From: Candidatus Aenigmatarchaeota archaeon
GTDB taxonomy: Archaea > Aenigmatarchaeota > Aenigmatarchaeia > CG10238-14 > SCSR01
Reading direction: 5' to 3'
Length of the DNA: 64,000 bases
Assembly (NCBI GenBank): GCA_038999725.1
Contig: JAWBWS010000001.1
Span: 193,713-257,712 of the forward strand
The notes under the pieces are model-generated. The model worked only from the letters and a program-made list of their open reading frames with translations. It searched no databases and had not been told where the DNA came from. Below, in pieces: positions 1-64,000 of the stretch. The translations under genes and the position numbers were made by a program. How positions within the stretch are numbered: the stretch's first letter is position 1; the number at the start of each line of letters is the position of its first letter.

Positions 1-628
1 TCTCAGGAAATGTCTTTACAAGTTCTAAAGTTTCTCTTGGATAAATCTTCCCCCCTTCATAAAAGCAAACTACATTTAGGGATATAGAGATTGGCTTGAT
101 GTCAAGCTTCCTCAAGGCATTCGCAACCTCTTTCGATATTACTTCTCCCTTTTTCACAAGAGTAACGGTTTTTTTAATGGTAATTCTGCCTTCTTCCACT
201 CCAGCAGGAATTCCCGCTTTTGTTAGTTCACCTATAACTGGACCTGCTAAAAGGCTTGTTGGTCCAGATGGAATGATTATATCATTTGGGGCAATTTCGG
301 ATTCTTTCGCGAAAGTCTCGAATTTGAGAGAAGTAAGCTTAGAATATGATTTGAAGGCGTCCCCCCTGATTAGAACTACCGCTACTTGATTGGGAATAAA
401 TTTTTCCAATTCACCAATATTTTCCTTTTTGGCTTCTCTTATTGCAAAAAGGAGGGTACTCTTTTTAGTAGCTTTAATTATTCCAATATCTCTTATAATT
501 TTTCTTATTTCTTGTAATTCTTTGCTGGGAAACTTATGAAGATCAACTATTCCAATAACTGGAAACTCTTCTATCATCATCTTCAATTCTTTCACTTTTT
601 TTATTTTTTCTTCTTTCACCATTTTCAT
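1..628 (-). CDS. rpl10: 50S ribosomal protein L10 (uL10/P0), runs off the window start
   Basis: Manual translation: MKMVKEEKIKKV...DLHKFPSKELQEIRK...IIIPSGPTSLLAGPVIGELTKAGIPAGVEEGRITIKK; directly follows L1. Confidence 0.92.
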   Translation of the reverse strand, partial: MKMVKEEKIKKVKELKMMIEEFPVIGIVDLHKFPSKELQEIRKIIRDIGIIKATKKSTLLFAIREAKKENIGELEKFIPNQVAVVLIRGDAFKSYSKLTSLKFETFAKESEIAPNDIIIPSGPTSLLAGPVIGELTKAGIPAGVEEGRITIKKTVTLVKKGEVISKEVANALRKLDIKPISISLNVVCFYEGGKIYPRETLELVKTFPE

Positions 629-1242
629 ACCTTAATTTCAACAGGTTTGCTCATCGTTAACTTTAGCAAAATTTTTTTGATATTTTGCATACCTCTAGGC
701 AATTTTGATCGAATAACATTCAATACACTTTCTATATTTTCAGCAACTTCTTCATCTTTCATGTTCTCCTTACCAACAGCACATTGAATCACAGGAGCAT
801 CCTTTACCCTTACCCTCACAACCTTCTTATAATCTTCAATCAACCTTTTTATATCACCTGTGATTATTTTAGGTAGTTTTCCTTTCGGCCCCATATATTG
901 ACCAAAAACTTTCCCAACCAAAACCATCGCCTTTGGTTCAGCAAAGAAAAAATCCACATCCTTCACCAATTTTTTTGCCAATCTATTATTTTTCGAATAT
1001 TTTTCTATATCAGCAGTTGTAAGGATTTCACAATCAAGGTCTTTCAAAGAGTCTGAAAAAACGACAATTCTTGCATCTTCTCCTTTTCCATGTGGTAAAA
1101 CAATGTCTTCTACAAATCTATTCTCTGGTTTTTTTGTGTCAAATTCTTTCAAGCAAATTACTAAATCAAATGTTTGAAGAAAATTTCTTTTTTTAGAACT
1201 CCTTCTCAATTCCTCAATTGCTTTTAAAATTTTTTCTCTCAT
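625..1242 (-). CDS. rpl1: 50S ribosomal protein L1
   Basis: KKRNFLQTFDLVI...LPHG...MGPKGKLP...LKLTMSKPV; L11-L1-L10 order. Confidence 0.95.
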   Translation of the reverse strand: MREKILKAIEELRRSSKKRNFLQTFDLVICLKEFDTKKPENRFVEDIVLPHGKGEDARIVVFSDSLKDLDCEILTTADIEKYSKNNRLAKKLVKDVDFFFAEPKAMVLVGKVFGQYMGPKGKLPKIITGDIKRLIEDYKKVVRVRVKDAPVIQCAVGKENMKDEEVAENIESVLNVIRSKLPRGMQNIKKILLKLTMSKPVEIKV

Positions 1243-1291
1243 TTAATACCCTCCTGCCTAGGCAGTTGAGCGGGTTATTCATCATTTATCT

Positions 1292-1804
1292 TTAAGATTT
1301 AAAAAGATTATCATACTTGCCTTCTTCTATTTCTTTTAAAATCTCCTTTGGTTTCTTACCTTCAACCGTTACAGGCATGCTCACAGCAGTGCCAAGGACA
1401 GTCTTCACAGCAGTTTTCAAGTCTTTTGCTTGCATGTCTCTCATCTTTATTTTTGCAATCTTCACACACTGTTCCAGAGTTAAATCCCCAATAAGAACAT
1501 TTCCTTTCTTTTCACCTTCTGTTTGACTTGTACTCTTTTCTTCTTTTCCCACCACTCCTAATTCTTTTTTTATTAAACTCGAGACTGGAGGAATGCCTAT
1601 CTCAATATTGTATTCTCTTGTTTTTTTATCAATAATCAATTTCACAGGAACTTGTAGTCCACTGTATTCTTTAGTTTTTTCGTTAATTTGTTTGAAAACT
1701 TCTCCAATGTTAAGTTTATAAGAGCTTAGTTTTGGAGCTGTTGTGGGCCCAGGCGAAGCCTTACCGCCTTCTACCAATATTTTTATGACTTCTTTTTCTG
1801 ACAT
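1292..1804 (-). CDS. rpl11: 50S ribosomal protein L11
   Basis: LVEGGKASPGP...GLQVPVK...IPPVSSLIKKELG...GTAVSM; likely start MSEKE at 1804. Confidence 0.95.
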   Translation of the reverse strand: MSEKEVIKILVEGGKASPGPTTAPKLSSYKLNIGEVFKQINEKTKEYSGLQVPVKLIIDKKTREYNIEIGIPPVSSLIKKELGVVGKEEKSTSQTEGEKKGNVLIGDLTLEQCVKIAKIKMRDMQAKDLKTAVKTVLGTAVSMPVTVEGKKPKEILKEIEEGKYDNLFKS

Positions 1805-1805
1805 T

Positions 1806-2246
1806 TTATTTCCCAACTTTTTCTAACAGTTTTACAAATTCTACACTAACTGTTATCGGAATAGGTACAACAGCCTCTACAAGTTCAATTGTAACTTCCC
1901 TTTTCACTTTATCATATCTTGTTACTTTCCCCCTTTCACCTTTAAAGGGTCCACCTATAATTTCAACAACATCTCCAATGTTTAATTCAACTTCTGCAGT
2001 TTTTGGTTGTAGGAATCTTTGAACTTCTTTCAATTCAATGGGTCTTTTAATTAAACCTCTAACATGGGGAATCATCTGAACGGCTATTTCAATATCTTTG
2101 AGGTCACCTTCGATGAAAATGTACCCTTTTATCTCTTCTGGGTGGAAGAGACTTTGAATATTTAATTTTTCTAGTTTGGCTTTGGCTGCTATAGCTTCCA
2201 TTACAACATTCTCCCTTCCAACAACAGTCTTGACACTGTAAATCAT
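1806..2246 (-). CDS. spt5: Transcription elongation factor Spt5 (NusG)
   Basis: NGN domain (KGYIFIE) plus KOW motif GDVVEIIGGPFKGE. Confidence 0.95.
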   Translation of the reverse strand: MIYSVKTVVGRENVVMEAIAAKAKLEKLNIQSLFHPEEIKGYIFIEGDLKDIEIAVQMIPHVRGLIKRPIELKEVQRFLQPKTAEVELNIGDVVEIIGGPFKGERGKVTRYDKVKREVTIELVEAVVPIPITVSVEFVKLLEKVGK

Positions 2247-2254
2247 TTTTTCGC

Positions 2255-2437
2255 CTATAGACCAAAAATTACTGAAAAAATATAAATAATAAACCCTATT
2301 ATTCCAAGGATAGCAATACCAGTCACACAGATTTTAAAGGTTTCCAAAAATTCACTCTTGCTTGGGGCTTTATTCAATTTTATCACTCGAATACAATCTT
2401 TTAATTTTTCTTTTATTTTTAACTTCATCTCTAGCAC
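2255..2437 (-). CDS. secE: Protein translocase SecE/Sec61-gamma
   Basis: RVIKLNKAPSKSEF plus C-terminal TM (GIAILGIIGFIIY); ftsZ-secE-spt5 synteny. Confidence 0.9.
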   Translation of the reverse strand: MLEMKLKIKEKLKDCIRVIKLNKAPSKSEFLETFKICVTGIAILGIIGFIIYIFSVIFGL

Positions 2438-2443
2438 CAGAAA

Positions 2444-3532
2444 TCAATCCACAAAATCTATTCCCAATATTTTTTCTATATCCTTTCTCTCTTCCTTGCT
2501 CCATTTTTTTGTTGGTCCAAAAATTTGTGGCGACTTAACACCAGTTATTACAAGCATTGTCCTTAAAGTTTCTCCCAATTCTTTGGCTATTTGTGCTCCC
2601 CAAATTATCTTTGCATCTGGTGAAAGTCTTGAAGAAACTGCCTCAACTATTTGTTGGGCTTCCCTTATAGTCACATCTGGTCCCCCAACAACATTTATTA
2701 ATGCACCATTCGCCCCATTTACATCAACTGTTATCAAAGGATTGCTCAAAGCTCTTTCAACAGCTTCAATCGCTCTATTCTCTGTGTCACTTTCACCAAC
2801 CCCAATCATTGCTAGACCACCATTCTTCATTATACTTCTCACATCAGCAAAGTCAAGGTTAACAAGACCGGGTTTGGTAACAAGTTCTGCAATTCCTTTA
2901 ACAGCGTTGACCAATATTTCGTCACAGATTTTGAAAGCCGTGGCTAAAGAAACATCTGGAACAACTTCCAGAAGCCTATCATTCGGTATAACAATCATAG
3001 TATCAACATGATCTTCCAAATTTTCTAAACCTTCTCTAGCATTTGCCATTCTTTGCTTACCTTCCATGCTAAAAGGCAAAGTGACGACAGCAATCGATAG
3101 TATTCCTAATTTGTTTGCAATCTCAGCAATTACAGGCAAACTTCCTGTTCCAGTTCCACCACCAAGCCCACAAGTCAAGAAAACCATATCGGCTCCTTGC
3201 AAAGCTTTTTTTATTTCTTCTTTACTCTCTCTTGCGGCCTCCATTCCAACCTTAGGATCTCCACCTGCCCCCAAACCTGAAGTGAGTTCTTTTCCAATTA
3301 AAATTTTTTTATCAGAATCAGTGTAGAGCAAATCTTGTGCATCTGTGTTTATCGCTATAGTCTCGGCACCAACTATACCGACTTGCATCAGTCTTGTTAT
3401 TGTGTTATTTCCTGCACCACCAGCACCAACAACTTTTATCTTGGTTTTTCTGCTTTCTAAGATTGTTCTCAGTTCTTCATCAATTTCTTTTGTTCTTTCA
3501 GAAGGTTTTTCAACAAACTGTCTTACCGCCAT
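2444..3532 (-). CDS. ftsZ: Cell division protein FtsZ
   Basis: GAGGAGNN, tubulin signature GLGGGTGTG, NLDFADV. Confidence 0.97.
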   Translation of the reverse strand: MAVRQFVEKPSERTKEIDEELRTILESRKTKIKVVGAGGAGNNTITRLMQVGIVGAETIAINTDAQDLLYTDSDKKILIGKELTSGLGAGGDPKVGMEAARESKEEIKKALQGADMVFLTCGLGGGTGTGSLPVIAEIANKLGILSIAVVTLPFSMEGKQRMANAREGLENLEDHVDTMIVIPNDRLLEVVPDVSLATAFKICDEILVNAVKGIAELVTKPGLVNLDFADVRSIMKNGGLAMIGVGESDTENRAIEAVERALSNPLITVDVNGANGALINVVGGPDVTIREAQQIVEAVSSRLSPDAKIIWGAQIAKELGETLRTMLVITGVKSPQIFGPTKKWSKEERKDIEKILGIDFVD

Positions 3533-3572
3533 ATTGCTCTCTTTTAATTATTCAAATATTAAAAATAAATCC

Positions 3573-4235
3573 TTATTCACTTTTTTTCTTAAAAACAACA
3601 ACAAACTTAACCACTTCTATTCCCTCAACCCATTTGATTATTTGTGAAGCTATGGCAGCTTTAACTCTACCCTCAATTTCACTTTTTGCTTCAATTTCAA
3701 CTTCTTTTTCTCTTATTTTTATATCACAATCTTCAAGACCGGTGAAATAATCAACAATAGCTTTCACTTTTTCTATCTTATCTTCAATTTTTTTCACAAT
3801 TTCAACTTCATATTCCAGAGTTTTACCAGCTAAAGGGTGGTTGAAATCAACTTTAACTCTTCCCCCATCAACGCTTATTATCTTTCCTCTTAAATTGTTT
3901 ACCATGACATAGGAACCTGGTAAAACATCCACATTTTGTTGTTTAAATATAATTTCAGGTATTAATTTTACAAGATTTTCACTTCTTTCACCAAAGGCCT
4001 TTTCGGGTGGAATTAAGAACTTTTTCTTTTCCCCCACATTCATCTCTTTTATCTTTTCATTCAGACCAATTATAACAAAACCAGCATCTACTATTATTGG
4101 TAAAGGCCCATATTTAATTTTCTCATTAAAAATCCCAGCCTCTCTTGCTACATTTTCTTTTGTTGTATCAAAAATTTCATTTGTCTCACTTACTTTAGCA
4201 ATGTACTCGATGCAAACAAAATCTCCAGATTTCAT
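3573..4235 (-). CDS. slyD: FKBP-type peptidyl-prolyl isomerase (long archaeal SlyD-like)
   Basis: IPPEKAFGER, RVKVDFNHPLAGKTL; likely start MKSGDF at 4235. Confidence 0.9.
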   Translation of the reverse strand: MKSGDFVCIEYIAKVSETNEIFDTTKENVAREAGIFNEKIKYGPLPIIVDAGFVIIGLNEKIKEMNVGEKKKFLIPPEKAFGERSENLVKLIPEIIFKQQNVDVLPGSYVMVNNLRGKIISVDGGRVKVDFNHPLAGKTLEYEVEIVKKIEDKIEKVKAIVDYFTGLEDCDIKIREKEVEIEAKSEIEGRVKAAIASQIIKWVEGIEVVKFVVVFKKKSE

Positions 4236-4381
4236 TTTATCATCCTCTTTCCCTGACACAACTTACAGAAAGGTGTGCCTTCTATCACACAATTTGGGCA
4301 AACTAGAGATCCACAACCATGACATTTGAATAAAGCTATTGAGTACTTCTTACAAGCTTGGCATACACCACCAACTACCAA
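4232..4381 (-). CDS. Small zinc-finger protein (four CxxC motifs)
   Basis: CQAC...CHGC...CPNC...CKLC; TTG start after GGTGA Shine-Dalgarno. Confidence 0.7.
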   Translation of the reverse strand: MVVGGVCQACKKYSIALFKCHGCGSLVCPNCVIEGTPFCKLCQGKRMIK

Positions 4382-4625
4382 ACAATCACCTTTGTAGAGA
4401 TTTAGATTACAAATATAAATAAGTTGGTGTAGCAATATAGATAACAATCTTGTGAGAAGTAATGGTTAAACTTCCTCTAGCTAGGAGCATTGATTTCACG
4501 TAATTTTGGATTTTCCATCAAATAAGAAGCTATATCAATTTCCATTTCAACACACAACTTCATTCTAATCTTAATTTGGCCTTTTAGATAGGCCCCATTT
4601 TGCGGTGCACTACAATAAAACTAGG

Positions 4626-4790
4626 TGCAGGGGGTGGGATTCGAACCCACGAACGGACTAACCGATCAGGTAACTAATACTCTCATCATCCATAACTCAG
4701 GGCTTAAGTCTGGAGAGCATCTTAAGCTCACGCGAATATTGTTTTAAACAATATTCTCTGACGCCTTTGACCAGACTTGGCTACCCCTGC
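4626..4790 (-). tRNA. tRNA-Leu(TAA) with two introns (4728-4757 at ~30/31; 4672-4720 at 37/38)
   Basis: Acceptor GCAGGGG/CCCCTGC, T-arm GTGGG TTCGAAT CCCAC, long variable arm; removing both inserts gives TCAGG-CTTAAGA-CCTGA. Confidence 0.88.
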
Positions 4791-5211
4791 AATTTGATTT
4801 AATTAAAGTTTTAGGGAATTTATTTTAAATTTCTTTACACTCTCCCCTTAATTATTAATTCAAAGAAATATTTGTTATATTTTTTTTGTTGAAGCCCCTT
4901 TTTTAAGCTTAGAATATCTAAAGAAGCAAATCACCTCCAAATACTTTTTGATTTTTCCCCAAATCTCTAAAGAGGACATCTCAATTTATTCTAAAATAGA
5001 ACCATCCAAGAAAGAAATACCAGGAGTAATAAAAATAGGTATTTTTGCAGCTTGCCTTCTCCCATATCTTGTAAATACATTTGATGAATTTTTCAAATTT
5101 TCATTAAAGTTATAACATTCTTATCATTTTTTAATTAAATTTTAAAAATTTTTCAAAATAATTAACATTGGTATCTGTTTTCCCCAACTTTCCAATATTT
5201 TCTAATTCCAA

Positions 5212-5829
5212 TTAATCTTTCTTCAGTTTGCTTAAGCTTTTCTGAAATTCCTTCATCTTCTTCTCCAAAATTTCAGCAGCAGACAAAACTATTTCTTCAG
5301 GATTTAGACCAGAAACAGATTCAACATTAAATACAAACTTTTCGCCTTCATAATTATAACCAACAACTGCAGCCTGCCATTTTGCATGTTCCTTCCCCAA
5401 GCCAAGTTGAGCTATAGCCTCGAACTCGAGTCCTTCATCTTCAAAAAGTTCAACTACTGGAATTTTTTCAAAAACAGGTCTAACATCTTTGGCTTTACTC
5501 TTTAAATCTCCTGCATATACAATTTTTGGTCCTTTCTCTTTCAGAACAAGTTCAACCTGACATTCACTACACCCCTTACCACCACATTTACACTCACTAG
5601 GCAAATTATAGGCTCTTTTATCAAATGTCAGGGGAATTTGACCAAGCCTATTTGCCAAGATTTCATCAGGGAGAACCGAGTCATTTTTCTTAAAATCAAC
5701 CCACTCTATCGCCATTGTTGGAACTTCACCAATCATTATTCTTCTCAAAGCATTCGCAAATCCTGGAGAAATTCCTTCAACAGAAAAGCTTATTTCCATA
5801 CCCTCTTTTTTCAAAATTTTTACTTTCAT
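5212..5829 (-). CDS. rpoD: RNA polymerase subunit D (Rpo3)
   Basis: FANALRRIMIGEVPTMAI...NDSVLPDEILANRLGQIPL...GKEHAKWQ. Confidence 0.95.
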   Translation of the reverse strand: MKVKILKKEGMEISFSVEGISPGFANALRRIMIGEVPTMAIEWVDFKKNDSVLPDEILANRLGQIPLTFDKRAYNLPSECKCGGKGCSECQVELVLKEKGPKIVYAGDLKSKAKDVRPVFEKIPVVELFEDEGLEFEAIAQLGLGKEHAKWQAAVVGYNYEGEKFVFNVESVSGLNPEEIVLSAAEILEKKMKEFQKSLSKLKKD

Positions 5830-5848
5830 TTTCCCACTTTTATAATTA

Positions 5849-6247
5849 TTAAACTCTCCTTCCTCTCCTTCCTCCTTTTGGTCTCATATACCCTGTTATT
5901 ATAGGCGTGACATCTTCAATCATCCCAATTTTTAAACCAGCTCTTGCTAAAGCTCTTATAGCTGGTTGTGCTCCTTGACCAGGAGCTCTTGATTTCACCC
6001 CTCCTGGTCCCCTTACTCTTATATGCACACCCACTATCCCCTTTGCCAAAGCAACTTCAGCAGCTTTCTTTGCCGCTAACATTGCAGGAAAGGGCATCCC
6101 ACCTTCCCTATCTTTATCAGTCATCATTCCAGCCGAATATCTTGCTATCGTTTCCCCACCGGTCAAATCTGTAATATGAACAATTGTATTGTTTGGGGTT
6201 GAAAGTATGTGAGCAATGCCCCATTTTTCCACTTTTTTTTCACCCAT
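5849..6247 (-). CDS. rps11: 30S ribosomal protein S11
   Basis: [18 protein letters not shown]...[14 protein letters not shown]...GGRRGRRV. Confidence 0.96.
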
Positions 6248-6248
6248 T

Positions 6249-6698
6249 CTACCCAACCTCTATTTTATTTTCTTCATCTTTTGTTACCATATAGCTTGGG
6301 TAAGTAATTTTTCTTCCATTGATTTTTACATGACCGTGTGTGATTAATTGTCTCGCGTGTTTAAGTGAGTTTGCCAAACCCATTCTATAAATAATTGTTT
6401 GTAATCTTCTTTCAAGGATGTCCTCAACAGTCAAAGCAAGAACATCATCTAAGGCAGCACCTTCTTTCAAGATACCTATTTTTACCAATTTTTCAATCAA
6501 CATTTTTTCACTTTTTTCATCTTTTTTTGCAATTAAATCTCTTGCCATTCTTCTATATTTTCTCAGTACGGCTTCGGCTTTCCACAATTCTCTTTTTCTT
6601 CTCAAACCAAAATTTTTCAATATTTCTTTTTCTTTTTCAATTCTTGTCTTATCCCAAGGCTTCCTCGGCTTTTCATATTTTTTTCTAGATCTTTTCAT
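6249..6698 (-). CDS. rps4: 30S ribosomal protein S4
   Basis: [10 protein letters not shown]...ILERRLQT...[10 protein letters not shown]. Confidence 0.95.
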
Positions 6699-6702
6699 AA
6701 AA

Positions 6703-7260
6703 TCACTTCTTTTCACTCTTAGCTTTTTCTTGAGCAACTCTTACAGCTTTTTTGACAACCCCAACAACCCTTCCCTTCCTGAAAGAGCTTCTTGTTCTTT
6801 GTCCTCTAACAGGCAAGCCAAGCATATGTCTAACTCCCTTGTAAGTTTTGAGATTAATTTGTTTTTGAATGTCAAACTTTTGTGCTATTTCTAAATCTGC
6901 TCCAACTAGATGCAAGTTTGCTCCAGTTTCAGGTTCTCTTCTTCTATTCAAAAACCAAGAAGGTATTCCATATTTCGTTGGTTCCTTAATTACAGCTTCG
7001 ATTTTTTCTATGTCTTTTTCGCTTAAATCACCAAGCTTAATGTTTGGATCAAATCCACTTGCCAAACAAACGGCCTTGCTCATGGCATGGCTTATACCCT
7101 TTATCCCCAGAAGAGCATTCTTAAGGGATTTTTCTCCATCAAGATCGGTGTTCATAACTCTCACAACAACTTTAACCCTTTTTTCTTCTGGCTTCTTTTC
7201 AACCTTCTCCTTTTTGGGTTTTTCAACCTTCTCCTCTACTTTTACTTTTGTAACCCCCAT
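6703..7260 (-). CDS. rps13: 30S ribosomal protein S13
   Basis: IPSWFLNRR...[19 protein letters not shown]. Confidence 0.96.
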
Positions 7261-7302
7261 AAACTCACTATAACAATTAATTCATCTTCTTAAATTTTTA
7301 AA

Positions 7303-7400
7303 TGGACCGGCCGGGATTCGAACCCGGAGCCTCTTCATAGCAGTTAAACTCATGCCTTTTCCACAATTAAGGAAGCGATCTACCATTGATCTACCGGCCC
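7303..7400 (-). tRNA. tRNA-Ala(GGC) with two non-canonical introns (7357-7368 at 33/34; 7337-7350 at 39/40)
   Basis: Acceptor GGGCCGG/CCGGTCC (G3:U70); spliced anticodon arm CTTCC-TTGGCAT-GGAAG; both inserts have BHB-type geometry. Confidence 0.87.
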
Positions 7401-7564
7401 ACTATTTTCTTTTTTTTAACCCATTTCACCTTTCTTGGGTTCCTTCCCATCATAAAATTTTTTTCACATTTTGAACTACAAAAATAAAATATTTCACCAC
7501 TCACCTTCACAAACATTTTTCCCCTACTTTCTACAAAATTTTCACCACAAAAAGAACACTTCAG
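7391..7564 (-). CDS. rpl24e: 50S ribosomal protein L24e (apparent CTG start; not in ORF track)
   Basis: (L)KCSFCGE...[35 protein letters not shown]7Ae-S28e-L24e synteny. Confidence 0.92.
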
Positions 7565-7569
7565 TCAAA

Positions 7570-7779
7570 TCACCTTTCCACCAACTTTGCCGCTGTTTCC
7601 ATTTCAGTCTCTCTTAACATCAATATATCACCAACTCTCACAGGTCCTATTACATTTCTTGTCAATATCTTTCCCTTATCCGGACCTTCTAAAACTTTAC
7701 ACCTTACTTGCATAACACCACGGGCACCACTTCTTCCTAACAATTGCAGAACTTCAGCAGGATAAGACTTTTCAGTCAT
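7570..7779 (-). CDS. rps28e: 30S ribosomal protein S28e
   Basis: [12 protein letters not shown]...QVRCKVLEG...[19 protein letters not shown]. Confidence 0.95.
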
Positions 7780-7783
7780 TTTA

Positions 7784-8152
7784 TCACTTTTTAAGAGCTT
7801 CTATTTTTTCTATGATTTCTTTCAGAGCTTCTTTAGAATCTCCAGGTTCAACTATACAAGCAGCAGAACATGCAACATCTATCCCAACAGCTCTTCCAAG
7901 TTCTTGTTTACTAGTAACATACCCATATGGGATTTTCTTTTCCTCGCAAAGAACAGGCAGATGCATTACTATCTCTTCCGGTTCTACATCTTCCGCTATT
8001 GCAACAAACTTTGCAATTCCTCTTTCTACAGCTTTCGTTGTCTCATTCATACCCTTCTTAATCTTGCCACTATTCTTTGCTGTTTCAATAGTTTGTAATA
8101 TCCTTGTTTTCAAATCTTTCGGCAATTCAAACTTCACATAAGCTTTCCCCAC
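7784..8152 (-). CDS. rpl7ae: 50S ribosomal protein L7Ae
   Basis: [14 protein letters not shown]...[21 protein letters not shown]. Confidence 0.96.
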
Positions 8153-8174
8153 GCTCTCACCCTTACTTATATCT

Positions 8175-9839
8175 TTATTTGTGTGTGTAATATAAAGTTA
8201 TATCTTTATATTTCTTTTCTATTCTTGCAAATCCAATCCTAGGCATTTGGATTATTTGATTTTCTTCAACTCTTTTTATTTCAGGCTCACCTACAGCTTT
8301 AACAATTTTACCGTTTGGCATCACAATCTTTATTTTTAAATTTGGCTCAGAGCACCAATGAATCTTTGGCGTGTCTAGGGAAATCTCACTGGACACAAAT
8401 GTAGTTTTTGGACCAATTTTTACTGTCGCAAGGTACATCAACCCAACTTCCTTATTTTTGAATTTTTTGTAATCCTCTTTTTCAATCCAAATTTTTTTCC
8501 AATCTACCATGATTCTTTTATATCCTCTTTCAGGGAAATCGGGATGTAAATTTATTTTCACTTCTTTTATCTCAGGTGCATTTACCACATTCAATTTTAT
8601 CGGATTCAGAACAACCATATACCTATTTGCTATTCGGTCGACAACTTTTCTATTCTCGGCTTCCAAAACATCCCACGTTACTACACCTTCAGCTTTTGAT
8701 AAACCAGTTAATAAAATGAAATTTTTTATAGCCTCTGGAGCAAACCCCCTCTTTTTAAGGGCTATAAGTGTAGTAAGCCTTGGGTCGTCCCAACCAAGCA
8801 ATTCCCCCTTTTTTATCATTTCACGAATTACCCTTCCCGATGTGGGCACACCTTTTAAATTAAGCCTACCAAATTCAATTGTTTTTGTGAGTTTAAAACC
8901 AAATAAATTTTGGATGTAAGTTTGTAACTCTTTTCTTATTTCAAATTCTTTGCTCCTTAGTCTATGTGTTACACCTTCCCAACCATCCATCATTGCAGTC
9001 CCGAAATCGTAAGTGGGCCAAACACGATATTTCATTTCTGTTCTTGGGTGAGGGTGTTCAACAATCCTCATTATAGAAGGATCCCTCATCGTGGTGTTTA
9101 CATGCTTCATATCAATTTTAAGTCTTACAACAGCTTCACCCTCTCCAAACTCTTTTTTCATTTTTTTCCATAATTCAAGATTTTCACTCACATTTTGCAT
9201 TCTATGTTTACATTCTTTTCCAGAAGCTCTATTTTTTCTCATAGTTTCGACTTTACACAAGCAAATATAAGCCTTGTTTTCAGAGATTAGCTTTTCGACC
9301 GCCTCATAAAAATTTTCCATATGGTCAGAAGAATAATCCAATTTATCCCATTCAATTCCAAGCCACTTCATCCCTTCAATTATAGCTTCATAATATTCTT
9401 CTTTAACCATTTTAGGGTTAGTATCTTCAAATCTTAAAATAAATCTTCCTCCATATTTCTTTGCATAGAGAAAGTTAAGGAAAGCAGCCTTTGCATGTCC
9501 AATATGTGGATATTTACTTGGCTCCGGTGGAAATGCTGTTACAACTCTACCGAATTCTGCATTAGGAAGTTCAGGCAATTCAAACTTCTTAGCTTCCTTT
9601 TTTTCAATTTTCACACCCAATTCTTCTAGCCTTTTCTTCTGTTCTTCTAGAGATAATGAATTAACCTCCTCTACAACTTTTTTAACCTCCTCTATCACTT
9701 CTCTTATATTACTTTTTGCTTCAGACCTCTCGGCTACAACCTTTTTAACAACTGCTTGAACATCTGCTTTACCGCCATGCTCAATTGCATTTATCAAAGC
9801 ATGTTTAAGCACTATTTCTTTCATATTTACCAATTTCAA
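8175..9839 (-). CDS. gltX: Glutamate--tRNA ligase
   Basis: [38 protein letters not shown]. Confidence 0.95.
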
Positions 9840-9846
9840 TCAAAGA

Positions 9847-10695
9847 TTAATAAATCATCACAGACGCATATCCGACAACAGAGTCGAATTCTCCAGTAAT
9901 ATCACCGGAAGTAGCATATTTAAGTAATTCTCCCTTTTTTGCTCCAAGTTCTTTTGCCGCAACTATAGTAGAAGCTATTCCACCAAATCCACAAACACTC
10001 GCGTTTTTCTCTAAAATTTTTTCAAAGAATTTCTTTTCATTCAATTTTTCAATTTCTTCAATTAAACTCAAATCTATTCTTTTTGCTACTTTTTGTGGAA
10101 CATAGTGTGAAAAATCAGAGCTGGCAAGAATTATCCATTTCCCCTTCTCCTTCTTTATCACATTTGCAACAGCTTTTCCTACCGTTTTACAATCTTCCAA
10201 AAAGACTTCATCTGCAAATTCATTTAAAATTGCAATTGGAACAAACTTAAAATCATTACCATACCTGTATTGTAAAAATGGAAGTTGAACTTCTATCGAA
10301 TGCTCATGTTGATGGGCCATGACATCATGTTCAACAATTTTACACTCTTTTAAAATTTTTTCAGCGATTTCATCATGAATGGCAACTTCACCAAGAGGAG
10401 TTTTCCACAAACCAATTTTCATCAAAGCAAATTTGGCTCCAATTCCAGTATGATTTGGTCCAAAAATGATATAGTTCGCTTTTTCTATTCTTGAATAAAT
10501 CCATGCTGCTATTGGTCCAGAATAAATATAACCTGCATGCGGTACAACTGCAGCAAGAAAATTTTGCTTTTTAAATCCTCTTGGCCCCAGTCTATGAGAG
10601 AAGGAATCAGAAATCTCTCTCTTCAAATTTGCAGCATCATAACTATAAAATGTTCCAGCTGCTGCAGGCTCTCTGATGGGTATCATGGTCATCAA
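9847..10695 (-). CDS. MEMO1-family protein (AmmeMemoRadiSam protein B)
   Basis: RxPAxAGTFY, PHAGYIYSG, EHSIEVQLPFLQ, SSDFSHY, VVGYAS. Confidence 0.92.
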   Translation of the reverse strand: MMTMIPIREPAAAGTFYSYDAANLKREISDSFSHRLGPRGFKKQNFLAAVVPHAGYIYSGPIAAWIYSRIEKANYIIFGPNHTGIGAKFALMKIGLWKTPLGEVAIHDEIAEKILKECKIVEHDVMAHQHEHSIEVQLPFLQYRYGNDFKFVPIAILNEFADEVFLEDCKTVGKAVANVIKKEKGKWIILASSDFSHYVPQKVAKRIDLSLIEEIEKLNEKKFFEKILEKNASVCGFGGIASTIVAAKELGAKKGELLKYATSGDITGEFDSVVGYASVMIY

Positions 10696-10808
10696 ATTAT
10701 TGGTTTTACTGCTTAATTAACTTTTCATCTTCATAAGTTTTGGAAAAATTGTTTTTAGAAATTTGTTTTAAAGCATAAATATTAGAAAAAAATATATTTT
10801 TTCAGAGT

Positions 10809-11111
10809 GTGAAACACATTATGAAGGAAAAATCACTTTTCATGTTGTTTTTGAGGCAAAAACCAGTCAAACTTCTGACTAGCTTAAGAAATGAACCAAA
10901 GTATGCTACTGTTTTATCAAAGGAAGTCGATCTCACTTATTCTCATACGGTCAAGCTTCTAGATCAATTCAAAAATTTTGGTCTTGTAGATTTCGAAAAA
11001 AAAGGAAGGATTAAGATAGTCAAGCTAACAGAATCAGGAGCAGATGTCGCAAAAGCTTTTGATGTAGTTCTGGGCAAGCTCTCTAAGATAAGATCAGTGG
11101 AGAAAAAATAA
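10809..11111 (+). CDS. Winged-helix DNA-binding protein
   Basis: YATVLSKEVDLTYSHTVKLL...GLVDFEKKGRIKIVKLTESG. Confidence 0.85.
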   Translation: MKHIMKEKSLFMLFLRQKPVKLLTSLRNEPKYATVLSKEVDLTYSHTVKLLDQFKNFGLVDFEKKGRIKIVKLTESGADVAKAFDVVLGKLSKIRSVEKK

Positions 11112-11114
11112 AAA

Positions 11115-11948
11115 TCACAATTCATCCAAAGGGCTTTTAATTTTCTTCAACTCCTCTCTTGAAATGTGAGTATAGATTTGAGTGGTATTAAGGGAGGAGT
11201 GCCCCAACAATTCTTGTATCTTTCTTATATTTTCTCCAGCTTCAAGCAAGTGGGTAGCAAAGGAGTGTCTAAATGTATGTGGACTAATTTTTTTATTTAT
11301 ATTGGCTTTTTTAATAGCACTCGCAACAATTTTTTGTATAGTTCTAGGGGAAATCTTTCCCTTTCTACCCTTAAAAACATACTCTTCAAGGCTTCTACCC
11401 TCAAGAAAACCTTTAATTTTTTCAACCACTCTTTCAGAAAGGATGAACATCCTATCTTTCTCCCCCTTCCCCGTTCTTACCCATCCAATTCTCTCTTCCA
11501 ATTCCAAATCCCCAACTCTTAAATTGATTAGTTCGCTTAATCTTAATCCAGAAGAATAGAGCATCATCACAATCAACTTATGCTTTTCATTTTCAATTGA
11601 ATCAATTATTTTTTTTACCTCTTCTCTTGTTAAAACTGTGGGGAGTTTCTTCGGAACTTTCGGAGATTTGAAGTTAACAATACCTTTTTTGAGGACTTCA
11701 TCATAAAAAAACTTTAGCGCAGCTTTTATCAAAACTATGGACTTAGGGGAGACACCTTCCTCCATTTTTTTCGCAATAAAAGCTTTTATGTCATCCTCAT
11801 TTACATCTTCAGGATTCTTTTTTATAAATTCTAGAAATTTTTGGTTGTAGAATAAATACATCTTTAAAGTCCTCTCGGAAAACCCTCTAAGTTTAATTTC
11901 ATTTTCTAGTTTTTGTAGAGCATCCATAATAAATTCATATGGAGTCAA
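11115..11948 (-). CDS. xerA: Tyrosine recombinase XerA
   Basis: N-terminal SAM-like domain; YSSGLRLSEL, GKGEKDR, HTFRHSFATH, LLGH, TTQIY. Confidence 0.9.
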   Translation of the reverse strand: MTPYEFIMDALQKLENEIKLRGFSERTLKMYLFYNQKFLEFIKKNPEDVNEDDIKAFIAKKMEEGVSPKSIVLIKAALKFFYDEVLKKGIVNFKSPKVPKKLPTVLTREEVKKIIDSIENEKHKLIVMMLYSSGLRLSELINLRVGDLELEERIGWVRTGKGEKDRMFILSERVVEKIKGFLEGRSLEEYVFKGRKGKISPRTIQKIVASAIKKANINKKISPHTFRHSFATHLLEAGENIRKIQELLGHSSLNTTQIYTHISREELKKIKSPLDEL

Positions 11949-11982
11949 AATATTTAATTTTCCTAAAAACTAAAATAGAAAA

Positions 11983-13188
11983 ATGAACATTTTAATCGAA
12001 AGGTTTAACTCCATACCATTATTTGAGCAAAAGACGGAGATAGTGGAGAGGAAGGGACTAGGTCACCCTGATTTCATTTGTGATTCTATAGTTGATAGGA
12101 TTTCTGTAGCTTTAAGTAAAGAATATCTCAAAAGATTTGGTCAAATTTTACATCACAATATAGATAAGGCTCTACTTGCAGCAGGAGAGGCAGAAAACAA
12201 GTTCGGCGGTGGTAAAATTCTTAAACCCATGAAGCTGATTATCGGTGACAGGGCAACCTATTTTGTTGGTGCCGAAGAAATTGATGTGAGCTCAATTGCG
12301 ATAAAAACTGCAAAAAACTGGATAAAAGAAAATCTGAGATTCCTTGATGCCGAAAAACATGTAGAATATCAGGTAGAGTTGAAGCAAGTTTCTGCAGCTT
12401 TGGCTGAAATTTTCAAAAAGAAGGATGAAATCCTTGGTGCAAATGATACTTCTGCTGTCGTTGGTTATGCTCCTTTAACACCAACAGAAAGAATTGTTCT
12501 AGAAACTGAAAAATTCCTAAATTCAAAGGAATTCAAGAAAAGATATCCAGAGTCAGGAGAAGACATCAAAGTTATGGGTTTGAGAGTCAACAACAATCTA
12601 GATCTTACAATAGCCATGGCTTTTATCGATCGTTTCATCGACTCAGAAGACACTTACTTCAAAAGAAAGGAGGAAATTTTAGAGGAGATTAAACAATTTC
12701 TAAAAGAAAAAACTGACTTTAATATAAAAGGAATTAAACTCAATACTCTAGACGAAAGAGGTAAGGGTGAAGCCGGTTTATTCTTAACCACAACAGGTAC
12801 TTGTGCCGAAGCTGCAGATTCAGGACAAGTTGGAAGGGGCAATAGGGTCAATGGAGTAATTTCTTTGAATAGACCAGCTGGAAATGAAGCCGGCCCAGGA
12901 AAAAATCCTGTAAGCCATGTAGGCAAAATCTACAACCTGCTTAGTCATGATATTGCAAACGAGATTTTTTCAAAAGTTAATGGGGTGAAAGAAGTTTATG
13001 TTTGGCTGTTAAGTGAGATAGGAAGGCCAATCAATGACCCAAAAATCGTGATAGTTCAATATATACCAGAAACTGAAAACAATCTTCAGAGAATACAGAA
13101 AGAAGCTGAAGAAATTGTTCAGAGCAGACTGGAGAACATTCAAAGCTTTTGTAAACTTTTGGCAGAGGGGAAGCTTAGCGTCTGTTAA
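11983..13188 (+). CDS. mat: S-adenosylmethionine synthetase (archaeal type)
   Basis: EIVERKGLGHPD, ANDTS, GEDIKVMG, DSGQVGRGNR, GKNPVSHVGKIYN. Confidence 0.95.
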   Translation: MNILIERFNSIPLFEQKTEIVERKGLGHPDFICDSIVDRISVALSKEYLKRFGQILHHNIDKALLAAGEAENKFGGGKILKPMKLIIGDRATYFVGAEEIDVSSIAIKTAKNWIKENLRFLDAEKHVEYQVELKQVSAALAEIFKKKDEILGANDTSAVVGYAPLTPTERIVLETEKFLNSKEFKKRYPESGEDIKVMGLRVNNNLDLTIAMAFIDRFIDSEDTYFKRKEEILEEIKQFLKEKTDFNIKGIKLNTLDERGKGEAGLFLTTTGTCAEAADSGQVGRGNRVNGVISLNRPAGNEAGPGKNPVSHVGKIYNLLSHDIANEIFSKVNGVKEVYVWLLSEIGRPINDPKIVIVQYIPETENNLQRIQKEAEEIVQSRLENIQSFCKLLAEGKLSVC

Positions 13189-13211
13189 AAATCAATTTTT
13201 TACTCTAAATT

Positions 13212-13239
13212 TATTCGTATAACGATTCTTATACGTAAA
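13212..13239. other. Putative dif (Xer recombination) site
   Basis: TATTCGTATAA-CGATTC-TTATACGTAAA: two 11-bp inverted arms (9/11 match) and a 6-bp spacer, ~1.3 kb from xerA. Confidence 0.75.
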
Positions 13240-13958
13240 AAAGGTGTTTTTAAGTGTTAAATGCGCCACTTCTTTAAAAAGATTGAGTAATTTTTTGATT
13301 GAATTTTGAGTTTTAAAGGTTTTATTTATAAAAACAAATTAAAGAAGGAAAGAAAAACGAAGAAATCAATACAAAGAGAGGCAAAAAACAGTTCTAATCA
13401 AATAGATTAAGTTTTTCAATCTATTTTTAATTAAGAATGCGCCAAAAATAGCAAAAAACAAAAAATTAGAGCTGTAAATTATAATTTAAACAAAAATAAC
13501 CAGTTTTTTATTAAAAATCTTGTTTAAATTATAATTTCAAGTAAAAAGCAAAACTAAATTTGGTCTAAATAAAATGCGCCAAATAATTTAAATAAACTGA
13601 GCAATTTGTTTAAAGTGAGAGTATGAAAAGTAAAATATACTTTATTTTAGATATTTTTTAAAATATATTAATGTGTATACAGATGATAAATGAAATATAT
13701 TTTGAAAAAGATGTTATAAAAAAGATGTCATAAAAAATATATATAAACAGAGAAATTTTTTTCAAAAGAAAATGTGAGAGTTTACCTTTTTCTATCTATA
13801 GTGAAATATATTTTAGAAAAAATATATTTTTTAACAAGCTTTACAAAAGAATCGTTTCTGTTAGAAAAAGTGAGAGTTGGTTGGGAAAAGGTTTCTTCGT
13901 TAAAAGTGAGAAAAGCTTAAAAGTAAGAGTTAAATATTCTGAAAAACAATATAAATTT
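13240..13958. promoter_or_regulatory. Long AT-rich non-coding region with several repeated motifs (candidate origin/segregation or regulatory hub)
   Basis: AATGCGCCA x3, 18-bp inverted repeat, TGAAATATATTTT x2, AAAGATGTYATAAAAAA x2, GTGAGAGT x3. Confidence 0.5.
13476..13537. repeat. Perfect 18-bp inverted repeat with 26-bp spacer
   Basis: AAATTATAATTTAAACAA (13476-13493) / TTGTTTAAATTATAATTT (13520-13537). Confidence 0.85.
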
Positions 13959-14645
13959 ATGTGGATTTTTGATCGTTTATTCAACATCTTTAGAAAAAAA
14001 GCGCCGCTTCAATCAGAATCAATCAATCACTCAATCAATCACTCAATCAATCACTCAATCAATCACTCAAAAGAAAGTTCGTCTATTGAATTACAGAAAG
14101 AATCTTTACAACTTGGTTTAGCAGCTGGTTATACGGGAAGATTGCTTAAGGAAATAGAATCCTCTTTAGTTCGTATAGAATCACAAATGAGTTCTAAGGA
14201 ATGGTTTATTGCCCAATTTGGTGATATAAAAAAGGTAGTTGAGCTTTTGGAGTCCATAAGAGATATATTAAAAACCCATGATGAACTTACTATGAGACAT
14301 TTTGAGATGATAGAAGACGCCCTTTTCTCCCTTCAAGGTGTTGCAAGGAAGGCACCAGAGCCAATAAGAAGAGAAATACTTACCCACATCAATTATATAG
14401 AATCTCACCTACCACTTACCCCCAAAATGAAGCAGCTGGAGGAGATAGTAAGGGAGATGGGTGAAATAAGCTATACAGACCTTGCAAATAGACTGGGAAT
14501 AACAGAATCTGCACTTAGAGGATTTTTAACCCAATGTATAAGAAGGGGGGTAAAAATCCAAAGATTTGAAAAAATGGGTAAAGGTTGGGTAAGATTCATT
14601 GAAAAGTCCGCCCAAATCAATCAATCACTCACTCAATCAGGCTGA
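13959..14645 (+). CDS. Hypothetical protein: N-terminal amphipathic helix, SINH repeats, coiled region, C-terminal HTH
   Basis: MWIFDRLFNIFRKK...; C-terminal ISYTDLANRLGITESALRGFL...GKGWVRF; ORF open from 13881, likely ATG at 13959. Confidence 0.75.
   Translation: MWIFDRLFNIFRKKAPLQSESINHSINHSINHSINHSKESSSIELQKESLQLGLAAGYTGRLLKEIESSLVRIESQMSSKEWFIAQFGDIKKVVELLESIRDILKTHDELTMRHFEMIEDALFSLQGVARKAPEPIRREILTHINYIESHLPLTPKMKQLEEIVREMGEISYTDLANRLGITESALRGFLTQCIRRGVKIQRFEKMGKGWVRFIEKSAQINQSLTQSG
14019..14070 (+). repeat. Tandem 12-bp repeat TCAATCAATCAC x4.3 (fifth copy at 14617-14628)
   Basis: Read directly from the sequence. Confidence 0.92.
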
Positions 14646-14653
14646 TTTACCTC

Positions 14654-14707
14654 TTTTTGCTAGATTTGTCATTTCCATTCCAAGGAGCATGGCAAATAGG
14701 GCAAAAA
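14654..14707 (+). terminator. Long hairpin just downstream of the HTH gene (terminator or structured RNA)
   Basis: TTTTTGCT..ATTTGTCAT TTCC / GGAG..ATGGCAAAT..GGCAAAAA. Confidence 0.4.
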
Positions 14708-14884
14708 CTTATTTGTTCATCTATACCCAACCTTATCAAAGAATGGCAATTTTCACAAGGTACATTTACCTTATACGAATATTGATTGACTATCTTGCCC
14801 AAATCGACACCGATATTTTAATATATAGTTTTCAAACTATTTAAAGCCAATACTCAGGCCTATCCTTCATAAAGTAGGTTAGAA

Positions 14885-15172
14885 TTACTTAATGTTTTCC
14901 AGTTTTTCCCTCACAGCCAAGTACCTGAAAATACCATTTATATCCGTTCCCGGTTTAAGTCTAACCATTTTAATATTGAAAGGTTCCATGGTTTGTATCT
15001 CAAGAAACATCTGAAGATGATTTTCAATAAGACGAGATACGGTTTTATGATGCAATTCCGTTCTTCTACTGATTTCTCTATACCAAAGCCAGCCTTCTTC
15101 TGCCTCCTTAAGGCAATTAATGATTTTAACTATGTTTTTAGCCAAATCTCTTCTCATAATACCTTTCCCCAA
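14885..15172 (-). CDS. Winged-helix/HTH protein
   Basis: WLWYREISRRTELHHKTVSRLI. Confidence 0.75.
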   Translation of the reverse strand: MGKGIMRRDLAKNIVKIINCLKEAEEGWLWYREISRRTELHHKTVSRLIENHLQMFLEIQTMEPFNIKMVRLKPGTDINGIFRYLAVREKLENIK

Positions 15173-15308
15173 AGTTATATAGGAACACCTGGCGCACTTT
15201 CATAAATTAGTTTTGTTTTTCCTATTTAAATGGATTAAATCTCAAATCTCAAATTTCAGATTCATCTTCTCTTTTTCCACACCCACCAATATAATTGTGT
15301 TCTTAACT

Positions 15309-15500
15309 TCATTTTTTTCTTTTTACCATTGGAAGAGAGGTTTTTGGGTTTTCAAAAACTTCGAACCCTTCTGGTAAATCTATTGCTCCCGATGGGTTTT
15401 TGGAAAAGAAAAACAGTATTGCACCCCCCTTACCCTCTCTACAATGAAGGTAATAAATCTGGCCCTTGCTATTGGTAAAGCTGAAGCCCATTGTTATCAC
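15309..15500 (-). CDS. Small hypothetical protein
   Basis: NSKGQIYYLH...FFFSK...DLPEGFEVFENPKTSLPMVKRK; follows map. Confidence 0.7.
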   Translation of the reverse strand: MITMGFSFTNSKGQIYYLHCREGKGGAILFFFSKNPSGAIDLPEGFEVFENPKTSLPMVKRKK

Positions 15501-15504
15501 TTCA

Positions 15505-16368
15505 TTATTTAACTATAATGGTTTCTTCAGTTTGGGCTACAGGAGCTCCACTTTCCTCTTTCAAAACAGGGTAAGCCTCTATAGCACCAACATCAACCAA
15601 TTGTTTTAAAGCCAACTCAAGCTTAGCTCCTGTTGCTATGTCCCTTAACCATCTCTTGGCAAAAGGCATGCCCATAAACACATTTTTTGCTCTTTCTAAA
15701 ATTTTCCTGGCTTCCCAAAGTCTTACAGGTCTTTCTTTTTTATATTTGTATATTAGTGTTTGACCCGTCTCTTTGACAAAGCCTGTACCATTTGTCGTAA
15801 AAACCTCGATTGCTATTACCTGACCTTCTTTGATTTGGTATTGAATGTTGTTTTTACTGTTCGGTATTGTTGGCTCAGCATGTTGTATGAATCTTTCAAG
15901 ACCATGACCCGAAAGATTGTAAATTGGATTCAAATCAAATTCTCCTATAACGTTTTCTATTATTTCTGAAATTTCACAAACTTTTATTCCAGGCCTGACA
16001 GCTTCTAGAGCATTTTCCAAAGCTTTTTTAGAAGCTTCTATCAATACATTGTTTTCATTCCCCACAACTACGGAGAAAGCCCTATCCCAAATGTAGCCAT
16101 CAACATGAACACCAAAATCAACTTTAACCAAATCTCCTTCTTTCAGAATGGTGGGATCATCCAAATCTGGAGTATAATGAGCGGCATTTTCATTTATTGA
16201 GATGTTTACAGGAAAAGCAAGCCCTCCTCCCAGTTTTTTTATTTCTTCTTCAATCTTTTCAGCAATTTCAATAATTTTTGCATTTTCCACAATTAACTTT
16301 CTTGAAAATTCCAAAACATTGTCAGAAACTTTCTTTGATTTCTCATATTTTTTCAAAATATCGTCCAT
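15505..16368 (-). CDS. map: Methionine aminopeptidase type II
   Basis: AFPVNISINENAAHYTP, DFGVHVDGYIWD, NLSGH, AIEVF, AQTEET. Confidence 0.95.
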   Translation of the reverse strand: MDDILKKYEKSKKVSDNVLEFSRKLIVENAKIIEIAEKIEEEIKKLGGGLAFPVNISINENAAHYTPDLDDPTILKEGDLVKVDFGVHVDGYIWDRAFSVVVGNENNVLIEASKKALENALEAVRPGIKVCEISEIIENVIGEFDLNPIYNLSGHGLERFIQHAEPTIPNSKNNIQYQIKEGQVIAIEVFTTNGTGFVKETGQTLIYKYKKERPVRLWEARKILERAKNVFMGMPFAKRWLRDIATGAKLELALKQLVDVGAIEAYPVLKEESGAPVAQTEETIIVK

Positions 16369-16429
16369 AATCTCATATTTTATCTCAGAAAGGATAAATT
16401 GTTTGAGTCAAAATTCGGAGTTAAAATTT

Positions 16430-16702
16430 TTAATCCTTGATTTTTAGAAAAGATTTGATTTCTTTCTTAAATGCTACTGGCAACAAACGAGCAATTTTTA
16501 CCGCAAAACACTTTTTTCTGACTCTTATGCTGCTTTTTTCAATTTTGAACGATATTAAACCTTTTTTGTGAAGATTTGAAAGAACATTCCTTACATTTCC
16601 ACCAGACATATTAAGCTTTTTAGAAATTTCATAGGTGTTTAAACCAGGATTGCTACAAATTAACTGGTAAACCTTATATTCAGCTTCTCCACGTTTTCGC
16701 AT
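16430..16702 (-). CDS. Winged-helix DNA-binding protein
   Basis: NPGLNTYEISKKLNMSGGNVRNVLSNLHKKGLI. Confidence 0.8.
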   Translation of the reverse strand: MRKRGEAEYKVYQLICSNPGLNTYEISKKLNMSGGNVRNVLSNLHKKGLISFKIEKSSIRVRKKCFAVKIARLLPVAFKKEIKSFLKIKD

Positions 16703-16724
16703 TACTACTCTCCAATTTAAAGAT

Positions 16725-17054
16725 TTGAATCAGTATATAAAAACTTTTCTACCAAGAAAAAAATTTATACTATTTGCAGCACATGTTGTAAATATGGTTA
16801 GAATACTCACAGAATTGGAGAAGACGATATTGCTTTCTGCCTTGATTTTAACTAAAGGTAATCCTAAAAAATCATTTAAAGAAGAAGAAATAGTCCTCAA
16901 GTTTCCAATGAGACAGAGAAAGACTGTGAGAAGATTTATTAAAAAATTGGTTAATGAGAGATACCTAGTTGAATCAGGGAAAAATTATAAACTTTCAGAA
17001 GAGGGATTAAATGTTGCCTCTAAACTTCTATATGAAGGAGGAACATTTGTTTGA
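16725..17054 (+). CDS. Hypothetical winged-helix-like protein (probable start ~16794)
   Basis: LTELEKTILL...VRRFIKKLVNERYL...YKLSEEG. Confidence 0.65.
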   Translation: MNQYIKTFLPRKKFILFAAHVVNMVRILTELEKTILLSALILTKGNPKKSFKEEEIVLKFPMRQRKTVRRFIKKLVNERYLVESGKNYKLSEEGLNVASKLLYEGGTFV

Positions 17055-17063
17055 GGAATTGAG

Positions 17064-18095
17064 ATGAAAGAAAGACTCAAAAAAGCACTTTTTTGGCAGA
17101 AAGAAAAGGTTGGGAATTCTTTTGGAATTAGATGCAACCTTTGCGCCAGAAGATGCTTTATTACAGAAGGAAACAGGGGATTTTGCATGACAAGAAAGAA
17201 TATTAAAAATAAACTTTTTGTTTTAAATTACGGAAAGGTTGTGGCTATTAATGTAGACCCAATAGAAAAAAAGCCACTTTATCATTTTTACCCCGGATCT
17301 TTTGCCTTGTCTTATTCTTGTGCTGGGTGTAATTGGGCATGTCAGTATTGTTGTAATTTTGATATCAGCCACATTAACTCACCAGAAGCTATTGGAAACA
17401 ATTTCGAACCAGAGCAAATAGTTGAAATGGCTGAAAGAGAAAATATTAAAATAATTAGTCACACTTATACTGAGCCAACTATTTTCTTTGAATTTGCTTA
17501 TGAAGTTGCTAAAATTGCCCATAAAAGGGGAATGAAGAATACTTTTGTTACAAATGGTTACATAACCGATGAGCCTTTGAGAAGGATTTCAAGATTTTTA
17601 GATGCGGCCACTGTTGATTTTAAAGCTTCTGGAGATGAAAATTTCCTGAAGAGATATGCTTCTGTACCCTCGATAAAGCCGGTTTTTGAGACTTTAAAAC
17701 TTATGAAAGAACTAAGGATTCACATGGAAATAACAAATCTTATAGTTCCGAAAATTGGAGAGGGAAAAGAGAAATTTAGGTATCTTGTGAATTGGATTTT
17801 AGAAAATCTAGGTCCTTACACACCACTTCATATAATAAGATTTTTTCCAAGCCATAGGATGACTAACTTAGAACCAACACCAATTCAAACGCTTGAAAAT
17901 CTAGCTAAAGAGGCAAGAGAAACTGGGTTGAAATATGTTTATGTTGGCAATGTTCCTGGGCATGAATGGGAAAACACACATTGTCTGAATTGTGGGAATT
18001 TGTTAATTGAAAGATTCGGATTTGAAGTGAGATTAAACTTAAAAGATGGTAAATGTCCAAAGTGTGGTAAAAAGCCTAAGGGATTTATATTATGA
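17064..18095 (+). CDS. AmmeMemoRadiSam radical SAM enzyme (PFL-activase-like)
   Basis: CNLCARRC, DPIEKKPLYHF, CNWACQYC (CxxxCxxC), YTEPT, C-terminal Zn ribbon. Confidence 0.92.
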   Translation: MKERLKKALFWQKEKVGNSFGIRCNLCARRCFITEGNRGFCMTRKNIKNKLFVLNYGKVVAINVDPIEKKPLYHFYPGSFALSYSCAGCNWACQYCCNFDISHINSPEAIGNNFEPEQIVEMAERENIKIISHTYTEPTIFFEFAYEVAKIAHKRGMKNTFVTNGYITDEPLRRISRFLDAATVDFKASGDENFLKRYASVPSIKPVFETLKLMKELRIHMEITNLIVPKIGEGKEKFRYLVNWILENLGPYTPLHIIRFFPSHRMTNLEPTPIQTLENLAKEARETGLKYVYVGNVPGHEWENTHCLNCGNLLIERFGFEVRLNLKDGKCPKCGKKPKGFIL

Positions 18096-18106
18096 GATTG
18101 AAATAA

Positions 18107-18409
18107 ATGATTATTATGGTGACAAAAAGTCAAGTGTTGGGAGTTTTAAAAAAATGTTTTGATCCAGAGATACCAATCAATGTGGTTGATTTAGGTTTAA
18201 TTTATGATGTGAAAGTTAAAGAGGGGGATGTTAAAATTAAAATGGGTCTGACATCACCAGGATGTCCTATGCAATCCTTTATTGTTGAAGATATAAGAAG
18301 TAAGATTTCTAAAATAAAAGGTGTGAAAAAGGTTGATATTGAGATTAGTTCGGAATCATGGTCTCCTGATAGGATATCAAAAAAAGCTAAAAAGAAATTG
18401 GGGTGGTGA
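18107..18409 (+). CDS. DUF59/SufT-like Fe-S cluster assembly protein
   Basis: DPEIPINVVDLGLIY, LTSPGCP, WSPDRIS. Confidence 0.92.
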   Translation: MIIMVTKSQVLGVLKKCFDPEIPINVVDLGLIYDVKVKEGDVKIKMGLTSPGCPMQSFIVEDIRSKISKIKGVKKVDIEISSESWSPDRISKKAKKKLGW

Positions 18410-18410
18410 G

Positions 18411-18650
18411 ATGGTTTATAAAATTGTGCATGAAAAAAATGCGTGTGTAGGATGTGGCGCATGTGTAGCCGCTTGTGAAAAATTTTGGAGTTTGAAAGAA
18501 GGGAAGTCGAGTTTAAAGGGTGCCAAGAAAGTTGGTTTGAAGTTCGAGCTTGAAGTTGATAAGCTAGATTGCATCAAAGATGCTGCGGAAGTTTGTCCCG
18601 TGAATTGTATACACATAATTGACTTGAAATCAGGCAAAAAGATTATTTAG
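18411..18650 (+). CDS. Ferredoxin (single 4Fe-4S/3Fe-4S cluster type)
   Basis: CVGCGACVAAC...AAEVCPVNCI; ATG at 18411 after GGTGA. Confidence 0.88.
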   Translation: MVYKIVHEKNACVGCGACVAACEKFWSLKEGKSSLKGAKKVGLKFELEVDKLDCIKDAAEVCPVNCIHIIDLKSGKKII

Positions 18651-19395
18651 ACTTTGGTTTGGATTTTTTGAATTTTACAAAAATCCAGGCTACGATTAAT
18701 ATCAAACCGAAAATAAGGAAGATCTTGAAGACCGAGTTAAGCTGATTAAAGATCAAGTTTAATGCATCTTCACTTATTGGCGTTTCTTTTAAAATTCTTT
18801 CTAAAACAAATCTTTTGAAGTATGGTAAGAAAAAGTAAAATATTCCTATGGAAAGAAATTCAAAGCCAAAAGTTCTTGCTCTGCCTGACCAAGTTTCTAT
18901 TGATAGAAAGAGTAAGACACCGAATATTATTGTCAATATGAAGATGGGGAGAATGATACTATTGAAAAATTTATGAGCTTTTAAACTGAAGAAAACCAGA
19001 ATATCTTCACCAGATCTTATTTCTCTTACACACTCAGGTATTTCACATTCATAATCTTTAAAGTATAGTTGATCAAAAAACTTCTTTGCTATTAGATCGA
19101 CCATGTAAGTTGAGTTTGTATTTGCAATTTCAGAACATTTCAAGCTGATGTTGTTTGGTAGCTGAACAGATTCATTTACACCAAGGCTACAATATACTGT
19201 TATTTTTTTGTAAATTTCTTCAATTTCTTGGGTTTTATTCTTTAACACAGTTTCTTTAAAGAGGATGGTGTAAAGATTTTTTGCATTATTATAGTTAGTG
19301 AGATTGTAAAAGAAGAATGTTAAGATTGATAAGAATAAAAAAAGTGAGAAAAGGGAGAATGTTACAGTTTTTGCTATATTTCTTATTAGTCCCAT
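18643..19395 (-). CDS. Hypothetical multi-pass membrane protein
   Basis: About 4 hydrophobic segments and a Cys-containing extracellular loop. Confidence 0.75.
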   Translation of the reverse strand: MGLIRNIAKTVTFSLFSLFLFLSILTFFFYNLTNYNNAKNLYTILFKETVLKNKTQEIEEIYKKITVYCSLGVNESVQLPNNISLKCSEIANTNSTYMVDLIAKKFFDQLYFKDYECEIPECVREIRSGEDILVFFSLKAHKFFNSIILPIFILTIIFGVLLFLSIETWSGRARTFGFEFLSIGIFYFFLPYFKRFVLERILKETPISEDALNLIFNQLNSVFKIFLIFGLILIVAWIFVKFKKSKPKSK

Positions 19396-21879
19396 TTATT
19401 CATCCTTTTTAAAAAAGCTTAATATTTTTTTCTGTTTCTTTTCATTTAAAATTTCCTCTTTTGTTATTCCAAGAGCTTTTAAGACACGCATGCTAGCAGG
19501 AAGAATTTGATGATGAGTGTAATATTCAGGATCATACTCACCAGGTTTGACATCTTCAACAGGTTCGGCTCTATCTGAAATTGAGCCAGATCCCTTTACT
19601 ATCACAAAACCTATAATACTTCCCTCACCTACAAGCTTTCCTCTAGCTCTTGCTTTCTGTGCTGCTTTTACATGAGGCCCGATTTGCTCATATTGACTTA
19701 ATGGGCGAGTAATTTGCTCAAAGATTGTTAATTCTTCTAACGGAATTTTTCCCTCTTTAATTTTTTTGATAGTTTCTCTCACAAGCTGGATAGCTTTGTC
19801 AGGATTTTTGTCTCTCAAAATCGTGATTAATACATCTCTTTGAATTTTCTTACTCAATTCACACCAATCTCTCCTTACTGCTTCATATCCTCTTATTTCA
19901 ATGTTGCCATTGTAATCTAGAAGTGCATATCTTTTTTTAGCTCCAACCTCACCTTTTTCTCTTGCAACAAATATTCCACCTTCGTACAAATCTCTGAATT
20001 CCAACTCTATTATACCCGGCAGCTTATTATTGACTTTTTCTACAAATTTTCTACCCACCTCAATCAATTTTTCTCTCGATTTTTCCGGATATTTTGCCAT
20101 TAGCGAATCTGTATCACCGTAAATTATTTCTAGACCAAATTTTTTGGCTTCATCAATCACAGTTGTAATATACTTTCTACCCCATGCAGCTGTTGCAGCA
20201 CCACATTCCCTTTTATACCATTTTGCACCTACAAAACCAAAATACCCATAAGAGGCATTTGCAATTATCTTTAAAGCATATTGAAGATTGTCCAACTTCT
20301 TCCATTCTTCACTGTTTTTTTCAAGTTTTTTCATCATCTTTTTGATTTCCAACCTTTTTTTAATCAGCTCTTCCAAATGTTTTGGTATGAACCCTTTGTT
20401 TTTTATACAAAAATGCCATTTGGTCTCCGGTACTGCATTTTTTTCTTTACATTCTTCATGATTGCAGTTTAGAGTTTCTGGGGAAATGTTATGAGAAACT
20501 ATTATCGTTGGATACAAACTTCTAAAATCAAAAACCAAGATGTCTGAATGAATTCCTTTTTTTGGCTCAATCACTATTGCCCCCTTGTAAGCTGGGGACA
20601 TTTTCCTCTTCTCTATTTCTTCTGTTTTTGGTCTGTTTGGTATAATCACATCATCAAGAAAAGCCCTTCTCATGTAAAAAGCTTCTACAAGCTGGGAATA
20701 GGTGTTTCTACATACATCAAACGGTAAAAGGCCCGTCAACCTACTAATAGCAAAAATTTGTGGTAATATCAGCTCAGAAAGTTTGAAAGTTAATATGGAA
20801 TCATGTAAGCTGTATTCAGCTAGTCTTTCTAAACCCTTTTTCTTAGTCCAAATTTCAACCATTTCCTTGTATTCCATCTCTTTTTTACCTATTCCAAGTA
20901 ACTCTTCTGCAACCTCATTTAAAGTTAAAACCTCACTTTTCAAGCTTGTTGATAGGATGTGATCAATAAAATTGAATAGGTCTATGTGTACTCTACCTTT
21001 AATTTTGGTTGAGCTTACTCTCCCCCTTCTAACTAAATGTATTGGAGAATTATCTCTCCCAAGTTTTAAGGGAACTTTCAGTTCTTCTGCCCTTTCTTTA
21101 AGTTTAGGAAAATCAAAATTGTCACCATTATAAGTGCATATGAAATCAGGATCCTCCTTTTCCACAATTTCCAAAAACCTTTCTATTATTTCTCTCTCTT
21201 CTTTGAGAGATTCTACATAATCTGGTTGGTTTTCCCAACACTCGGAAGTTAAGACCTTTTTCATCCCTCTGCTTGAAACAAGACTTAACATAATCAGTTT
21301 CGATTTTCCATTTTCCTCTACAAATTCTGTATCAAAAGCTAAAACATTTAGCTCAACATCTGTTGGTAAACTTTCTTGTTTTACTACTTTTATAGAGTTG
21401 GCTTTAATTATGTAATCCGCTTTATAGTTTTCTTTATTTTCTATTTTCTTCCCATCAACTTTAATCCAGTTCATAGGCTCAATTTGTTTGTCTATCAAGT
21501 AACGCTTGTAGAAAGGAATATCATACTCGTAAGTTTCTTCTACATCTTCCAATTCCTTCACAATATTTCTGATGTTTTGAATTTTCCTTGGATTGTCAAT
21601 TACCAATTTTAAAATTTTTATCTTCTCGAGTTGTAATTTTTTTTCCGTTGTTATAACTTCAACTATCTTGATGTTTACATCTTTTGTATTAACCTCTTCA
21701 ATTTTTTTCTTAACCTCTTCAATTTTGTTTTTCTTAGGCAACACATAAAAGTATGGGTAAAAATCTTGGTCTAGAACCAAACAGTTTTTACCTTTAGAAT
21801 CTTTACAATAAAGCCTAACAACAGGTTTTTCTTCCATTACAGTATAGTCGACATCTAAAAGAAACAAATTTTCTTCCAA
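19396..21879 (-). CDS. polB: Family B DNA polymerase
   Basis: ExoI FDTE, YNGDNFDF, DFRSLYPTII, KIIANASYGY, YGDTDS. Confidence 0.96.
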   Translation of the reverse strand: MEENLFLLDVDYTVMEEKPVVRLYCKDSKGKNCLVLDQDFYPYFYVLPKKNKIEEVKKKIEEVNTKDVNIKIVEVITTEKKLQLEKIKILKLVIDNPRKIQNIRNIVKELEDVEETYEYDIPFYKRYLIDKQIEPMNWIKVDGKKIENKENYKADYIIKANSIKVVKQESLPTDVELNVLAFDTEFVEENGKSKLIMLSLVSSRGMKKVLTSECWENQPDYVESLKEEREIIERFLEIVEKEDPDFICTYNGDNFDFPKLKERAEELKVPLKLGRDNSPIHLVRRGRVSSTKIKGRVHIDLFNFIDHILSTSLKSEVLTLNEVAEELLGIGKKEMEYKEMVEIWTKKKGLERLAEYSLHDSILTFKLSELILPQIFAISRLTGLLPFDVCRNTYSQLVEAFYMRRAFLDDVIIPNRPKTEEIEKRKMSPAYKGAIVIEPKKGIHSDILVFDFRSLYPTIIVSHNISPETLNCNHEECKEKNAVPETKWHFCIKNKGFIPKHLEELIKKRLEIKKMMKKLEKNSEEWKKLDNLQYALKIIANASYGYFGFVGAKWYKRECGAATAAWGRKYITTVIDEAKKFGLEIIYGDTDSLMAKYPEKSREKLIEVGRKFVEKVNNKLPGIIELEFRDLYEGGIFVAREKGEVGAKKRYALLDYNGNIEIRGYEAVRRDWCELSKKIQRDVLITILRDKNPDKAIQLVRETIKKIKEGKIPLEELTIFEQITRPLSQYEQIGPHVKAAQKARARGKLVGEGSIIGFVIVKGSGSISDRAEPVEDVKPGEYDPEYYTHHQILPASMRVLKALGITKEEILNEKKQKKILSFFKKDE

Positions 21880-21968
21880 GATACCACTAATAATTATTTT
21901 TTAATTTAAAAGGATTTAGTGTGTATGAAAGCAAAATTATTTGTGTTTAATTGACATAAATTTTATAT

Positions 21969-23060
21969 GTGGTAAAAAAGTTTTTGAAAATACCAACACG
22001 ACCAATTGAGGTTTGGCCAGATAAAAAGATAAGTGACTTAACAGAAGAAATGCTTTATACAGGCTATCAAGGAAGAAAGCTTGCCGAGACAATTCAAGTT
22101 TGGTCTAAAATGCTCAAGAAGAAGAGAATTGTGATATGGTTTGGTCTTGCTGGCGCAATGGTACCTGCGGGGATGAGAAAAATTATAGCATACTTGATTC
22201 AAAGAAGAATGATTGATGTGATAGTATCTACAGGGGCCAATCTTTATCATGATTTGGTTGAAGCCCTAGGTATTAAACATTATGTTGGTACACACTCTGT
22301 AGATGACGAAAAACTGAGAAAAGAAAAAATCGACAGAATTTATGATGTTTTTGCAAGTGAAAAAAAATTCTATTGGGCCGATAGTTGGATAGAAAGAGAT
22401 TTTTCTAGGACCTTAAGAGACTATTATCTTTACTCTTCTCGTGAGATTCTTTATCTATTGGGTAAGAGATTAAATCAAGTTGCGAAAGATAAAAATTCAA
22501 TTCTAATAAATGCTTACAAGCAAAAACTTCCAATCTTTTGTCCAGCTTTTGGAGACAGCTCCATAGGCTTTTCAATGATGTTTGCTAACAGAAGGAAAAT
22601 CACAAGAAGGATTGATGATAAGAAGGTTGTATTAAGGAAGAAGAGAATAGTTTGGGATGGTTTGAAAGATGTTGATGAAAGTTCAAAAATAACTGAAAAG
22701 GCAAAAACTACTGGTGTCATATATATTGGTGGAGGGGTGCCAAAAAACTTCATTCAACAAACTGCGGTGATTGCAAGCTATCAAACAAGACATGATAAAA
22801 GTCATAGCTTTGCAATACAAATTTCTACAGACTTGCCACAATGGGGAGGTCTTTCTGGATGCACTTTTGAAGAAGCCAAGAGCTGGGGGAAGATTGGATT
22901 TTCTGCAAAAATGGTTCAATGTTACACCGATGCAACAATAGCTTTACCAATTGTAGTGCATGCGTTAAGCGAGAAGTTTAAGAAACTGAAAAGAGAGGTT
23001 CCGATTTTTGAATGGAAAGGGAGTGAGTTAAAAATTAAATATGAAAAAATGAGGCTTTAA
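21969..23060 (+). CDS. dys: Deoxyhypusine synthase
   Basis: STGANLYHD, IDRIYDV, GGGVPKNF, GGLSGCTFEEAKSWGK, DATIALP. Confidence 0.92.
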   Translation: MVKKFLKIPTRPIEVWPDKKISDLTEEMLYTGYQGRKLAETIQVWSKMLKKKRIVIWFGLAGAMVPAGMRKIIAYLIQRRMIDVIVSTGANLYHDLVEALGIKHYVGTHSVDDEKLRKEKIDRIYDVFASEKKFYWADSWIERDFSRTLRDYYLYSSREILYLLGKRLNQVAKDKNSILINAYKQKLPIFCPAFGDSSIGFSMMFANRRKITRRIDDKKVVLRKKRIVWDGLKDVDESSKITEKAKTTGVIYIGGGVPKNFIQQTAVIASYQTRHDKSHSFAIQISTDLPQWGGLSGCTFEEAKSWGKIGFSAKMVQCYTDATIALPIVVHALSEKFKKLKREVPIFEWKGSELKIKYEKMRL

Positions 23061-23096
23061 TTGTTTGGAGAGGTATAGTGTTTCTAGAGCAAACTT

Positions 23097-24293
23097 TCAC
23101 AACTTTGTTATCCCCAGCAAAAGAAATGTAGCAATAAAAGAAATAGCAGCTCCATAAATAAAAGCTACAGTTGGAGAGAGTATTGTCCATAAACTTCCAA
23201 CTACAAAACTCGAAATAAAATCTCCTATACCATCAATGCTATGAAGTACACCATATCCTGTTCCTCTTATGTTGGAGGGGAGAAGCTGCGCAGCATAAGC
23301 TTTTTCTAATGCAGTATATGTGGCTGCACTTATTCCAGATAAAACAAAAAGGAGGGTGAAGTAAAATAGGCTGGTAGTTGTATAAATAAATCCCAAAGAC
23401 ACGATACCAAACAAGAAAAAACCTAGAGATGCTAATAAAATCTTCTTTCCAATTCTATCACTTAAAGCCCCAACACCATAGTCTGCTATAGCCTGAGCAA
23501 TGTTTCTTATGGTATAGAAGAACACAGCCATGCTACCTGCAATTATAATTCCACTTACAGGTGTCAGCACCTCTTGTACTCTGAGTAAAAGCAAAGTTCG
23601 ATTGAAATTCCCAATTCTAAAAATGAATATGACGAGAAGGAATAATCTAAAGCCTTTGGGCAAAGCTTTTATGTTTCCTATCAATCCTTTCATCCTTTTT
23701 CTATATCTTCTTCTTTCTTTCACACCAATTGTTATTGTAAGAATAGCCAATAAACCAGGAATAAACGATAAGAGGAAAATATTTCTAAAATTAAGTAGGG
23801 GTATTAAAAAGAATGCAATTAAAGGACCTATTATTGCTCCTAAAGTGTCCATTGCTCGATGAAAGCCAAAAGCATGTCCATAATATTTTTTATCAACAGA
23901 GTCAGACAATAAAGCATCTCTCGGAGGTTCCCTTATCCCTCTTCCCATCCAAGCCAAGACTCTGTAGATTAAGACTTCAAACCAATTTCTAACAAATGCT
24001 ATAAGCCCGATAAAAATTCCAGTTAGAAAATAGCCTAATGTAACCAAGGGCTTTCTCTTTCTGAGTTTGTCACTTAACCAACCAGAGAATGTTTTTACAA
24101 AGCTTGAAGAAGCGTCTGACAAGCCAGTAATCAAACCAAGCAACTGAGGCGCAGTTTCAACTCCTACTAATTCAGTTAAAAAAGAAGGCAAGGTGGCCGT
24201 GGCCATTTCATGGCTAGCATCACTGAATAAACTTGTGATCCCCATTACGACAACGTTTCTATTAAACCATTTTCTTTTTGGTATTTTTCTCAC
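23097..24293 (-). CDS. MFS transporter
   Basis: ~12 TM; GWLSDKLRKRK, GRGIREPPRDALL, FGFHRAMDTLGA. Confidence 0.92.
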   Translation of the reverse strand: MRKIPKRKWFNRNVVVMGITSLFSDASHEMATATLPSFLTELVGVETAPQLLGLITGLSDASSSFVKTFSGWLSDKLRKRKPLVTLGYFLTGIFIGLIAFVRNWFEVLIYRVLAWMGRGIREPPRDALLSDSVDKKYYGHAFGFHRAMDTLGAIIGPLIAFFLIPLLNFRNIFLLSFIPGLLAILTITIGVKERRRYRKRMKGLIGNIKALPKGFRLFLLVIFIFRIGNFNRTLLLLRVQEVLTPVSGIIIAGSMAVFFYTIRNIAQAIADYGVGALSDRIGKKILLASLGFFLFGIVSLGFIYTTTSLFYFTLLFVLSGISAATYTALEKAYAAQLLPSNIRGTGYGVLHSIDGIGDFISSFVVGSLWTILSPTVAFIYGAAISFIATFLLLGITKL

Positions 24294-24383
24294 CTTCTAT
24301 TAAATTCTTTTTATTAGGTTAAAGAAATAATCTCATACTATGGTTACACATCTTTCAACTGATTAAATCGTGTTGCTATAAAC

Positions 24384-25025
24384 TCATTTGAAGATAAAAC
24401 CTGTTTCTTTAAACCAGAGCAATTTGTCCAATTCATCGAGTGGAATGTTAATTTGCTTTGAAAATTCTTTCATCTTATTTTCAATCTTAAGGTACTCTTT
24501 TTTAGTCAAACTTTTTGGAATTTCTTCAATAATACCAAGTTCTTTCAAGTTCTTTAAGATGTGAACATCTAGTATTGAAAGCTGATTTTCACTAAGACCA
24601 ACGTTTCTCAAGAAGTGAGAAGCTTCTTTCATTCCCAGACCTTTTATATTCTTAACCAACCATTCCCTCAATTCTAAAGGATCTATGAAAGTTTGAAGAA
24701 ATTCTTTAATCTGTATTTTTTTGTCTACCGTGAACTTTTTTCTAGCATCTATGATATAATTTGCTTTATTTTTGTTAAACCTTACTTTAAGAAATGGTCG
24801 AATTTGTTCAGCAGTACCTTTATATAATAAACCGTTCTCTACTAATTTGCTTATAGATTTCCAAGCATCTTTTGCTTTGGATTGAGGAGTGCAAATACAG
24901 AAAGCAAGTTCAGCAAAAATTCTTTCATTACTCTTACTCATCATTTGCTTGAATTCTAAGAGTTGTCTTTTAATTTCCTCCTTTTTTTCTTCATACAACT
25001 CTAATAATTCTTCAATTTTTTTCAT
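24384..25025 (-). CDS. ogg: 8-oxoguanine DNA glycosylase/AP lyase (archaeal OGG, HhH)
   Basis: ELAFCICTPQS, IKGLGMKEASHFLRNVG, ILDVHIL, LDKLLW. Confidence 0.88.
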   Translation of the reverse strand: MKKIEELLELYEEKKEEIKRQLLEFKQMMSKSNERIFAELAFCICTPQSKAKDAWKSISKLVENGLLYKGTAEQIRPFLKVRFNKNKANYIIDARKKFTVDKKIQIKEFLQTFIDPLELREWLVKNIKGLGMKEASHFLRNVGLSENQLSILDVHILKNLKELGIIEEIPKSLTKKEYLKIENKMKEFSKQINIPLDELDKLLWFKETGFIFK

Positions 25026-25028
25026 ATG

Positions 25029-25943
25029 TTATTCCCCCCAAACAATCTTCTTTTCTTTATGTTCAACTTCAGGATATTTTTGGTATAATTCTCTTCTCCT
25101 TGCTTCTAGCATATCTACAGGTTTACCTAAAAATTCAGCGGCTGTTAAAACATTAATGTTCAACTCTTCACTTGTTTTTAAAACTGTTGCTATTTTCTCT
25201 TTATATTTTAAATCTCTGAGCAAATGATGATCCAAAATTAAAACTTCTGGTGAAGCTTCTTCAATAATTTTTATTAAATTCTTTAGTGAGACTCGAAAAT
25301 TTTCATGAGTATACCTATAGCCAAGCATATAGGTCATAGGGCCGTCAACAATTATAAAATTTGGTTTGTTTTCCAAGATGAATTCAACTTGATCTTTAAT
25401 TACAGGCCCTTCAACATCACTTGTGAAAATAAATTTTTCATTTCCCTCTTTTATTAGAACTTCAATAACCCAACCTAGCTTTTGGTTTGCACCATGAAAA
25501 ACTGGTTCAGAAAAAACAATTTCAGTTTTACCAAATTTAAACTCTTCACCATCAGCATACTCTAAAACAACAGGAAAACCTTTAATTTTTTCAAGGAATA
25601 GAGATGCCCTTTGTTTTTGGCTGAAGTTTATTTTTTCAGTAGGATGTTTAACAAGAACAGTTTTTTTCTTGTAAATTTCCAAATTTTCCCATGGGTTGTG
25701 GTGATCATAATGGTAGTGTGTGATTATAAGAATTTCAGATTCCTTTGCAAACTCAACTATTTTTTTCCAATGTTCTTCCAATCTTTTCAACTCTATAGAA
25801 TGTGGTTGAAGTCCATATCTTAGTGGTGCTAGAGAAACACCAGGGTCTATGAGAATTTTTTGGCTAGTTGTGGTAACTAAACAAGCCATAGATCTTGTAC
25901 CAAGACTTTCAAAAGCTATAGGTAAGATTTTCATCCTATTCAC
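25029..25943 (-). CDS. Metallo-beta-lactamase-fold hydrolase (UPF0282-like)
   Basis: ESLGTRSM, IDPGVSLAP, THYHYDH, FTSDVEGP, DHHLLRD. Confidence 0.85.
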   Translation of the reverse strand: MNRMKILPIAFESLGTRSMACLVTTTSQKILIDPGVSLAPLRYGLQPHSIELKRLEEHWKKIVEFAKESEILIITHYHYDHHNPWENLEIYKKKTVLVKHPTEKINFSQKQRASLFLEKIKGFPVVLEYADGEEFKFGKTEIVFSEPVFHGANQKLGWVIEVLIKEGNEKFIFTSDVEGPVIKDQVEFILENKPNFIIVDGPMTYMLGYRYTHENFRVSLKNLIKIIEEASPEVLILDHHLLRDLKYKEKIATVLKTSEELNINVLTAAEFLGKPVDMLEARRRELYQKYPEVEHKEKKIVWGE

Positions 25944-27558
25944 TTAAACAAGCTTTGATCAAACCATCAAACAATGGAGCTGGTTTAAGTGGTCTTGATT
26001 TAAATTCAGGATGCGCTTGGGTGGCAACAAAATAAGGATGATCTTCAAGTTCAATGAATTCCACAAGTTTTCCATCAGGTGACATCCCAGAAAAAACAAG
26101 TCCATTTTTTTGCAAAATCTCATGGAATTCTGGATTAACTTCAAACCTATGTCTATGTCTTTCGCTTATTTCTTTTTGTTTGTTATACAGCCTCCAAACA
26201 ATTGTGCCCTCTTTAAGAATTGCTGAGTAAGAACCAAGTCTCATGGTTGCGCCATATTTCGATTCTTCTATTAGTTTCTTTTGTTCTGGCAAAATATCTA
26301 CGACAGGATAAGGTGTGTTAGGATCAAATTCTGTAGAATTAGCATTTTTTAACCCACAAACATTCCTTGCAAATTCAACTACAGCCAATTGTAAGCCTAA
26401 ACATAATCCCAAGAAAGGAATTTTATTTTCCCTCGTATATTTTATCGCAGCTATTTTACCTTCTATTCCACTACTTCCAAAGCCACCAGGAATAATTACA
26501 CCGTCAACAGAATTAAGAATTTTAATATTCTTTTCATCTTTCTCAAAAGATTTCGAATCTATCCAGAGAATCTCTGCCTTAACATTATTTTGCCAAGCAG
26601 CATGTTTTGTTGCTTCAATAACTGAAATATAAGAGTCTTTGAGTGTAAATTCTCCAATGTCAAAATATTTTCCAATTATTCCAATCCTAACACTTTTTTT
26701 AACATTTTTTGTTTTATTTAGAAAATCTTCCCATTCTTTTGAATTTACACTTGTTTCTTGAATTCCAAATTTTTCCAAGATCCTTTTCCCAAGTTTTTGT
26801 TTTTCAAACACTATTGGAAGTTCATAAATGTTTTCTATGTCTGGATCAGAAATAACATCCTCTTTTTTCACATTACAAAACAAAGCAATTTTTTCTTTTC
26901 TGATGTCATCTACAGGAAATTCAGATCTACAAATTATGAAGTCTGGCAAGATTCCAAGCTCTCGTAATTTTTGGACCGAATGTTGAGTGGGTTTAGTTTT
27001 TGGTTCACCCAAATGTTTCGGTACCGGTATATAACTCACATGAATGTAAATGCATTTTTCATTTTCCATTTTCATCTGTCTTGCCGCCTCTATGAAAATT
27101 TGGTTTTCATAATCTCCAACAGTTCCACCAATTTCAACAAGGACAAAATCTGCTCCAGATTTTTTTGCAATTTCTTTTATCCTTGTTTTAATTTCATCAG
27201 TTACATGGGGTATCATTTGTACAGTTTTTCCCAAAAATTTACCTTCCCTTTCTTTTTTTATAACACTCCAGAAAATTTGGCCAGAAGTTATGTTGTTTTC
27301 TTTTGAGACGTTTATATCCAAAAACCTTTCATAATGGCCTAAATCTTGATCAATTTCACCCCCATCTTCAGTTACCCAAACCTCTCCATGTTCAGTTGGT
27401 CTCAGAGTTCCCGCATCATAATTTAAGTAACCATCAATTTTTATTACTGTAACTTTAAAACCGCGAAATTGGAGAAGCTTTCCTATAGAGGCAGTTGTTA
27501 TGCCTTTGCCAAGACCGGAGAGTACACCACCAGTTATGAAAATATAATGGGTCTGCAT
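25936..27558 (-). CDS. pyrG: CTP synthase
   Basis: TGGVLSGLGKG, EIGGTVGD, GLCLGLQ, ERHRHRFE, QAHPEF. Confidence 0.97.
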   Translation of the reverse strand: MQTHYIFITGGVLSGLGKGITTASIGKLLQFRGFKVTVIKIDGYLNYDAGTLRPTEHGEVWVTEDGGEIDQDLGHYERFLDINVSKENNITSGQIFWSVIKKEREGKFLGKTVQMIPHVTDEIKTRIKEIAKKSGADFVLVEIGGTVGDYENQIFIEAARQMKMENEKCIYIHVSYIPVPKHLGEPKTKPTQHSVQKLRELGILPDFIICRSEFPVDDIRKEKIALFCNVKKEDVISDPDIENIYELPIVFEKQKLGKRILEKFGIQETSVNSKEWEDFLNKTKNVKKSVRIGIIGKYFDIGEFTLKDSYISVIEATKHAAWQNNVKAEILWIDSKSFEKDEKNIKILNSVDGVIIPGGFGSSGIEGKIAAIKYTRENKIPFLGLCLGLQLAVVEFARNVCGLKNANSTEFDPNTPYPVVDILPEQKKLIEESKYGATMRLGSYSAILKEGTIVWRLYNKQKEISERHRHRFEVNPEFHEILQKNGLVFSGMSPDGKLVEFIELEDHPYFVATQAHPEFKSRPLKPAPLFDGLIKACLSE

Positions 27559-27588
27559 AAATTATTGTGTTATTTTTGAAATTTAAAA

Positions 27589-27909
27589 CTAATCCTGCAA
27601 CTTTATTTCTATGTGTACACCTTGAGGGATGTTAATTCTCATTATTTGCCTCAAAGCTCTTTCATCTGCTTGTACATCTACAACACGCTTGTGAATTCTA
27701 AGTTCCCATTTATCATAAGTGGCATTTCCATGGCCACACCCATCACCACAAGGGGTTTTGAGTGTTACAACTCTCATTCTTTTTGTTGGTAAAGGAATAG
27801 GACCTTTAGTTAAAACACCAAACTTTTTTGCAATTTCCTTTATTTCATGGCAAATTCTATCTAATTCTTCTGGATTTTTTCCAGACAGCTTTATTCTTGC
27901 AACTTGCAT
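27589..27909 (-). CDS. rps10: 30S ribosomal protein S10
   Basis: ARIKLSG...GPIPLPTK...WELRIHKR. Confidence 0.95.
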   Translation of the reverse strand: MQVARIKLSGKNPEELDRICHEIKEIAKKFGVLTKGPIPLPTKRMRVVTLKTPCGDGCGHGNATYDKWELRIHKRVVDVQADERALRQIMRINIPQGVHIEIKLQD

Positions 27910-28070
27910 AACATCACTTAACTTTTCTTTATTTTGGTTTAATTATATTTAAATTCTTTTCCATTGTTGGAATAAGAAATCTACAAGAAAAGATGGTACA
28001 ACAGCAAATAAAAACTATAATTTTAGATTCGTGGAAAAGAGAGAAAAAAAGAATGGGATTCAAAATTTAA

Positions 28071-29348
28071 CTATTTCGCTTTAACTACATCCAAGCAAAT
28101 TCCTGCAGCTACAGTCATTCCCATATCTCTTATGGCAAATCTCGCCAATTCAGGAAAATCTGCTTGCCTTTCTATAACCATTGGCTTTGTTGGAACAACC
28201 CTAATCTTTGCAGCATCTCCAGTCTTAATGAAGTCTGGGTGCTCCTGAACCACCGCCCCAGTTCTTGGATCAATCTTTGCAATTATCTCTTCTATTCTAC
28301 AAGCAACACTAGCAGTGTGACAATGGAATACAGGTGTATAACCAGGACTTATCACACTAGGATGTTGCAAAACAATTATTTGAGCAATAAACTCCTTTGC
28401 AACAGTTGGTGGATTGTCAGGATGTCCAGCAACATCTCCTCTTCTCAACTGCTCTTTTGCTATACCACGAACATTAAAACCAATATTGTCTCCAGGCTTG
28501 GCTTCCGGAATCTGTTTGTGGAAAATTTCTATTGATTTAACTTCACCTTTGACCCCTGCTGGTTCAAATACAAGGGTATCATTGACTCTAAGTATACCAG
28601 TTTCAACTCTACCTACAGGAACGGTACCAACTCCAGAGATTGAATACACATCCTGAATTGGTATTCTCAACGGCTTGTTTATAGGTTTTTCCGGCTCTTT
28701 TATTACTGCATCCAATGTCTCAACAAGTGTTCCACCTTTGTACCAAGGCATGTTGTCAGATTTCTTGACAATATTGTCTCCATAATAAGCTGAAACAGGA
28801 ACAAATGGAATTTCTTCTACTTTGAAGCCAATTGTCTTGAAAAGCTTTATAGCTTCTTCTTTAACTTCATTAAATCTTTTTTCATCGTAATTCACAGTGT
28901 CCATCTTGTTTACTGCTACAATTATTTGATTAACTCCAAGAACCTTTAACAGCCAAGCATGTTCTTTTGTTTGTTCTTGTATACCTTCTCCAGTTTTCCC
29001 TGAAATAACGAATATTGCAGCATCTGCTTGGCTTGCTCCAGTTATCATGTTCTTAACGAAATCTCTATGCCCAGGACAGTCTATAATGGTGAAGAACCAT
29101 TTCTGAGTTTCAAAGGGTCTGTGCATAATATCAATTGTAAGGCCCCTTTCTCTCTCCTCTTTTACAGTATCCATGATAAAGGCAAATTCAAAAGTTTCCT
29201 TCTTAAGTTCAGTCGCAAGTTCTTTCAACTTTCTCAATTCTTCTTCTCTTATAGCTCCACTATCATAAAGCAATCTGCCTATCAAAGTGGATTTCCCTGC
29301 ATCTACATGACCAGCTGTCATTAGGTTAATATTTGGCTTCGCGGGCAT
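28071..29348 (-). CDS. tuf: Elongation factor 1-alpha
   Basis: [37 protein letters not shown]. Confidence 0.97.
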
Positions 29349-29393
29349 TTCACATCCCTTCTAATCTTATTTATCGTCGATATTTAAATATAT

Positions 29394-31619
29394 TTATGTC
29401 TCTGGTTTTGGTACATGTTCAGGAAGACCTTTCCTCTTCCTTATTGCAAGAATAACATCATCTCTAAGGTCTGAGGGAAGCTTTTCGAAAACTGTTTCAA
29501 CCAAGCTGTAGAAACCACGGCCAGATGTTGCAGATTTTAAGCTTGCGTCAAAACCAAACATGTCACTCACGGGCATCTTTGCTAGAACAATGCTTGCTCC
29601 CCTTTCTTCCCTCATATCAAGTATTTGTCCTCTTCTATTTTCAACCTCTCTTATTACTTCACCAAACAAATCTGATGGTACGTCTATTCTTATTACTTGT
29701 TTTGGTTCAAGCAAAGCTGGCTCTGCACGAAGGATACCTTCCATTATGGCATGCCTAACTGCGGGGATTATCTGTCCAGGACCACGGTGAACAGGGTCTT
29801 CGTGCAGCTCAGCATCAACAAGCTTTACCTTTATTTTTGTGCAAGGTTCTTTTGCCAAGGGGCCTTCATCCATCACATTTCTAAAAGCCTCTTTAACCAT
29901 CTCTATTACTTCATTCATGAACTGAATTCCCTTTGTCATATCGATGAGAACATTTTTATTGTGAATGACAATTATGTTCTTTGCTTCATCGTAATCCATC
30001 CCAAATTTTGAAATCTTTTTAAACATTTCTGTATGTTTGCCTCTAAGTTCTTCTTGGCTTGGGATTTCTCCATCAAGCATAGCCCTATAAACACCATCTT
30101 CTAAGGGTTCGACAACTATGAAAAATCTATTGTGTTTATTTGGAGATTTGCCCTCAATTTGAGGAGAAGTTTTAAAAACAGTTTCTCGGTAAACAACTAT
30201 GGGCTTACTCATCTCTACATCAATTCCCATTTCTTTCAATTTATTCTCAACTTTTGCTTCCAAATGGAGCTCACCAAGACCAGAAACAAGATATTCCCCA
30301 GTTTCTTGATTGATTTTAACTTGAAGAACAGCATCTTCCTTCCCTATTCTCTTTAAAGCATCAACAAGCTTTGGCAGTTCCATCATATTTTTTGGCTCTA
30401 TGGCTTTAGTAACTACCGGCTCGAAAAGATGCTTTATTTCTTCAAAAGGTTCAATAATGGCATCTGGCTCACAAATGGTCTCACCAGTGAATGCATCAGG
30501 AGTTCCCACTATTGCAGCAATGTTACCTGCCGTAACTTCTTCTACAGGTATTCTTAAAATACCTTTGTATACAGCAACTTGCTGTATTTTTTCTTGTTTA
30601 TGCAACCCAATCAAGTAAACGTCTTTACCCTTAAAAACTTTTCCAGAAAAAATCCTAACCGTTGCAACAAATCCCACATGAGGATCAGGCACAACCTTTG
30701 TAACAATAGCAGCAAGCTTCCCATTTGAATCACAAGCCGACATTTGTTTTCCAATTTCTGATTCCAAATCACCTTTCCAAATTTTTGAGAGTCTATACTT
30801 TTGAGCTTCTAAAGGATTAGGCAAATGCTTTATTATCATATCAAGAACAACTTGATGCAAAGGCGCTTTTTTCGATAATTCATCCTCCTTTCCTGCTAAA
30901 ATCAACTCTATGATATCCTTAAAGGTTATCCCAGTTTTTTTCATGTAAGGAATGGAGATGGCCCATCTTTTTGTTGCAGAACCAAAAGCCACGCTACCCT
31001 CCGCAACATTTACAAGCCATTTATCCTTAAATTCTGGAGGAGCGTACTTTTGAATTAAAATGTTTACATCCCTAATAATTTCTTCAAATCTTTTTTGTAT
31101 GTCTGCTGGTGATAATTTTAACTCTTTTATTAGCCTATCAGTTTTATTAATGAAAAGAACTGGTTTAACATATTCTCTTAGAGCTTGCCTAAAGACTGTT
31201 TCTGTTTGTGGCATTATTCCCTCAACAGCGCAAACCAAAACTATTGTTCCATCCACAGCACGCATAGCTCTTGTAACATCCCCGCCAAATTATGGCGAAT
31301 TTACTTCGTATCCACATGGCCGGGGGTGTCAACAAGATTAATCAAAAAGTCCTTGCCCTCGTATTCATGAACCATGCTTACATTTGCTCCATAGATTGTA
31401 AGCTGGCGTCTGCGTTCCTGTTCATCAAACCAAGTGAACATGACTTTCGGCTTTAAATTTGCCGGCCATTTCTTCAGCTAACATTCCTGCTCCTGCCATC
31501 AAATTGTCTGTGAGGGTAGTTTTCCCATGGTGGACATGAGAGCTTGTAGCTACATTGCGAATTCTCGTTGGGTCTCGCATAACCTCTTTAATCCTTTCTA
31601 TCATTTCTTTCTTAGGCAA
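29394..31619 (-). CDS. fusA: Elongation factor 2, three exons: 31619-31459, 31445-31310, 31289-29394 (730 aa after splicing)
   Basis: Exons of 161+136+1896 nt give 731 codons; spliced protein reads HVHHGKTT...[15 protein letters not shown]...[19 protein letters not shown]...NKTD...[12 protein letters not shown]7-EF2-EF1a synteny. Confidence 0.92.
31290..31309 (-). other. EF-2 mRNA intron 2 (20 nt, BHB)
   Basis: GCCAT GTGG AT|A CGAA GTAAA TTCG CCAT AA|T TTGGC; splits GHVD/FGG and carries an in-frame TAA. Confidence 0.85.
31446..31458 (-). other. EF-2 mRNA intron 1 (13 nt, BHB)
   Basis: ATGGC CGGC AA|A TTTAAA GCCG AA|A GTCAT; retention shifts the frame to a TGA at 31425. Confidence 0.85.
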
Positions 31620-31786
31620 TTATTCACCTCCCTTCAATTGTTTTAAATTAGATTTAAACCCCAGAGTTTATAAGGGTTAATGATTACAAGCTTTAATATC
31701 TTAATTTTTTCTAAAAAAGTTAATATCAATCTTACGGTTTTCTCACTTCTATTTAATTTTAATTGAATATTCTCACAGTCTACCAT

Positions 31787-32386
31787 TTATCTTGCTCCCT
31801 CCGCTTCCCTTTCTATTCTTTCTTTTTCCTTTATTGCCTCACTTTTGCTAGCATCATTGTTATAAGCAGCAACAATTTCATTGACCAAAGCATCGACCAT
31901 GTTTTCTTTTTTTCCAAAAGCTTTCCTATAGGCTGCCTGGACTATGTTTCTCAAAGCCAGATCAACTCTCCTTTGCGGACTTGTTACTACAGCTCTTCTA
32001 ACAATAATTCCACCAAGTTGATAAGAGGTGATTTCTTCTCTCAAAGCAGCGTTTTCTATTGCCCCTACCAAAACAGCTATAGGATTCTTCCCAGTCAACC
32101 TTTCTATTTTTTCAAAGGCTTCTTTCACAATTTTATAGTGTGTGAAAGTTTTGTCTACAGCTCTACCAGAGGTTAAAACATGTTTTTTTCCCCTGTGTCC
32201 CGGGACTCTCAATTTATTTATAAACCTCTCCACCACATTCATCTTTGATTTGTGGAATTGTTGTTGTGTATATTTTCCATCTGTCCTGGGTATGGCAACA
32301 GGGTGAAGATTTATATATTTTTTAAGACCAGGATCTTTCACCTCTATTCCTTCGAAAGACCATTTACCAAACAATTTTATCTCCAT
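31787..32386 (-). CDS. rps7: 30S ribosomal protein S7
   Basis: KLFGKWSF...VKDPGL...AIENAALREE...SPQRRVDLALR. Confidence 0.96.
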   Translation of the reverse strand: MEIKLFGKWSFEGIEVKDPGLKKYINLHPVAIPRTDGKYTQQQFHKSKMNVVERFINKLRVPGHRGKKHVLTSGRAVDKTFTHYKIVKEAFEKIERLTGKNPIAVLVGAIENAALREEITSYQLGGIIVRRAVVTSPQRRVDLALRNIVQAAYRKAFGKKENMVDALVNEIVAAYNNDASKSEAIKEKERIEREAEGAR

Positions 32387-32392
32387 ATAAAA

Positions 32393-32824
32393 TTACCTTG
32401 TTGGTTTTTGTTTCTTTCCTGACAAAATTTCACTCAAAGCAACACCATTAACTGCAATAACTTTATATTTAATCCCCCACATCGAACCCTTCGGACCACC
32501 TTGAGCGCCACCAATGCTTTCTATCAAAACTTCATCATGTTCGTTAATTATATCTATAGCGCCTTCACCAGGAACATGGGCTGTAACTTGAACATTGTTT
32601 TTTATTAATTGCACTCTTACTGCCTTTATAAGACCAGAAGCCGGTTTTCTTTGTTCAACAGCTCGCTTCTCGATGACAATTCCTCTAGCTTGGGGTGCTC
32701 CCTCAAGGGGGTCTTCTTTCCACAGCTGCAATATTCTTCTCTTGTGGTGAATATCCTTCCATTTGAACTTTTTTCTCACCCTTTTAAGTCTCCTTGCTGA
32801 AAATTCTCCAGGCATTTTTCTCAC
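32393..32824 (-). CDS. rps12: 30S ribosomal protein S12
   Basis: [13 protein letters not shown]...VRVQLIKN...INEHDEV. Confidence 0.96.
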
Positions 32825-33237
32825 CTTATCATCAAATCGCTCACATCATGACTTCTTTTAAGTAATTCCTTGAGTATTTTTAAATTTTTTCCATCTCTAC
32901 CAATTATTATTGGTCTTTCGCTCTTTTCTACACTAACCTCAACCACTATTTTACCGTTTTCTTTGTTTATTTTCACACTATTTGATTTGGGTATAAGGTT
33001 TTTAACAAACTTGGTAAGATCGCTAGAATAGGCGAAGATTTTAATTGTTTTGTTCATGACTTTTTCGGCATTTTTAACGCTACTCCCATTCTTACCGATT
33101 GCCATGCCAATTTTTTCTTCATCTACAATAAAGTAAATTATGTTCCCATCAATCAAACAGTCTTTAACAGGAACTCCAGTTAAATTTTCGAATAATGTCA
33201 TAAGCCTTATCGTTTCTGTATCAAATTTAATTGTCAT
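32821..33237 (-). CDS. nusA: Archaeal NusA (KH-domain)
   Basis: [27 protein letters not shown]; conserved operon position. Confidence 0.92.
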
Positions 33238-33241
33238 TAAA

Positions 33242-33502
33242 TCACTTTATCACTAACACACTCACCGGATATGGTTTACCACAAAGCACGCCAAGTTCTT
33301 TACTGCTCTTAGAAATAATTTCCACTTTTATGCCAGCAATTTTTGCATTGTGTTCAATTTCTTTCTTCATTTTTTCTGGAGTGTTTTGGGCAATAACAAT
33401 AAGTTTTGCTTTATTAAGTTTTATGAACTTTTTGCTTTCCCTATATCCCAGAATTACATTCCCAGCTTTATTTGCATCAAGAATTTCTTCTTCCAAATTC
33501 AT
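33242..33502 (-). CDS. rpl30e: 50S ribosomal protein L30e
   Basis: [10 protein letters not shown]...KLIVIAQN...[15 protein letters not shown]. Confidence 0.93.
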
Positions 33503-34632
33503 TTTTTCCCCTCCTCTTCAAATTTTGCTATTAGTTCAGGCATTCCTGTACCAGACGGAATAACTTGGCCTATCATCACATTTTCAAAAATACCTTTGAA
33601 TTCATCTACCTCATTTCTAATAGATGCTCTCACCAAGTGTTTGACAGTCTCTTCAAAGGCGGCTCTTGCAAGAATGGAGGTTTGGGATCCAGCAACACCA
33701 TATCTACCGATGGATTGAATTCTTCCGGTAGAGGTCATGATATCACCAACAAGAAATATGTGCCTTATATCAACATTCAGGCCTTGTTCTTCTAGAGTTT
33801 TCATGGCTTCTTTAACTATAACATTTCTAGCAGCTTCTATCCCCAGGACTTTGAAAGTCTCATAAATATTATTTGTGATGGTTCTTGTCTCGTCAACCTC
33901 TTCCATCTTCAAAACCTCTTCAAGATTTGATCCAAGTGTGTTTATGAGCCAATCTTCCCCCTCCCTTCTGACAATTGCGTTTTTAATTCCTTTTATACCT
34001 CCAAAATGAAGATCCAATATTTTTTCTCTCAACACTTGAAGCTCTTTAATGCTAACCTCTTCTTTTGGGCGTACGACAATACTTTTAGCCTTTTCTTTTA
34101 CTCGAACCTCTGGAAAGTTTTCTTTAATTATTTTTATCACTTTTCCCAATTTCCTCAAGTCATCTACCTCTATTTCAATTACATTTTCACTCAAGTTTAT
34201 TGCAACCCTTTTCACCACATTGGATATTCTTCTTTCAATTATATCTTCAGCCAACTCTCTTGCTTTTTCCATGTTATTGAATTCCTTTTTGAGATAAATT
34301 TCCATGACAGGAGTTTCCAATTCTTTTTTGGCATCAAAAATTTCCACAAGTCTAGGCAAACCATAAGTAACCTTAATTCCAGCTGAACCGGCAAAGTGAT
34401 AAGTACGCATTGTCATTTGAGTTGCAGGCTCAGAAATACTTTGGGCGGCAATGATTCCAATAGCCTCACCAGGCTCAAACATCGATTTAAGAAATATTTT
34501 TTTAACCTCTTCCAAGACTTTTTCTTTCTTTTCTTCACTCAGTTTCAGTTCTTTTGATATTTTTTCCACTTCATCTATCAAAATTTTTGGAAGTTCAATC
34601 TCAGACAAATCGCTCTGCAATTTTTCTGACAT
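33499..34632 (-). CDS. rpoA2: RNA polymerase subunit A'' (Rpo1C)
   Basis: [49 protein letters not shown]. Confidence 0.96.
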
Positions 34633-37600
34633 TTATTCCCCCCTTCTCAATTTTTGAAGGATCGAGCCCATCCTCTCCGGCTAAAAACTGTATTATTTTG
34701 TTAGAACTATCTCTCACAGTTCCATCATATTCAACTTTAAGATCTTGAAGTGCTCCGATAAGTCTTCTTTCCATGTAGCCGGAATGCCTCGTCTTAAGAG
34801 ATTTATCCATTAATGATTCTCTACTATTCATTGCATCAAAGAAAAATTGGAATGGGGTAAGACCGCTTTTGAAGCCCCTATCCACGAATCCCCTTGCTTG
34901 CAAACTCATGTCCCCTCTTTTGAAGTGGGGGAAAGTTCTTTCATAATAACCCTTCTCTATTCTCTCCCCCATTATTGTCTCTTGACCTATGAGCGCCGTA
35001 GTTTGGACAAAATTAACAAGGCTGCCCCTTGCTCCACTTTTAGCCATATCAATTACAGAAGTCTCTTTCACATATTTTACCAATACTTCTTCCACTTCCT
35101 TCAAGGCCTTGCTCAATCTCCTTTTTATCAATGTTTCCAAGCTTTCTTTTGGAGTTCTTCCTATCAAAACTTTAAGCTCACCTTTTTCGAACTCTTTTAT
35201 CATTTCATCCACATCTTTCTTAACATTTTTAAGTACAATATCTACTTCATCCTTTGCCTCTTTTGGCAAGTCTAATTCTGAAATGCCAACGGAGAATCCA
35301 TGCCTTGTTATATACTCGAGAGAAAGTTTTATCATTTTGAACAAAAAGTTGCTGGTGAATTCAGCTCCATATTCTCTCTCCATTTTATCTATTATTTTTC
35401 CCTCCTCGTCACCTAGAGCTGCTTTGTCAATTGCTCCGGAGATGAGTTTACCATTTTTAATTATCACCATCTCACCAGATTTTGCTTTGTGTTGAATTGA
35501 AAAATCTTTTGGTAAGAATAAGCTGAAAATTTCCTTTCCACTCATGGTTTGCTTATCTGGTATTTCTATTTCTGGATCAACCTTTCTTATCAAATCCACA
35601 AATTCTTCCCTATCAAATTTTCTATCATCTTTGGTTAGGAGATAAAGACCAGAAATACAATCTTTTGTGGCTCCAATGATAGGACCAGAAAATCTAGGAC
35701 TTCTTATGTGTTTGTGCACATCCATCAAACACAAAGCTTCTGCTTGTGCCTCTTCTGTTTGTGGTATGTGCAAGTTCATTTCATCTCCATCAAAATCAGC
35801 ATTATATGGCGGACAAACAGCAGTGTTAAGCCTGAAAGTTTTGAAAGGCGTCACTCTTATCTTATGCGCCATCATACTCATTCTATGTAAACTTGGTTGC
35901 CTGTTAAAAAGTGAAATGTCGCCGTCTCTTATATGTCTCTCAACTATATAACCTGGAGCAAGTTCTTTACAAATTTCCTCTTTATTTGTTTCGGTGATTT
36001 TCTTCCTCCTTCCATCAGGTCTTATGACATAATTTGCACCAGGCCAAACTTCACTTCCATTCATAACAAGTCTTTTCATTTCTTCCAGATTTTTTTCATT
36101 CACCCTAACTGGAATCGTTAATTCTCTAGCCACAATTTCGGGTACACCAACCTCATCCAGATTAATAAGAGGATCGGGACTTATGACTGTTCTTGCTGAG
36201 AAGTTAACTCTCTTTCCAGCAAGGTTCCCCCTAAACCTTCCTTCCTTTGTTTTCAATCTTTGAGAAAGAGTCTTCAAAATTCTTCCCGATCTATGCCTTG
36301 CTGGGGGCACACCAGAAAGCTCGTTATCAAAATAGGTACTGATATGATATTGGAGGAGTTCCCAAAGGTCTTCGATGATGAACTCTGGGGCACCAAGGTC
36401 TATATTTTCTCTCAATCTTTCATTTATCCTCACAATATCAACAAGTTTGTGTGTTAAATCATCTTCTGATCTTTCTCCAGTCTCCAGTGTTATCGATGGT
36501 CTAACTGTCACAGGTGGTATGGGCAAAAGCGTGAGGATGAGCCACTCAGGTCTTACATTTTTAACTCCAATGATGTTCAAATCTTCTGTCTGTATTTTTT
36601 CCAATCTTTCCCTAATTTTTATAGGGTTAAGTATTTCATTTTCTTCAACAAAAGTGTAGGGTTTAATTAACCTAAGTTTTCCTTGTGAGGCACCACAATA
36701 AGGACATTTTTTCTTCACCATCTTCACTACTTCTTTGAAAGTAATTTTTTCTGTTTTTATTTTGTTCAAGTCCTTTTCGTCAATTAAAATTCTACCACAC
36801 TTTCTGCAAAACATTTTCAAAAGTGTAAGGATGAACTTAACATAGTGGACATGAATTATCGGTCTCGTTAATTCAAGTATACCAAAGTGCCCTTGGCATT
36901 CACCAACAGTACCACCACAAGTTCTACATCTTACACCAGGATCAACAACTCCCAACCTCGGGTCCATAAGCCCGCCCTCTATTGGATATCCTTCCTGATC
37001 GTACAGCTCGGTTTTTGTAATCTTTGCTACCGCCATCTTTTTTATCAATTCAGGATTAAGTAGACTAAACTCTATTCTTTTTACCCTCATTTCTTCCCCA
37101 CTTACAACGATTTTTGGGTAAATCAACATGCTTTTGAGTTCATCCAACATTAGTTTGAAGGCATAACTCATCTCCACATCAAAAATCTTGCTTTCACCAC
37201 AAACAGGACAATACCTTCTGTTTTTTGTTCTTTCATGTATAGCAACCATACCACATTCAGAGCAAACTGGAATCACTGTTTTATCAGAGTCAAATCTTTC
37301 TTTTAAAACAAGAGCGGCACCATGTGCTATCAAAACATCTTTCTCCATTTCCCCTAACCTTAGCCCACCTTCTTTACTTCTTCCTTCTGTTGGTTGTCTC
37401 GTTAACAAGGTTACAGGTCCTCTAGACCTTGCATGAATCTTGTTTGAGACAAGATGATCTAGCTTTTGATAGAAGCATGGGCCAATAAATATTTCAACTT
37501 CAAACTTCTTTCCAGTTCTTCCATCAATCATAACTTCTTTACCATCATCCCTGAAGCCATAAGATTTAAGTATTTTTCTTATTTCTTCCTCCGAGGTTGG

Positions 37601-38887
37601 ATTAAAGACTGGAGAATAAACAGTTTTTCCGGTCAGAGCAGCCACTTTTGCTGCAAGCTGTTCAAGCAATTGACCAACTGTCATTCTCGATGGAATTCCA
37701 TGTGGATTGAAAATTATATCCGGAACAATTCCACTTTCTGTGAATGGCATGTCTTCTTGTGGTACAACAAGTCCTACAACACCTTTTTGTCCATGCCTGC
37801 TCGCAAACTTATCTCCTATCTCGGGAATTTTTAAGCTCCTAACCCTTACTTTAACAAGTTTTGTGCCATCTATAGTTTCCGTCACAAAAACTTTATCCAC
37901 AATTCCGCTATCACCATGTCTCATTCTTACAGAAGTTTCCCTTATGTTTTCTATTCCCGTGATAAATTGATCCATGCTTCCCAAGAACCTGAGGGGGGAA
38001 ATTCTTCCAACTAAGACTTCATCAGATTTTACTTCTGTTTCTTGATTTACAACGCCATCTTCTGGTAGATGCTTATAAGCATCCTCACCGGCGTAGCCTC
38101 TGACACCAGGTTCAGGAATTCCTATCACATCTTCTTGTCCCCCCATGTACCTTTTCTGCTCAGCCTCATAGGTTCTGAACATGTAAGACCAGAAAAGCCC
38201 TCTTTGAATTGAGCTTGAATTTATGATTATTGCATCATCCATGTTGAAGCCTTGGAAGGAAGTAACAGCAACTACAACATTTGCTCCATTGGGATGTTTT
38301 TCATATCCTGCAATTTTATGTGCATGAGTCTGAACAAGTGGAACTTGTGGATAAATTAATACATTGGATTTGGTGTCAACCCTACTCAAATAGTTTGTGG
38401 TAAAAAGACCTATTGATTGACCAACCATCTTTGCACCATAGTTTACTCTGTCTCCCCTGTTGAATTCAGCATAAGGTATGAAAGACGCTAAGAAACCAAG
38501 TATTGTGGCTGGGTTGATTTCAAGGTGTGTGTGTTCAGGAGTTAAATCCTCTTCTCTTAAAGCAATATAACAATTTTCCTCTTCTTCTGCATCTACATAT
38601 TCGATTATTCCCTGGGTTACCAAATCTTCCCATTTTATGGCACCGGCCTTAAGCTTCTGTATATGATCTTCCGTAAGTTTTGATTTGCCATTTTCAACAA
38701 TTATAAGTGGTCTTCTCACTCTTCCACTATCTGTTAAGATTCTAACTTCATCCAAATGTTTATGATAAGCGACATTAATCTGAGAAGAAATCAACCCCTT
38801 TCTTCTCCTTTCCCTTATTTCTTTTGCAAATTTTTCAGGTTCTCTTGTTGTTCCAATAAATTTACCATCGATAAAAATATCGGCCAT
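34601..38887 (-). CDS. Fused RNA polymerase subunits B' (Rpo2C, aa 1-599) and A' (Rpo1N, from Met600 at 37090)
   Basis: B' motifs [32 protein letters not shown], then with no stop A' motifs [32 protein letters not shown]. Confidence 0.93.
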
Positions 38888-40371
38888 CAGACCACCATTT
38901 TTTGAATTGAAGAATAAAGACTTTTTCTTTCATTCTCACCCAACCCCTTTGTAATTTCTGCCATTATTGCAAGATGTTTTCTCAATCCTATTGTCGCTCC
39001 TTCAGGCGTTTCACTTGTGCACAATTTACCAAAGTGTGTTGGATGTAACTCCCTTGCTCCAAAATGCTCTTGTGTTGAAGCAAGAGGAGAAAGCACACTT
39101 CTCATGTGTGAAATAGTTTTAACAAAGCTACCTCTTTCTAACCTTTGGCTAACTCCTGTTCTCCCACCAACCCAAGTGCCTATTGCTAAAGCTGAAACAA
39201 TTTGGTTTGTTAATACATTCGATTCAACTATTGCTTGAAGTGGTGGAATCCTTCCCCTTTTTGCAAGTTTTTGGTAGTTGTAAACTATTCTTGTTATCAA
39301 TCCCCATTTTCCAAGTAGTATCGATCTCAATAAAATTTCCAAAAGATCGCCTGATAGCCTTATTCTCTTGTTTGAATAATGATCAAGATCATCTTCTTCA
39401 ATTTTTCCAAGATGAAGTTTTATCAATTTTCCAATTGCCTTACAGAGGAACAAGGCCTTGTCAATTCTTGCTTCTTGTGTTTGTCCTAAATGTGGAAGGA
39501 AATATTTATCTATCACTTTTGTTGCTCTTTCAACCCTTCCCTCTTTTTGTGCTATTCTTATATGTTTCCCAAGTTCATCTAAAGCCTCTTGTTTTGAGGT
39601 TATTTCTATTTCGTAAAGATTTGAATAAAATTCTTCTCGAATTTCTTCATCCGAAGAGACGGCGTTCACAATCTCTTTATCAGATTCGAGTCCCAGGGCT
39701 TTTATCAATATGACAACAGGAAGCTTTTCCACATTAGCAAAACTTATGGTGATTATGCCGTTTGTCTTTCTTTCAAGCAAATGCCTCTGAATATATCCAT
39801 CCTTTTCAGAATGTATTCTTGCTATTTCAGTTATGCCTCCAGAATCAACTTTTTCTACAAGAATTTTGTTTTGTGCTATTTCTTCAATTAAGACAAGAAC
39901 TCTTTCCGTACCATTGATGATGAAATACCCTCCAGGGTCGTCAGGATCTTCCCCTATTTTTATGAGCTCTTCCCTACTCATGGTGGAAAGAGGACAAATT
40001 TTTGATTTAACCATCACAGGCATATCTCCAAAATTCACCACAACAGTATTGCTCTCTATATTGTTGAGGACAGGCGTCATCTCAATATACATGGGTGCAG
40101 CATAGGTGAGGTTTCTTATCCTTGCTTCTTGAGGTGTTATTGGTCTTAGGGAGCCATCTGCTTCTTTCACACAAGGGTCACCAATCTTGAAGGTACCAAG
40201 CTTTATCTTAAAATCACCAAGTTCGGGAACTTCTGGCTTTATAACACCAATTTCTTTCAAAATCTTTGGTATTCTTCTTGTTATAAAATCGTCGTAAGAG
40301 TCAATCTGAAATCTGACAAGACCCATCTCCTTTACAAAAGCATCTAAAAGCGTTAAAAATTTTATGTCCAT
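38887..40371 (-). CDS. rpoB2: RNA polymerase subunit B'' (Rpo2N)
   Basis: QIDSYDDF, EARIRNLTY, DPGGYFIINGTE, ARELHPTH, ETPEG; likely start MDIKF at 40371. Confidence 0.94.
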   Translation of the reverse strand: MDIKFLTLLDAFVKEMGLVRFQIDSYDDFITRRIPKILKEIGVIKPEVPELGDFKIKLGTFKIGDPCVKEADGSLRPITPQEARIRNLTYAAPMYIEMTPVLNNIESNTVVVNFGDMPVMVKSKICPLSTMSREELIKIGEDPDDPGGYFIINGTERVLVLIEEIAQNKILVEKVDSGGITEIARIHSEKDGYIQRHLLERKTNGIITISFANVEKLPVVILIKALGLESDKEIVNAVSSDEEIREEFYSNLYEIEITSKQEALDELGKHIRIAQKEGRVERATKVIDKYFLPHLGQTQEARIDKALFLCKAIGKLIKLHLGKIEEDDLDHYSNKRIRLSGDLLEILLRSILLGKWGLITRIVYNYQKLAKRGRIPPLQAIVESNVLTNQIVSALAIGTWVGGRTGVSQRLERGSFVKTISHMRSVLSPLASTQEHFGARELHPTHFGKLCTSETPEGATIGLRKHLAIMAEITKGLGENERKSLYSSIQKMVV

Positions 40372-40375
40372 AATA

Positions 40376-40615
40376 TCAAGCCCTAACCACAACTCTATAA
40401 TATACAGTTTCACCTGCAGTAGGGCTCTTTCTTATTATCTTTACAATATCCCCAACCTTTGGATTTTTATCAGCTATAGCAGGATCTGTTATTAATATCT
40501 TTGGGAATTGTCTTAGGCTAGCCCTATATTTTTTCAAAACCTCCACCTTTTCTTCCTCACTTAAAATTATATGTTTGGGCACGAGGGTGTGCTTTTCCAC
40601 ATCTATTTTTTTCAA
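40376..40615 (-). CDS. rpoH: RNA polymerase subunit H (Rpo5)
   Basis: HTLVPKH...PKILITDPA...RKSPTAGETVYYRVV. Confidence 0.96.
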   Translation of the reverse strand: MKKIDVEKHTLVPKHIILSEEEKVEVLKKYRASLRQFPKILITDPAIADKNPKVGDIVKIIRKSPTAGETVYYRVVVRA

Positions 40616-40695
40616 TTCCTCACCCCTAGCAACAGCATAATAAAGAAAATTGGTTTATATAAACCTTTCTCTTCAAATCGACACCGGTATTTGAA

Positions 40696-40812
40696 TGTTG
40701 GCGACGCCCTAGAATTCCCCTGCTTTCGCAGAGTACATCCTAGATCGCTGGGAGGCTTAATTACCGTGTTCGGATGGGAACGGATGTTTCCCTCCCGCTT
40801 TGGTCGCCAACA
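40696..40812 (-). rRNA. rrf: 5S rRNA (stand-alone)
   Basis: Terminal helix TGTTGGCGAC/GTCGCCAACA; CCCATCCGAAC and TTAAGCC motifs; ~117 nt. Confidence 0.92.
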
Positions 40813-40931
40813 AATATAATTTTATAATTTACTATATTTATCTTTTTAAATCTAGCGGTGGTGGCATCAAAAATCTTTCTCACGTTTTCATTTTTATTCC
40901 TTTGAATGATGGTTGATGTATGAAGATAAAG

Positions 40932-41004
40932 CGCCTCGGACGGGATTCGAACCCGTGTCTCAAGCGTGACAGGCTTGCATCCTAGACCACTAGACGACCG
41001 AGGC
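40932..41004 (-). tRNA. tRNA-Asp(GTC), no intron
   Basis: GCCTCGG/CCGAGGC acceptor; CAAGC-CTGTCAC-GCTTG anticodon arm. Confidence 0.95.
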
Positions 41005-41095
41005 TTTCAATTTATCTTCTTTATTATTTTTCTTTTAAATTTAAAAAAAATGGTTAGAAGTAGTCAATGTTTAAAAAAATCTAAGAATTTGTATC

Positions 41096-41125
41096 TTACT
41101 TCTTTTTCTTTTTCTCACCAGCCAT
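41096..41125 (-). CDS. Putative micro-ORF MAGEKKKKK
   Basis: GGTGGG Shine-Dalgarno 5 nt upstream, TATA-like CTTATAAG further upstream, T-tract downstream. Confidence 0.35.
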   Translation of the reverse strand: MAGEKKKKK

Positions 41126-41179
41126 TTTTTCCCACCTATAGAATAATAAACATTCTAAACTTATAAGTTTTTGTAAAAG

Positions 41180-41314
41180 TCCCCGGAGCCGGATTCGAAC
41201 CAGCAACCCACCGGTTTCTAGTGAGCAACTGCTGATGCCAGGCACTTAAGTGCTCAGCTACAGCCGGTTGCTCTACCATTACTCCAGATTTAACTCTGTT
41301 TGAGCTATCCGGGG
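41180..41314 (-). tRNA. tRNA-Tyr(GTA) with two introns (41279-41299 in the D-loop at 15/16; 41216-41257 at 37/38)
   Basis: C1:G72 acceptor CCCCGGA/TCCGGGG; spliced D arm GCTC-AATGGTA-GAGC; ACCGG-CTGTAGA-CCGGT. Confidence 0.9.
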
Positions 41315-41429
41315 AATTTAACTCATTTATTCAAATGTTTTTCATTTTATTTAATTTTTATGGTGCAATATTTTGTCACAAAAATTAAATCTTTATTAAT
41401 AAGTTTAACAAAATATATAAAAGAGAAAA

Positions 41430-41456
41430 ATGGCTAAGAAGAAAAAGAAATGCTAA
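41430..41456 (+). CDS. Putative micro-ORF MAKKKKKC
   Basis: TATA-like element upstream; CTAAA/TTTAG hairpin and T8 tract downstream. Confidence 0.3.
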   Translation: MAKKKKKC

Positions 41457-41514
41457 ATTAACCAGTTTAGTTTTTTTTCTTAAACAAATAATTTGAGACA
41501 TTGGATAGAAGAAT

Positions 41515-42966
41515 TTATCCTGTTTTTATGTATGTAGACTTTGAAACTATCTTTCTCACTTCTTTTTTCTTATCCATAAACTTCAAGTAAGCTTTTGGAA
41601 GTTTAAGCACACCAATAATATCAACAATTGGTTTTATTCTATATGTCAAGATTCTTTCATCTCCAGGGGCAAGAGAAGGAATTCTCCAAACAACTTCGGT
41701 ACCATTTGCAACTTTTCTGAGAGTCGGTCTTAAAGTGTCAAATTTTTCAATTACCTTTGCTATTCCTGGCACAAAATCTCTAACCAAAACATCCCTTATC
41801 TCATTCTTGCTTCTGTTCTTCACTTCAAGCATTATAGTTATTTCTTTCTCTTTTGTTATCGGCCCTAAAACTCTGTGCCTTTTTTCTATACTAACACTAA
41901 AAATGCTCAAGAAAGAATAAACTATTATCACAATCAAGGCAATTGCTATTAACACTGCATTCCACGTGCTTATCTCATATGTTATGGTGTATGTTTGTCC
42001 TGGATTAAGTTGAGGTACAAGCCAAGTGTAAACAATTCTATTTTCTTTGGTCTCTTCAAAAATAGGCTCTCTTTTTGGGAAGAAGAAAGATTTCATGAAA
42101 ATTGGAATAGCTTCAGAAATATGGAAGCTCGTGGTGGGCACATTCCCCTCGTTCTTCACATTTATTTCTACAGTCTGAACCAAAAGACCATATTTTGTGG
42201 TTTTTGTTATTGGTAAAAGTTTTAAATTTTCACTTGCGTTTACTGTTGCTACATTGAATTGTGCTTTCTTCTTACTTACAACAGCTCCAAATTTATCTTT
42301 AATCAAAACTTCAACAGTATATATACCAGGAGCTTGATATTTATCAATTTCTAGAACATGGGTTATTGTTTCTGTTGTTTTCCCCCCAACTGTTTCTATG
42401 TAGTCATCAAATCTTCTAAAAATTTCCCCATTAAACAACACATTTGTTTGCAAGTTGAATGGTTGAGAGAGAATTTCGGACGGATTCCTTATCAAAACTT
42501 TAATTGTTAGATAATCACCTGGATCAATTTTTGGTTTGTCAAGGTTCAATTCATAGATGCAAATGCCAAATTTCCTAATTATTTCAACTATAAGGCTCTC
42601 GGAATCGCTCACTTCTTCCCTTTCTCTTGATCTCACAGTTATGGCAAAAGATGCCGAAACTTCTTCAGCACATTCGGGAGTTTCAAAGTAAATTTTCAAA
42701 CTCTTGTTTTCACCTGGTCCAAGGGTTAGAGTGTATTTTTCTAAGGTAGGTATAATTCCATAATAATAAGAAGGGAAAATTGAAATGGAAAATGTATCTC
42801 TAAAAGCTTGGTTATTTTTTATAGTTGCTTCTACTACCCCTGCCTCACCACCATAAATAGTGAGAACTTTTGTTTTCAGAGATAAACTTACTTCTTCCGC
42901 AGCTAAACAAACATTTAGAGCTAAAAGAAATGCTAGAGGCAAGAATATAAGAGCTTTTAGTTTCAT
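41515..42966 (-). CDS. Secreted/membrane-anchored beta-rich (Ig/CARDB-like) surface protein
   Basis: Signal peptide, repeated VKNEG/TITYEI-type beta motifs, TM near aa 335-355. Confidence 0.75.
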   Translation of the reverse strand: MKLKALIFLPLAFLLALNVCLAAEEVSLSLKTKVLTIYGGEAGVVEATIKNNQAFRDTFSISIFPSYYYGIIPTLEKYTLTLGPGENKSLKIYFETPECAEEVSASFAITVRSREREEVSDSESLIVEIIRKFGICIYELNLDKPKIDPGDYLTIKVLIRNPSEILSQPFNLQTNVLFNGEIFRRFDDYIETVGGKTTETITHVLEIDKYQAPGIYTVEVLIKDKFGAVVSKKKAQFNVATVNASENLKLLPITKTTKYGLLVQTVEINVKNEGNVPTTSFHISEAIPIFMKSFFFPKREPIFEETKENRIVYTWLVPQLNPGQTYTITYEISTWNAVLIAIALIVIIVYSFLSIFSVSIEKRHRVLGPITKEKEITIMLEVKNRSKNEIRDVLVRDFVPGIAKVIEKFDTLRPTLRKVANGTEVVWRIPSLAPGDERILTYRIKPIVDIIGVLKLPKAYLKFMDKKKEVRKIVSKSTYIKTG

Positions 42967-43002
42967 TTCCTCACTATATATTAAAATGAATTTTTAAATA
43001 AA

Positions 43003-43635
43003 TTAGCTTCTTTTTCTCAATTTTTTAATGGCATCCTCTATCCGGTTTCCAATTGGTTTTATTTCAGTTCCTTTTCCCCCTGGCTGAAAGAGGTAAGAGA
43101 TGTCATATTTTCTACCGTAAATGTTATACCAAGTCAAATTCTCGAAAGGAATTCTTTCTTTTCTTTCTTCTTCTTTTTCAACAAACCCAAGGGCAACTAT
43201 AGCAACCGCTCTCAACTTGTCTGGCAAGTGTAATATATCTTTAACTCTTTCTTCATCAAAAGACCCAATCCAAACTGCTCCTAAACCTAAGGCATTTGCT
43301 GTTATTAACATAAGCATAGTTGCGGCTGCAGTATCTTGTATGGAGTAAAAAACTTCTCCCCTTTTTTGAAATCTCATGTTGGCTTTTCCCAAATCCGCAC
43401 AAACCACTATTAACACAGGAGCTTCTTTTATCAACCGATGTTCCAAAGCTGCTTTGTAAAGTTTTTCCTTCTTTTCTTCATCCCTAACAACGATAAAGTT
43501 CCACTCTTGCATTTCACCGGCAGAATGAGCGTGTGTAGCCATGTAGAGAATAACACCAACCAGCTTATCATCTATAGGCTCTTTTTTAAATTTCAAAATA
43601 TTTTTCCTCTTGACAATTGCGTCGAAGATGTTCAT
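43003..43635 (-). CDS. Nitroreductase-family protein
   Basis: AHSAGEMQEWNFIVV, QDTAAA, ALGLGAVWIGSF. Confidence 0.88.
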   Translation of the reverse strand: MNIFDAIVKRKNILKFKKEPIDDKLVGVILYMATHAHSAGEMQEWNFIVVRDEEKKEKLYKAALEHRLIKEAPVLIVVCADLGKANMRFQKRGEVFYSIQDTAAATMLMLITANALGLGAVWIGSFDEERVKDILHLPDKLRAVAIVALGFVEKEEERKERIPFENLTWYNIYGRKYDISYLFQPGGKGTEIKPIGNRIEDAIKKLRKRS

Positions 43636-43666
43636 CTCTCTCTTATTAGAACTTTGATTCTAACAA

Positions 43667-43819
43667 TTAAAGTTTTTTGGTTGCCCCACAAACTGGGCAA
43701 CACCACACCTCTTCTTTCTTCCCCTCATCAGAAATCATAACAATTTTTTCCATTTTCACTTTTTCATGTAAATTCTTTAAACAGCTTTCACAAATACCAA
43801 AGGTCCAACTCCTGACCAT
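43667..43819 (-). CDS. Small zinc-ribbon protein (50 aa; not in ORF track)
   Basis: MVRSWTFGICESC...EEVWCCPVCGATKKL. Confidence 0.6.
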   Translation of the reverse strand: MVRSWTFGICESCLKNLHEKVKMEKIVMISDEGKKEEVWCCPVCGATKKL

Positions 43820-43856
43820 AAAATATAATAATAATACAAATGAAATGTTGATTTGT

Positions 43857-45566
43857 ATGGATTATTCAATCCTGGCAGACTACTATGAGAAATTGGAGAA
43901 TGTTTCAGCAAAATTGAAAAAAACTGAAATACTTGTTGAGCTGTTCAAGAAAGCTGATGAAGAGGAACTGCCAAAAATGGTCTTACTTCTTCAAGGTATG
44001 GTTTATCCAAAATACATGCAGTTAGAGCTTGGCATAGCAACACAAATGATGATTCGTGCAATTTCTAAAGCATTTGGTTTCAAACCAGAAGAAATTGAGG
44101 AGAAATTTGCAAAACTTGGTGATCTTGGTTTGGTTGTTGAGGAATGTGTCAAATCAAAAAAGCAGGCAACACTTTTAAAGAAAAAGCTTACATTAAGCTT
44201 CGTTTTTGAGAACTTACGCAAACTTGCAACAATAACAGGAGAGGGTTCTCAAGAAAAGAAGCTGAATCTGATAATAGAGCTTCTTGTTTCAGCAAAACCA
44301 AAAGAGGCGAGATATATAGTGAGAACAATTTTAGGTGAACTGAGGGTTGGCGTTGCAGAAGGTTTAATAAGGGACGCAATTTTTCAAGCTTTCTTAGTTA
44401 AAGAAGATATGAGTAAGGAAGAAAAAGAGGAAGCAGTTCAAGCGGTTGATTATGCTTGGAACATAGTTTCAGATTTTGGGGAAGTTGCTAAAATTGCCAA
44501 AAAAGAGGGTATAAAAGGTTTGAAAAAAATAAAAATAGAGGTTGGAAGGCCAATTCAAGTTATGCTTGGTGAAAAAGCGGAAAGTATAGAAGAGGTAATA
44601 AAAGAATTTGGGAAAATTGCTGCAGAATACAAATACGATGGGATGCATGCAGAAATTCACAAGAAGGGAGAGAAAATTTGGATCTACACAAGAAGGCTAG
44701 AGGATGTGACAAAACAGTTCCCAGATGTTGTGGAGATGTGTAGGGATGGACTTAAGCCTAGAGAATGCATAGTTGAAGGTGAAGTTTTAGCTATAAATCC
44801 TAAGACAGGTTTGCCCCTACCTTTTCAATTGCTATCTCAAAGGATTCATAGGAAGTATGATATAGAGAAGATGACTAAAGAAATCCCTGTTCAATTGAAT
44901 TTGTTTGACATCATGTATTTAGATGGAAAAGCTCTTTTCAACAAGAGTTTCCTAGAGAGGAGGAAAATCTTAGAACAAATAGTCAAGGAAATTCCAAAAA
45001 AACTTCAACTCGCTAAGCAGATAATAACAGATAATGTGAAAGATGCCGAAAAATTTTACAAAGAGGCTCTGGAAGCAAAGCAAGAAGGCTTGATGCTAAA
45101 AGTCTTGAGTTCTCCTTATGTTTTTGGAAGGCATGTTGGCACAATGTATAAGATAAAGCCAATAATGGAAACTTTGGATTTGGTCATAGTTGGTGCAACA
45201 TGGGGTGAAGGTGCAAGAGCCAATTGGCTCACAAGTTTTGAGTTAGGTTGCAGAGATCCTGACACAGGAAAATTCTTGAGATGTGGGATGATGTCCACAG
45301 GTCTGACCGAAGAAGAATATCAGCAAATGACTGAAATGCTCAAACCACTGATAATAGAAGAAAAAGGAAAGAATGTTAAAGTTAAGCCAAAAATTGTGGT
45401 TGAGGTAGCATATCAGGAGATACAAAAATCACCAAATTATGAGTCAGGATTTGCTTTGAGATTTCCAAGATTTGTGAGAGACAGAACTGCAGACAAATCT
45501 CCTGAAGAGGCTGACACAATAGAAAGAATTAAATCACTTTTTGAGAGTCAGGGAAGAGCCGGCTAA
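43857..45566 (+). CDS. lig: ATP-dependent DNA ligase
   Basis: EYKYDG, VEGE, FDIMY, EGLMLK, KIK, ALRFPRF; likely start MDYSIL at 43857. Confidence 0.95.
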   Translation: MDYSILADYYEKLENVSAKLKKTEILVELFKKADEEELPKMVLLLQGMVYPKYMQLELGIATQMMIRAISKAFGFKPEEIEEKFAKLGDLGLVVEECVKSKKQATLLKKKLTLSFVFENLRKLATITGEGSQEKKLNLIIELLVSAKPKEARYIVRTILGELRVGVAEGLIRDAIFQAFLVKEDMSKEEKEEAVQAVDYAWNIVSDFGEVAKIAKKEGIKGLKKIKIEVGRPIQVMLGEKAESIEEVIKEFGKIAAEYKYDGMHAEIHKKGEKIWIYTRRLEDVTKQFPDVVEMCRDGLKPRECIVEGEVLAINPKTGLPLPFQLLSQRIHRKYDIEKMTKEIPVQLNLFDIMYLDGKALFNKSFLERRKILEQIVKEIPKKLQLAKQIITDNVKDAEKFYKEALEAKQEGLMLKVLSSPYVFGRHVGTMYKIKPIMETLDLVIVGATWGEGARANWLTSFELGCRDPDTGKFLRCGMMSTGLTEEEYQQMTEMLKPLIIEEKGKNVKVKPKIVVEVAYQEIQKSPNYESGFALRFPRFVRDRTADKSPEEADTIERIKSLFESQGRAG

Positions 45567-45697
45567 TCTCCTATAAAAATGAAGAAATTTTCGCATCATT
45601 TATTGATAAGAAAAAAATTTTTAAGTTTTTTTAGTTCACAGTAATATATAAAACCTTAAATATTAAATCACTTAATAGTTAAAACAGAGGTATTTGG

Positions 45698-46513
45698 ATG
45701 TTAGCATCTAATAAAACCATGGAAGCCTTGCGCAGCATAGGCTTGAATTTATATGAAAGAAAACTTTGGGTAGCTCTTTTAGCAAAAGGAACTAGCACTG
45801 CAGGAGAGCTATCAACAATAGCAAATGTTCCAAGGTCGAGGAGTTACGATGTCTTACAAAGTTTGGCAGAAAAAGGATTTGTTGTTGTACAATCAGGAAA
45901 ACCTTTGAAATTTGTTGCAATTCCCCCCACAGAAGCTTTGGAGAGGGTAAAAGCAAAAATTGAAGAGGAGTTGAAGAGTAAAATAGAAAGGATAGAAGAA
46001 CTTAAGTCAAGCCCTGTGGTGAAAGAACTGAATGAAATCTTTAACCATGGTATAAAAACAATTGCTCCAGAAGAAATGACAGGAGCTTTAAAAGGCAAGT
46101 ATACACTCCATCAGCAACTCGCTTCTATGTTTAAAGCAGCAGATAAGCAAATAGCAATTGTTACCACACCAGAAGGTTTAATCGAGCTTACCACAAACCA
46201 TTTTGAAAATTTGAAGAAAGCTAAAGAAGCTGGGGTTAGCATAAAAATAGCAACCACAGGAAAAGAAAAGGCAAATGAAGCAATAAAAACATTGAGCACT
46301 ATAGCTGAGATAAGAGTTTTGGATGAAAAGGATGTTAACTTGGCTGGAAGATTTTGTGTGGTAGATGACAAGGAGTTTGTTATATCTCTGACAGACACAA
46401 AAGTCCATTCAACTCAAGACTTAGCACTCTGGAGCAAGAGCGAGCATGCAGCAGAAAATATTCTTTCACCTTTGTTTAAGCTGGTGTGGCAACATTCAAA
46501 GCCAATAAGTTAA
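45698..46513 (+). CDS. TrmB-family transcriptional regulator
   Basis: GLNLYERKLW...STAGELSTIANVPRSRSYDVLQSLAEKGFV; C-terminal PLD-like domain. Confidence 0.9.
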   Translation: MLASNKTMEALRSIGLNLYERKLWVALLAKGTSTAGELSTIANVPRSRSYDVLQSLAEKGFVVVQSGKPLKFVAIPPTEALERVKAKIEEELKSKIERIEELKSSPVVKELNEIFNHGIKTIAPEEMTGALKGKYTLHQQLASMFKAADKQIAIVTTPEGLIELTTNHFENLKKAKEAGVSIKIATTGKEKANEAIKTLSTIAEIRVLDEKDVNLAGRFCVVDDKEFVISLTDTKVHSTQDLALWSKSEHAAENILSPLFKLVWQHSKPIS

Positions 46514-48429
46514 ATGGTCTTGGCTCCCCAAGGAACAAAAATAACTCTCTTTGAAAGCTCTCTTGGTATGTACAAGGGTCTAAATGGCATTTCTGCAGTT
46601 TTTTCCTTCACTTCTTTTCTAAATTCTTTCAAACTCATCTCTTTTCTAAATTCCTTCTTTATTGAAGATTTTTCCCTAATCACAACCTGGAGTTTTTCGG
46701 ATTTAAGTTCCTTATCACCAATCACTATTATGTAGGGTATCCAACTCTTTTTAGCCTCAAAAACTTTTTTTGCAACAGTCAAATCTCTATCATCAACACC
46801 AACTCTAATTTTTTCTTTTTCTAGAATGTCAGCAATTTCTTCACATCTCTTAAGGTGTTTTTCGTTACTAACAGGAATTAGCCTAACTTGTTCGGGGGAA
46901 AGCCAAAGTGGGAGCATAGGAGCCTTATTTTCTCGTTCCATCCAATTTCCGGTTTCAAGGATAGCTGCTACAGCTCTTTCTATACTTCCAAAAGAAGAGG
47001 CGTGAATTATGATGGGGACAGGAACTTTATTACCATTTTTGTCTATAAAACAGATGTTAAATCTTTCACCATTTTTTACATCCCACTGCACTGTTGAAAT
47101 TTGTAGGTTGTTTCCATCTGGAAATATGGCTTGATACTCGTTCTTGAAGGCATAATAGTGAGACATCTCCTTCATCAATTTGAAAAAGGCAGGGACTTTA
47201 ATTTTCTTGATTATACCTTTAAGAAAATCTTTATACTTTTCATAAAAGCTTTCAACAATTTCAAATCCTAAGACCCAATGCTCTTTTGCTATAGTTTCAT
47301 GCATGAGTTTAGCAAAGAGCAAAGATAACTCTTCATAAACTTTTTTTGCTTGTTCTTCATTAGCACAGAAAGCGTGTTGATCTGTCATCCAAAAGTTTCT
47401 CACCCTCATCAGTCCGGAAAGCTCCCCCTTTTTCTCTTTTCTGAAACAAATTGCTTCTTCATAAACTTTTACTGGCATGTTCTTGTAAGTGAAAATAAGT
47501 TTTTGGACAAATGGAAAAGCTCCCGGATCACTTGCGAATCTCAAAACCAATGGAATTTTTTCCTCGACTTTATAGTCCCTTTCGTGAAATTCACCTTGTA
47601 GCTTCTTTATTTCTTCAATATCAGTTCTGTATAAAAGTGGGTTTTGCATTTTCATAGCACCCCAGGGTATAGCAATCTTATACAAAGCATAATCCATTAT
47701 CAAGTCCTTTATTAAAACACCATTAGGATACCACTTCATATTTCCAACATCACTTTCTTGACAATAATCAACAAGTTCAAGCCTCCTCATTAGTTCTATG
47801 TGTTTTGGTTGCTTGCTCTTTGGTGGATTTCCTTCAAGTTCATTTCTCACGAAAATCTTCAAGTATTCATACCTTTTTTCTTTTTTCGAAAAAACTTTGC
47901 ATCTCTTCCAATTTTCAAGCGTAACTTCATGCTCATTTCCATCACAATCAACTATTATGAAGCGATAAAATTTTTCCTTCCCCTTTTCTTTCTCATCTCT
48001 CTCCTTTACCTCCAATTCATCACCAACAAAAGTTCTTGATTGCTCTGCCAAAGGATGGCCTTTTACAGCATTTGTTATTCTTTTGTTCCAACCAAAAGGT
48101 GCTCTAAAGGTTTCGATTTTCAATTCCTTAGCATAGGCCTCCATGGTTTTAAGGAGTTTAAGGGCTTCTTCGGGTTTTGCTGGTTTGTTTGATAGGTGGA
48201 CGAAGGGGTAAATCAACAATTTGTTGACCTTCAAATTTTTCATGGATTCTTTTATTTCTTCCACAGCCCTTTTTGCAATCCTTTCATTGTCTCCTTCTTC
48301 AACACTAATGAAAGCAACCAAAATTTCTTCAAATCTGTATATTTTCTTTTCAACCTCTTCAGCTTGGGGAATTTCTTTTTCTATAGGCTCATATTCAATC
48401 CAATCCGAATGAGTTTGTAATATTCTCAC
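46510..48429 (-). CDS. thrS: Threonine--tRNA ligase (archaeal type with N-terminal editing domain)
   Basis: MRILQTHSD, YPFVHLS, RAPFGW, KGHPLAE, GSIER, LPLWLSPEQVR. Confidence 0.95.
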   Translation of the reverse strand: MRILQTHSDWIEYEPIEKEIPQAEEVEKKIYRFEEILVAFISVEEGDNERIAKRAVEEIKESMKNLKVNKLLIYPFVHLSNKPAKPEEALKLLKTMEAYAKELKIETFRAPFGWNKRITNAVKGHPLAEQSRTFVGDELEVKERDEKEKGKEKFYRFIIVDCDGNEHEVTLENWKRCKVFSKKEKRYEYLKIFVRNELEGNPPKSKQPKHIELMRRLELVDYCQESDVGNMKWYPNGVLIKDLIMDYALYKIAIPWGAMKMQNPLLYRTDIEEIKKLQGEFHERDYKVEEKIPLVLRFASDPGAFPFVQKLIFTYKNMPVKVYEEAICFRKEKKGELSGLMRVRNFWMTDQHAFCANEEQAKKVYEELSLLFAKLMHETIAKEHWVLGFEIVESFYEKYKDFLKGIIKKIKVPAFFKLMKEMSHYYAFKNEYQAIFPDGNNLQISTVQWDVKNGERFNICFIDKNGNKVPVPIIIHASSFGSIERAVAAILETGNWMERENKAPMLPLWLSPEQVRLIPVSNEKHLKRCEEIADILEKEKIRVGVDDRDLTVAKKVFEAKKSWIPYIIVIGDKELKSEKLQVVIREKSSIKKEFRKEMSLKEFRKEVKEKTAEMPFRPLYIPRELSKRVIFVPWGAKTI

Positions 48430-48618
48430 AAGACCACCAAAATTCTTTTGTATTTATAAATAATTTTGTTGATATTCAAGAATAAGGAAAGGAGTTTAGG
48501 ATAGTGTTTGACACTCACCCATCATTTTAACCTAAAAAATCATTTATCGATTTAAATTTAAATACTTTTGTACCAGGTGAAAAATGTATGAATATCTAAC
48601 TTCAATTAAAAAATGAAT

Positions 48619-48715
48619 AGCCCCGTGGTGTAGCGGTCAAGCACACGAATTTGGTGGAAGGCTCTGGCCGCTAGGGTGAAACCTCGGGACGCCAGTTCGA
48701 ATCTGGCCGGGGCTA
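48619..48715 (+). tRNA. tRNA-Gln(CTG) with two short introns (~48649-48659 in the anticodon stem; 48668-48680 at 37/38)
   Basis: A1:U72 acceptor AGCCCCG/CGGGGCT; spliced arm CGAGG-CTCTGGA-CCTCG; first intron boundary ambiguous by 1 nt. Confidence 0.82.
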
Positions 48716-49174
48716 TAAAATTTCTTCTACTCTAAAACTTCTCTCACAATACCAGCATTTTAATTTCAACGGCTCCCTTCTTTGAATAAGAAATTTTGTG
48801 ATAATTGGTTCATTGCTATTTGTTATACAGTTTGAATTCGGGCATTTAACAATCCCTTCTAATATTTCTGGTAAAATAACTTTTCTTTTTTCTACAACTT
48901 CCCAATCTCTAATAATGTTTATGGTGGCATTGGGAGCAATTAAAGCTATTTTATTTGTTTCATCTTTTGTCAGTTCTCTATTTTCAATTTTTACAATATC
49001 TTTCTTTCCCAATTTTTTGCTAGAGGCATTTATGAGTATAACCACAGTTTCATTGCTACTAGAATCAAACTTAAGTATATCAACAACTTTCAAACTCTTA
49101 CCAGCTGGGATATGGTCTATTACAGTCCCATTTTTAATTTTTCTTACCAACAATTCTTCTTCCTTCATCCACAC
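48713..49174 (-). CDS. pyrI: Aspartate carbamoyltransferase regulatory chain
   Basis: IKNGTVIDHIPAG, KKDIVKIE, CPNSNCIT...CWYCE. Confidence 0.96.
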   Translation of the reverse strand: MWMKEEELLVRKIKNGTVIDHIPAGKSLKVVDILKFDSSSNETVVILINASSKKLGKKDIVKIENRELTKDETNKIALIAPNATINIIRDWEVVEKRKVILPEILEGIVKCPNSNCITNSNEPIITKFLIQRREPLKLKCWYCERSFRVEEIL

Positions 49175-50106
49175 ACCAAACTTAATATCGCCATCCTAAC
49201 AGGTACACCATAAAATACTTGATCAAAATATTTCGCATACTTAGTGTTATCAATACTATACTCTATCTCTGTCACTTTTGGTAAGGGATGTAAGATTATC
49301 ATGTCTTCTTTAGCTTCTTTCAGCATTTCTTGTGTAATCCTAAAAGTCTTTTGTATTTTTTCCGCTTCATAAGGGTCTGGAAATCTTTCTTTTTGAATTC
49401 TACAAACATATAAAATATCAGCTTTCTTTATTCCTGAGAAGGGATCATTCGTTTGGAAAATTTTTGCATTAAAATTTTCTTTTATTTCTTCTACTATTTC
49501 ACTTGACATTTCTAAGCCAGGAGGTGATACAAGTGTTAAATTTGCCCCAAACATGGCCAAAATGTAAACTATAGATTTCATCACCCTCCCATATTTAAGA
49601 TCACCAAAAAGGGTGATGTTAAGATTTTCTATATTTCCTTTTAATTTCTTTATCGTGTACAAATCTAGCAAAGCTTGTGTTGGGTGTTGGTTTGCCCCAT
49701 CACCTGCATTAATTACTGGCTTACTAGATATTTCGGCTGCAAATCTTGCTGCCCCCTCTTTTGGGTGCCTTATGACAATAACATCACAATACTTTTCAAC
49801 AACTCTAATAGTATCTGTGAAATTTTCACCTTTAGCTAAAGAAGTTTCTTGTGTCCCTTCAAATCCTATTACACTTCCTCCAAGTCTCTGCATGGCAGTT
49901 GAGAATGAAAGTCTTGTTCTGGTGCTTGGCTCAAAGAATAGTGTTGCTAGAACCTTTCCCTTCATGGTGTCAAGAACCTTTCCCCCATTCACAACTTCTT
50001 CCATTTCTTTTGTTTTTTCTAGAATAATTTCAATTTCTTCCTTTTTCAAGTCCCTTACCGAAATTATGTCTTTATTTTGCAAACTCAACATAATCCTCAA
50101 CCCCAT
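49165..50106 (-). CDS. pyrB: Aspartate carbamoyltransferase catalytic chain
   Basis: FFEPSTRTRLSF, NAGDGANQHPTQ, RIQKER, HPLP. Confidence 0.97.
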   Translation of the reverse strand: MGLRIMLSLQNKDIISVRDLKKEEIEIILEKTKEMEEVVNGGKVLDTMKGKVLATLFFEPSTRTRLSFSTAMQRLGGSVIGFEGTQETSLAKGENFTDTIRVVEKYCDVIVIRHPKEGAARFAAEISSKPVINAGDGANQHPTQALLDLYTIKKLKGNIENLNITLFGDLKYGRVMKSIVYILAMFGANLTLVSPPGLEMSSEIVEEIKENFNAKIFQTNDPFSGIKKADILYVCRIQKERFPDPYEAEKIQKTFRITQEMLKEAKEDMIILHPLPKVTEIEYSIDNTKYAKYFDQVFYGVPVRMAILSLVCG

Positions 50107-53100
50107 TTTTTGAATAAAAATCTAAAACATCTACTATAGCTTTAGCCACTTGAAAATTACTCACCACATGAACCCTAAACTCCACAGCTTTCCTCCTTAT
50201 TTGATATTCATCATCCAATACTTGAGTCTCGATTATTCCATCAGAAAAAGGGATGTTTATGACCATTTTTATGCTTCTGTTAATGATATAGTCCAAGATA
50301 TTTGGCCTAATCTCACTAACTTTTCTCACACTCTCATTTTCTATCCCATATTTTTTCAATTCTTCTGAAGTTTTTTCTGTGGCAAAGATTTTCATTTTCT
50401 TTGCTACTAGCTTCTTTGCTATATCTATTATTTTGCTCTTATCTTTACCCACAGATATTAAAACACCATCCCCACTTCTTGGAAGTTCTACACCACTAGC
50501 TATCAACGCCTTAGTAAAAGCTTCATCAAAGCTTTTACCAAAACCAGCAACCTCACCAGTTGAAGCCATTTCAACACCAGTTACGGGATCTACACCCTCC
50601 AGCCTCATGAAAGAAAATTGTGGAACTTTTACAGAAAAGATGTTTGTTAAACATTCACCATCCTTAATCTTTTTGTTGAGAATCGCGTCGGCTGCAATCT
50701 CCATCAGATTTACTCCCATGGTTTTGGATACAAAAGGCATGCTTCTTGAGGCTCTCAAGTTGCATTCTATCACATAAATTTCACCGTCTTTAATCAAGTA
50801 CTGAATGTTGAAAGGCCCTTTTATCTTAAGCGCTCTTGCAATTTTTCTCGTATATTCTCTTATTTTCTCTTTAATTGCTTCGCTTATGGTTAGAGTTGGT
50901 ATGCTCATGATAGCATCTCCAGAGTGTACTCCAGCATTTTCCAAGTGCTCTATTATTGCTCCAATCAAAACATTTTCACCATCAGACACACAATCAACTT
51001 CAACTTCTCTAGCATTTGTCATGAATTTAGAAATAACAATTGGGTGCTCTCTTGAAACTCTTGCTGCTCTTGTTAAATATTCTTCAAGTTGGGATTCATT
51101 TATTGCAACACTCATGGCGGAGCCAGAAAGAACATATGAAGGTCTTATAAGCACAGGATATCCTATTTCTTTTGCTAGCTCTTTAGCTTTTTCCAAATTT
51201 TCTACTTTTCCCCATTTTGGTTGTTTGATCCCAAGCTCGTCCAAAAGTTTGCTGAATTTGGATCTATCTTCTGCTCTATCTATATCTTCAGCAGAGGTTC
51301 CTATTATTTTTACTCCACATTTTGCTAGTTTTAATGCCAGGTTATTTGGTGTTTGTCCACCTACGCTTACCACAACCCCAACAGGATTCTCCTTTTCATA
51401 TATATCCAAGACCCTTTCTAGAGTAAGTTCTTCAAAATAAAGCTTGTCCATTACATCAAAATCAGTGGAAACTGTTTCAGGATTACAATTTATCATTATC
51501 GTTTCATCAAATCCTCTTTCTCTTAGGGCCCATGCCATATTTACACAACACCAATCAAACTCAACACTTGAGCCAATCCTATAGCAACCAGAACCAAGAA
51601 CAACTATTTTTTTATTTTCCTGAAATTCTATCTCATCACAATTGCTGTTATAGGTTAGATAAAGGTATTTTGCATTTTCTGACCACCTTTTTGCAGTTTT
51701 TATCATCTTCACATAAGGAACAATTCCAAATTCCTTTCTAATCTTCCTGATTTCTTCCCAACTTTTACCTGTAAGTTCAGCAATCTTTTTGTCAGAAAAG
51801 CCAAGAGATTTAGCCTTGGCAAGAATTTCTTTGTTAAGCTCAGATCTTTTCAATTCTTCTTCAAAATCAACAATTCTTTTTAATCCTTCAAGGAAGACTT
51901 TTGCTATTCCCGTGAGCTTGTGAATTTCATCTATACCAATGCCAAGCCTTATTGCTTTAACTATATGGAAAATTCTTCTGTCGGTCGGGTTCTCCAACTC
52001 TTTTCTTATTTCTTCAAAATCGTTGCTCACATCTTCATCATCGGTTAACTCTTTCCCTATATCAAGCATTCTGACAGCTTTCTGTATAGCTTCTTCAAAA
52101 GTCTTACCAATTGCCATGACTTCACCTACAGACTTCATCTGAGTCCCAAGCTTTCTGTTCACTATTCTGAATTTCTGAAAGTCCCATCTTGGCATCTTCA
52201 CCACAACATAATCGATATCCGGTTCAAGGAAAGCTATAGCCTTTCCAGTCTTTCTATTAATTATTTCAGGAAGATTGTAGCCTATAGCAATTTTTGCCGT
52301 CACATAAGCTATGGGATAACCAGAAGCTTTGGATGCAAGAGCTGAACTCCTTGATAACCTTGAATTCACTTCTATAACATAGAATTCATTGGTTTCGTAA
52401 TTGACAGCAAATTGAATATTACACTCCCCAACAAGATTCAAAGCCCTTAAAACAGCAAAGCTTGTTGCCTTGAGCTTTTGGTAGGTTTCCTCATCAACAG
52501 TTTGGGATGGAGCAACAACTATGCTGTCGCCAGTGTGAATTCCCATAGGGTCAAAGTTTTCCATACTGCAAACTATCATACAATTGTCATCATTATCTCT
52601 CAAAACCTCATACTCTATTTCTTTCCACTTTCCCACATATTTTTCTATCAAAACTTGAGAAATTCTACTGTGGGCTAGACCAATGGAAACAATTTTTTTC
52701 AATTCTTCTTCATCGTGAGCAACTCCTGTACCTTGACCACCAAGAGTGTAAGCAACTCTTACCATGGTAGGATAACCTATTTCCTTAGCAGCTTCCAAAG
52801 CCTCTTCAACACTATTCGCCTTTTTGCTTGGTAAAACAGGTATACCAGCTTTAATCATAGTCTTCCTGAAAGCATCCCTGTTATCAGCTTTTTCTATAGC
52901 TTCAACACTTGTACCTAAGACATTAACATTATATTTTTCATACACACCTCTCTCAGCAAGTTCTACACCACAATTCAAAGCAGTTTGTCCCCCAAATCCC
53001 AAGAGAATGCCATCAGGCCTTTCCTTTTCTATAATCTTTTCCACAAATTCGGGTGTTATTGGTAAAAAATATACTTTATCACCAACAAATTTTCTATCTG

Positions 53101-53266
53101 TTTGTATTGTCGCCACATTCGGGTTTACAAGCACAACCTCGATGCCTTCTTCTTTCAAAGCTTTTATTGCTTGAGCTCCAGAATAGTCAAATTCACCAGC
53201 TTCACCTATTTTTATCGCCCCACTTCCGAGAATTAGGACTTTTTTTATCCTTTTCAATTTAGGCAT
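50072..53266 (-). CDS. carB: Carbamoyl-phosphate synthase large subunit
   Basis: Duplicated ATP-grasp (GSGAIKIGEAGEFDYSG; GSGCYRIGSSVEFD), GIHTGDS, GVHSGD, C-terminal MGS domain. Confidence 0.97.
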   Translation of the reverse strand: MPKLKRIKKVLILGSGAIKIGEAGEFDYSGAQAIKALKEEGIEVVLVNPNVATIQTDRKFVGDKVYFLPITPEFVEKIIEKERPDGILLGFGGQTALNCGVELAERGVYEKYNVNVLGTSVEAIEKADNRDAFRKTMIKAGIPVLPSKKANSVEEALEAAKEIGYPTMVRVAYTLGGQGTGVAHDEEELKKIVSIGLAHSRISQVLIEKYVGKWKEIEYEVLRDNDDNCMIVCSMENFDPMGIHTGDSIVVAPSQTVDEETYQKLKATSFAVLRALNLVGECNIQFAVNYETNEFYVIEVNSRLSRSSALASKASGYPIAYVTAKIAIGYNLPEIINRKTGKAIAFLEPDIDYVVVKMPRWDFQKFRIVNRKLGTQMKSVGEVMAIGKTFEEAIQKAVRMLDIGKELTDDEDVSNDFEEIRKELENPTDRRIFHIVKAIRLGIGIDEIHKLTGIAKVFLEGLKRIVDFEEELKRSELNKEILAKAKSLGFSDKKIAELTGKSWEEIRKIRKEFGIVPYVKMIKTAKRWSENAKYLYLTYNSNCDEIEFQENKKIVVLGSGCYRIGSSVEFDWCCVNMAWALRERGFDETIMINCNPETVSTDFDVMDKLYFEELTLERVLDIYEKENPVGVVVSVGGQTPNNLALKLAKCGVKIIGTSAEDIDRAEDRSKFSKLLDELGIKQPKWGKVENLEKAKELAKEIGYPVLIRPSYVLSGSAMSVAINESQLEEYLTRAARVSREHPIVISKFMTNAREVEVDCVSDGENVLIGAIIEHLENAGVHSGDAIMSIPTLTISEAIKEKIREYTRKIARALKIKGPFNIQYLIKDGEIYVIECNLRASRSMPFVSKTMGVNLMEIAADAILNKKIKDGECLTNIFSVKVPQFSFMRLEGVDPVTGVEMASTGEVAGFGKSFDEAFTKALIASGVELPRSGDGVLISVGKDKSKIIDIAKKLVAKKMKIFATEKTSEELKKYGIENESVRKVSEIRPNILDYIINRSIKMVINIPFSDGIIETQVLDDEYQIRRKAVEFRVHVVSNFQVAKAIVDVLDFYSKNGVEDYVEFAK

Positions 53267-53340
53267 TTTATCACCTTTTTAGTTCTTAAAGAAAGAGAGT
53301 AATTAGAAAATGTTTTTTGGCGTCGATTCGCTTTATTCAA
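53254..53340 (-). promoter_or_regulatory. Possible leader ORF (28 aa) overlapping the carB start
   Basis: TATA (TTATAAAT), GGTGGG, then a TTG start; tandem CGA CGC codons and a pyrimidine tract. Confidence 0.3.
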
Positions 53341-53424
53341 AGCCCACCTACTATTATTTTTTTTAAATTTATAAGAATTGTTGCAGTGAAAAATAGAAAT
53401 TGAAAAACAGAATTTTTCCTAGGC

Positions 53425-53580
53425 TTAACCCTTTTTAAGCTGCTTGAGCCTCTCGCTCAAATATTTAATTCTATTCTGCAGGAATTTTACTTGCTTTATA
53501 GTTCTAGCTTCAAATAGTGCTTGCTTGGCTTCATAGAGTTGTTCCTCAAAAAATTTCAACTCTTCTTTATTCCCATTCAT
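53425..53580 (-). CDS. Small coiled-coil hypothetical protein (51 aa)
   Basis: MNGNKEELKFFEEQLYEAKQALFEARTIKQVKFLQNRIKYLSERLKQLKKG; GTGA upstream. Confidence 0.55.
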   Translation of the reverse strand: MNGNKEELKFFEEQLYEAKQALFEARTIKQVKFLQNRIKYLSERLKQLKKG

Positions 53581-53696
53581 ATATCACTATATGGTAGTAC
53601 TAATATATAAGCTTTACTATTGCTAGGTGGTAAAAAAATTTCTATTAAAGATAAACATTGCTCAAATTTATTTTTTCCAACTCAAATTATTAAACT

Positions 53697-55127
53697 ATGA
53701 AAAATTATTCTAGAATACTTAAGAGAGTACTGAAGAAAATCGAACCTTCTACCCAAGAAAAAAAAGAGTTGAATTCAATTATAAAAAAGTGTTTGAAAGA
53801 AGCAAAGAAGGAGGCGAAAAAATTCAAAGCAAAACCAATGATCGCTGGCAGTGTTACAAGAAATACCTGGCTTCCTGGAAAGAGAGAATTTGACATCTTC
53901 ATATTGTTTCCTCCTCAAATGACGGTAAAGCAACTCGAGAGAAGGGGGCTTGAAATCGGGAAAAAAATCATTAAATCGCTTGGTGGTAGCTTCAAGATAG
54001 AGTATGCTCAACATCCCTATGTTTCTGGTTATGTTAATGGTATAAAAATAGACATCGTGCCTTGTTTTGAGGTCAAGACAACTGAAAACCTAAGATCAGC
54101 TGTGGACCGCACACCCTTTCATGTTAGATATCTTCAGAAAAAAATGACGCCCAAGTTCTCAAATCAAGTAAGGCTTCTCAAACAATTTTTAACAGCAAAT
54201 AAAATTTATGGAGCAGATGCAAAGACGCAAGGTTTTTCTGGTTATATGTGCGAGCTTTTAATCATCAAATACAAAAATTTTTTAAATGTCTTGAAGAATG
54301 CTCAAACCTGGAAGCCGGGTGAAGTTATAGATTTAGAAAATTTTTACAAGAAAGAAGAGTATCATGGCCTCAGGAAACATTTCTTCAAACAAGTTTTAAT
54401 TTTAATTGATCCAACTGACAAGAAAAGAAACACGGCCGCCGCTCTATCCGAAGAAAATTTCTTTAAGTTTAAGAAGCTTGCAAAAGAGTTCCTCGAAAAT
54501 CCAAGAGAAGAAATGTTTTTCGAGAGAGAGGGAATACCAATTTCAGAAAAGGAATTGAGAGAAAAGATGTTTGAGAGAAAGACGGAGTTAATTTTGGTTA
54601 AATTTTCTCCCCCAGATGTCGTGTCGGATATCCTTTGGCCTCAATTGAGAAGGTTTGCTGAAAGATTGGAAAACATTTTAGAAGAAACAAAATACGAGTT
54701 TAAGGTCTTGAGAAGGGATTGCTACACGAATGAAAAAGATTTGGCAATTGTTTTGCTTGAGATGGAGGTCGCAAACCTACCAGCTGTTCAGAAAAAAGTC
54801 GGACCGGAAGTTTTTGATCTAGATGACTCAAAGAGATTTTTGGGGAAATACAGAGACTTGGCAATAAATGGTCCATTCATCGAAGGGAAAAATTGGGTAG
54901 TTGAAGTTAAAAGGAAGTTTGTAACAGCAAGAGAAAAGCTTTTTGATAGTTTAAATGTGGATGTGAATATTTTGAAATCAAAGGGAATCCCAAACCACAT
55001 GGCAGAGCAAATAGCAAAAGGTTTTGAATTGATTTCTGATATAGGAAGAATAATGGAGATAGTTAACAAGGATAAAGGGTTTGGCATTTTCTTAAGAAAA
55101 TATTTTGAAAAAGAGAGTCTTGTATGA
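53697..55127 (+). CDS. cca: CCA-adding enzyme (class I, archaeal)
   Basis: GSVTRNTWL...EFDIF, YAQHPY, SAVDRTPFH, GFSGYMCELL, DPTDKKRN. Confidence 0.95.
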   Translation: MKNYSRILKRVLKKIEPSTQEKKELNSIIKKCLKEAKKEAKKFKAKPMIAGSVTRNTWLPGKREFDIFILFPPQMTVKQLERRGLEIGKKIIKSLGGSFKIEYAQHPYVSGYVNGIKIDIVPCFEVKTTENLRSAVDRTPFHVRYLQKKMTPKFSNQVRLLKQFLTANKIYGADAKTQGFSGYMCELLIIKYKNFLNVLKNAQTWKPGEVIDLENFYKKEEYHGLRKHFFKQVLILIDPTDKKRNTAAALSEENFFKFKKLAKEFLENPREEMFFEREGIPISEKELREKMFERKTELILVKFSPPDVVSDILWPQLRRFAERLENILEETKYEFKVLRRDCYTNEKDLAIVLLEMEVANLPAVQKKVGPEVFDLDDSKRFLGKYRDLAINGPFIEGKNWVVEVKRKFVTAREKLFDSLNVDVNILKSKGIPNHMAEQIAKGFELISDIGRIMEIVNKDKGFGIFLRKYFEKESLV

Positions 55128-56029
55128 TCCAAATAACTTTTTTGGGTACAGTTTCAGGAATTCCAAGCAAAGAGAGAAACCATCCTGCAATAGCCTTGGA
55201 GTATTTTGGTAGAGAAAAAGACATCTTGCTTTTTGATTGTGGTGAGGGAACGCAAAAACAGCTTATGCAGTCCGGCATAAGCTTCATGAAGATAGGAAAA
55301 ATTTTTATCACACATTGGCATGCCGACCATTTTTCAGGTTTGATCCCTTTGATTCAAACCATGAGTTTGGAAAAAAGGAAAAATGAGCTCAAGATTTTTG
55401 GGCCAGAAGCTGAAAGATTTGTTTCAAACATTTTGGATTTAGGCTACTTTGGTTTGAGATTTCCTGTTGAAGCAATAAATGTTCCCTTTGAGGGAAGCAA
55501 GCTTGAGCTAATTGATGAAACTCAAGAATATCAAATCTTTTCCATTCCTGTCTTTCACACAATACCGGCAGTAGCCTATTGCTTCCAAGAAAAGCCTAGG
55601 TGGAATATAGACACAAAAAAGCTTAAGGAGCTTGGCTTGAGAGGTGGTGCTTGGTTGAAGAGGTTGAAGAAAGTGGGGGAAGTTGAATATAGAGGGAAAA
55701 AAATAAAAATAGAAGATGTGGCAAATCTCAGGCCTGGTTTGAAAGTAGTTTATTCTGGAGACACAAGACCTTGCGACAATATTTTGAAAATTTCCAGAGA
55801 TGCAGATTTGCTCATACACGATGGGACTTTTCTTGAAGAAGAAGAGGGAAAAGCACATGCCGATGTTAAGCAAGCATCAAGAATAGCAAAAGAAGCAAAT
55901 GTCAAGCAACTCATCTTAACACATATAAGCAGACGCTACACTGATGCTAAACAACTGGAGGAAGAAGCCAAGAAAATATTCCCCAACACAAGAGTTGCTT
56001 TTGATTTCATGCAAGTTAAACTAAAGTAA
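55124..56029 (+). CDS. rnz: Ribonuclease Z
   Basis: FLGT, DCGEGTQ, THWHADH, YSGDTRP, LTHISRRY. Confidence 0.95.
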   Translation: MIQITFLGTVSGIPSKERNHPAIALEYFGREKDILLFDCGEGTQKQLMQSGISFMKIGKIFITHWHADHFSGLIPLIQTMSLEKRKNELKIFGPEAERFVSNILDLGYFGLRFPVEAINVPFEGSKLELIDETQEYQIFSIPVFHTIPAVAYCFQEKPRWNIDTKKLKELGLRGGAWLKRLKKVGEVEYRGKKIKIEDVANLRPGLKVVYSGDTRPCDNILKISRDADLLIHDGTFLEEEEGKAHADVKQASRIAKEANVKQLILTHISRRYTDAKQLEEEAKKIFPNTRVAFDFMQVKLK

Positions 56030-56284
56030 ATAGCTGAGGGCTTTCTTGATGATTGGATATTTTGAACAATAATAGTCAGTTGCAAGGTGAAGGAGTGCTG
56101 AAGCTACTCCTTCTACTCCATCACAAACAAAACCAACAATTAGAGCAGAAATAGGATCATGAAATAAAATTCTATGCTTCTTCCCCAAAATTTTCACAGG
56201 ATAATCAATAGCTCTATTGGTTTTTTCACATGAGTTGTTTATAAAGGTTTTCGATATCTTTTTGTGGATATAGCGAGACGGCAT
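56021..56284 (-). CDS. Small His-rich putative metal-binding/hydrolase protein
   Basis: MPSRYIH...D.P...KHRILFHD...LLHLATD. Confidence 0.6.
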   Translation of the reverse strand: MPSRYIHKKISKTFINNSCEKTNRAIDYPVKILGKKHRILFHDPISALIVGFVCDGVEGVASALLHLATDYYCSKYPIIKKALSYLL

Positions 56285-56615
56285 TTCTATCACCAAAAAA
56301 GTTTTCAATCAATTCAGGAAGCACACCCTCCTTTATCAACAAGGCTAATAAAATACCAAGCAGGAAAGAATTTAAGTGTAACTCATCTTCTCTAGGTTTT
56401 ACTTGCTGTAAATAAAATGAAATTTTCCTAAGCAACTTTTCCTTATCTTCGGCATTTAGAAAGACATCTGAAGCTATTCTTGTTCTCAATTCTTCGGCCT
56501 TTTTCAAGTAGCTGGATAAATTTTGTTTAATTATCTTTAAATGTTCTTCTCCAGCAATTTCAATTTCTTTTATCAACTCTTCATATTCTATTAACCTTGA
56601 AAGATAGTCTTTCAT
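56226..56615 (-). CDS. Hypothetical protein (helical, one hydrophobic segment)
   Basis: ORF abutting its neighbours in a tight operon. Confidence 0.6.
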   Translation of the reverse strand: MKDYLSRLIEYEELIKEIEIAGEEHLKIIKQNLSSYLKKAEELRTRIASDVFLNAEDKEKLLRKISFYLQQVKPREDELHLNSFLLGILLALLIKEGVLPELIENFFGDRNAVSLYPQKDIENLYKQLM

Positions 56616-56804
56616 TCATCCTACCATTTTTTCTAAAAAGAAAAGTAACTGCTCAAACCGCTTGTATTTATTCACCACTTCTTCCAATTTCGTGTCTTTA
56701 CCTTCATAATTTTTATTATTCAGTCTATTATAGGCTTCTCTGTAAGCTCTAATCCCTTCAAGGAAACCGTAAATTAGTGAAATCATCTCCTTTTCTTCAA
56801 CCAT
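56616..56804 (-). CDS. Hypothetical protein
   Basis: 62-aa ORF with 0-1 nt gaps to its neighbours. Confidence 0.6.
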   Translation of the reverse strand: MVEEKEMISLIYGFLEGIRAYREAYNRLNNKNYEGKDTKLEEVVNKYKRFEQLLFFLEKMVG

Positions 56805-56805
56805 T

Positions 56806-57078
56806 TTATCCCCTATACTTCTTCAGCTCTTCTTTTAACTCTTTCAGAGTTTGTGTGAGCTCATCTATTCCTTTGTAAATTTCAGGACCAAACCCTAAGT
56901 TTCTCAATTCATTTGCAACATATTGTGCAGCAGTTTTTCCTATGAGTTGGGCATCACTCTCCTTTTCAGCCTTTCTCCTCTCTTCTATTGGTTTTCTTAT
57001 GTAATAGCCTGCAAGTACTCCAAGCAAGATTTCAACCAAATCTTTAGTGCCAATATCAATCTCACTTAATTTTACCAT
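56806..57078 (-). CDS. Hypothetical single-TM coiled-coil protein
   Basis: LVEILLGVLAGYYI then charged helices; GGAGGTGA Shine-Dalgarno. Confidence 0.7.
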   Translation of the reverse strand: MVKLSEIDIGTKDLVEILLGVLAGYYIRKPIEERRKAEKESDAQLIGKTAAQYVANELRNLGFGPEIYKGIDELTQTLKELKEELKKYRG

Positions 57079-57345
57079 TTATTCACCTCCCAAAACTTTC
57101 CAAATCTTTTTATAAAAAACATACCCACCAACTTCACCAATGGCTGCTGCGGCAGACGTATAAATTGCATAATCTCTAAGCAACTCAGGAAGTGATGCTA
57201 AAGGCTGACCAGTGACAATGTTTACCATTTCTCTCGTTGCTATGTAAGCTATAGATCCACATTGAGCTACAATGTAACCAATTCCAGCCCCACTGACAGT
57301 AGATACAATCGAAGTCAAACCTTTCCAAAAATTTTTCTTCTTCAT
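57079..57345 (-). CDS. Hypothetical small two-TM Gly/Ala-rich membrane protein
   Basis: MKKKNFWKGLTSIVSTVSGAGIGYIVA...AAAAIGEVGGYVFYKK. Confidence 0.65.
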   Translation of the reverse strand: MKKKNFWKGLTSIVSTVSGAGIGYIVAQCGSIAYIATREMVNIVTGQPLASLPELLRDYAIYTSAAAAIGEVGGYVFYKKIWKVLGGE

Positions 57346-57512
57346 GAGAAGAAGATGAAAAAGGAGCTTATATTTAGATTTTGAACTCAATAAGTGAGTG
57401 AGTTTGCTCTAAAAATTAATAGGAAGGAGAATTTCTTGCCAAAAAAAGATTTAAATTAAACAGATATCAATTAAATTCAGATAGCGGGAAGACGAGGAAA
57501 GGTAAAAACTCC

Positions 57513-57636
57513 AGCGGGGATTCCCAGTTAAGGGAACTGCAATGGAGCAGCCTGGAGTCTTAAGATAGAATGCTCGTCGGGCTCATATACGGTTTAAGAA
57601 ACCCGAAGGTCCCTGGTTCAAATCCAGGCCCCGCTA
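57513..57636 (+). tRNA. Initiator tRNA-Met(CAT) with three introns (57520-57542 at 7/8; 57558-57570 in the D-loop; 57588-57600 at 37/38)
   Basis: Spliced: AGCGGGG TG GAGC AGCCTGGAGT GCTC G TCGGG CTCATAA CCCGA AGGTC CCTGG TTCAAAT CCAGG CCCCGCT A; A1:U72 and three G:C pairs in the anticodon stem. Confidence 0.88.
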
Positions 57637-57808
57637 TCTATTCATTTTACATTTACCTCAAGATTATAATAAGATGATACAAGCAAGAAACAGGGTAGTG
57701 TCTCTCCCCATTTACAAAATTTCCGAATTATTCTCTATGATGAGCTTGGAGAACAAAACAAATCTCCTATTAGTTAAACTCTTTTAAATTTAAGCTTAAT
57801 TTAAGATT

Positions 57809-58312
57809 ATGAAAATTTTTCTGACAGGTCCCCCAAAATCAGGTAAATCAACAGTTTTACTCAGGGCAATTGAGTTGCTCAAGAGCAAAGGTTTGAAAAT
57901 TGGTGGAATAGTTACACCAGAAATAAGGGAAGAGGGAAAAAGAGTTGGTTTTTATGTTAAGGATGTTTTTTCTCAAGCTATGGAAGTTTTTGCAAGTGTT
58001 GATTTTAAAATTGGCCCAAGAGTTGGAAAATATGGAATTGATAGAGAAGCTTTTGAAAGAGTTGCTTTACCAGCAATAGATTTTGCGATTGAAAAGTGCG
58101 ATGTTGTTGTTATAGATGAAATTGGAAAGATGGAATTCCTGAGTGAGAATTTTAAGAAGAAAATTTTTGTTTTGGTTCTGCTAGACAAGCCTTTGATTGC
58201 AGTTTTACATAGAAATTTTGTTAAACAATTCAAGCAATTTGGTGAGCTTATTGAAGTTAACCAAAAGAATAGGGAAAAACTTCCAGAAAAAATAGCAAAA
58301 TCTATTTCTTGA
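57809..58312 (+). CDS. THEP1-family nucleoside triphosphatase
   Basis: TGPPKSGKST, GGIVTPEIRE, RVGKY, IDEIGKME. Confidence 0.92.
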   Translation: MKIFLTGPPKSGKSTVLLRAIELLKSKGLKIGGIVTPEIREEGKRVGFYVKDVFSQAMEVFASVDFKIGPRVGKYGIDREAFERVALPAIDFAIEKCDVVVIDEIGKMEFLSENFKKKIFVLVLLDKPLIAVLHRNFVKQFKQFGELIEVNQKNREKLPEKIAKSIS

Positions 58313-58354
58313 ATTTCAAAATAGCTTTCACAAGATCAGAACTATAAGCACCAA
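58299..58354. repeat. Imperfect direct repeat, left copy (remnant of the 3' end of gene 61082-61456)
   Basis: AATCTATTT(ctt)GAATTTCAAAATAGCTTTCACAAGaTCAGAACTAtAAGCACCAA. Confidence 0.85.
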
Positions 58355-58386
58355 TGTTTTAAATCTTTTTCCCCAGATTTATAAAT

Positions 58387-61080
58387 ATGAAAGAAGACTT
58401 TTTCCACGAGCTGGAAATAGCGAATTTGAAAGCTGGAATTTTAGGTATGTTTAATGAAGAGAAATTGGAAGAAGCACGTGTAAAACATTTCAGTAAACTT
58501 GGGAGGTTAGAAGAATATCGTGAATATAAGAAAGAATGTGAAAATACTGCCATCTTCAAATTGAATGAATTGATGAAGAAGCGTTATGATGATTTAAGGA
58601 GTTGTGGTATTGGTTTGAGTAATGATGGCATGTTTCTTTTGTTTAATGGGGAGCCAGTTGCTGTTATCGCTAAGGATATAATCCCCTTAAAAGGAAAAAA
58701 ACAAGAGGTAGAAGAAGCTTTGGATAAGCTTGTAGAACTTACTTATCCTGAAGATGACTTCTTTGCTAACGTTTACACGAAGTTTCATGAAATAGAAGAG
58801 TTTGATCTTGAAGAAGAAATGAGGAGAAAGAGAATCGAAGATCAACTCATGAAAGAAGAAGTTAAATGGCTGATACTTGAGGCACTTGCTAACTCAAAAG
58901 AAGTAAGCTACAAAAAATTAGGAATCATACCTTCTAGAAAAATAGAAGCTCCAGAACAATTGCTCAATTTCTTAGGAAATTACAGTTCGAATATTGTTAA
59001 TTCTGCTATTGAAGAGTTGGAAGAAGAATTGGGTAGAAGGAGTTTGAATTCAAGGCTTAACTTGTTGAAAAAGAAGTTGAATAAGAAGAATAAAATCGCG
59101 ATTGGTTTACTAACTTTGGCTTCTCTTAGTCTCGGCCTTTATGTTGGAGGACAGCAAATTGTCCAGTTTATTCAACAACTCATGCCAATACCTGAAGAAA
59201 AAAAAGAGCCTTACAAAGAGGTTGGTGGAACTGATAGCGAAATTAAAACATTCTTGATCAAGTATCCCTGGGCCAGTAATATTAATCAAACCACCATAGA
59301 TTTCTTTTTATGGTGGAAAAATGCCACTGAACTTGCTGAGAAAACTTTCAGTATTATGAAGGATGTTAAAAAAAGTGTAGGATATTTAAATTTGTATAAT
59401 GACCAAAGGCTATTGTTGGAAGCGCTGAACAATTTTGGCGAAAAAGCCACGGAATTTGTTAGTTTTGTTAAGGAGAATAATTGTGAAAATGCCATCGAAT
59501 TCTTAACAGAGTTCCCCCAATTCAAAAACAACTACGAAGAAGTACTGCCAGTTTACTCTAAAATTCCAAATGTTGTTAAAAATTGCTGGAATCAGATTAA
59601 AGGGGATAAAACACAACCATTCAACCCAAATTTCATGTTCTTAGAGCTCATGAGATTGTATAAGTACTTGAATGTAACAGACGATTTGCCATTAAAACCA
59701 ATACAAATTTTGAACAATGCAACAATAGGTGGGATAGAACTTGGTTTGCCAAAGATGAGTGTTAAGGCAGCACAAAGTTTGGTTGATGCTGTTGTTAAAA
59801 ATGAAGATATTGTTAATTTACATGTCAATATAGAAGAAGATAGGCTTAAAGACATGCTTTCAATTTATCCGTTTTGTTATGTTGTTAAAGAATCCATGAA
59901 CAATACAAAATTTATCTATTATTTCTTGGCACAACTTTTGTCTTCAAATTATGAAAGTGTTATGAAGTATCCCTTGGCGGCTAGAGAGTTTGCAAAACAA
60001 GTGGATCAAATACTTTTCATAGGTTGGAAAACCTGGCCGCGATTAATCATAAATTACACTTGGAAAGATGTACGAAATAACTGGGACAGGATATTCTATA
60101 GTTTAGACAAATTGTGGAAAACTCAAGTAGAAATATATGAAAAGGGTGAAGGCTTCATGCCTCTCGATGAAAAACTAGCGAGAATGTTGTTCAATGATAC
60201 AGATGTTTTAGAAATGATATACAGGGAGACTTTACTACCTAGAGATTTAATTAACAACAAGATTGTTCATACACAAACTATAAAAGGGAGTATTGAGCTG
60301 AGCAATGTTGCTTCTATAGAGACACTTATATCAAACATAGAGAAATTTAAAGATTATCACGACCTTTACTTTAAAGTGCTCACATACAGAGCTAATGATA
60401 CTGAAGACTTGATATTTTTTGCAAGATATATACTTGGAATAACTTCATTTGAAGAAACATTTGCTAAACAGTGGGCAAAGTTGTTAAAGACCCCAGATCC
60501 AATAAAGATTTTTTTAATTTCTTTTAACAGGGAATTGTCATTACGCAGAATCTTTTTCCCCACAACAGTTTCGGATACGATTAAATACAGAAAGCTTATG
60601 ATTGAAAATGGGACGGAAGTGCCTTGGGTGAATATATATATAAGAGGCAATGAAACTTTATCTCCAACAGAAATGAACGCAGGGGAAAGCCCTGAAGGTA
60701 TAGCCCCAATTCAATTTAGAGACGGAAGAGTAAGATGGGAGCAAATTGCATATGTTATTCAAGGACTAGCCATGTATATTTATCCAGAAAAGCCAGAGAT
60801 TTCACGCATGATAGGATGCACATTGCTTTATCCTTTACCAGTAGTAGTGGCTAGTGATAATACTAGATCTGATTGGACATCAGGAATTCATATAACAGAT
60901 TCAACCTACAAGCTTCTTTCTGAAAATGTAGGACCACCACTCCTGCTTCCATTCAAGACAACAACCACTTGGACGGTAAGCCAAGAAAATAATCCATTCA
61001 AATCTGTAGTTTATATTATCCCAGGATCTACAGGTTATTTAGAGGTAAAATTCTATGTTCCAGATATTCCAAAGATATAA
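58387..61080 (+). CDS. Large orphan single-TM protein (897 aa)
   Basis: Charged N-terminal domain, TM IAIGLLTLASLSLGLYVGG, long C-terminal region with several N-x-S/T sequons. Confidence 0.8.
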   Translation: MKEDFFHELEIANLKAGILGMFNEEKLEEARVKHFSKLGRLEEYREYKKECENTAIFKLNELMKKRYDDLRSCGIGLSNDGMFLLFNGEPVAVIAKDIIPLKGKKQEVEEALDKLVELTYPEDDFFANVYTKFHEIEEFDLEEEMRRKRIEDQLMKEEVKWLILEALANSKEVSYKKLGIIPSRKIEAPEQLLNFLGNYSSNIVNSAIEELEEELGRRSLNSRLNLLKKKLNKKNKIAIGLLTLASLSLGLYVGGQQIVQFIQQLMPIPEEKKEPYKEVGGTDSEIKTFLIKYPWASNINQTTIDFFLWWKNATELAEKTFSIMKDVKKSVGYLNLYNDQRLLLEALNNFGEKATEFVSFVKENNCENAIEFLTEFPQFKNNYEEVLPVYSKIPNVVKNCWNQIKGDKTQPFNPNFMFLELMRLYKYLNVTDDLPLKPIQILNNATIGGIELGLPKMSVKAAQSLVDAVVKNEDIVNLHVNIEEDRLKDMLSIYPFCYVVKESMNNTKFIYYFLAQLLSSNYESVMKYPLAAREFAKQVDQILFIGWKTWPRLIINYTWKDVRNNWDRIFYSLDKLWKTQVEIYEKGEGFMPLDEKLARMLFNDTDVLEMIYRETLLPRDLINNKIVHTQTIKGSIELSNVASIETLISNIEKFKDYHDLYFKVLTYRANDTEDLIFFARYILGITSFEETFAKQWAKLLKTPDPIKIFLISFNRELSLRRIFFPTTVSDTIKYRKLMIENGTEVPWVNIYIRGNETLSPTEMNAGESPEGIAPIQFRDGRVRWEQIAYVIQGLAMYIYPEKPEISRMIGCTLLYPLPVVVASDNTRSDWTSGIHITDSTYKLLSENVGPPLLLPFKTTTTWTVSQENNPFKSVVYIIPGSTGYLEVKFYVPDIPKI

Positions 61081-61131
61081 TCTATTTGAATTTCAAAATA
61101 GCTTTCACAAGTTCAGAACTAGAAGCACCAA
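61079..61131. repeat. Imperfect direct repeat, right copy
   Basis: AATCTATTTGAATTTCAAAATAGCTTTCACAAGtTCAGAACTAgAAGCACCAA. Confidence 0.85.
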
Positions 61132-61456
61132 AAGCACCAAGCCTCAACTCATAAACTTTTTTTGAAATCGAAATCTTCCCAAGCAAAATTACCATAGATT
61201 TGAAATCATAGGATTTTTTCAAGCTTGTTAAAAGTTTCTTGCTCCATTTTTTGTCACATAAATAGATGTTCAATTGCTTTACCTTGTCTTTTTTATCAAT
61301 TACAACATCAAATTTTTCACCTTCAAGTAAAAAATTTTCTTTTTTCACCAAAAGTTCAATTTTCTTTCTCGTTAAGCCTAAGATTTCAAGACCTTTCTCT
61401 AGACCTTCTCTTTGGACAGAGTTTACTATTCTTCCAAAAGCTTTTGCAATCTCCAT
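61082..61456 (-). CDS. Hypothetical protein
   Basis: 124-aa ORF with host-like composition. Confidence 0.65.
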   Translation of the reverse strand: MEIAKAFGRIVNSVQREGLEKGLEILGLTRKKIELLVKKENFLLEGEKFDVVIDKKDKVKQLNIYLCDKKWSKKLLTSLKKSYDFKSMVILLGKISISKKVYELRLGAFGASSSELVKAILKFK

Positions 61457-61569
61457 ATCATCTTTTTTGGTTTAGAAAGAAAAAAATATTTAACAGAATA
61501 ATTGATATCTAGAAAATTTTTTACTGTGTCTGATTCCAATCTTTTAGAGAGGAAGAGAAAATTTTTAAG

Positions 61570-61654
61570 TGGGTCTGGGCGGAATTGAACCGCCTCCTCG
61601 GCCTTGTTTACCCTTTAGTTAAGGGCCGCGTCCTAACCGTTAGACCACAGACCC
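61570..61654 (-). tRNA. tRNA-Val(TAC) with a 13-nt intron inside the anticodon (61608-61620, 34/35)
   Basis: GGGTCTG/CAGACCC acceptor; GCCC TT|A ACTAAA GGGT AA|A BHB-type motif; spliced loop CT-TAC-AA. Confidence 0.87.
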
Positions 61655-62515
61655 TTTATCTTGATTTCTTAATCTGAAAATAAAAATTGCTGCTATTGGA
61701 ATTAAAAGCAAAATTTGGAATAAATCAAACTCATGCATGGTTTTTAATTCTGCTCGAAGTAGAAAACACTTATAGATGGAATGGCTTGAATTTATAGAAG
61801 AGGTTAGATTGGCACAAGCATGTAAGTTCGAGCTTGCATCTAGTATGATGATTTTAATATAAACTTGCTTCACTCCAGCTCCTGTTTGGTTCCAGGTTTG
61901 TGGGTCAAAGGCATCTCCATGCAACTCAACCAAAAAAGATCTTGTGTCTGGATTAATTCTTGCCAAGGTTTCACCTTCCATTATCCAAGCTGTCAAATTG
62001 TAAGTATCTCTGAAGAGACCTGAATTCTTTATGTTAATAGGCAGGTTAAATTCATCTCCAACTAAGGTAGAATAGTTCGAAGACCAGAAGGAAAAGTTAA
62101 TGGGAGTAAAGCTTTTGTTTACATAACCATAAACATTGACTCCTGGGGCATAAATTTTACACTTAATTTCATTTGGTTCTATAAGGGAAGAATATTGGGG
62201 GTATAGAATTGAGCAAACACCCTTTCCTGGATAAAATCGAACTGAGCAGTTTTGTGTTGCCGTGAATTCGTCACCATTTAGATAACAATCCATTCCAATT
62301 TCCTGGTAAGAAAAGTCTGAATAATAGGCTTGAACATAGGCAGCTATATAACTAATATTCCCAGAAAGGTAAATGCCCTCACCTTTCAAAAGAATTGATC
62401 GAATTTCAAATTCAGTTTCACCCGGTTGAAGCTGTGTTTCTTGAGCTTTTGTATTATGGAATGAAGAAAAGAGAATTAGTGGCAAGATTAAAAAGAAAAT
62501 AGATTTTTCTTTCAT
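61640..62515 (-). CDS. Secreted, C-terminally anchored surface protein
   Basis: Signal peptide, N-glycosylation sequons, Ig-like NSGLFRDTYNL motif, C-terminal HEF + TM + basic tail (PEF/PGF-CTERM-like). Confidence 0.75.
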   Translation of the reverse strand: MKEKSIFFLILPLILFSSFHNTKAQETQLQPGETEFEIRSILLKGEGIYLSGNISYIAAYVQAYYSDFSYQEIGMDCYLNGDEFTATQNCSVRFYPGKGVCSILYPQYSSLIEPNEIKCKIYAPGVNVYGYVNKSFTPINFSFWSSNYSTLVGDEFNLPINIKNSGLFRDTYNLTAWIMEGETLARINPDTRSFLVELHGDAFDPQTWNQTGAGVKQVYIKIIILDASSNLHACANLTSSINSSHSIYKCFLLRAELKTMHEFDLFQILLLIPIAAIFIFRLRNQDKGSVV

Positions 62516-62706
62516 AATCTTAATTTGTTGTTTTTAATAGAAATTCTTTAAAGTTGATAAAAGGATGAGTTAACCTCTCTATCTACTCTTTTATGATATG
62601 GTAAGCAATCGAGAATATTCTTAACAATCATTCCCTTAGTAAACTTCCTAAAGTTGGTCAATTCTAAAAGTTGTATAAGACCAGGTTTGAAGTTACAAGC
62701 ATTTAT

Positions 62707-63543
62707 TCATTTGAGCAAGAAAAATCCAGTTAAACGGAAGAAGAATCTTTTCACCATTATAACAAAACTGTATAAACCATCACCGATTATAATTTCAGCT
62801 TCCCCTGCCCTCAGTGTAATGGGTATGGAGTACATTACGGGCAAAGCCTTCAGCTTGTGTTTTCCTGCTGACAAATTTGGAGGGATGATGCATTCGGCTT
62901 GTATATAGCCAGATCCTGTTACAATTTTTATGGCAACGCTTTTCCCTTCATAAGTTTTGCTACACATTCCACCAGTGCAACTCCACTCAGTACTACCATA
63001 GTTCATATCATTTTTCCACCTCTTCCCGTTTATTGGACAATAGGATGGGTCCCAATTTTGGTTATCTATCTCCAAGCTAACCTTTGCGTCTTTACTTGCG
63101 TCAAATCTAGAATCGTTAAAATAAACTGTGACTTTGACAAGTTGGCCTGGATAGGATACAACTGGTTCTATAATCACAACAGTATTACAATCAGAAGGAC
63201 AATTGTTTTGGTCCTCTCCAGACTCACAGATTCTATTATTGTTGCAAGATGGTGTTGTAGTAGTTGTTGTAGTAGTTGTTGGTTCAGTAGTAGTTGTTGT
63301 AGTAGGTGTTGTTGTAGTAGTTGTTGGTTCAGTAGTAGAAGTACAATCACATACTGATGTACTCCATCCATCATCACAACAGTAGAAAATACCGAAGCTG
63401 AAAGAAATTTGTGAACAGGAAGGAGAATAGTTACAACCAGAAGAACAACAACTTTTCCATGTATCACCAGAACCGGCAAAAGAAATTCTTGGTAAAATTA
63501 GCAAAAATGAAAGAAGAAAAATGAAGACTAGGCCTTTTCTCAT
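62707..63543 (-). CDS. Secreted Cys-rich protein with Thr-rich linker
   Basis: Signal peptide; repeated TTEPTTTTTT; CNNNRICESGEDQNNCPSDC motif. Confidence 0.8.
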   Translation of the reverse strand: MRKGLVFIFLLSFLLILPRISFAGSGDTWKSCCSSGCNYSPSCSQISFSFGIFYCCDDGWSTSVCDCTSTTEPTTTTTTPTTTTTTEPTTTTTTTTTPSCNNNRICESGEDQNNCPSDCNTVVIIEPVVSYPGQLVKVTVYFNDSRFDASKDAKVSLEIDNQNWDPSYCPINGKRWKNDMNYGSTEWSCTGGMCSKTYEGKSVAIKIVTGSGYIQAECIIPPNLSAGKHKLKALPVMYSIPITLRAGEAEIIIGDGLYSFVIMVKRFFFRLTGFFLLK

Positions 63544-63608
63544 AATATTAACTCTTGTTTTTCAGGATATAAATTTATTTATATAATACTAAAATTCATC
63601 AGGATACG

Positions 63609-64000
63609 ATGAAAAAGTTAATAATAATATTTTCTGTTTTTGTTATAGTTGCCACAGTTTTTTTATTTGTTGGTTTTCTTCCTAAAAATAATCTAACATA
63701 TAATGCCACTCTTCAGGTTATATACATGAATAAAACATGTAGCGCAAAGCCCATGATATACCTTAAATATAGATTGAATCTGGAGAGAAATGGTGAGCCA
63801 ATAAAAAATGCAAAAGTTACTGAAAGGGTTTACAATTATGAAAATGTTGCTGAAGGATATTCAGACACAGAATTTCATTTCGATGAAAAGGAAAAAATAT
63901 GGAAAAATGATGTGATCTATTGTTTGAAACAAGGTAGATATTATTCGAAAATAATGATAAATGTTTTAGAAAAAGAAGCAATAAAAAAGGAGATAATAAG
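63609..64000 (+). CDS. Secreted/membrane-anchored hypothetical protein, runs off the window end
   Basis: MKKLIIIFSVFVIVATVFLFVGFLPK..., open to 64000. Confidence 0.65.
   Translation, partial: MKKLIIIFSVFVIVATVFLFVGFLPKNNLTYNATLQVIYMNKTCSAKPMIYLKYRLNLERNGEPIKNAKVTERVYNYENVAEGYSDTEFHFDEKEKIWKNDVIYCLKQGRYYSKIMINVLEKEAIKKEII

Follow-up and report, generated by a model that had tools for sequence, protein, structure and literature searches.

Elongation factor 2 (EF-2, aEF-2/fusA) is essential for translation, and the locus studied here raises the question of how a cell could make it from a gene that is found in pieces. In the window (the whole stretch of DNA analysed, 64,000 nt long), the unspliced EF-2 gene is read as three colinear ORFs on the minus strand, of 64 aa (31425-31619, with a TTG start), 46 aa (31301-31441) and 623 aa (29394-31265), and the pieces cover positions 2-37, 47-81 and 90-187 of the Pfam GTP_EFTU profile. 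The source organism is a tiny hot-spring archaeon. The original prediction had explained the split by two inserts of 13 nt (31446-31458) and 20 nt (31290-31309), and the strings that it quoted match the sequence letter for letter. When both inserts were deleted, a single frame of 2193 nt was obtained, which codes for 730 aa and contains no internal stops. Removal of insert 1 alone led to a stop after 101 aa and removal of insert 2 alone to a stop after 64 aa, so that, as had been proposed, translation terminates when either insert is kept. The spliced protein could be aligned without gaps to the intact EF-2 of relatives, shows about 90% identity to that of genus-mates and has intact G1-G3 motifs. 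The features of the gene are collected in Table 1; its arrangement of Shine-Dalgarno sequence and TTG start is likewise found in relatives.

Table 1. Coordinates of the EF-2 gene, its parts and the predicted splice motifs in the window.
Feature	Position	Strand	Description
EF-2 (aEF-2/fusA) gene	29394..31619	minus	3 exons and 2 putative micro-introns
Shine-Dalgarno sequence	31624..31631	minus	GGAGGTGA, ahead of the TTG start (31617-31619)
Exon 1	31459..31619	minus	161 nt; G1/P-loop; ends in ..EEMAGK
Intron 1 (putative)	31446..31458	minus	13 nt; phase 2; relaxed bulge-helix-loop
Exon 2	31310..31445	minus	136 nt; VMFTWFDEQ...DTPGHVD; G2/G3
Intron 2 (putative)	31290..31309	minus	20 nt; phase 0; canonical BHB with 4-bp inner hairpin
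Exon 3	29394..31289	minus	1896 nt including the TAA stop; domains II-V to the gene end
Splice motif 1 (predicted)	31440..31469	minus	MFE -10.1 kcal/mol, z -1.95
Splice motif 2 (predicted)	31284..31320	minus	MFE -19.5 kcal/mol, z -2.94

The minimum free energy (MFE) folds of both splice motifs are bulge-helix-bulge (BHB) or bulge-helix-loop (BHL) structures. Motif 2 takes the hBHBh' form, with a 4-bp helix between two 3-nt bulges, an outer helix on one side and, on the other, an inner stem of 4 bp that closes a 5-nt loop. In motif 1, a 5-bp outer helix is formed between the exons and a 4-bp helix between exon 1 and the 3' part of the intron; here the inner helix is absent and, according to the predicted fold, the 3' cut lies in a 3-nt bulge and the 5' cut in a 9-nt hairpin loop, as in a BHL. 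The claim that each insert is flanked by two 3-nt bulges was therefore right for insert 2, which is canonical, but not for insert 1, with its one bulge and 9-nt loop. The relaxed forms of archaeal introns have been defined as hBH, HBh' and BHL (PMC5829648), and with insert 2 as hBHBh' and insert 1 as the accepted relaxed BHL, both inserts have the structure of archaeal BHB introns. Against shuffled sequences, motif 1 has only a modest advantage in its fold, with 6 out of 200 shuffles folding equally well. The probability of finding a matching geometry by chance at a fixed place and with a fixed length, estimated from all genome positions, was 1.6e-4 for insert 1 and 2.3e-5 for insert 2. When both sides are cut symmetrically, each behind its second unpaired base, the 730-aa frame is obtained in silico together with the conserved peptides. 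In a blastn comparison with an intron-less genus-mate, a 20-nt gap was placed exactly at 31290-31309, and a 13-nt gap was displaced by 5 nt, which lies inside the alignment ambiguity.

BHB splicing depends on the endonuclease EndA and the ligase RtcB, and the genome encodes both of them: EndA in one gene of 188 aa with N- and C-terminal domains (94 bits against PF01974, with PF02778 also matched), and RtcB in one uninterrupted gene (548 bits). When two of the organism's own tRNA genes were treated by the rule used for EF-2 (5-bp stem, 4-bp helix, cut behind the second unpaired base), canonical anticodon loops of 7 nt resulted; this calibration was clean in 2 of the 13 tRNAs listed by ARAGORN, whose intron positions are mostly unreliable here. 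Judging from its single short gene, EndA seems to be of the alpha4 type. Enzymes of this type were long believed to be restricted to the strict BHB, and loop-bearing alpha4 EndA occur in DPANN archaea with many disrupted tRNA genes (PMC5829648). Since alpha4-type EndA is classically strict, the relaxed form of insert 1 appears to count against splicing by EndA. The enzyme of this organism carries a 6-residue insertion with respect to that of M. jannaschii, which might possibly be equivalent to the DPANN alpha4 loop.

The comparison of fusA among relatives, which had been suggested as a check, revealed similar inserts with covarying helices in 12 further genomes. EF-2 is interrupted in 13 of the 110 genomes of the same order with an EF-2 match, this one included, by one to five inserts each, and the records of these relatives are titled Aenigmatarchaeota. 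The resulting catalogue holds 33 EF-2 inserts of 13-39 nt at 12 sites; one insert comes from outside the order, from a locus with a Hadarchaeota title. Without exception the inserts lie within the first 130 codons of EF-2, the sites recur across genera, and the most densely interrupted gene has five inserts in 110 codons. This order-wide census of EF-2 insert sites is new here. A helix with 4/4 pairs at the exact junction was present in 33/33 inserts versus 77/968 (8%) cross-site pairings, the first figure being partly built in, as the scan demanded a 4/4 helix. Taking out only the catalogued inserts gave EF-2 frames of at least 729 aa in 10 genomes. Lengths that keep the frame were found in 11 of the 33 inserts, but such a length does not rescue reading, as a stop codon was present in each of those that we read or screened.

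The helices are retained by compensatory change among homologous introns. Variant helix pairs that are still 4/4 paired were observed at EF-2 sites 28, 54, 62, 75, 93 and 99, and swapping of partners loses pairs at sites 28, 32 and 99. The variants at the site of intron 2 are GTGG/CCAT, GTTG/CAAC and GTCG/CGAC, and swapped partners drop a pair in 5/6 combinations; at the site of intron 1, genome G091 has a 14-nt insert with the helix CGGT/ACTG. Both inserts are absent in 7/7 genus-mates, which indicates that they are dispensable, and evolutionarily young or mobile. In a search for donors, nucleotide identity was determined separately for the 5' 135 codons and for the remainder of EF-2, and gave no hint that the 5' region of the present gene had been acquired from another intron-bearing lineage. 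A 10-nt frame break in EF-2 of G105 had no BHB fit. The split EF-2 genes of G079 and G091 were rejected as biology and ascribed to assembly, because the pieces stop at contig ends.

Structure, frame restoration, enzymes, an independent assembly and the covarying inserts of relatives all agree with the central claim of the original prediction: two archaeal BHB micro-introns very probably interrupt the sole EF-2 gene and would be removed from its mRNA by EndA and RtcB. In the process that we envisage, the str-type operon (S12, S7, EF-2, EF-1alpha) would be transcribed, and in the pre-mRNA the 4-bp helix would arise by pairing between the 3' part of each insert and the final bases of the exon upstream of it. 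The two flanking exons would pair as the outer helix, and the whole would then look like the anticodon arm of a tRNA whose intron sits at 37/38. EndA would cut past the second unpaired base on both sides and RtcB would join the exons, restoring ..AGK-VMF.. and ..DTPGHVD-FGGDV.. in a 730-aa EF-2, while the unspliced message would give only a 64-aa peptide. Cleavage and ligation themselves are deduced from the sequence, and on these grounds the protein can most likely be made only once the cell has cut and rejoined the EF-2 mRNA.

Four other explanations were weighed. An assembly or sequencing artefact might be suspected, the source being a metagenome-assembled genome, but its probability is practically negligible: contigs from a second, independent study span 31176-31552 and 31100-31315 with 0 differences, both inserts included, and related inserts are present in 12 other genomes of the order. 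The gene could also be a decaying pseudogene, with EF-2 either being lost or coming from a host or from a copy outside the bins. DPANN archaea rely on hosts for many functions, which would suit such a scenario, and the completeness of the genome, 93%, leaves room for a second copy. Nevertheless, a search of this genome for a second intact fusA found none, and EF-2 appears to be single-copy. The 1896-nt exon is open, and neither the preserved G1-G3 motifs nor the identity of the spliced protein to that of genus-mates is what decay would leave. Precise inserts in otherwise undamaged EF-2 recur in other genomes, in 10 genes that were fully resolved, and random decay would not put 33/33 lesions in BHB geometry. 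We consider a pseudogene highly improbable.

Ribosomes might instead bypass the inserts or frameshift over them, the mRNA remaining unspliced. In the bypass of T4 gene 60, matching take-off and landing codons flank the coding gap, and insert 1 indeed has the same AAA triplet on either side, a pair that could act in this way, with a small hairpin inside. Insert 2 has no such matching codons (GAT vs TAA), and what the 33 inserts have in common is BHB geometry rather than bypass signals; moreover, the covarying helices are precisely the pairs between exon and 3' part of the intron that EndA would need. Hopping of this kind is thus very unlikely, and to much the same degree we doubt that the inserts leave the RNA by a route other than EndA and RtcB, be it another pair of nuclease and ligase or self-cleavage. 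The classical strictness of alpha4-type EndA speaks for such a route. Against it, the geometry of the inserts is that of the genome's own tRNA introns, introns of 13-39 nt are too small for self-splicing, and a scan of the window at Rfam gathering scores returned only 5S rRNA and tRNAs, with no group I/II intron or ribozyme family. Group I/II self-splicing introns were also rejected on size, as the ribozyme core needs hundreds of nt versus the 13 and 20 nt present.

A close known counterpart of the two putative EndA-removed micro-introns in EF-2 is the BHB intron in the crenarchaeal cbf5 pre-mRNA (Watanabe 2002; Yoshinari 2006; Yokobori 2009, PMC2738675). In both systems a tRNA-type intron lies in the coding frame, which is restored upon removal by the tRNA splicing machinery (predicted here), and in both the introns are gained and lost patchily among relatives. 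The present introns do not belong to the cbf5-type introns of Crenarchaeota, given that they lie in EF-2, a GTPase essential for translation, and in an Aenigmatarchaeota lineage. They also differ in number (two, and up to 5 per gene in relatives), in their length of 13-39 nt and in their many sites with recurrent use. Besides, this genome has a single 188-aa EndA, while the splicing of cbf5 has been tied to a hetero-oligomeric EndA (title of Yoshinari 2006). The geometry of motifs 1 and 2 is identical to that of archaeal pre-tRNA introns (hBHBh', hBH, HBh', BHL; PMC5829648), resembling the anticodon arm with the intron at 37/38. In contrast to those introns, the host RNA here is an mRNA, the "anticodon stem" is built from the codons of two exons and the reading frame must survive. 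In Haloferax volcanii, the HVO_1309 mRNA, which has a BHB intron in its 5'UTR, has been proven both in vivo and in vitro to serve the splicing endonuclease as a substrate (PMC7714728), as is predicted here for EF-2; that intron lies in an untranslated leader, however, and the coding frame is independent of it. According to the same 2020 paper (PMC7714728), only cbf5 and this 5'UTR case were known. In the portions of the literature covered by our search, cbf5 and one haloarchaeal 5'UTR were likewise the only mRNA substrates, and tRNA-type splicing of archaeal coding sequence rested on cbf5 alone, described in 2002.

Some twelve genomes of the order have inteins in the EF-2 P-loop. Like the present inserts, these are parasitic elements that sit in the conserved 5' region of EF-2; they differ in being about 480-540 aa long, in frame and removed at the protein level; none is found at these inserts. 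An intein was rejected for the inserts themselves: at lengths of 13 nt and 20 nt they throw the reading out of frame, and stops follow. Non-spliceosomal cutting of mRNA at stem-loops is also found in HAC1/XBP1, where a tRNA ligase (RtcB in animals) joins the ends and the change of frame picks the protein; the nuclease is Ire1 and the system is a regulated stress switch. Here the proposed nuclease is the tRNA endonuclease, and the likeness to a regulated switch is an analogy only.

If the two inserts are spliced, an essential, highly expressed translation factor would depend on tRNA-type splicing, and a spliceosome is not needed for archaeal protein genes to hold several introns, a point of relevance to the spread and persistence of introns. 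Introns of 13-39 nt, within minihelices of 40-50 nt, provide a compact and testable set of substrates for studying how relaxed motifs are dealt with by an EndA that is apparently of the alpha4 type, and how splicing competes with coupled translation. Annotation pipelines will label such genes as truncated or as pseudogenes, which distorts completeness estimates and metabolic calls for DPANN genomes. That EF-2 supply is coupled to tRNA-splicing capacity is speculation, and any regulatory use of the inserts can only be put forward conditionally. The two inserts seem to belong to a population of 13-39-nt micro-introns which, in this lineage, has repeatedly occupied the 5' part of EF-2, as well as RtcB. 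More doubtfully, BHB micro-introns could form a mobile population in some archaea (Aenigmatarchaeota-like, and one Hadarchaeota-titled locus) that repeatedly lands in the most conserved 5' part of a few core genes, namely EF-2, RtcB and UppS. Elongation and the ligase would then be under obligate tRNA-splicing control, maybe with a HAC1/XBP1-like checkpoint that ties EF-2 output to EndA and RtcB.

Inserts of the EF-2 kind were also found in RtcB of relatives, the RtcB gene being intact in the present genome. The first insert in RtcB of the genus-mate G007 (19 nt) fits only a relaxed motif, and for the RtcB breaks of G004, G095, G011 and G089 a search with the strict motif gave no solution. As a control, EF-1alpha, the operon neighbour of EF-2, had stops in 0/105 matches above the cut-off. 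The cbf5 gene of this organism is uninterrupted (TIGR00425 positions 7-319, no stop). An ab initio scan of this genome for BHB motifs that merge ORFs showed no enrichment, with 1267 passes for the canonical cut versus 1272-1316 when the 3' cut was moved by 1-2 nt; such a scan admits too much in a genome rich in AT and is too stringent where exons are short. A tblastn search of ORFs against G007 was flooded by off-frame ORFs and ran through EF-2 without a break, because 13+20 = 33 nt keeps the frame, and whole-genome blastn was used instead. By this means, 11 of 75 indels in ortholog ORFs passed the requirements of a 4/4 helix and a restored peptide. In our judgement three of these are true introns, the two in EF-2 and one of the same kind in a UppS-like gene of this genome; the remaining ones, whose lengths keep the frame and whose helices, outer as well as inner, are poor, were judged to be ordinary indels.

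The gene for elongation factor EF-2 belongs to a str-type operon and is read as three ORFs in two frames. Since their Pfam GTP_EFTU matches follow on in the profile (positions 2-37, 47-81 and 90-187), these ORFs make up successive stretches of a single G domain. Removal of two inserts, insert 1 of 13 nt and insert 2 of 20 nt, leaves 2193 nt coding for 730 aa with no internal stop, from a TTG start preceded by GGAGGTGA. When insert 1 is kept, translation ends after 64 residues and, when insert 2 is kept, after 101. The original prediction was thus right in the coordinates and sequence strings of both inserts, as checked in the sequence, and its claims that excision restores 730 aa and that retention of either insert terminates translation were borne out.

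Coordinates of the features discussed (window coordinates unless a contig, C, or fetched locus, L, is prefixed; G000, genome holding the window; other G numbers, genomes of relatives)
Feature	Coordinates	Strand	Remark
S12	32393-32824	minus	str-type operon
S7	31787-32386	minus	str-type operon
EF-2	between S7 and EF-1alpha	minus	str-type operon
EF-1alpha	28071-29348	minus	str-type operon, gene after EF-2
EF-2 ORF	31425-31619	minus	64 aa
EF-2 ORF	31301-31441	minus	46 aa
EF-2 ORF	29394-31265	minus	623 aa
Insert 1	31446-31458	minus	13 nt
Insert 2	31290-31309	minus	20 nt
Motif 1	31440-31469	minus	
Motif 2	31284-31320	minus	
tRNA gene	4626-4790	minus	165 nt
tRNA gene	7303-7400	minus	98 nt
tRNA gene	48618-48716	plus	99 nt
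tRNA gene, cut rule	G000:C5:707-818		
tRNA gene, cut rule	G000:C1:67026-67137		
UppS-like gene insert	G000:C1:95124-95155	minus	32 nt, outside window (loci L156/L157)
RtcB insert	G007:C1:32344-32362		19 nt
RtcB insert	G007:C1:32434-32452		19 nt
EF-2 insert, Hadarchaeota-titled locus	L120:1236-1265		30 nt
EF-2 frame break of G105	L074:615-640		10 nt
EF-1alpha-like paralog	G027:C8:1792-3045		
EF-1alpha-like paralog	G036:C12:9409-10608		
EF-1alpha-like paralog	G037:C18:2982-4157		
Similar region	G007:C5:50200-55800		
Similar region	G000:C4:65500-73900		

When RNA stretches of 43 and 50 nt spanning the inserts were folded, the proposed structures of both motifs were the minimum free energy fold as well as the centroid. 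Motif 2 is a canonical bulge-helix-bulge (BHB, form hBHBh'), with an outer helix formed between the two exons, a 4-bp helix pairing the end of the upstream exon with the 3' portion of the intron, two bulges of 3 nt each, and an inner stem of 4 bp closed by a 5-nt loop (-19.5 kcal/mol, z -2.94). Motif 1 has an outer helix of 5 bp, a 4-bp helix and a single 3-nt bulge (-10.1 kcal/mol, z -1.95, with equally good folds in 6 of 200 shuffles); as it has no inner helix, the 5' cut falls in a 9-nt loop, which gives it the relaxed form termed bulge-helix-loop (BHL). The 4-bp helix, two 3-nt bulges and outer helix predicted for each insert therefore hold for motif 2, while in motif 1 the helices stand and the second bulge is replaced by the loop. 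Over every position on both strands of the genome (1.46 million in total, length fixed), geometry matching the quality of motif 1 occurs at a frequency of 1.6e-4 and that of motif 2 at 2.3e-5.

Both motifs are laid out like the anticodon arm of a tRNA whose intron sits at 37/38. A cut rule of a 5-bp stem, a 4-bp helix and cleavage after the second unpaired base on each side gave loops of 7 nt, bearing the anticodons UUU and UUG, in two tRNA genes of G000, the only 2 of 13 listed tRNAs with clean calibration, the remaining ARAGORN intron calls being unreliable. In the EF-2 gene, the codons for GH..FG pair as GCCAT/TTGGC, so that the exons supply the outer helix, which may define the usable sites. 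With introns permitted, ARAGORN placed inserts in most G000 tRNA genes, many at unreliable positions; the three tRNA genes of the window listed above are long enough that each must hold one or more introns.

Relatives were searched with an aEF-2 profile, initially 60 genomes and then the whole order (117 genomes, 110 with a match). Among the 60, EF-2 was uninterrupted in all seven genus-mates and in pieces in four other genomes, where three-frame reading resolved each break into a short insert of the same geometry. Across the order 13 genomes have an interrupted EF-2, the loci first flagged by the wider search having been retrieved and their inserts worked out in turn, and this comparison of relatives bears out the predicted feature. 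Twelve EF-2 sites hold the 33 catalogued inserts, which are 13-39 nt long; 32 come from the order and one from the Hadarchaeota-titled locus, with five in G021, four in G072 and at least four in G091. Both sites used in G000 are occupied elsewhere too, that of intron 2 (..GHVD^FGGD.., caret marking the insert; site 99) in G017, G055, G074, G077 and G091, and that of intron 1 (..AGK^V..) in G091.

The 4-bp helix is fully paired at the exact junction in 33/33 inserts, a figure that is partly by construction because one catalogue scan demanded 4/4 pairs, and each insert has at least 3 outer or at least 3 inner pairs. As a non-circular check, excising solely these inserts opened frames of at least 729 aa, colinear with intact EF-2, in 10 genomes. 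When the same helix halves were paired across sites, only 77 of 968 combinations (8%) reached 4/4; the pairing is specific. Within sites the helix covaries: at site 99, GTGG/CCAT, GTTG/CAAC and GTCG/CGAC track the third base of the Val codon, and at site 28 we found CTCG/CGAG and GTCT/GGAC. Eleven inserts are a multiple of 3 in length and every one read or screened carries a stop, so their removal is needed too. The neighbouring conserved GTPase EF-1alpha, used as a control, had stops in none of the 105 matches over cut-off in the same 117 genomes. All 33 inserts lie within the first 130 of 730 codons; possibly early stops yield harmless short peptides, or the highly conserved 5' sequence favours lateral spread through recombination.

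The Hadarchaeota-titled insert is in frame, contains a stop and lies between ..AHVD and HGKT... Its 4-bp helix (GTCG/CGAC) is perfect and its bulges measure 3 nt; it is an intron of the same type in a locus that lies outside the Aenigmatarchaeota-like order. The break in G105, between ..DTPG and H(G)DVDF.., is compatible with no BHB; a sequencing error could explain it, as could recoding of another kind or a highly relaxed motif. Long EF-2 frames, 1057-1267 aa in length, occur in L024 and others (G008, G036, G042, G049, G050, G053, G057, G075, G086, G109, G113, G116); the insertion in L024 follows ..HHGK, and in most long frames the profile match restarts only at positions 24-32. They are P-loop inteins, adjoining the micro-intron sites. 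Three EF-1alpha-like paralogs below the family cut-off have one internal TAA each and may hold more in-frame micro-introns, in another translation GTPase.

The stretch is present in seven DNA runs from two hot-spring metagenome studies and in no RNA run. In the second study, contigs of runs X4 and X5 span 31176-31552 and 31100-31315, respectively, in both cases free of differences and gaps, so both inserts exist in an independent assembly and an artefact, the assembly error against which the original prediction had cautioned, is excluded. Nor does a pseudogene fit: G000 (730 kb, 9 contigs, 93% complete) yielded one EF-2 copy and no second intact fusA beside which this one might be decaying, its sole lesions are precise BHB inserts, and the pattern recurs in 10 other genomes. 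Translational bypass would suit insert 1, which is flanked by AAA/AAA, but leaves insert 2 and the geometry shared by the inserts unaccounted for. The inserts may instead, though with low probability, be removed via a different RNA-processing route. In X4 contig records 7-8 (window 31255-31291) a related organism departs from the window precisely where intron 2 has its 3' end, and its loose end looks like the intron that G074/G077 carry at site 99; strains with differing introns at one site appear to co-occur in that sample.

Frame, structure, independent assembly and relatives together indicate that the feature is real and was correctly interpreted, and splicing of the EF-2 mRNA is supported in silico by gene anatomy, frame restoration, enzymes and conservation. 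G000 has one gene for the splicing endonuclease EndA and one, uninterrupted, for the RNA ligase RtcB. Its EndA (188 aa, with N- and C-terminal endonuclease domains) is closest to two structures, PDB 5x89 and 1a79, the latter being the homotetrameric enzyme of M. jannaschii, compared with which it has 6 extra residues directly ahead of a conserved His-containing stretch; these residues could be the specificity loop that a passage of PMC5829648 describes for DPANN alpha4-type enzymes. EndA would bind the BHB and BHL of the pre-mRNA, cleaving at two unpaired positions, and RtcB would ligate the exons. EF-2 would then be made from spliced mRNA only, the 64-aa fragment being the product of unspliced mRNA.

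Judged from sequence, the inserts are best described as tRNA-type introns in a coding mRNA, an already-known kind in a new variant. A full-text literature search, subscription journals and supplements aside, found no BHB introns in EF-2 or DPANN protein genes. The relevant passage of PMC7714728 (2020) gives as archaeal mRNA cases the HVO_1309 5'UTR intron and otherwise the cbf5 mRNA intron only; for pre-mRNA, the only papers cited in passages of PMC5829648 (2018) and PMC12397907 (2025) are Watanabe 2002, Yoshinari 2006 and Yokobori 2009, and protein genes go unmentioned in the relevant passage of a preprint from 2026 that deals with tRNA introns of Asgard archaea. The EF-2 case stands out by its host gene, by how many and how small its introns are, and by their recurrent sites.

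Whole-genome blastn of G000 against the genus-mate G007 aligned 418 kb over 212 HSPs; these contain 131 indels of at least 9 nt, 75 of them inside ortholog ORFs of at least 90 aa. Three of the 75 were clean BHB inserts in G000 restoring the ortholog peptide, two in EF-2 and one, a canonical BHB, in a UppS-like gene. The Pfam Prenyltransf match of this gene falls into two parts (1-34 and 24-219), and without the insert the gene regains the genus-mate's peptide. The cbf5 gene of G000 showed no interruption. G007 has two inserts in RtcB, and stops inside the match were present in 9 of the 104 order genomes with RtcB, further order genomes having breaks close to profile positions 22-50. Clean BHB inserts were found in 6 of 10 fetched RtcB loci at three sites; in relatives (G007, L160-L163, L166, L167) the inserts measure 17-31 nt and the three sites are HFGY^GFPIGG, GIG^FD and GFD^INCG. 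With rtcB itself interrupted in relatives, the ligase message would require the ligase. RtcB frames of 840-1472 aa are also present, suggesting inteins. Finally, one region of G007 and its counterpart in G000, probably the rRNA operon, are 87-96% similar, and G007 carries extra inserts of 32-348 nt there, some with long-stem BHB-like boundaries, which are probably rRNA introns.
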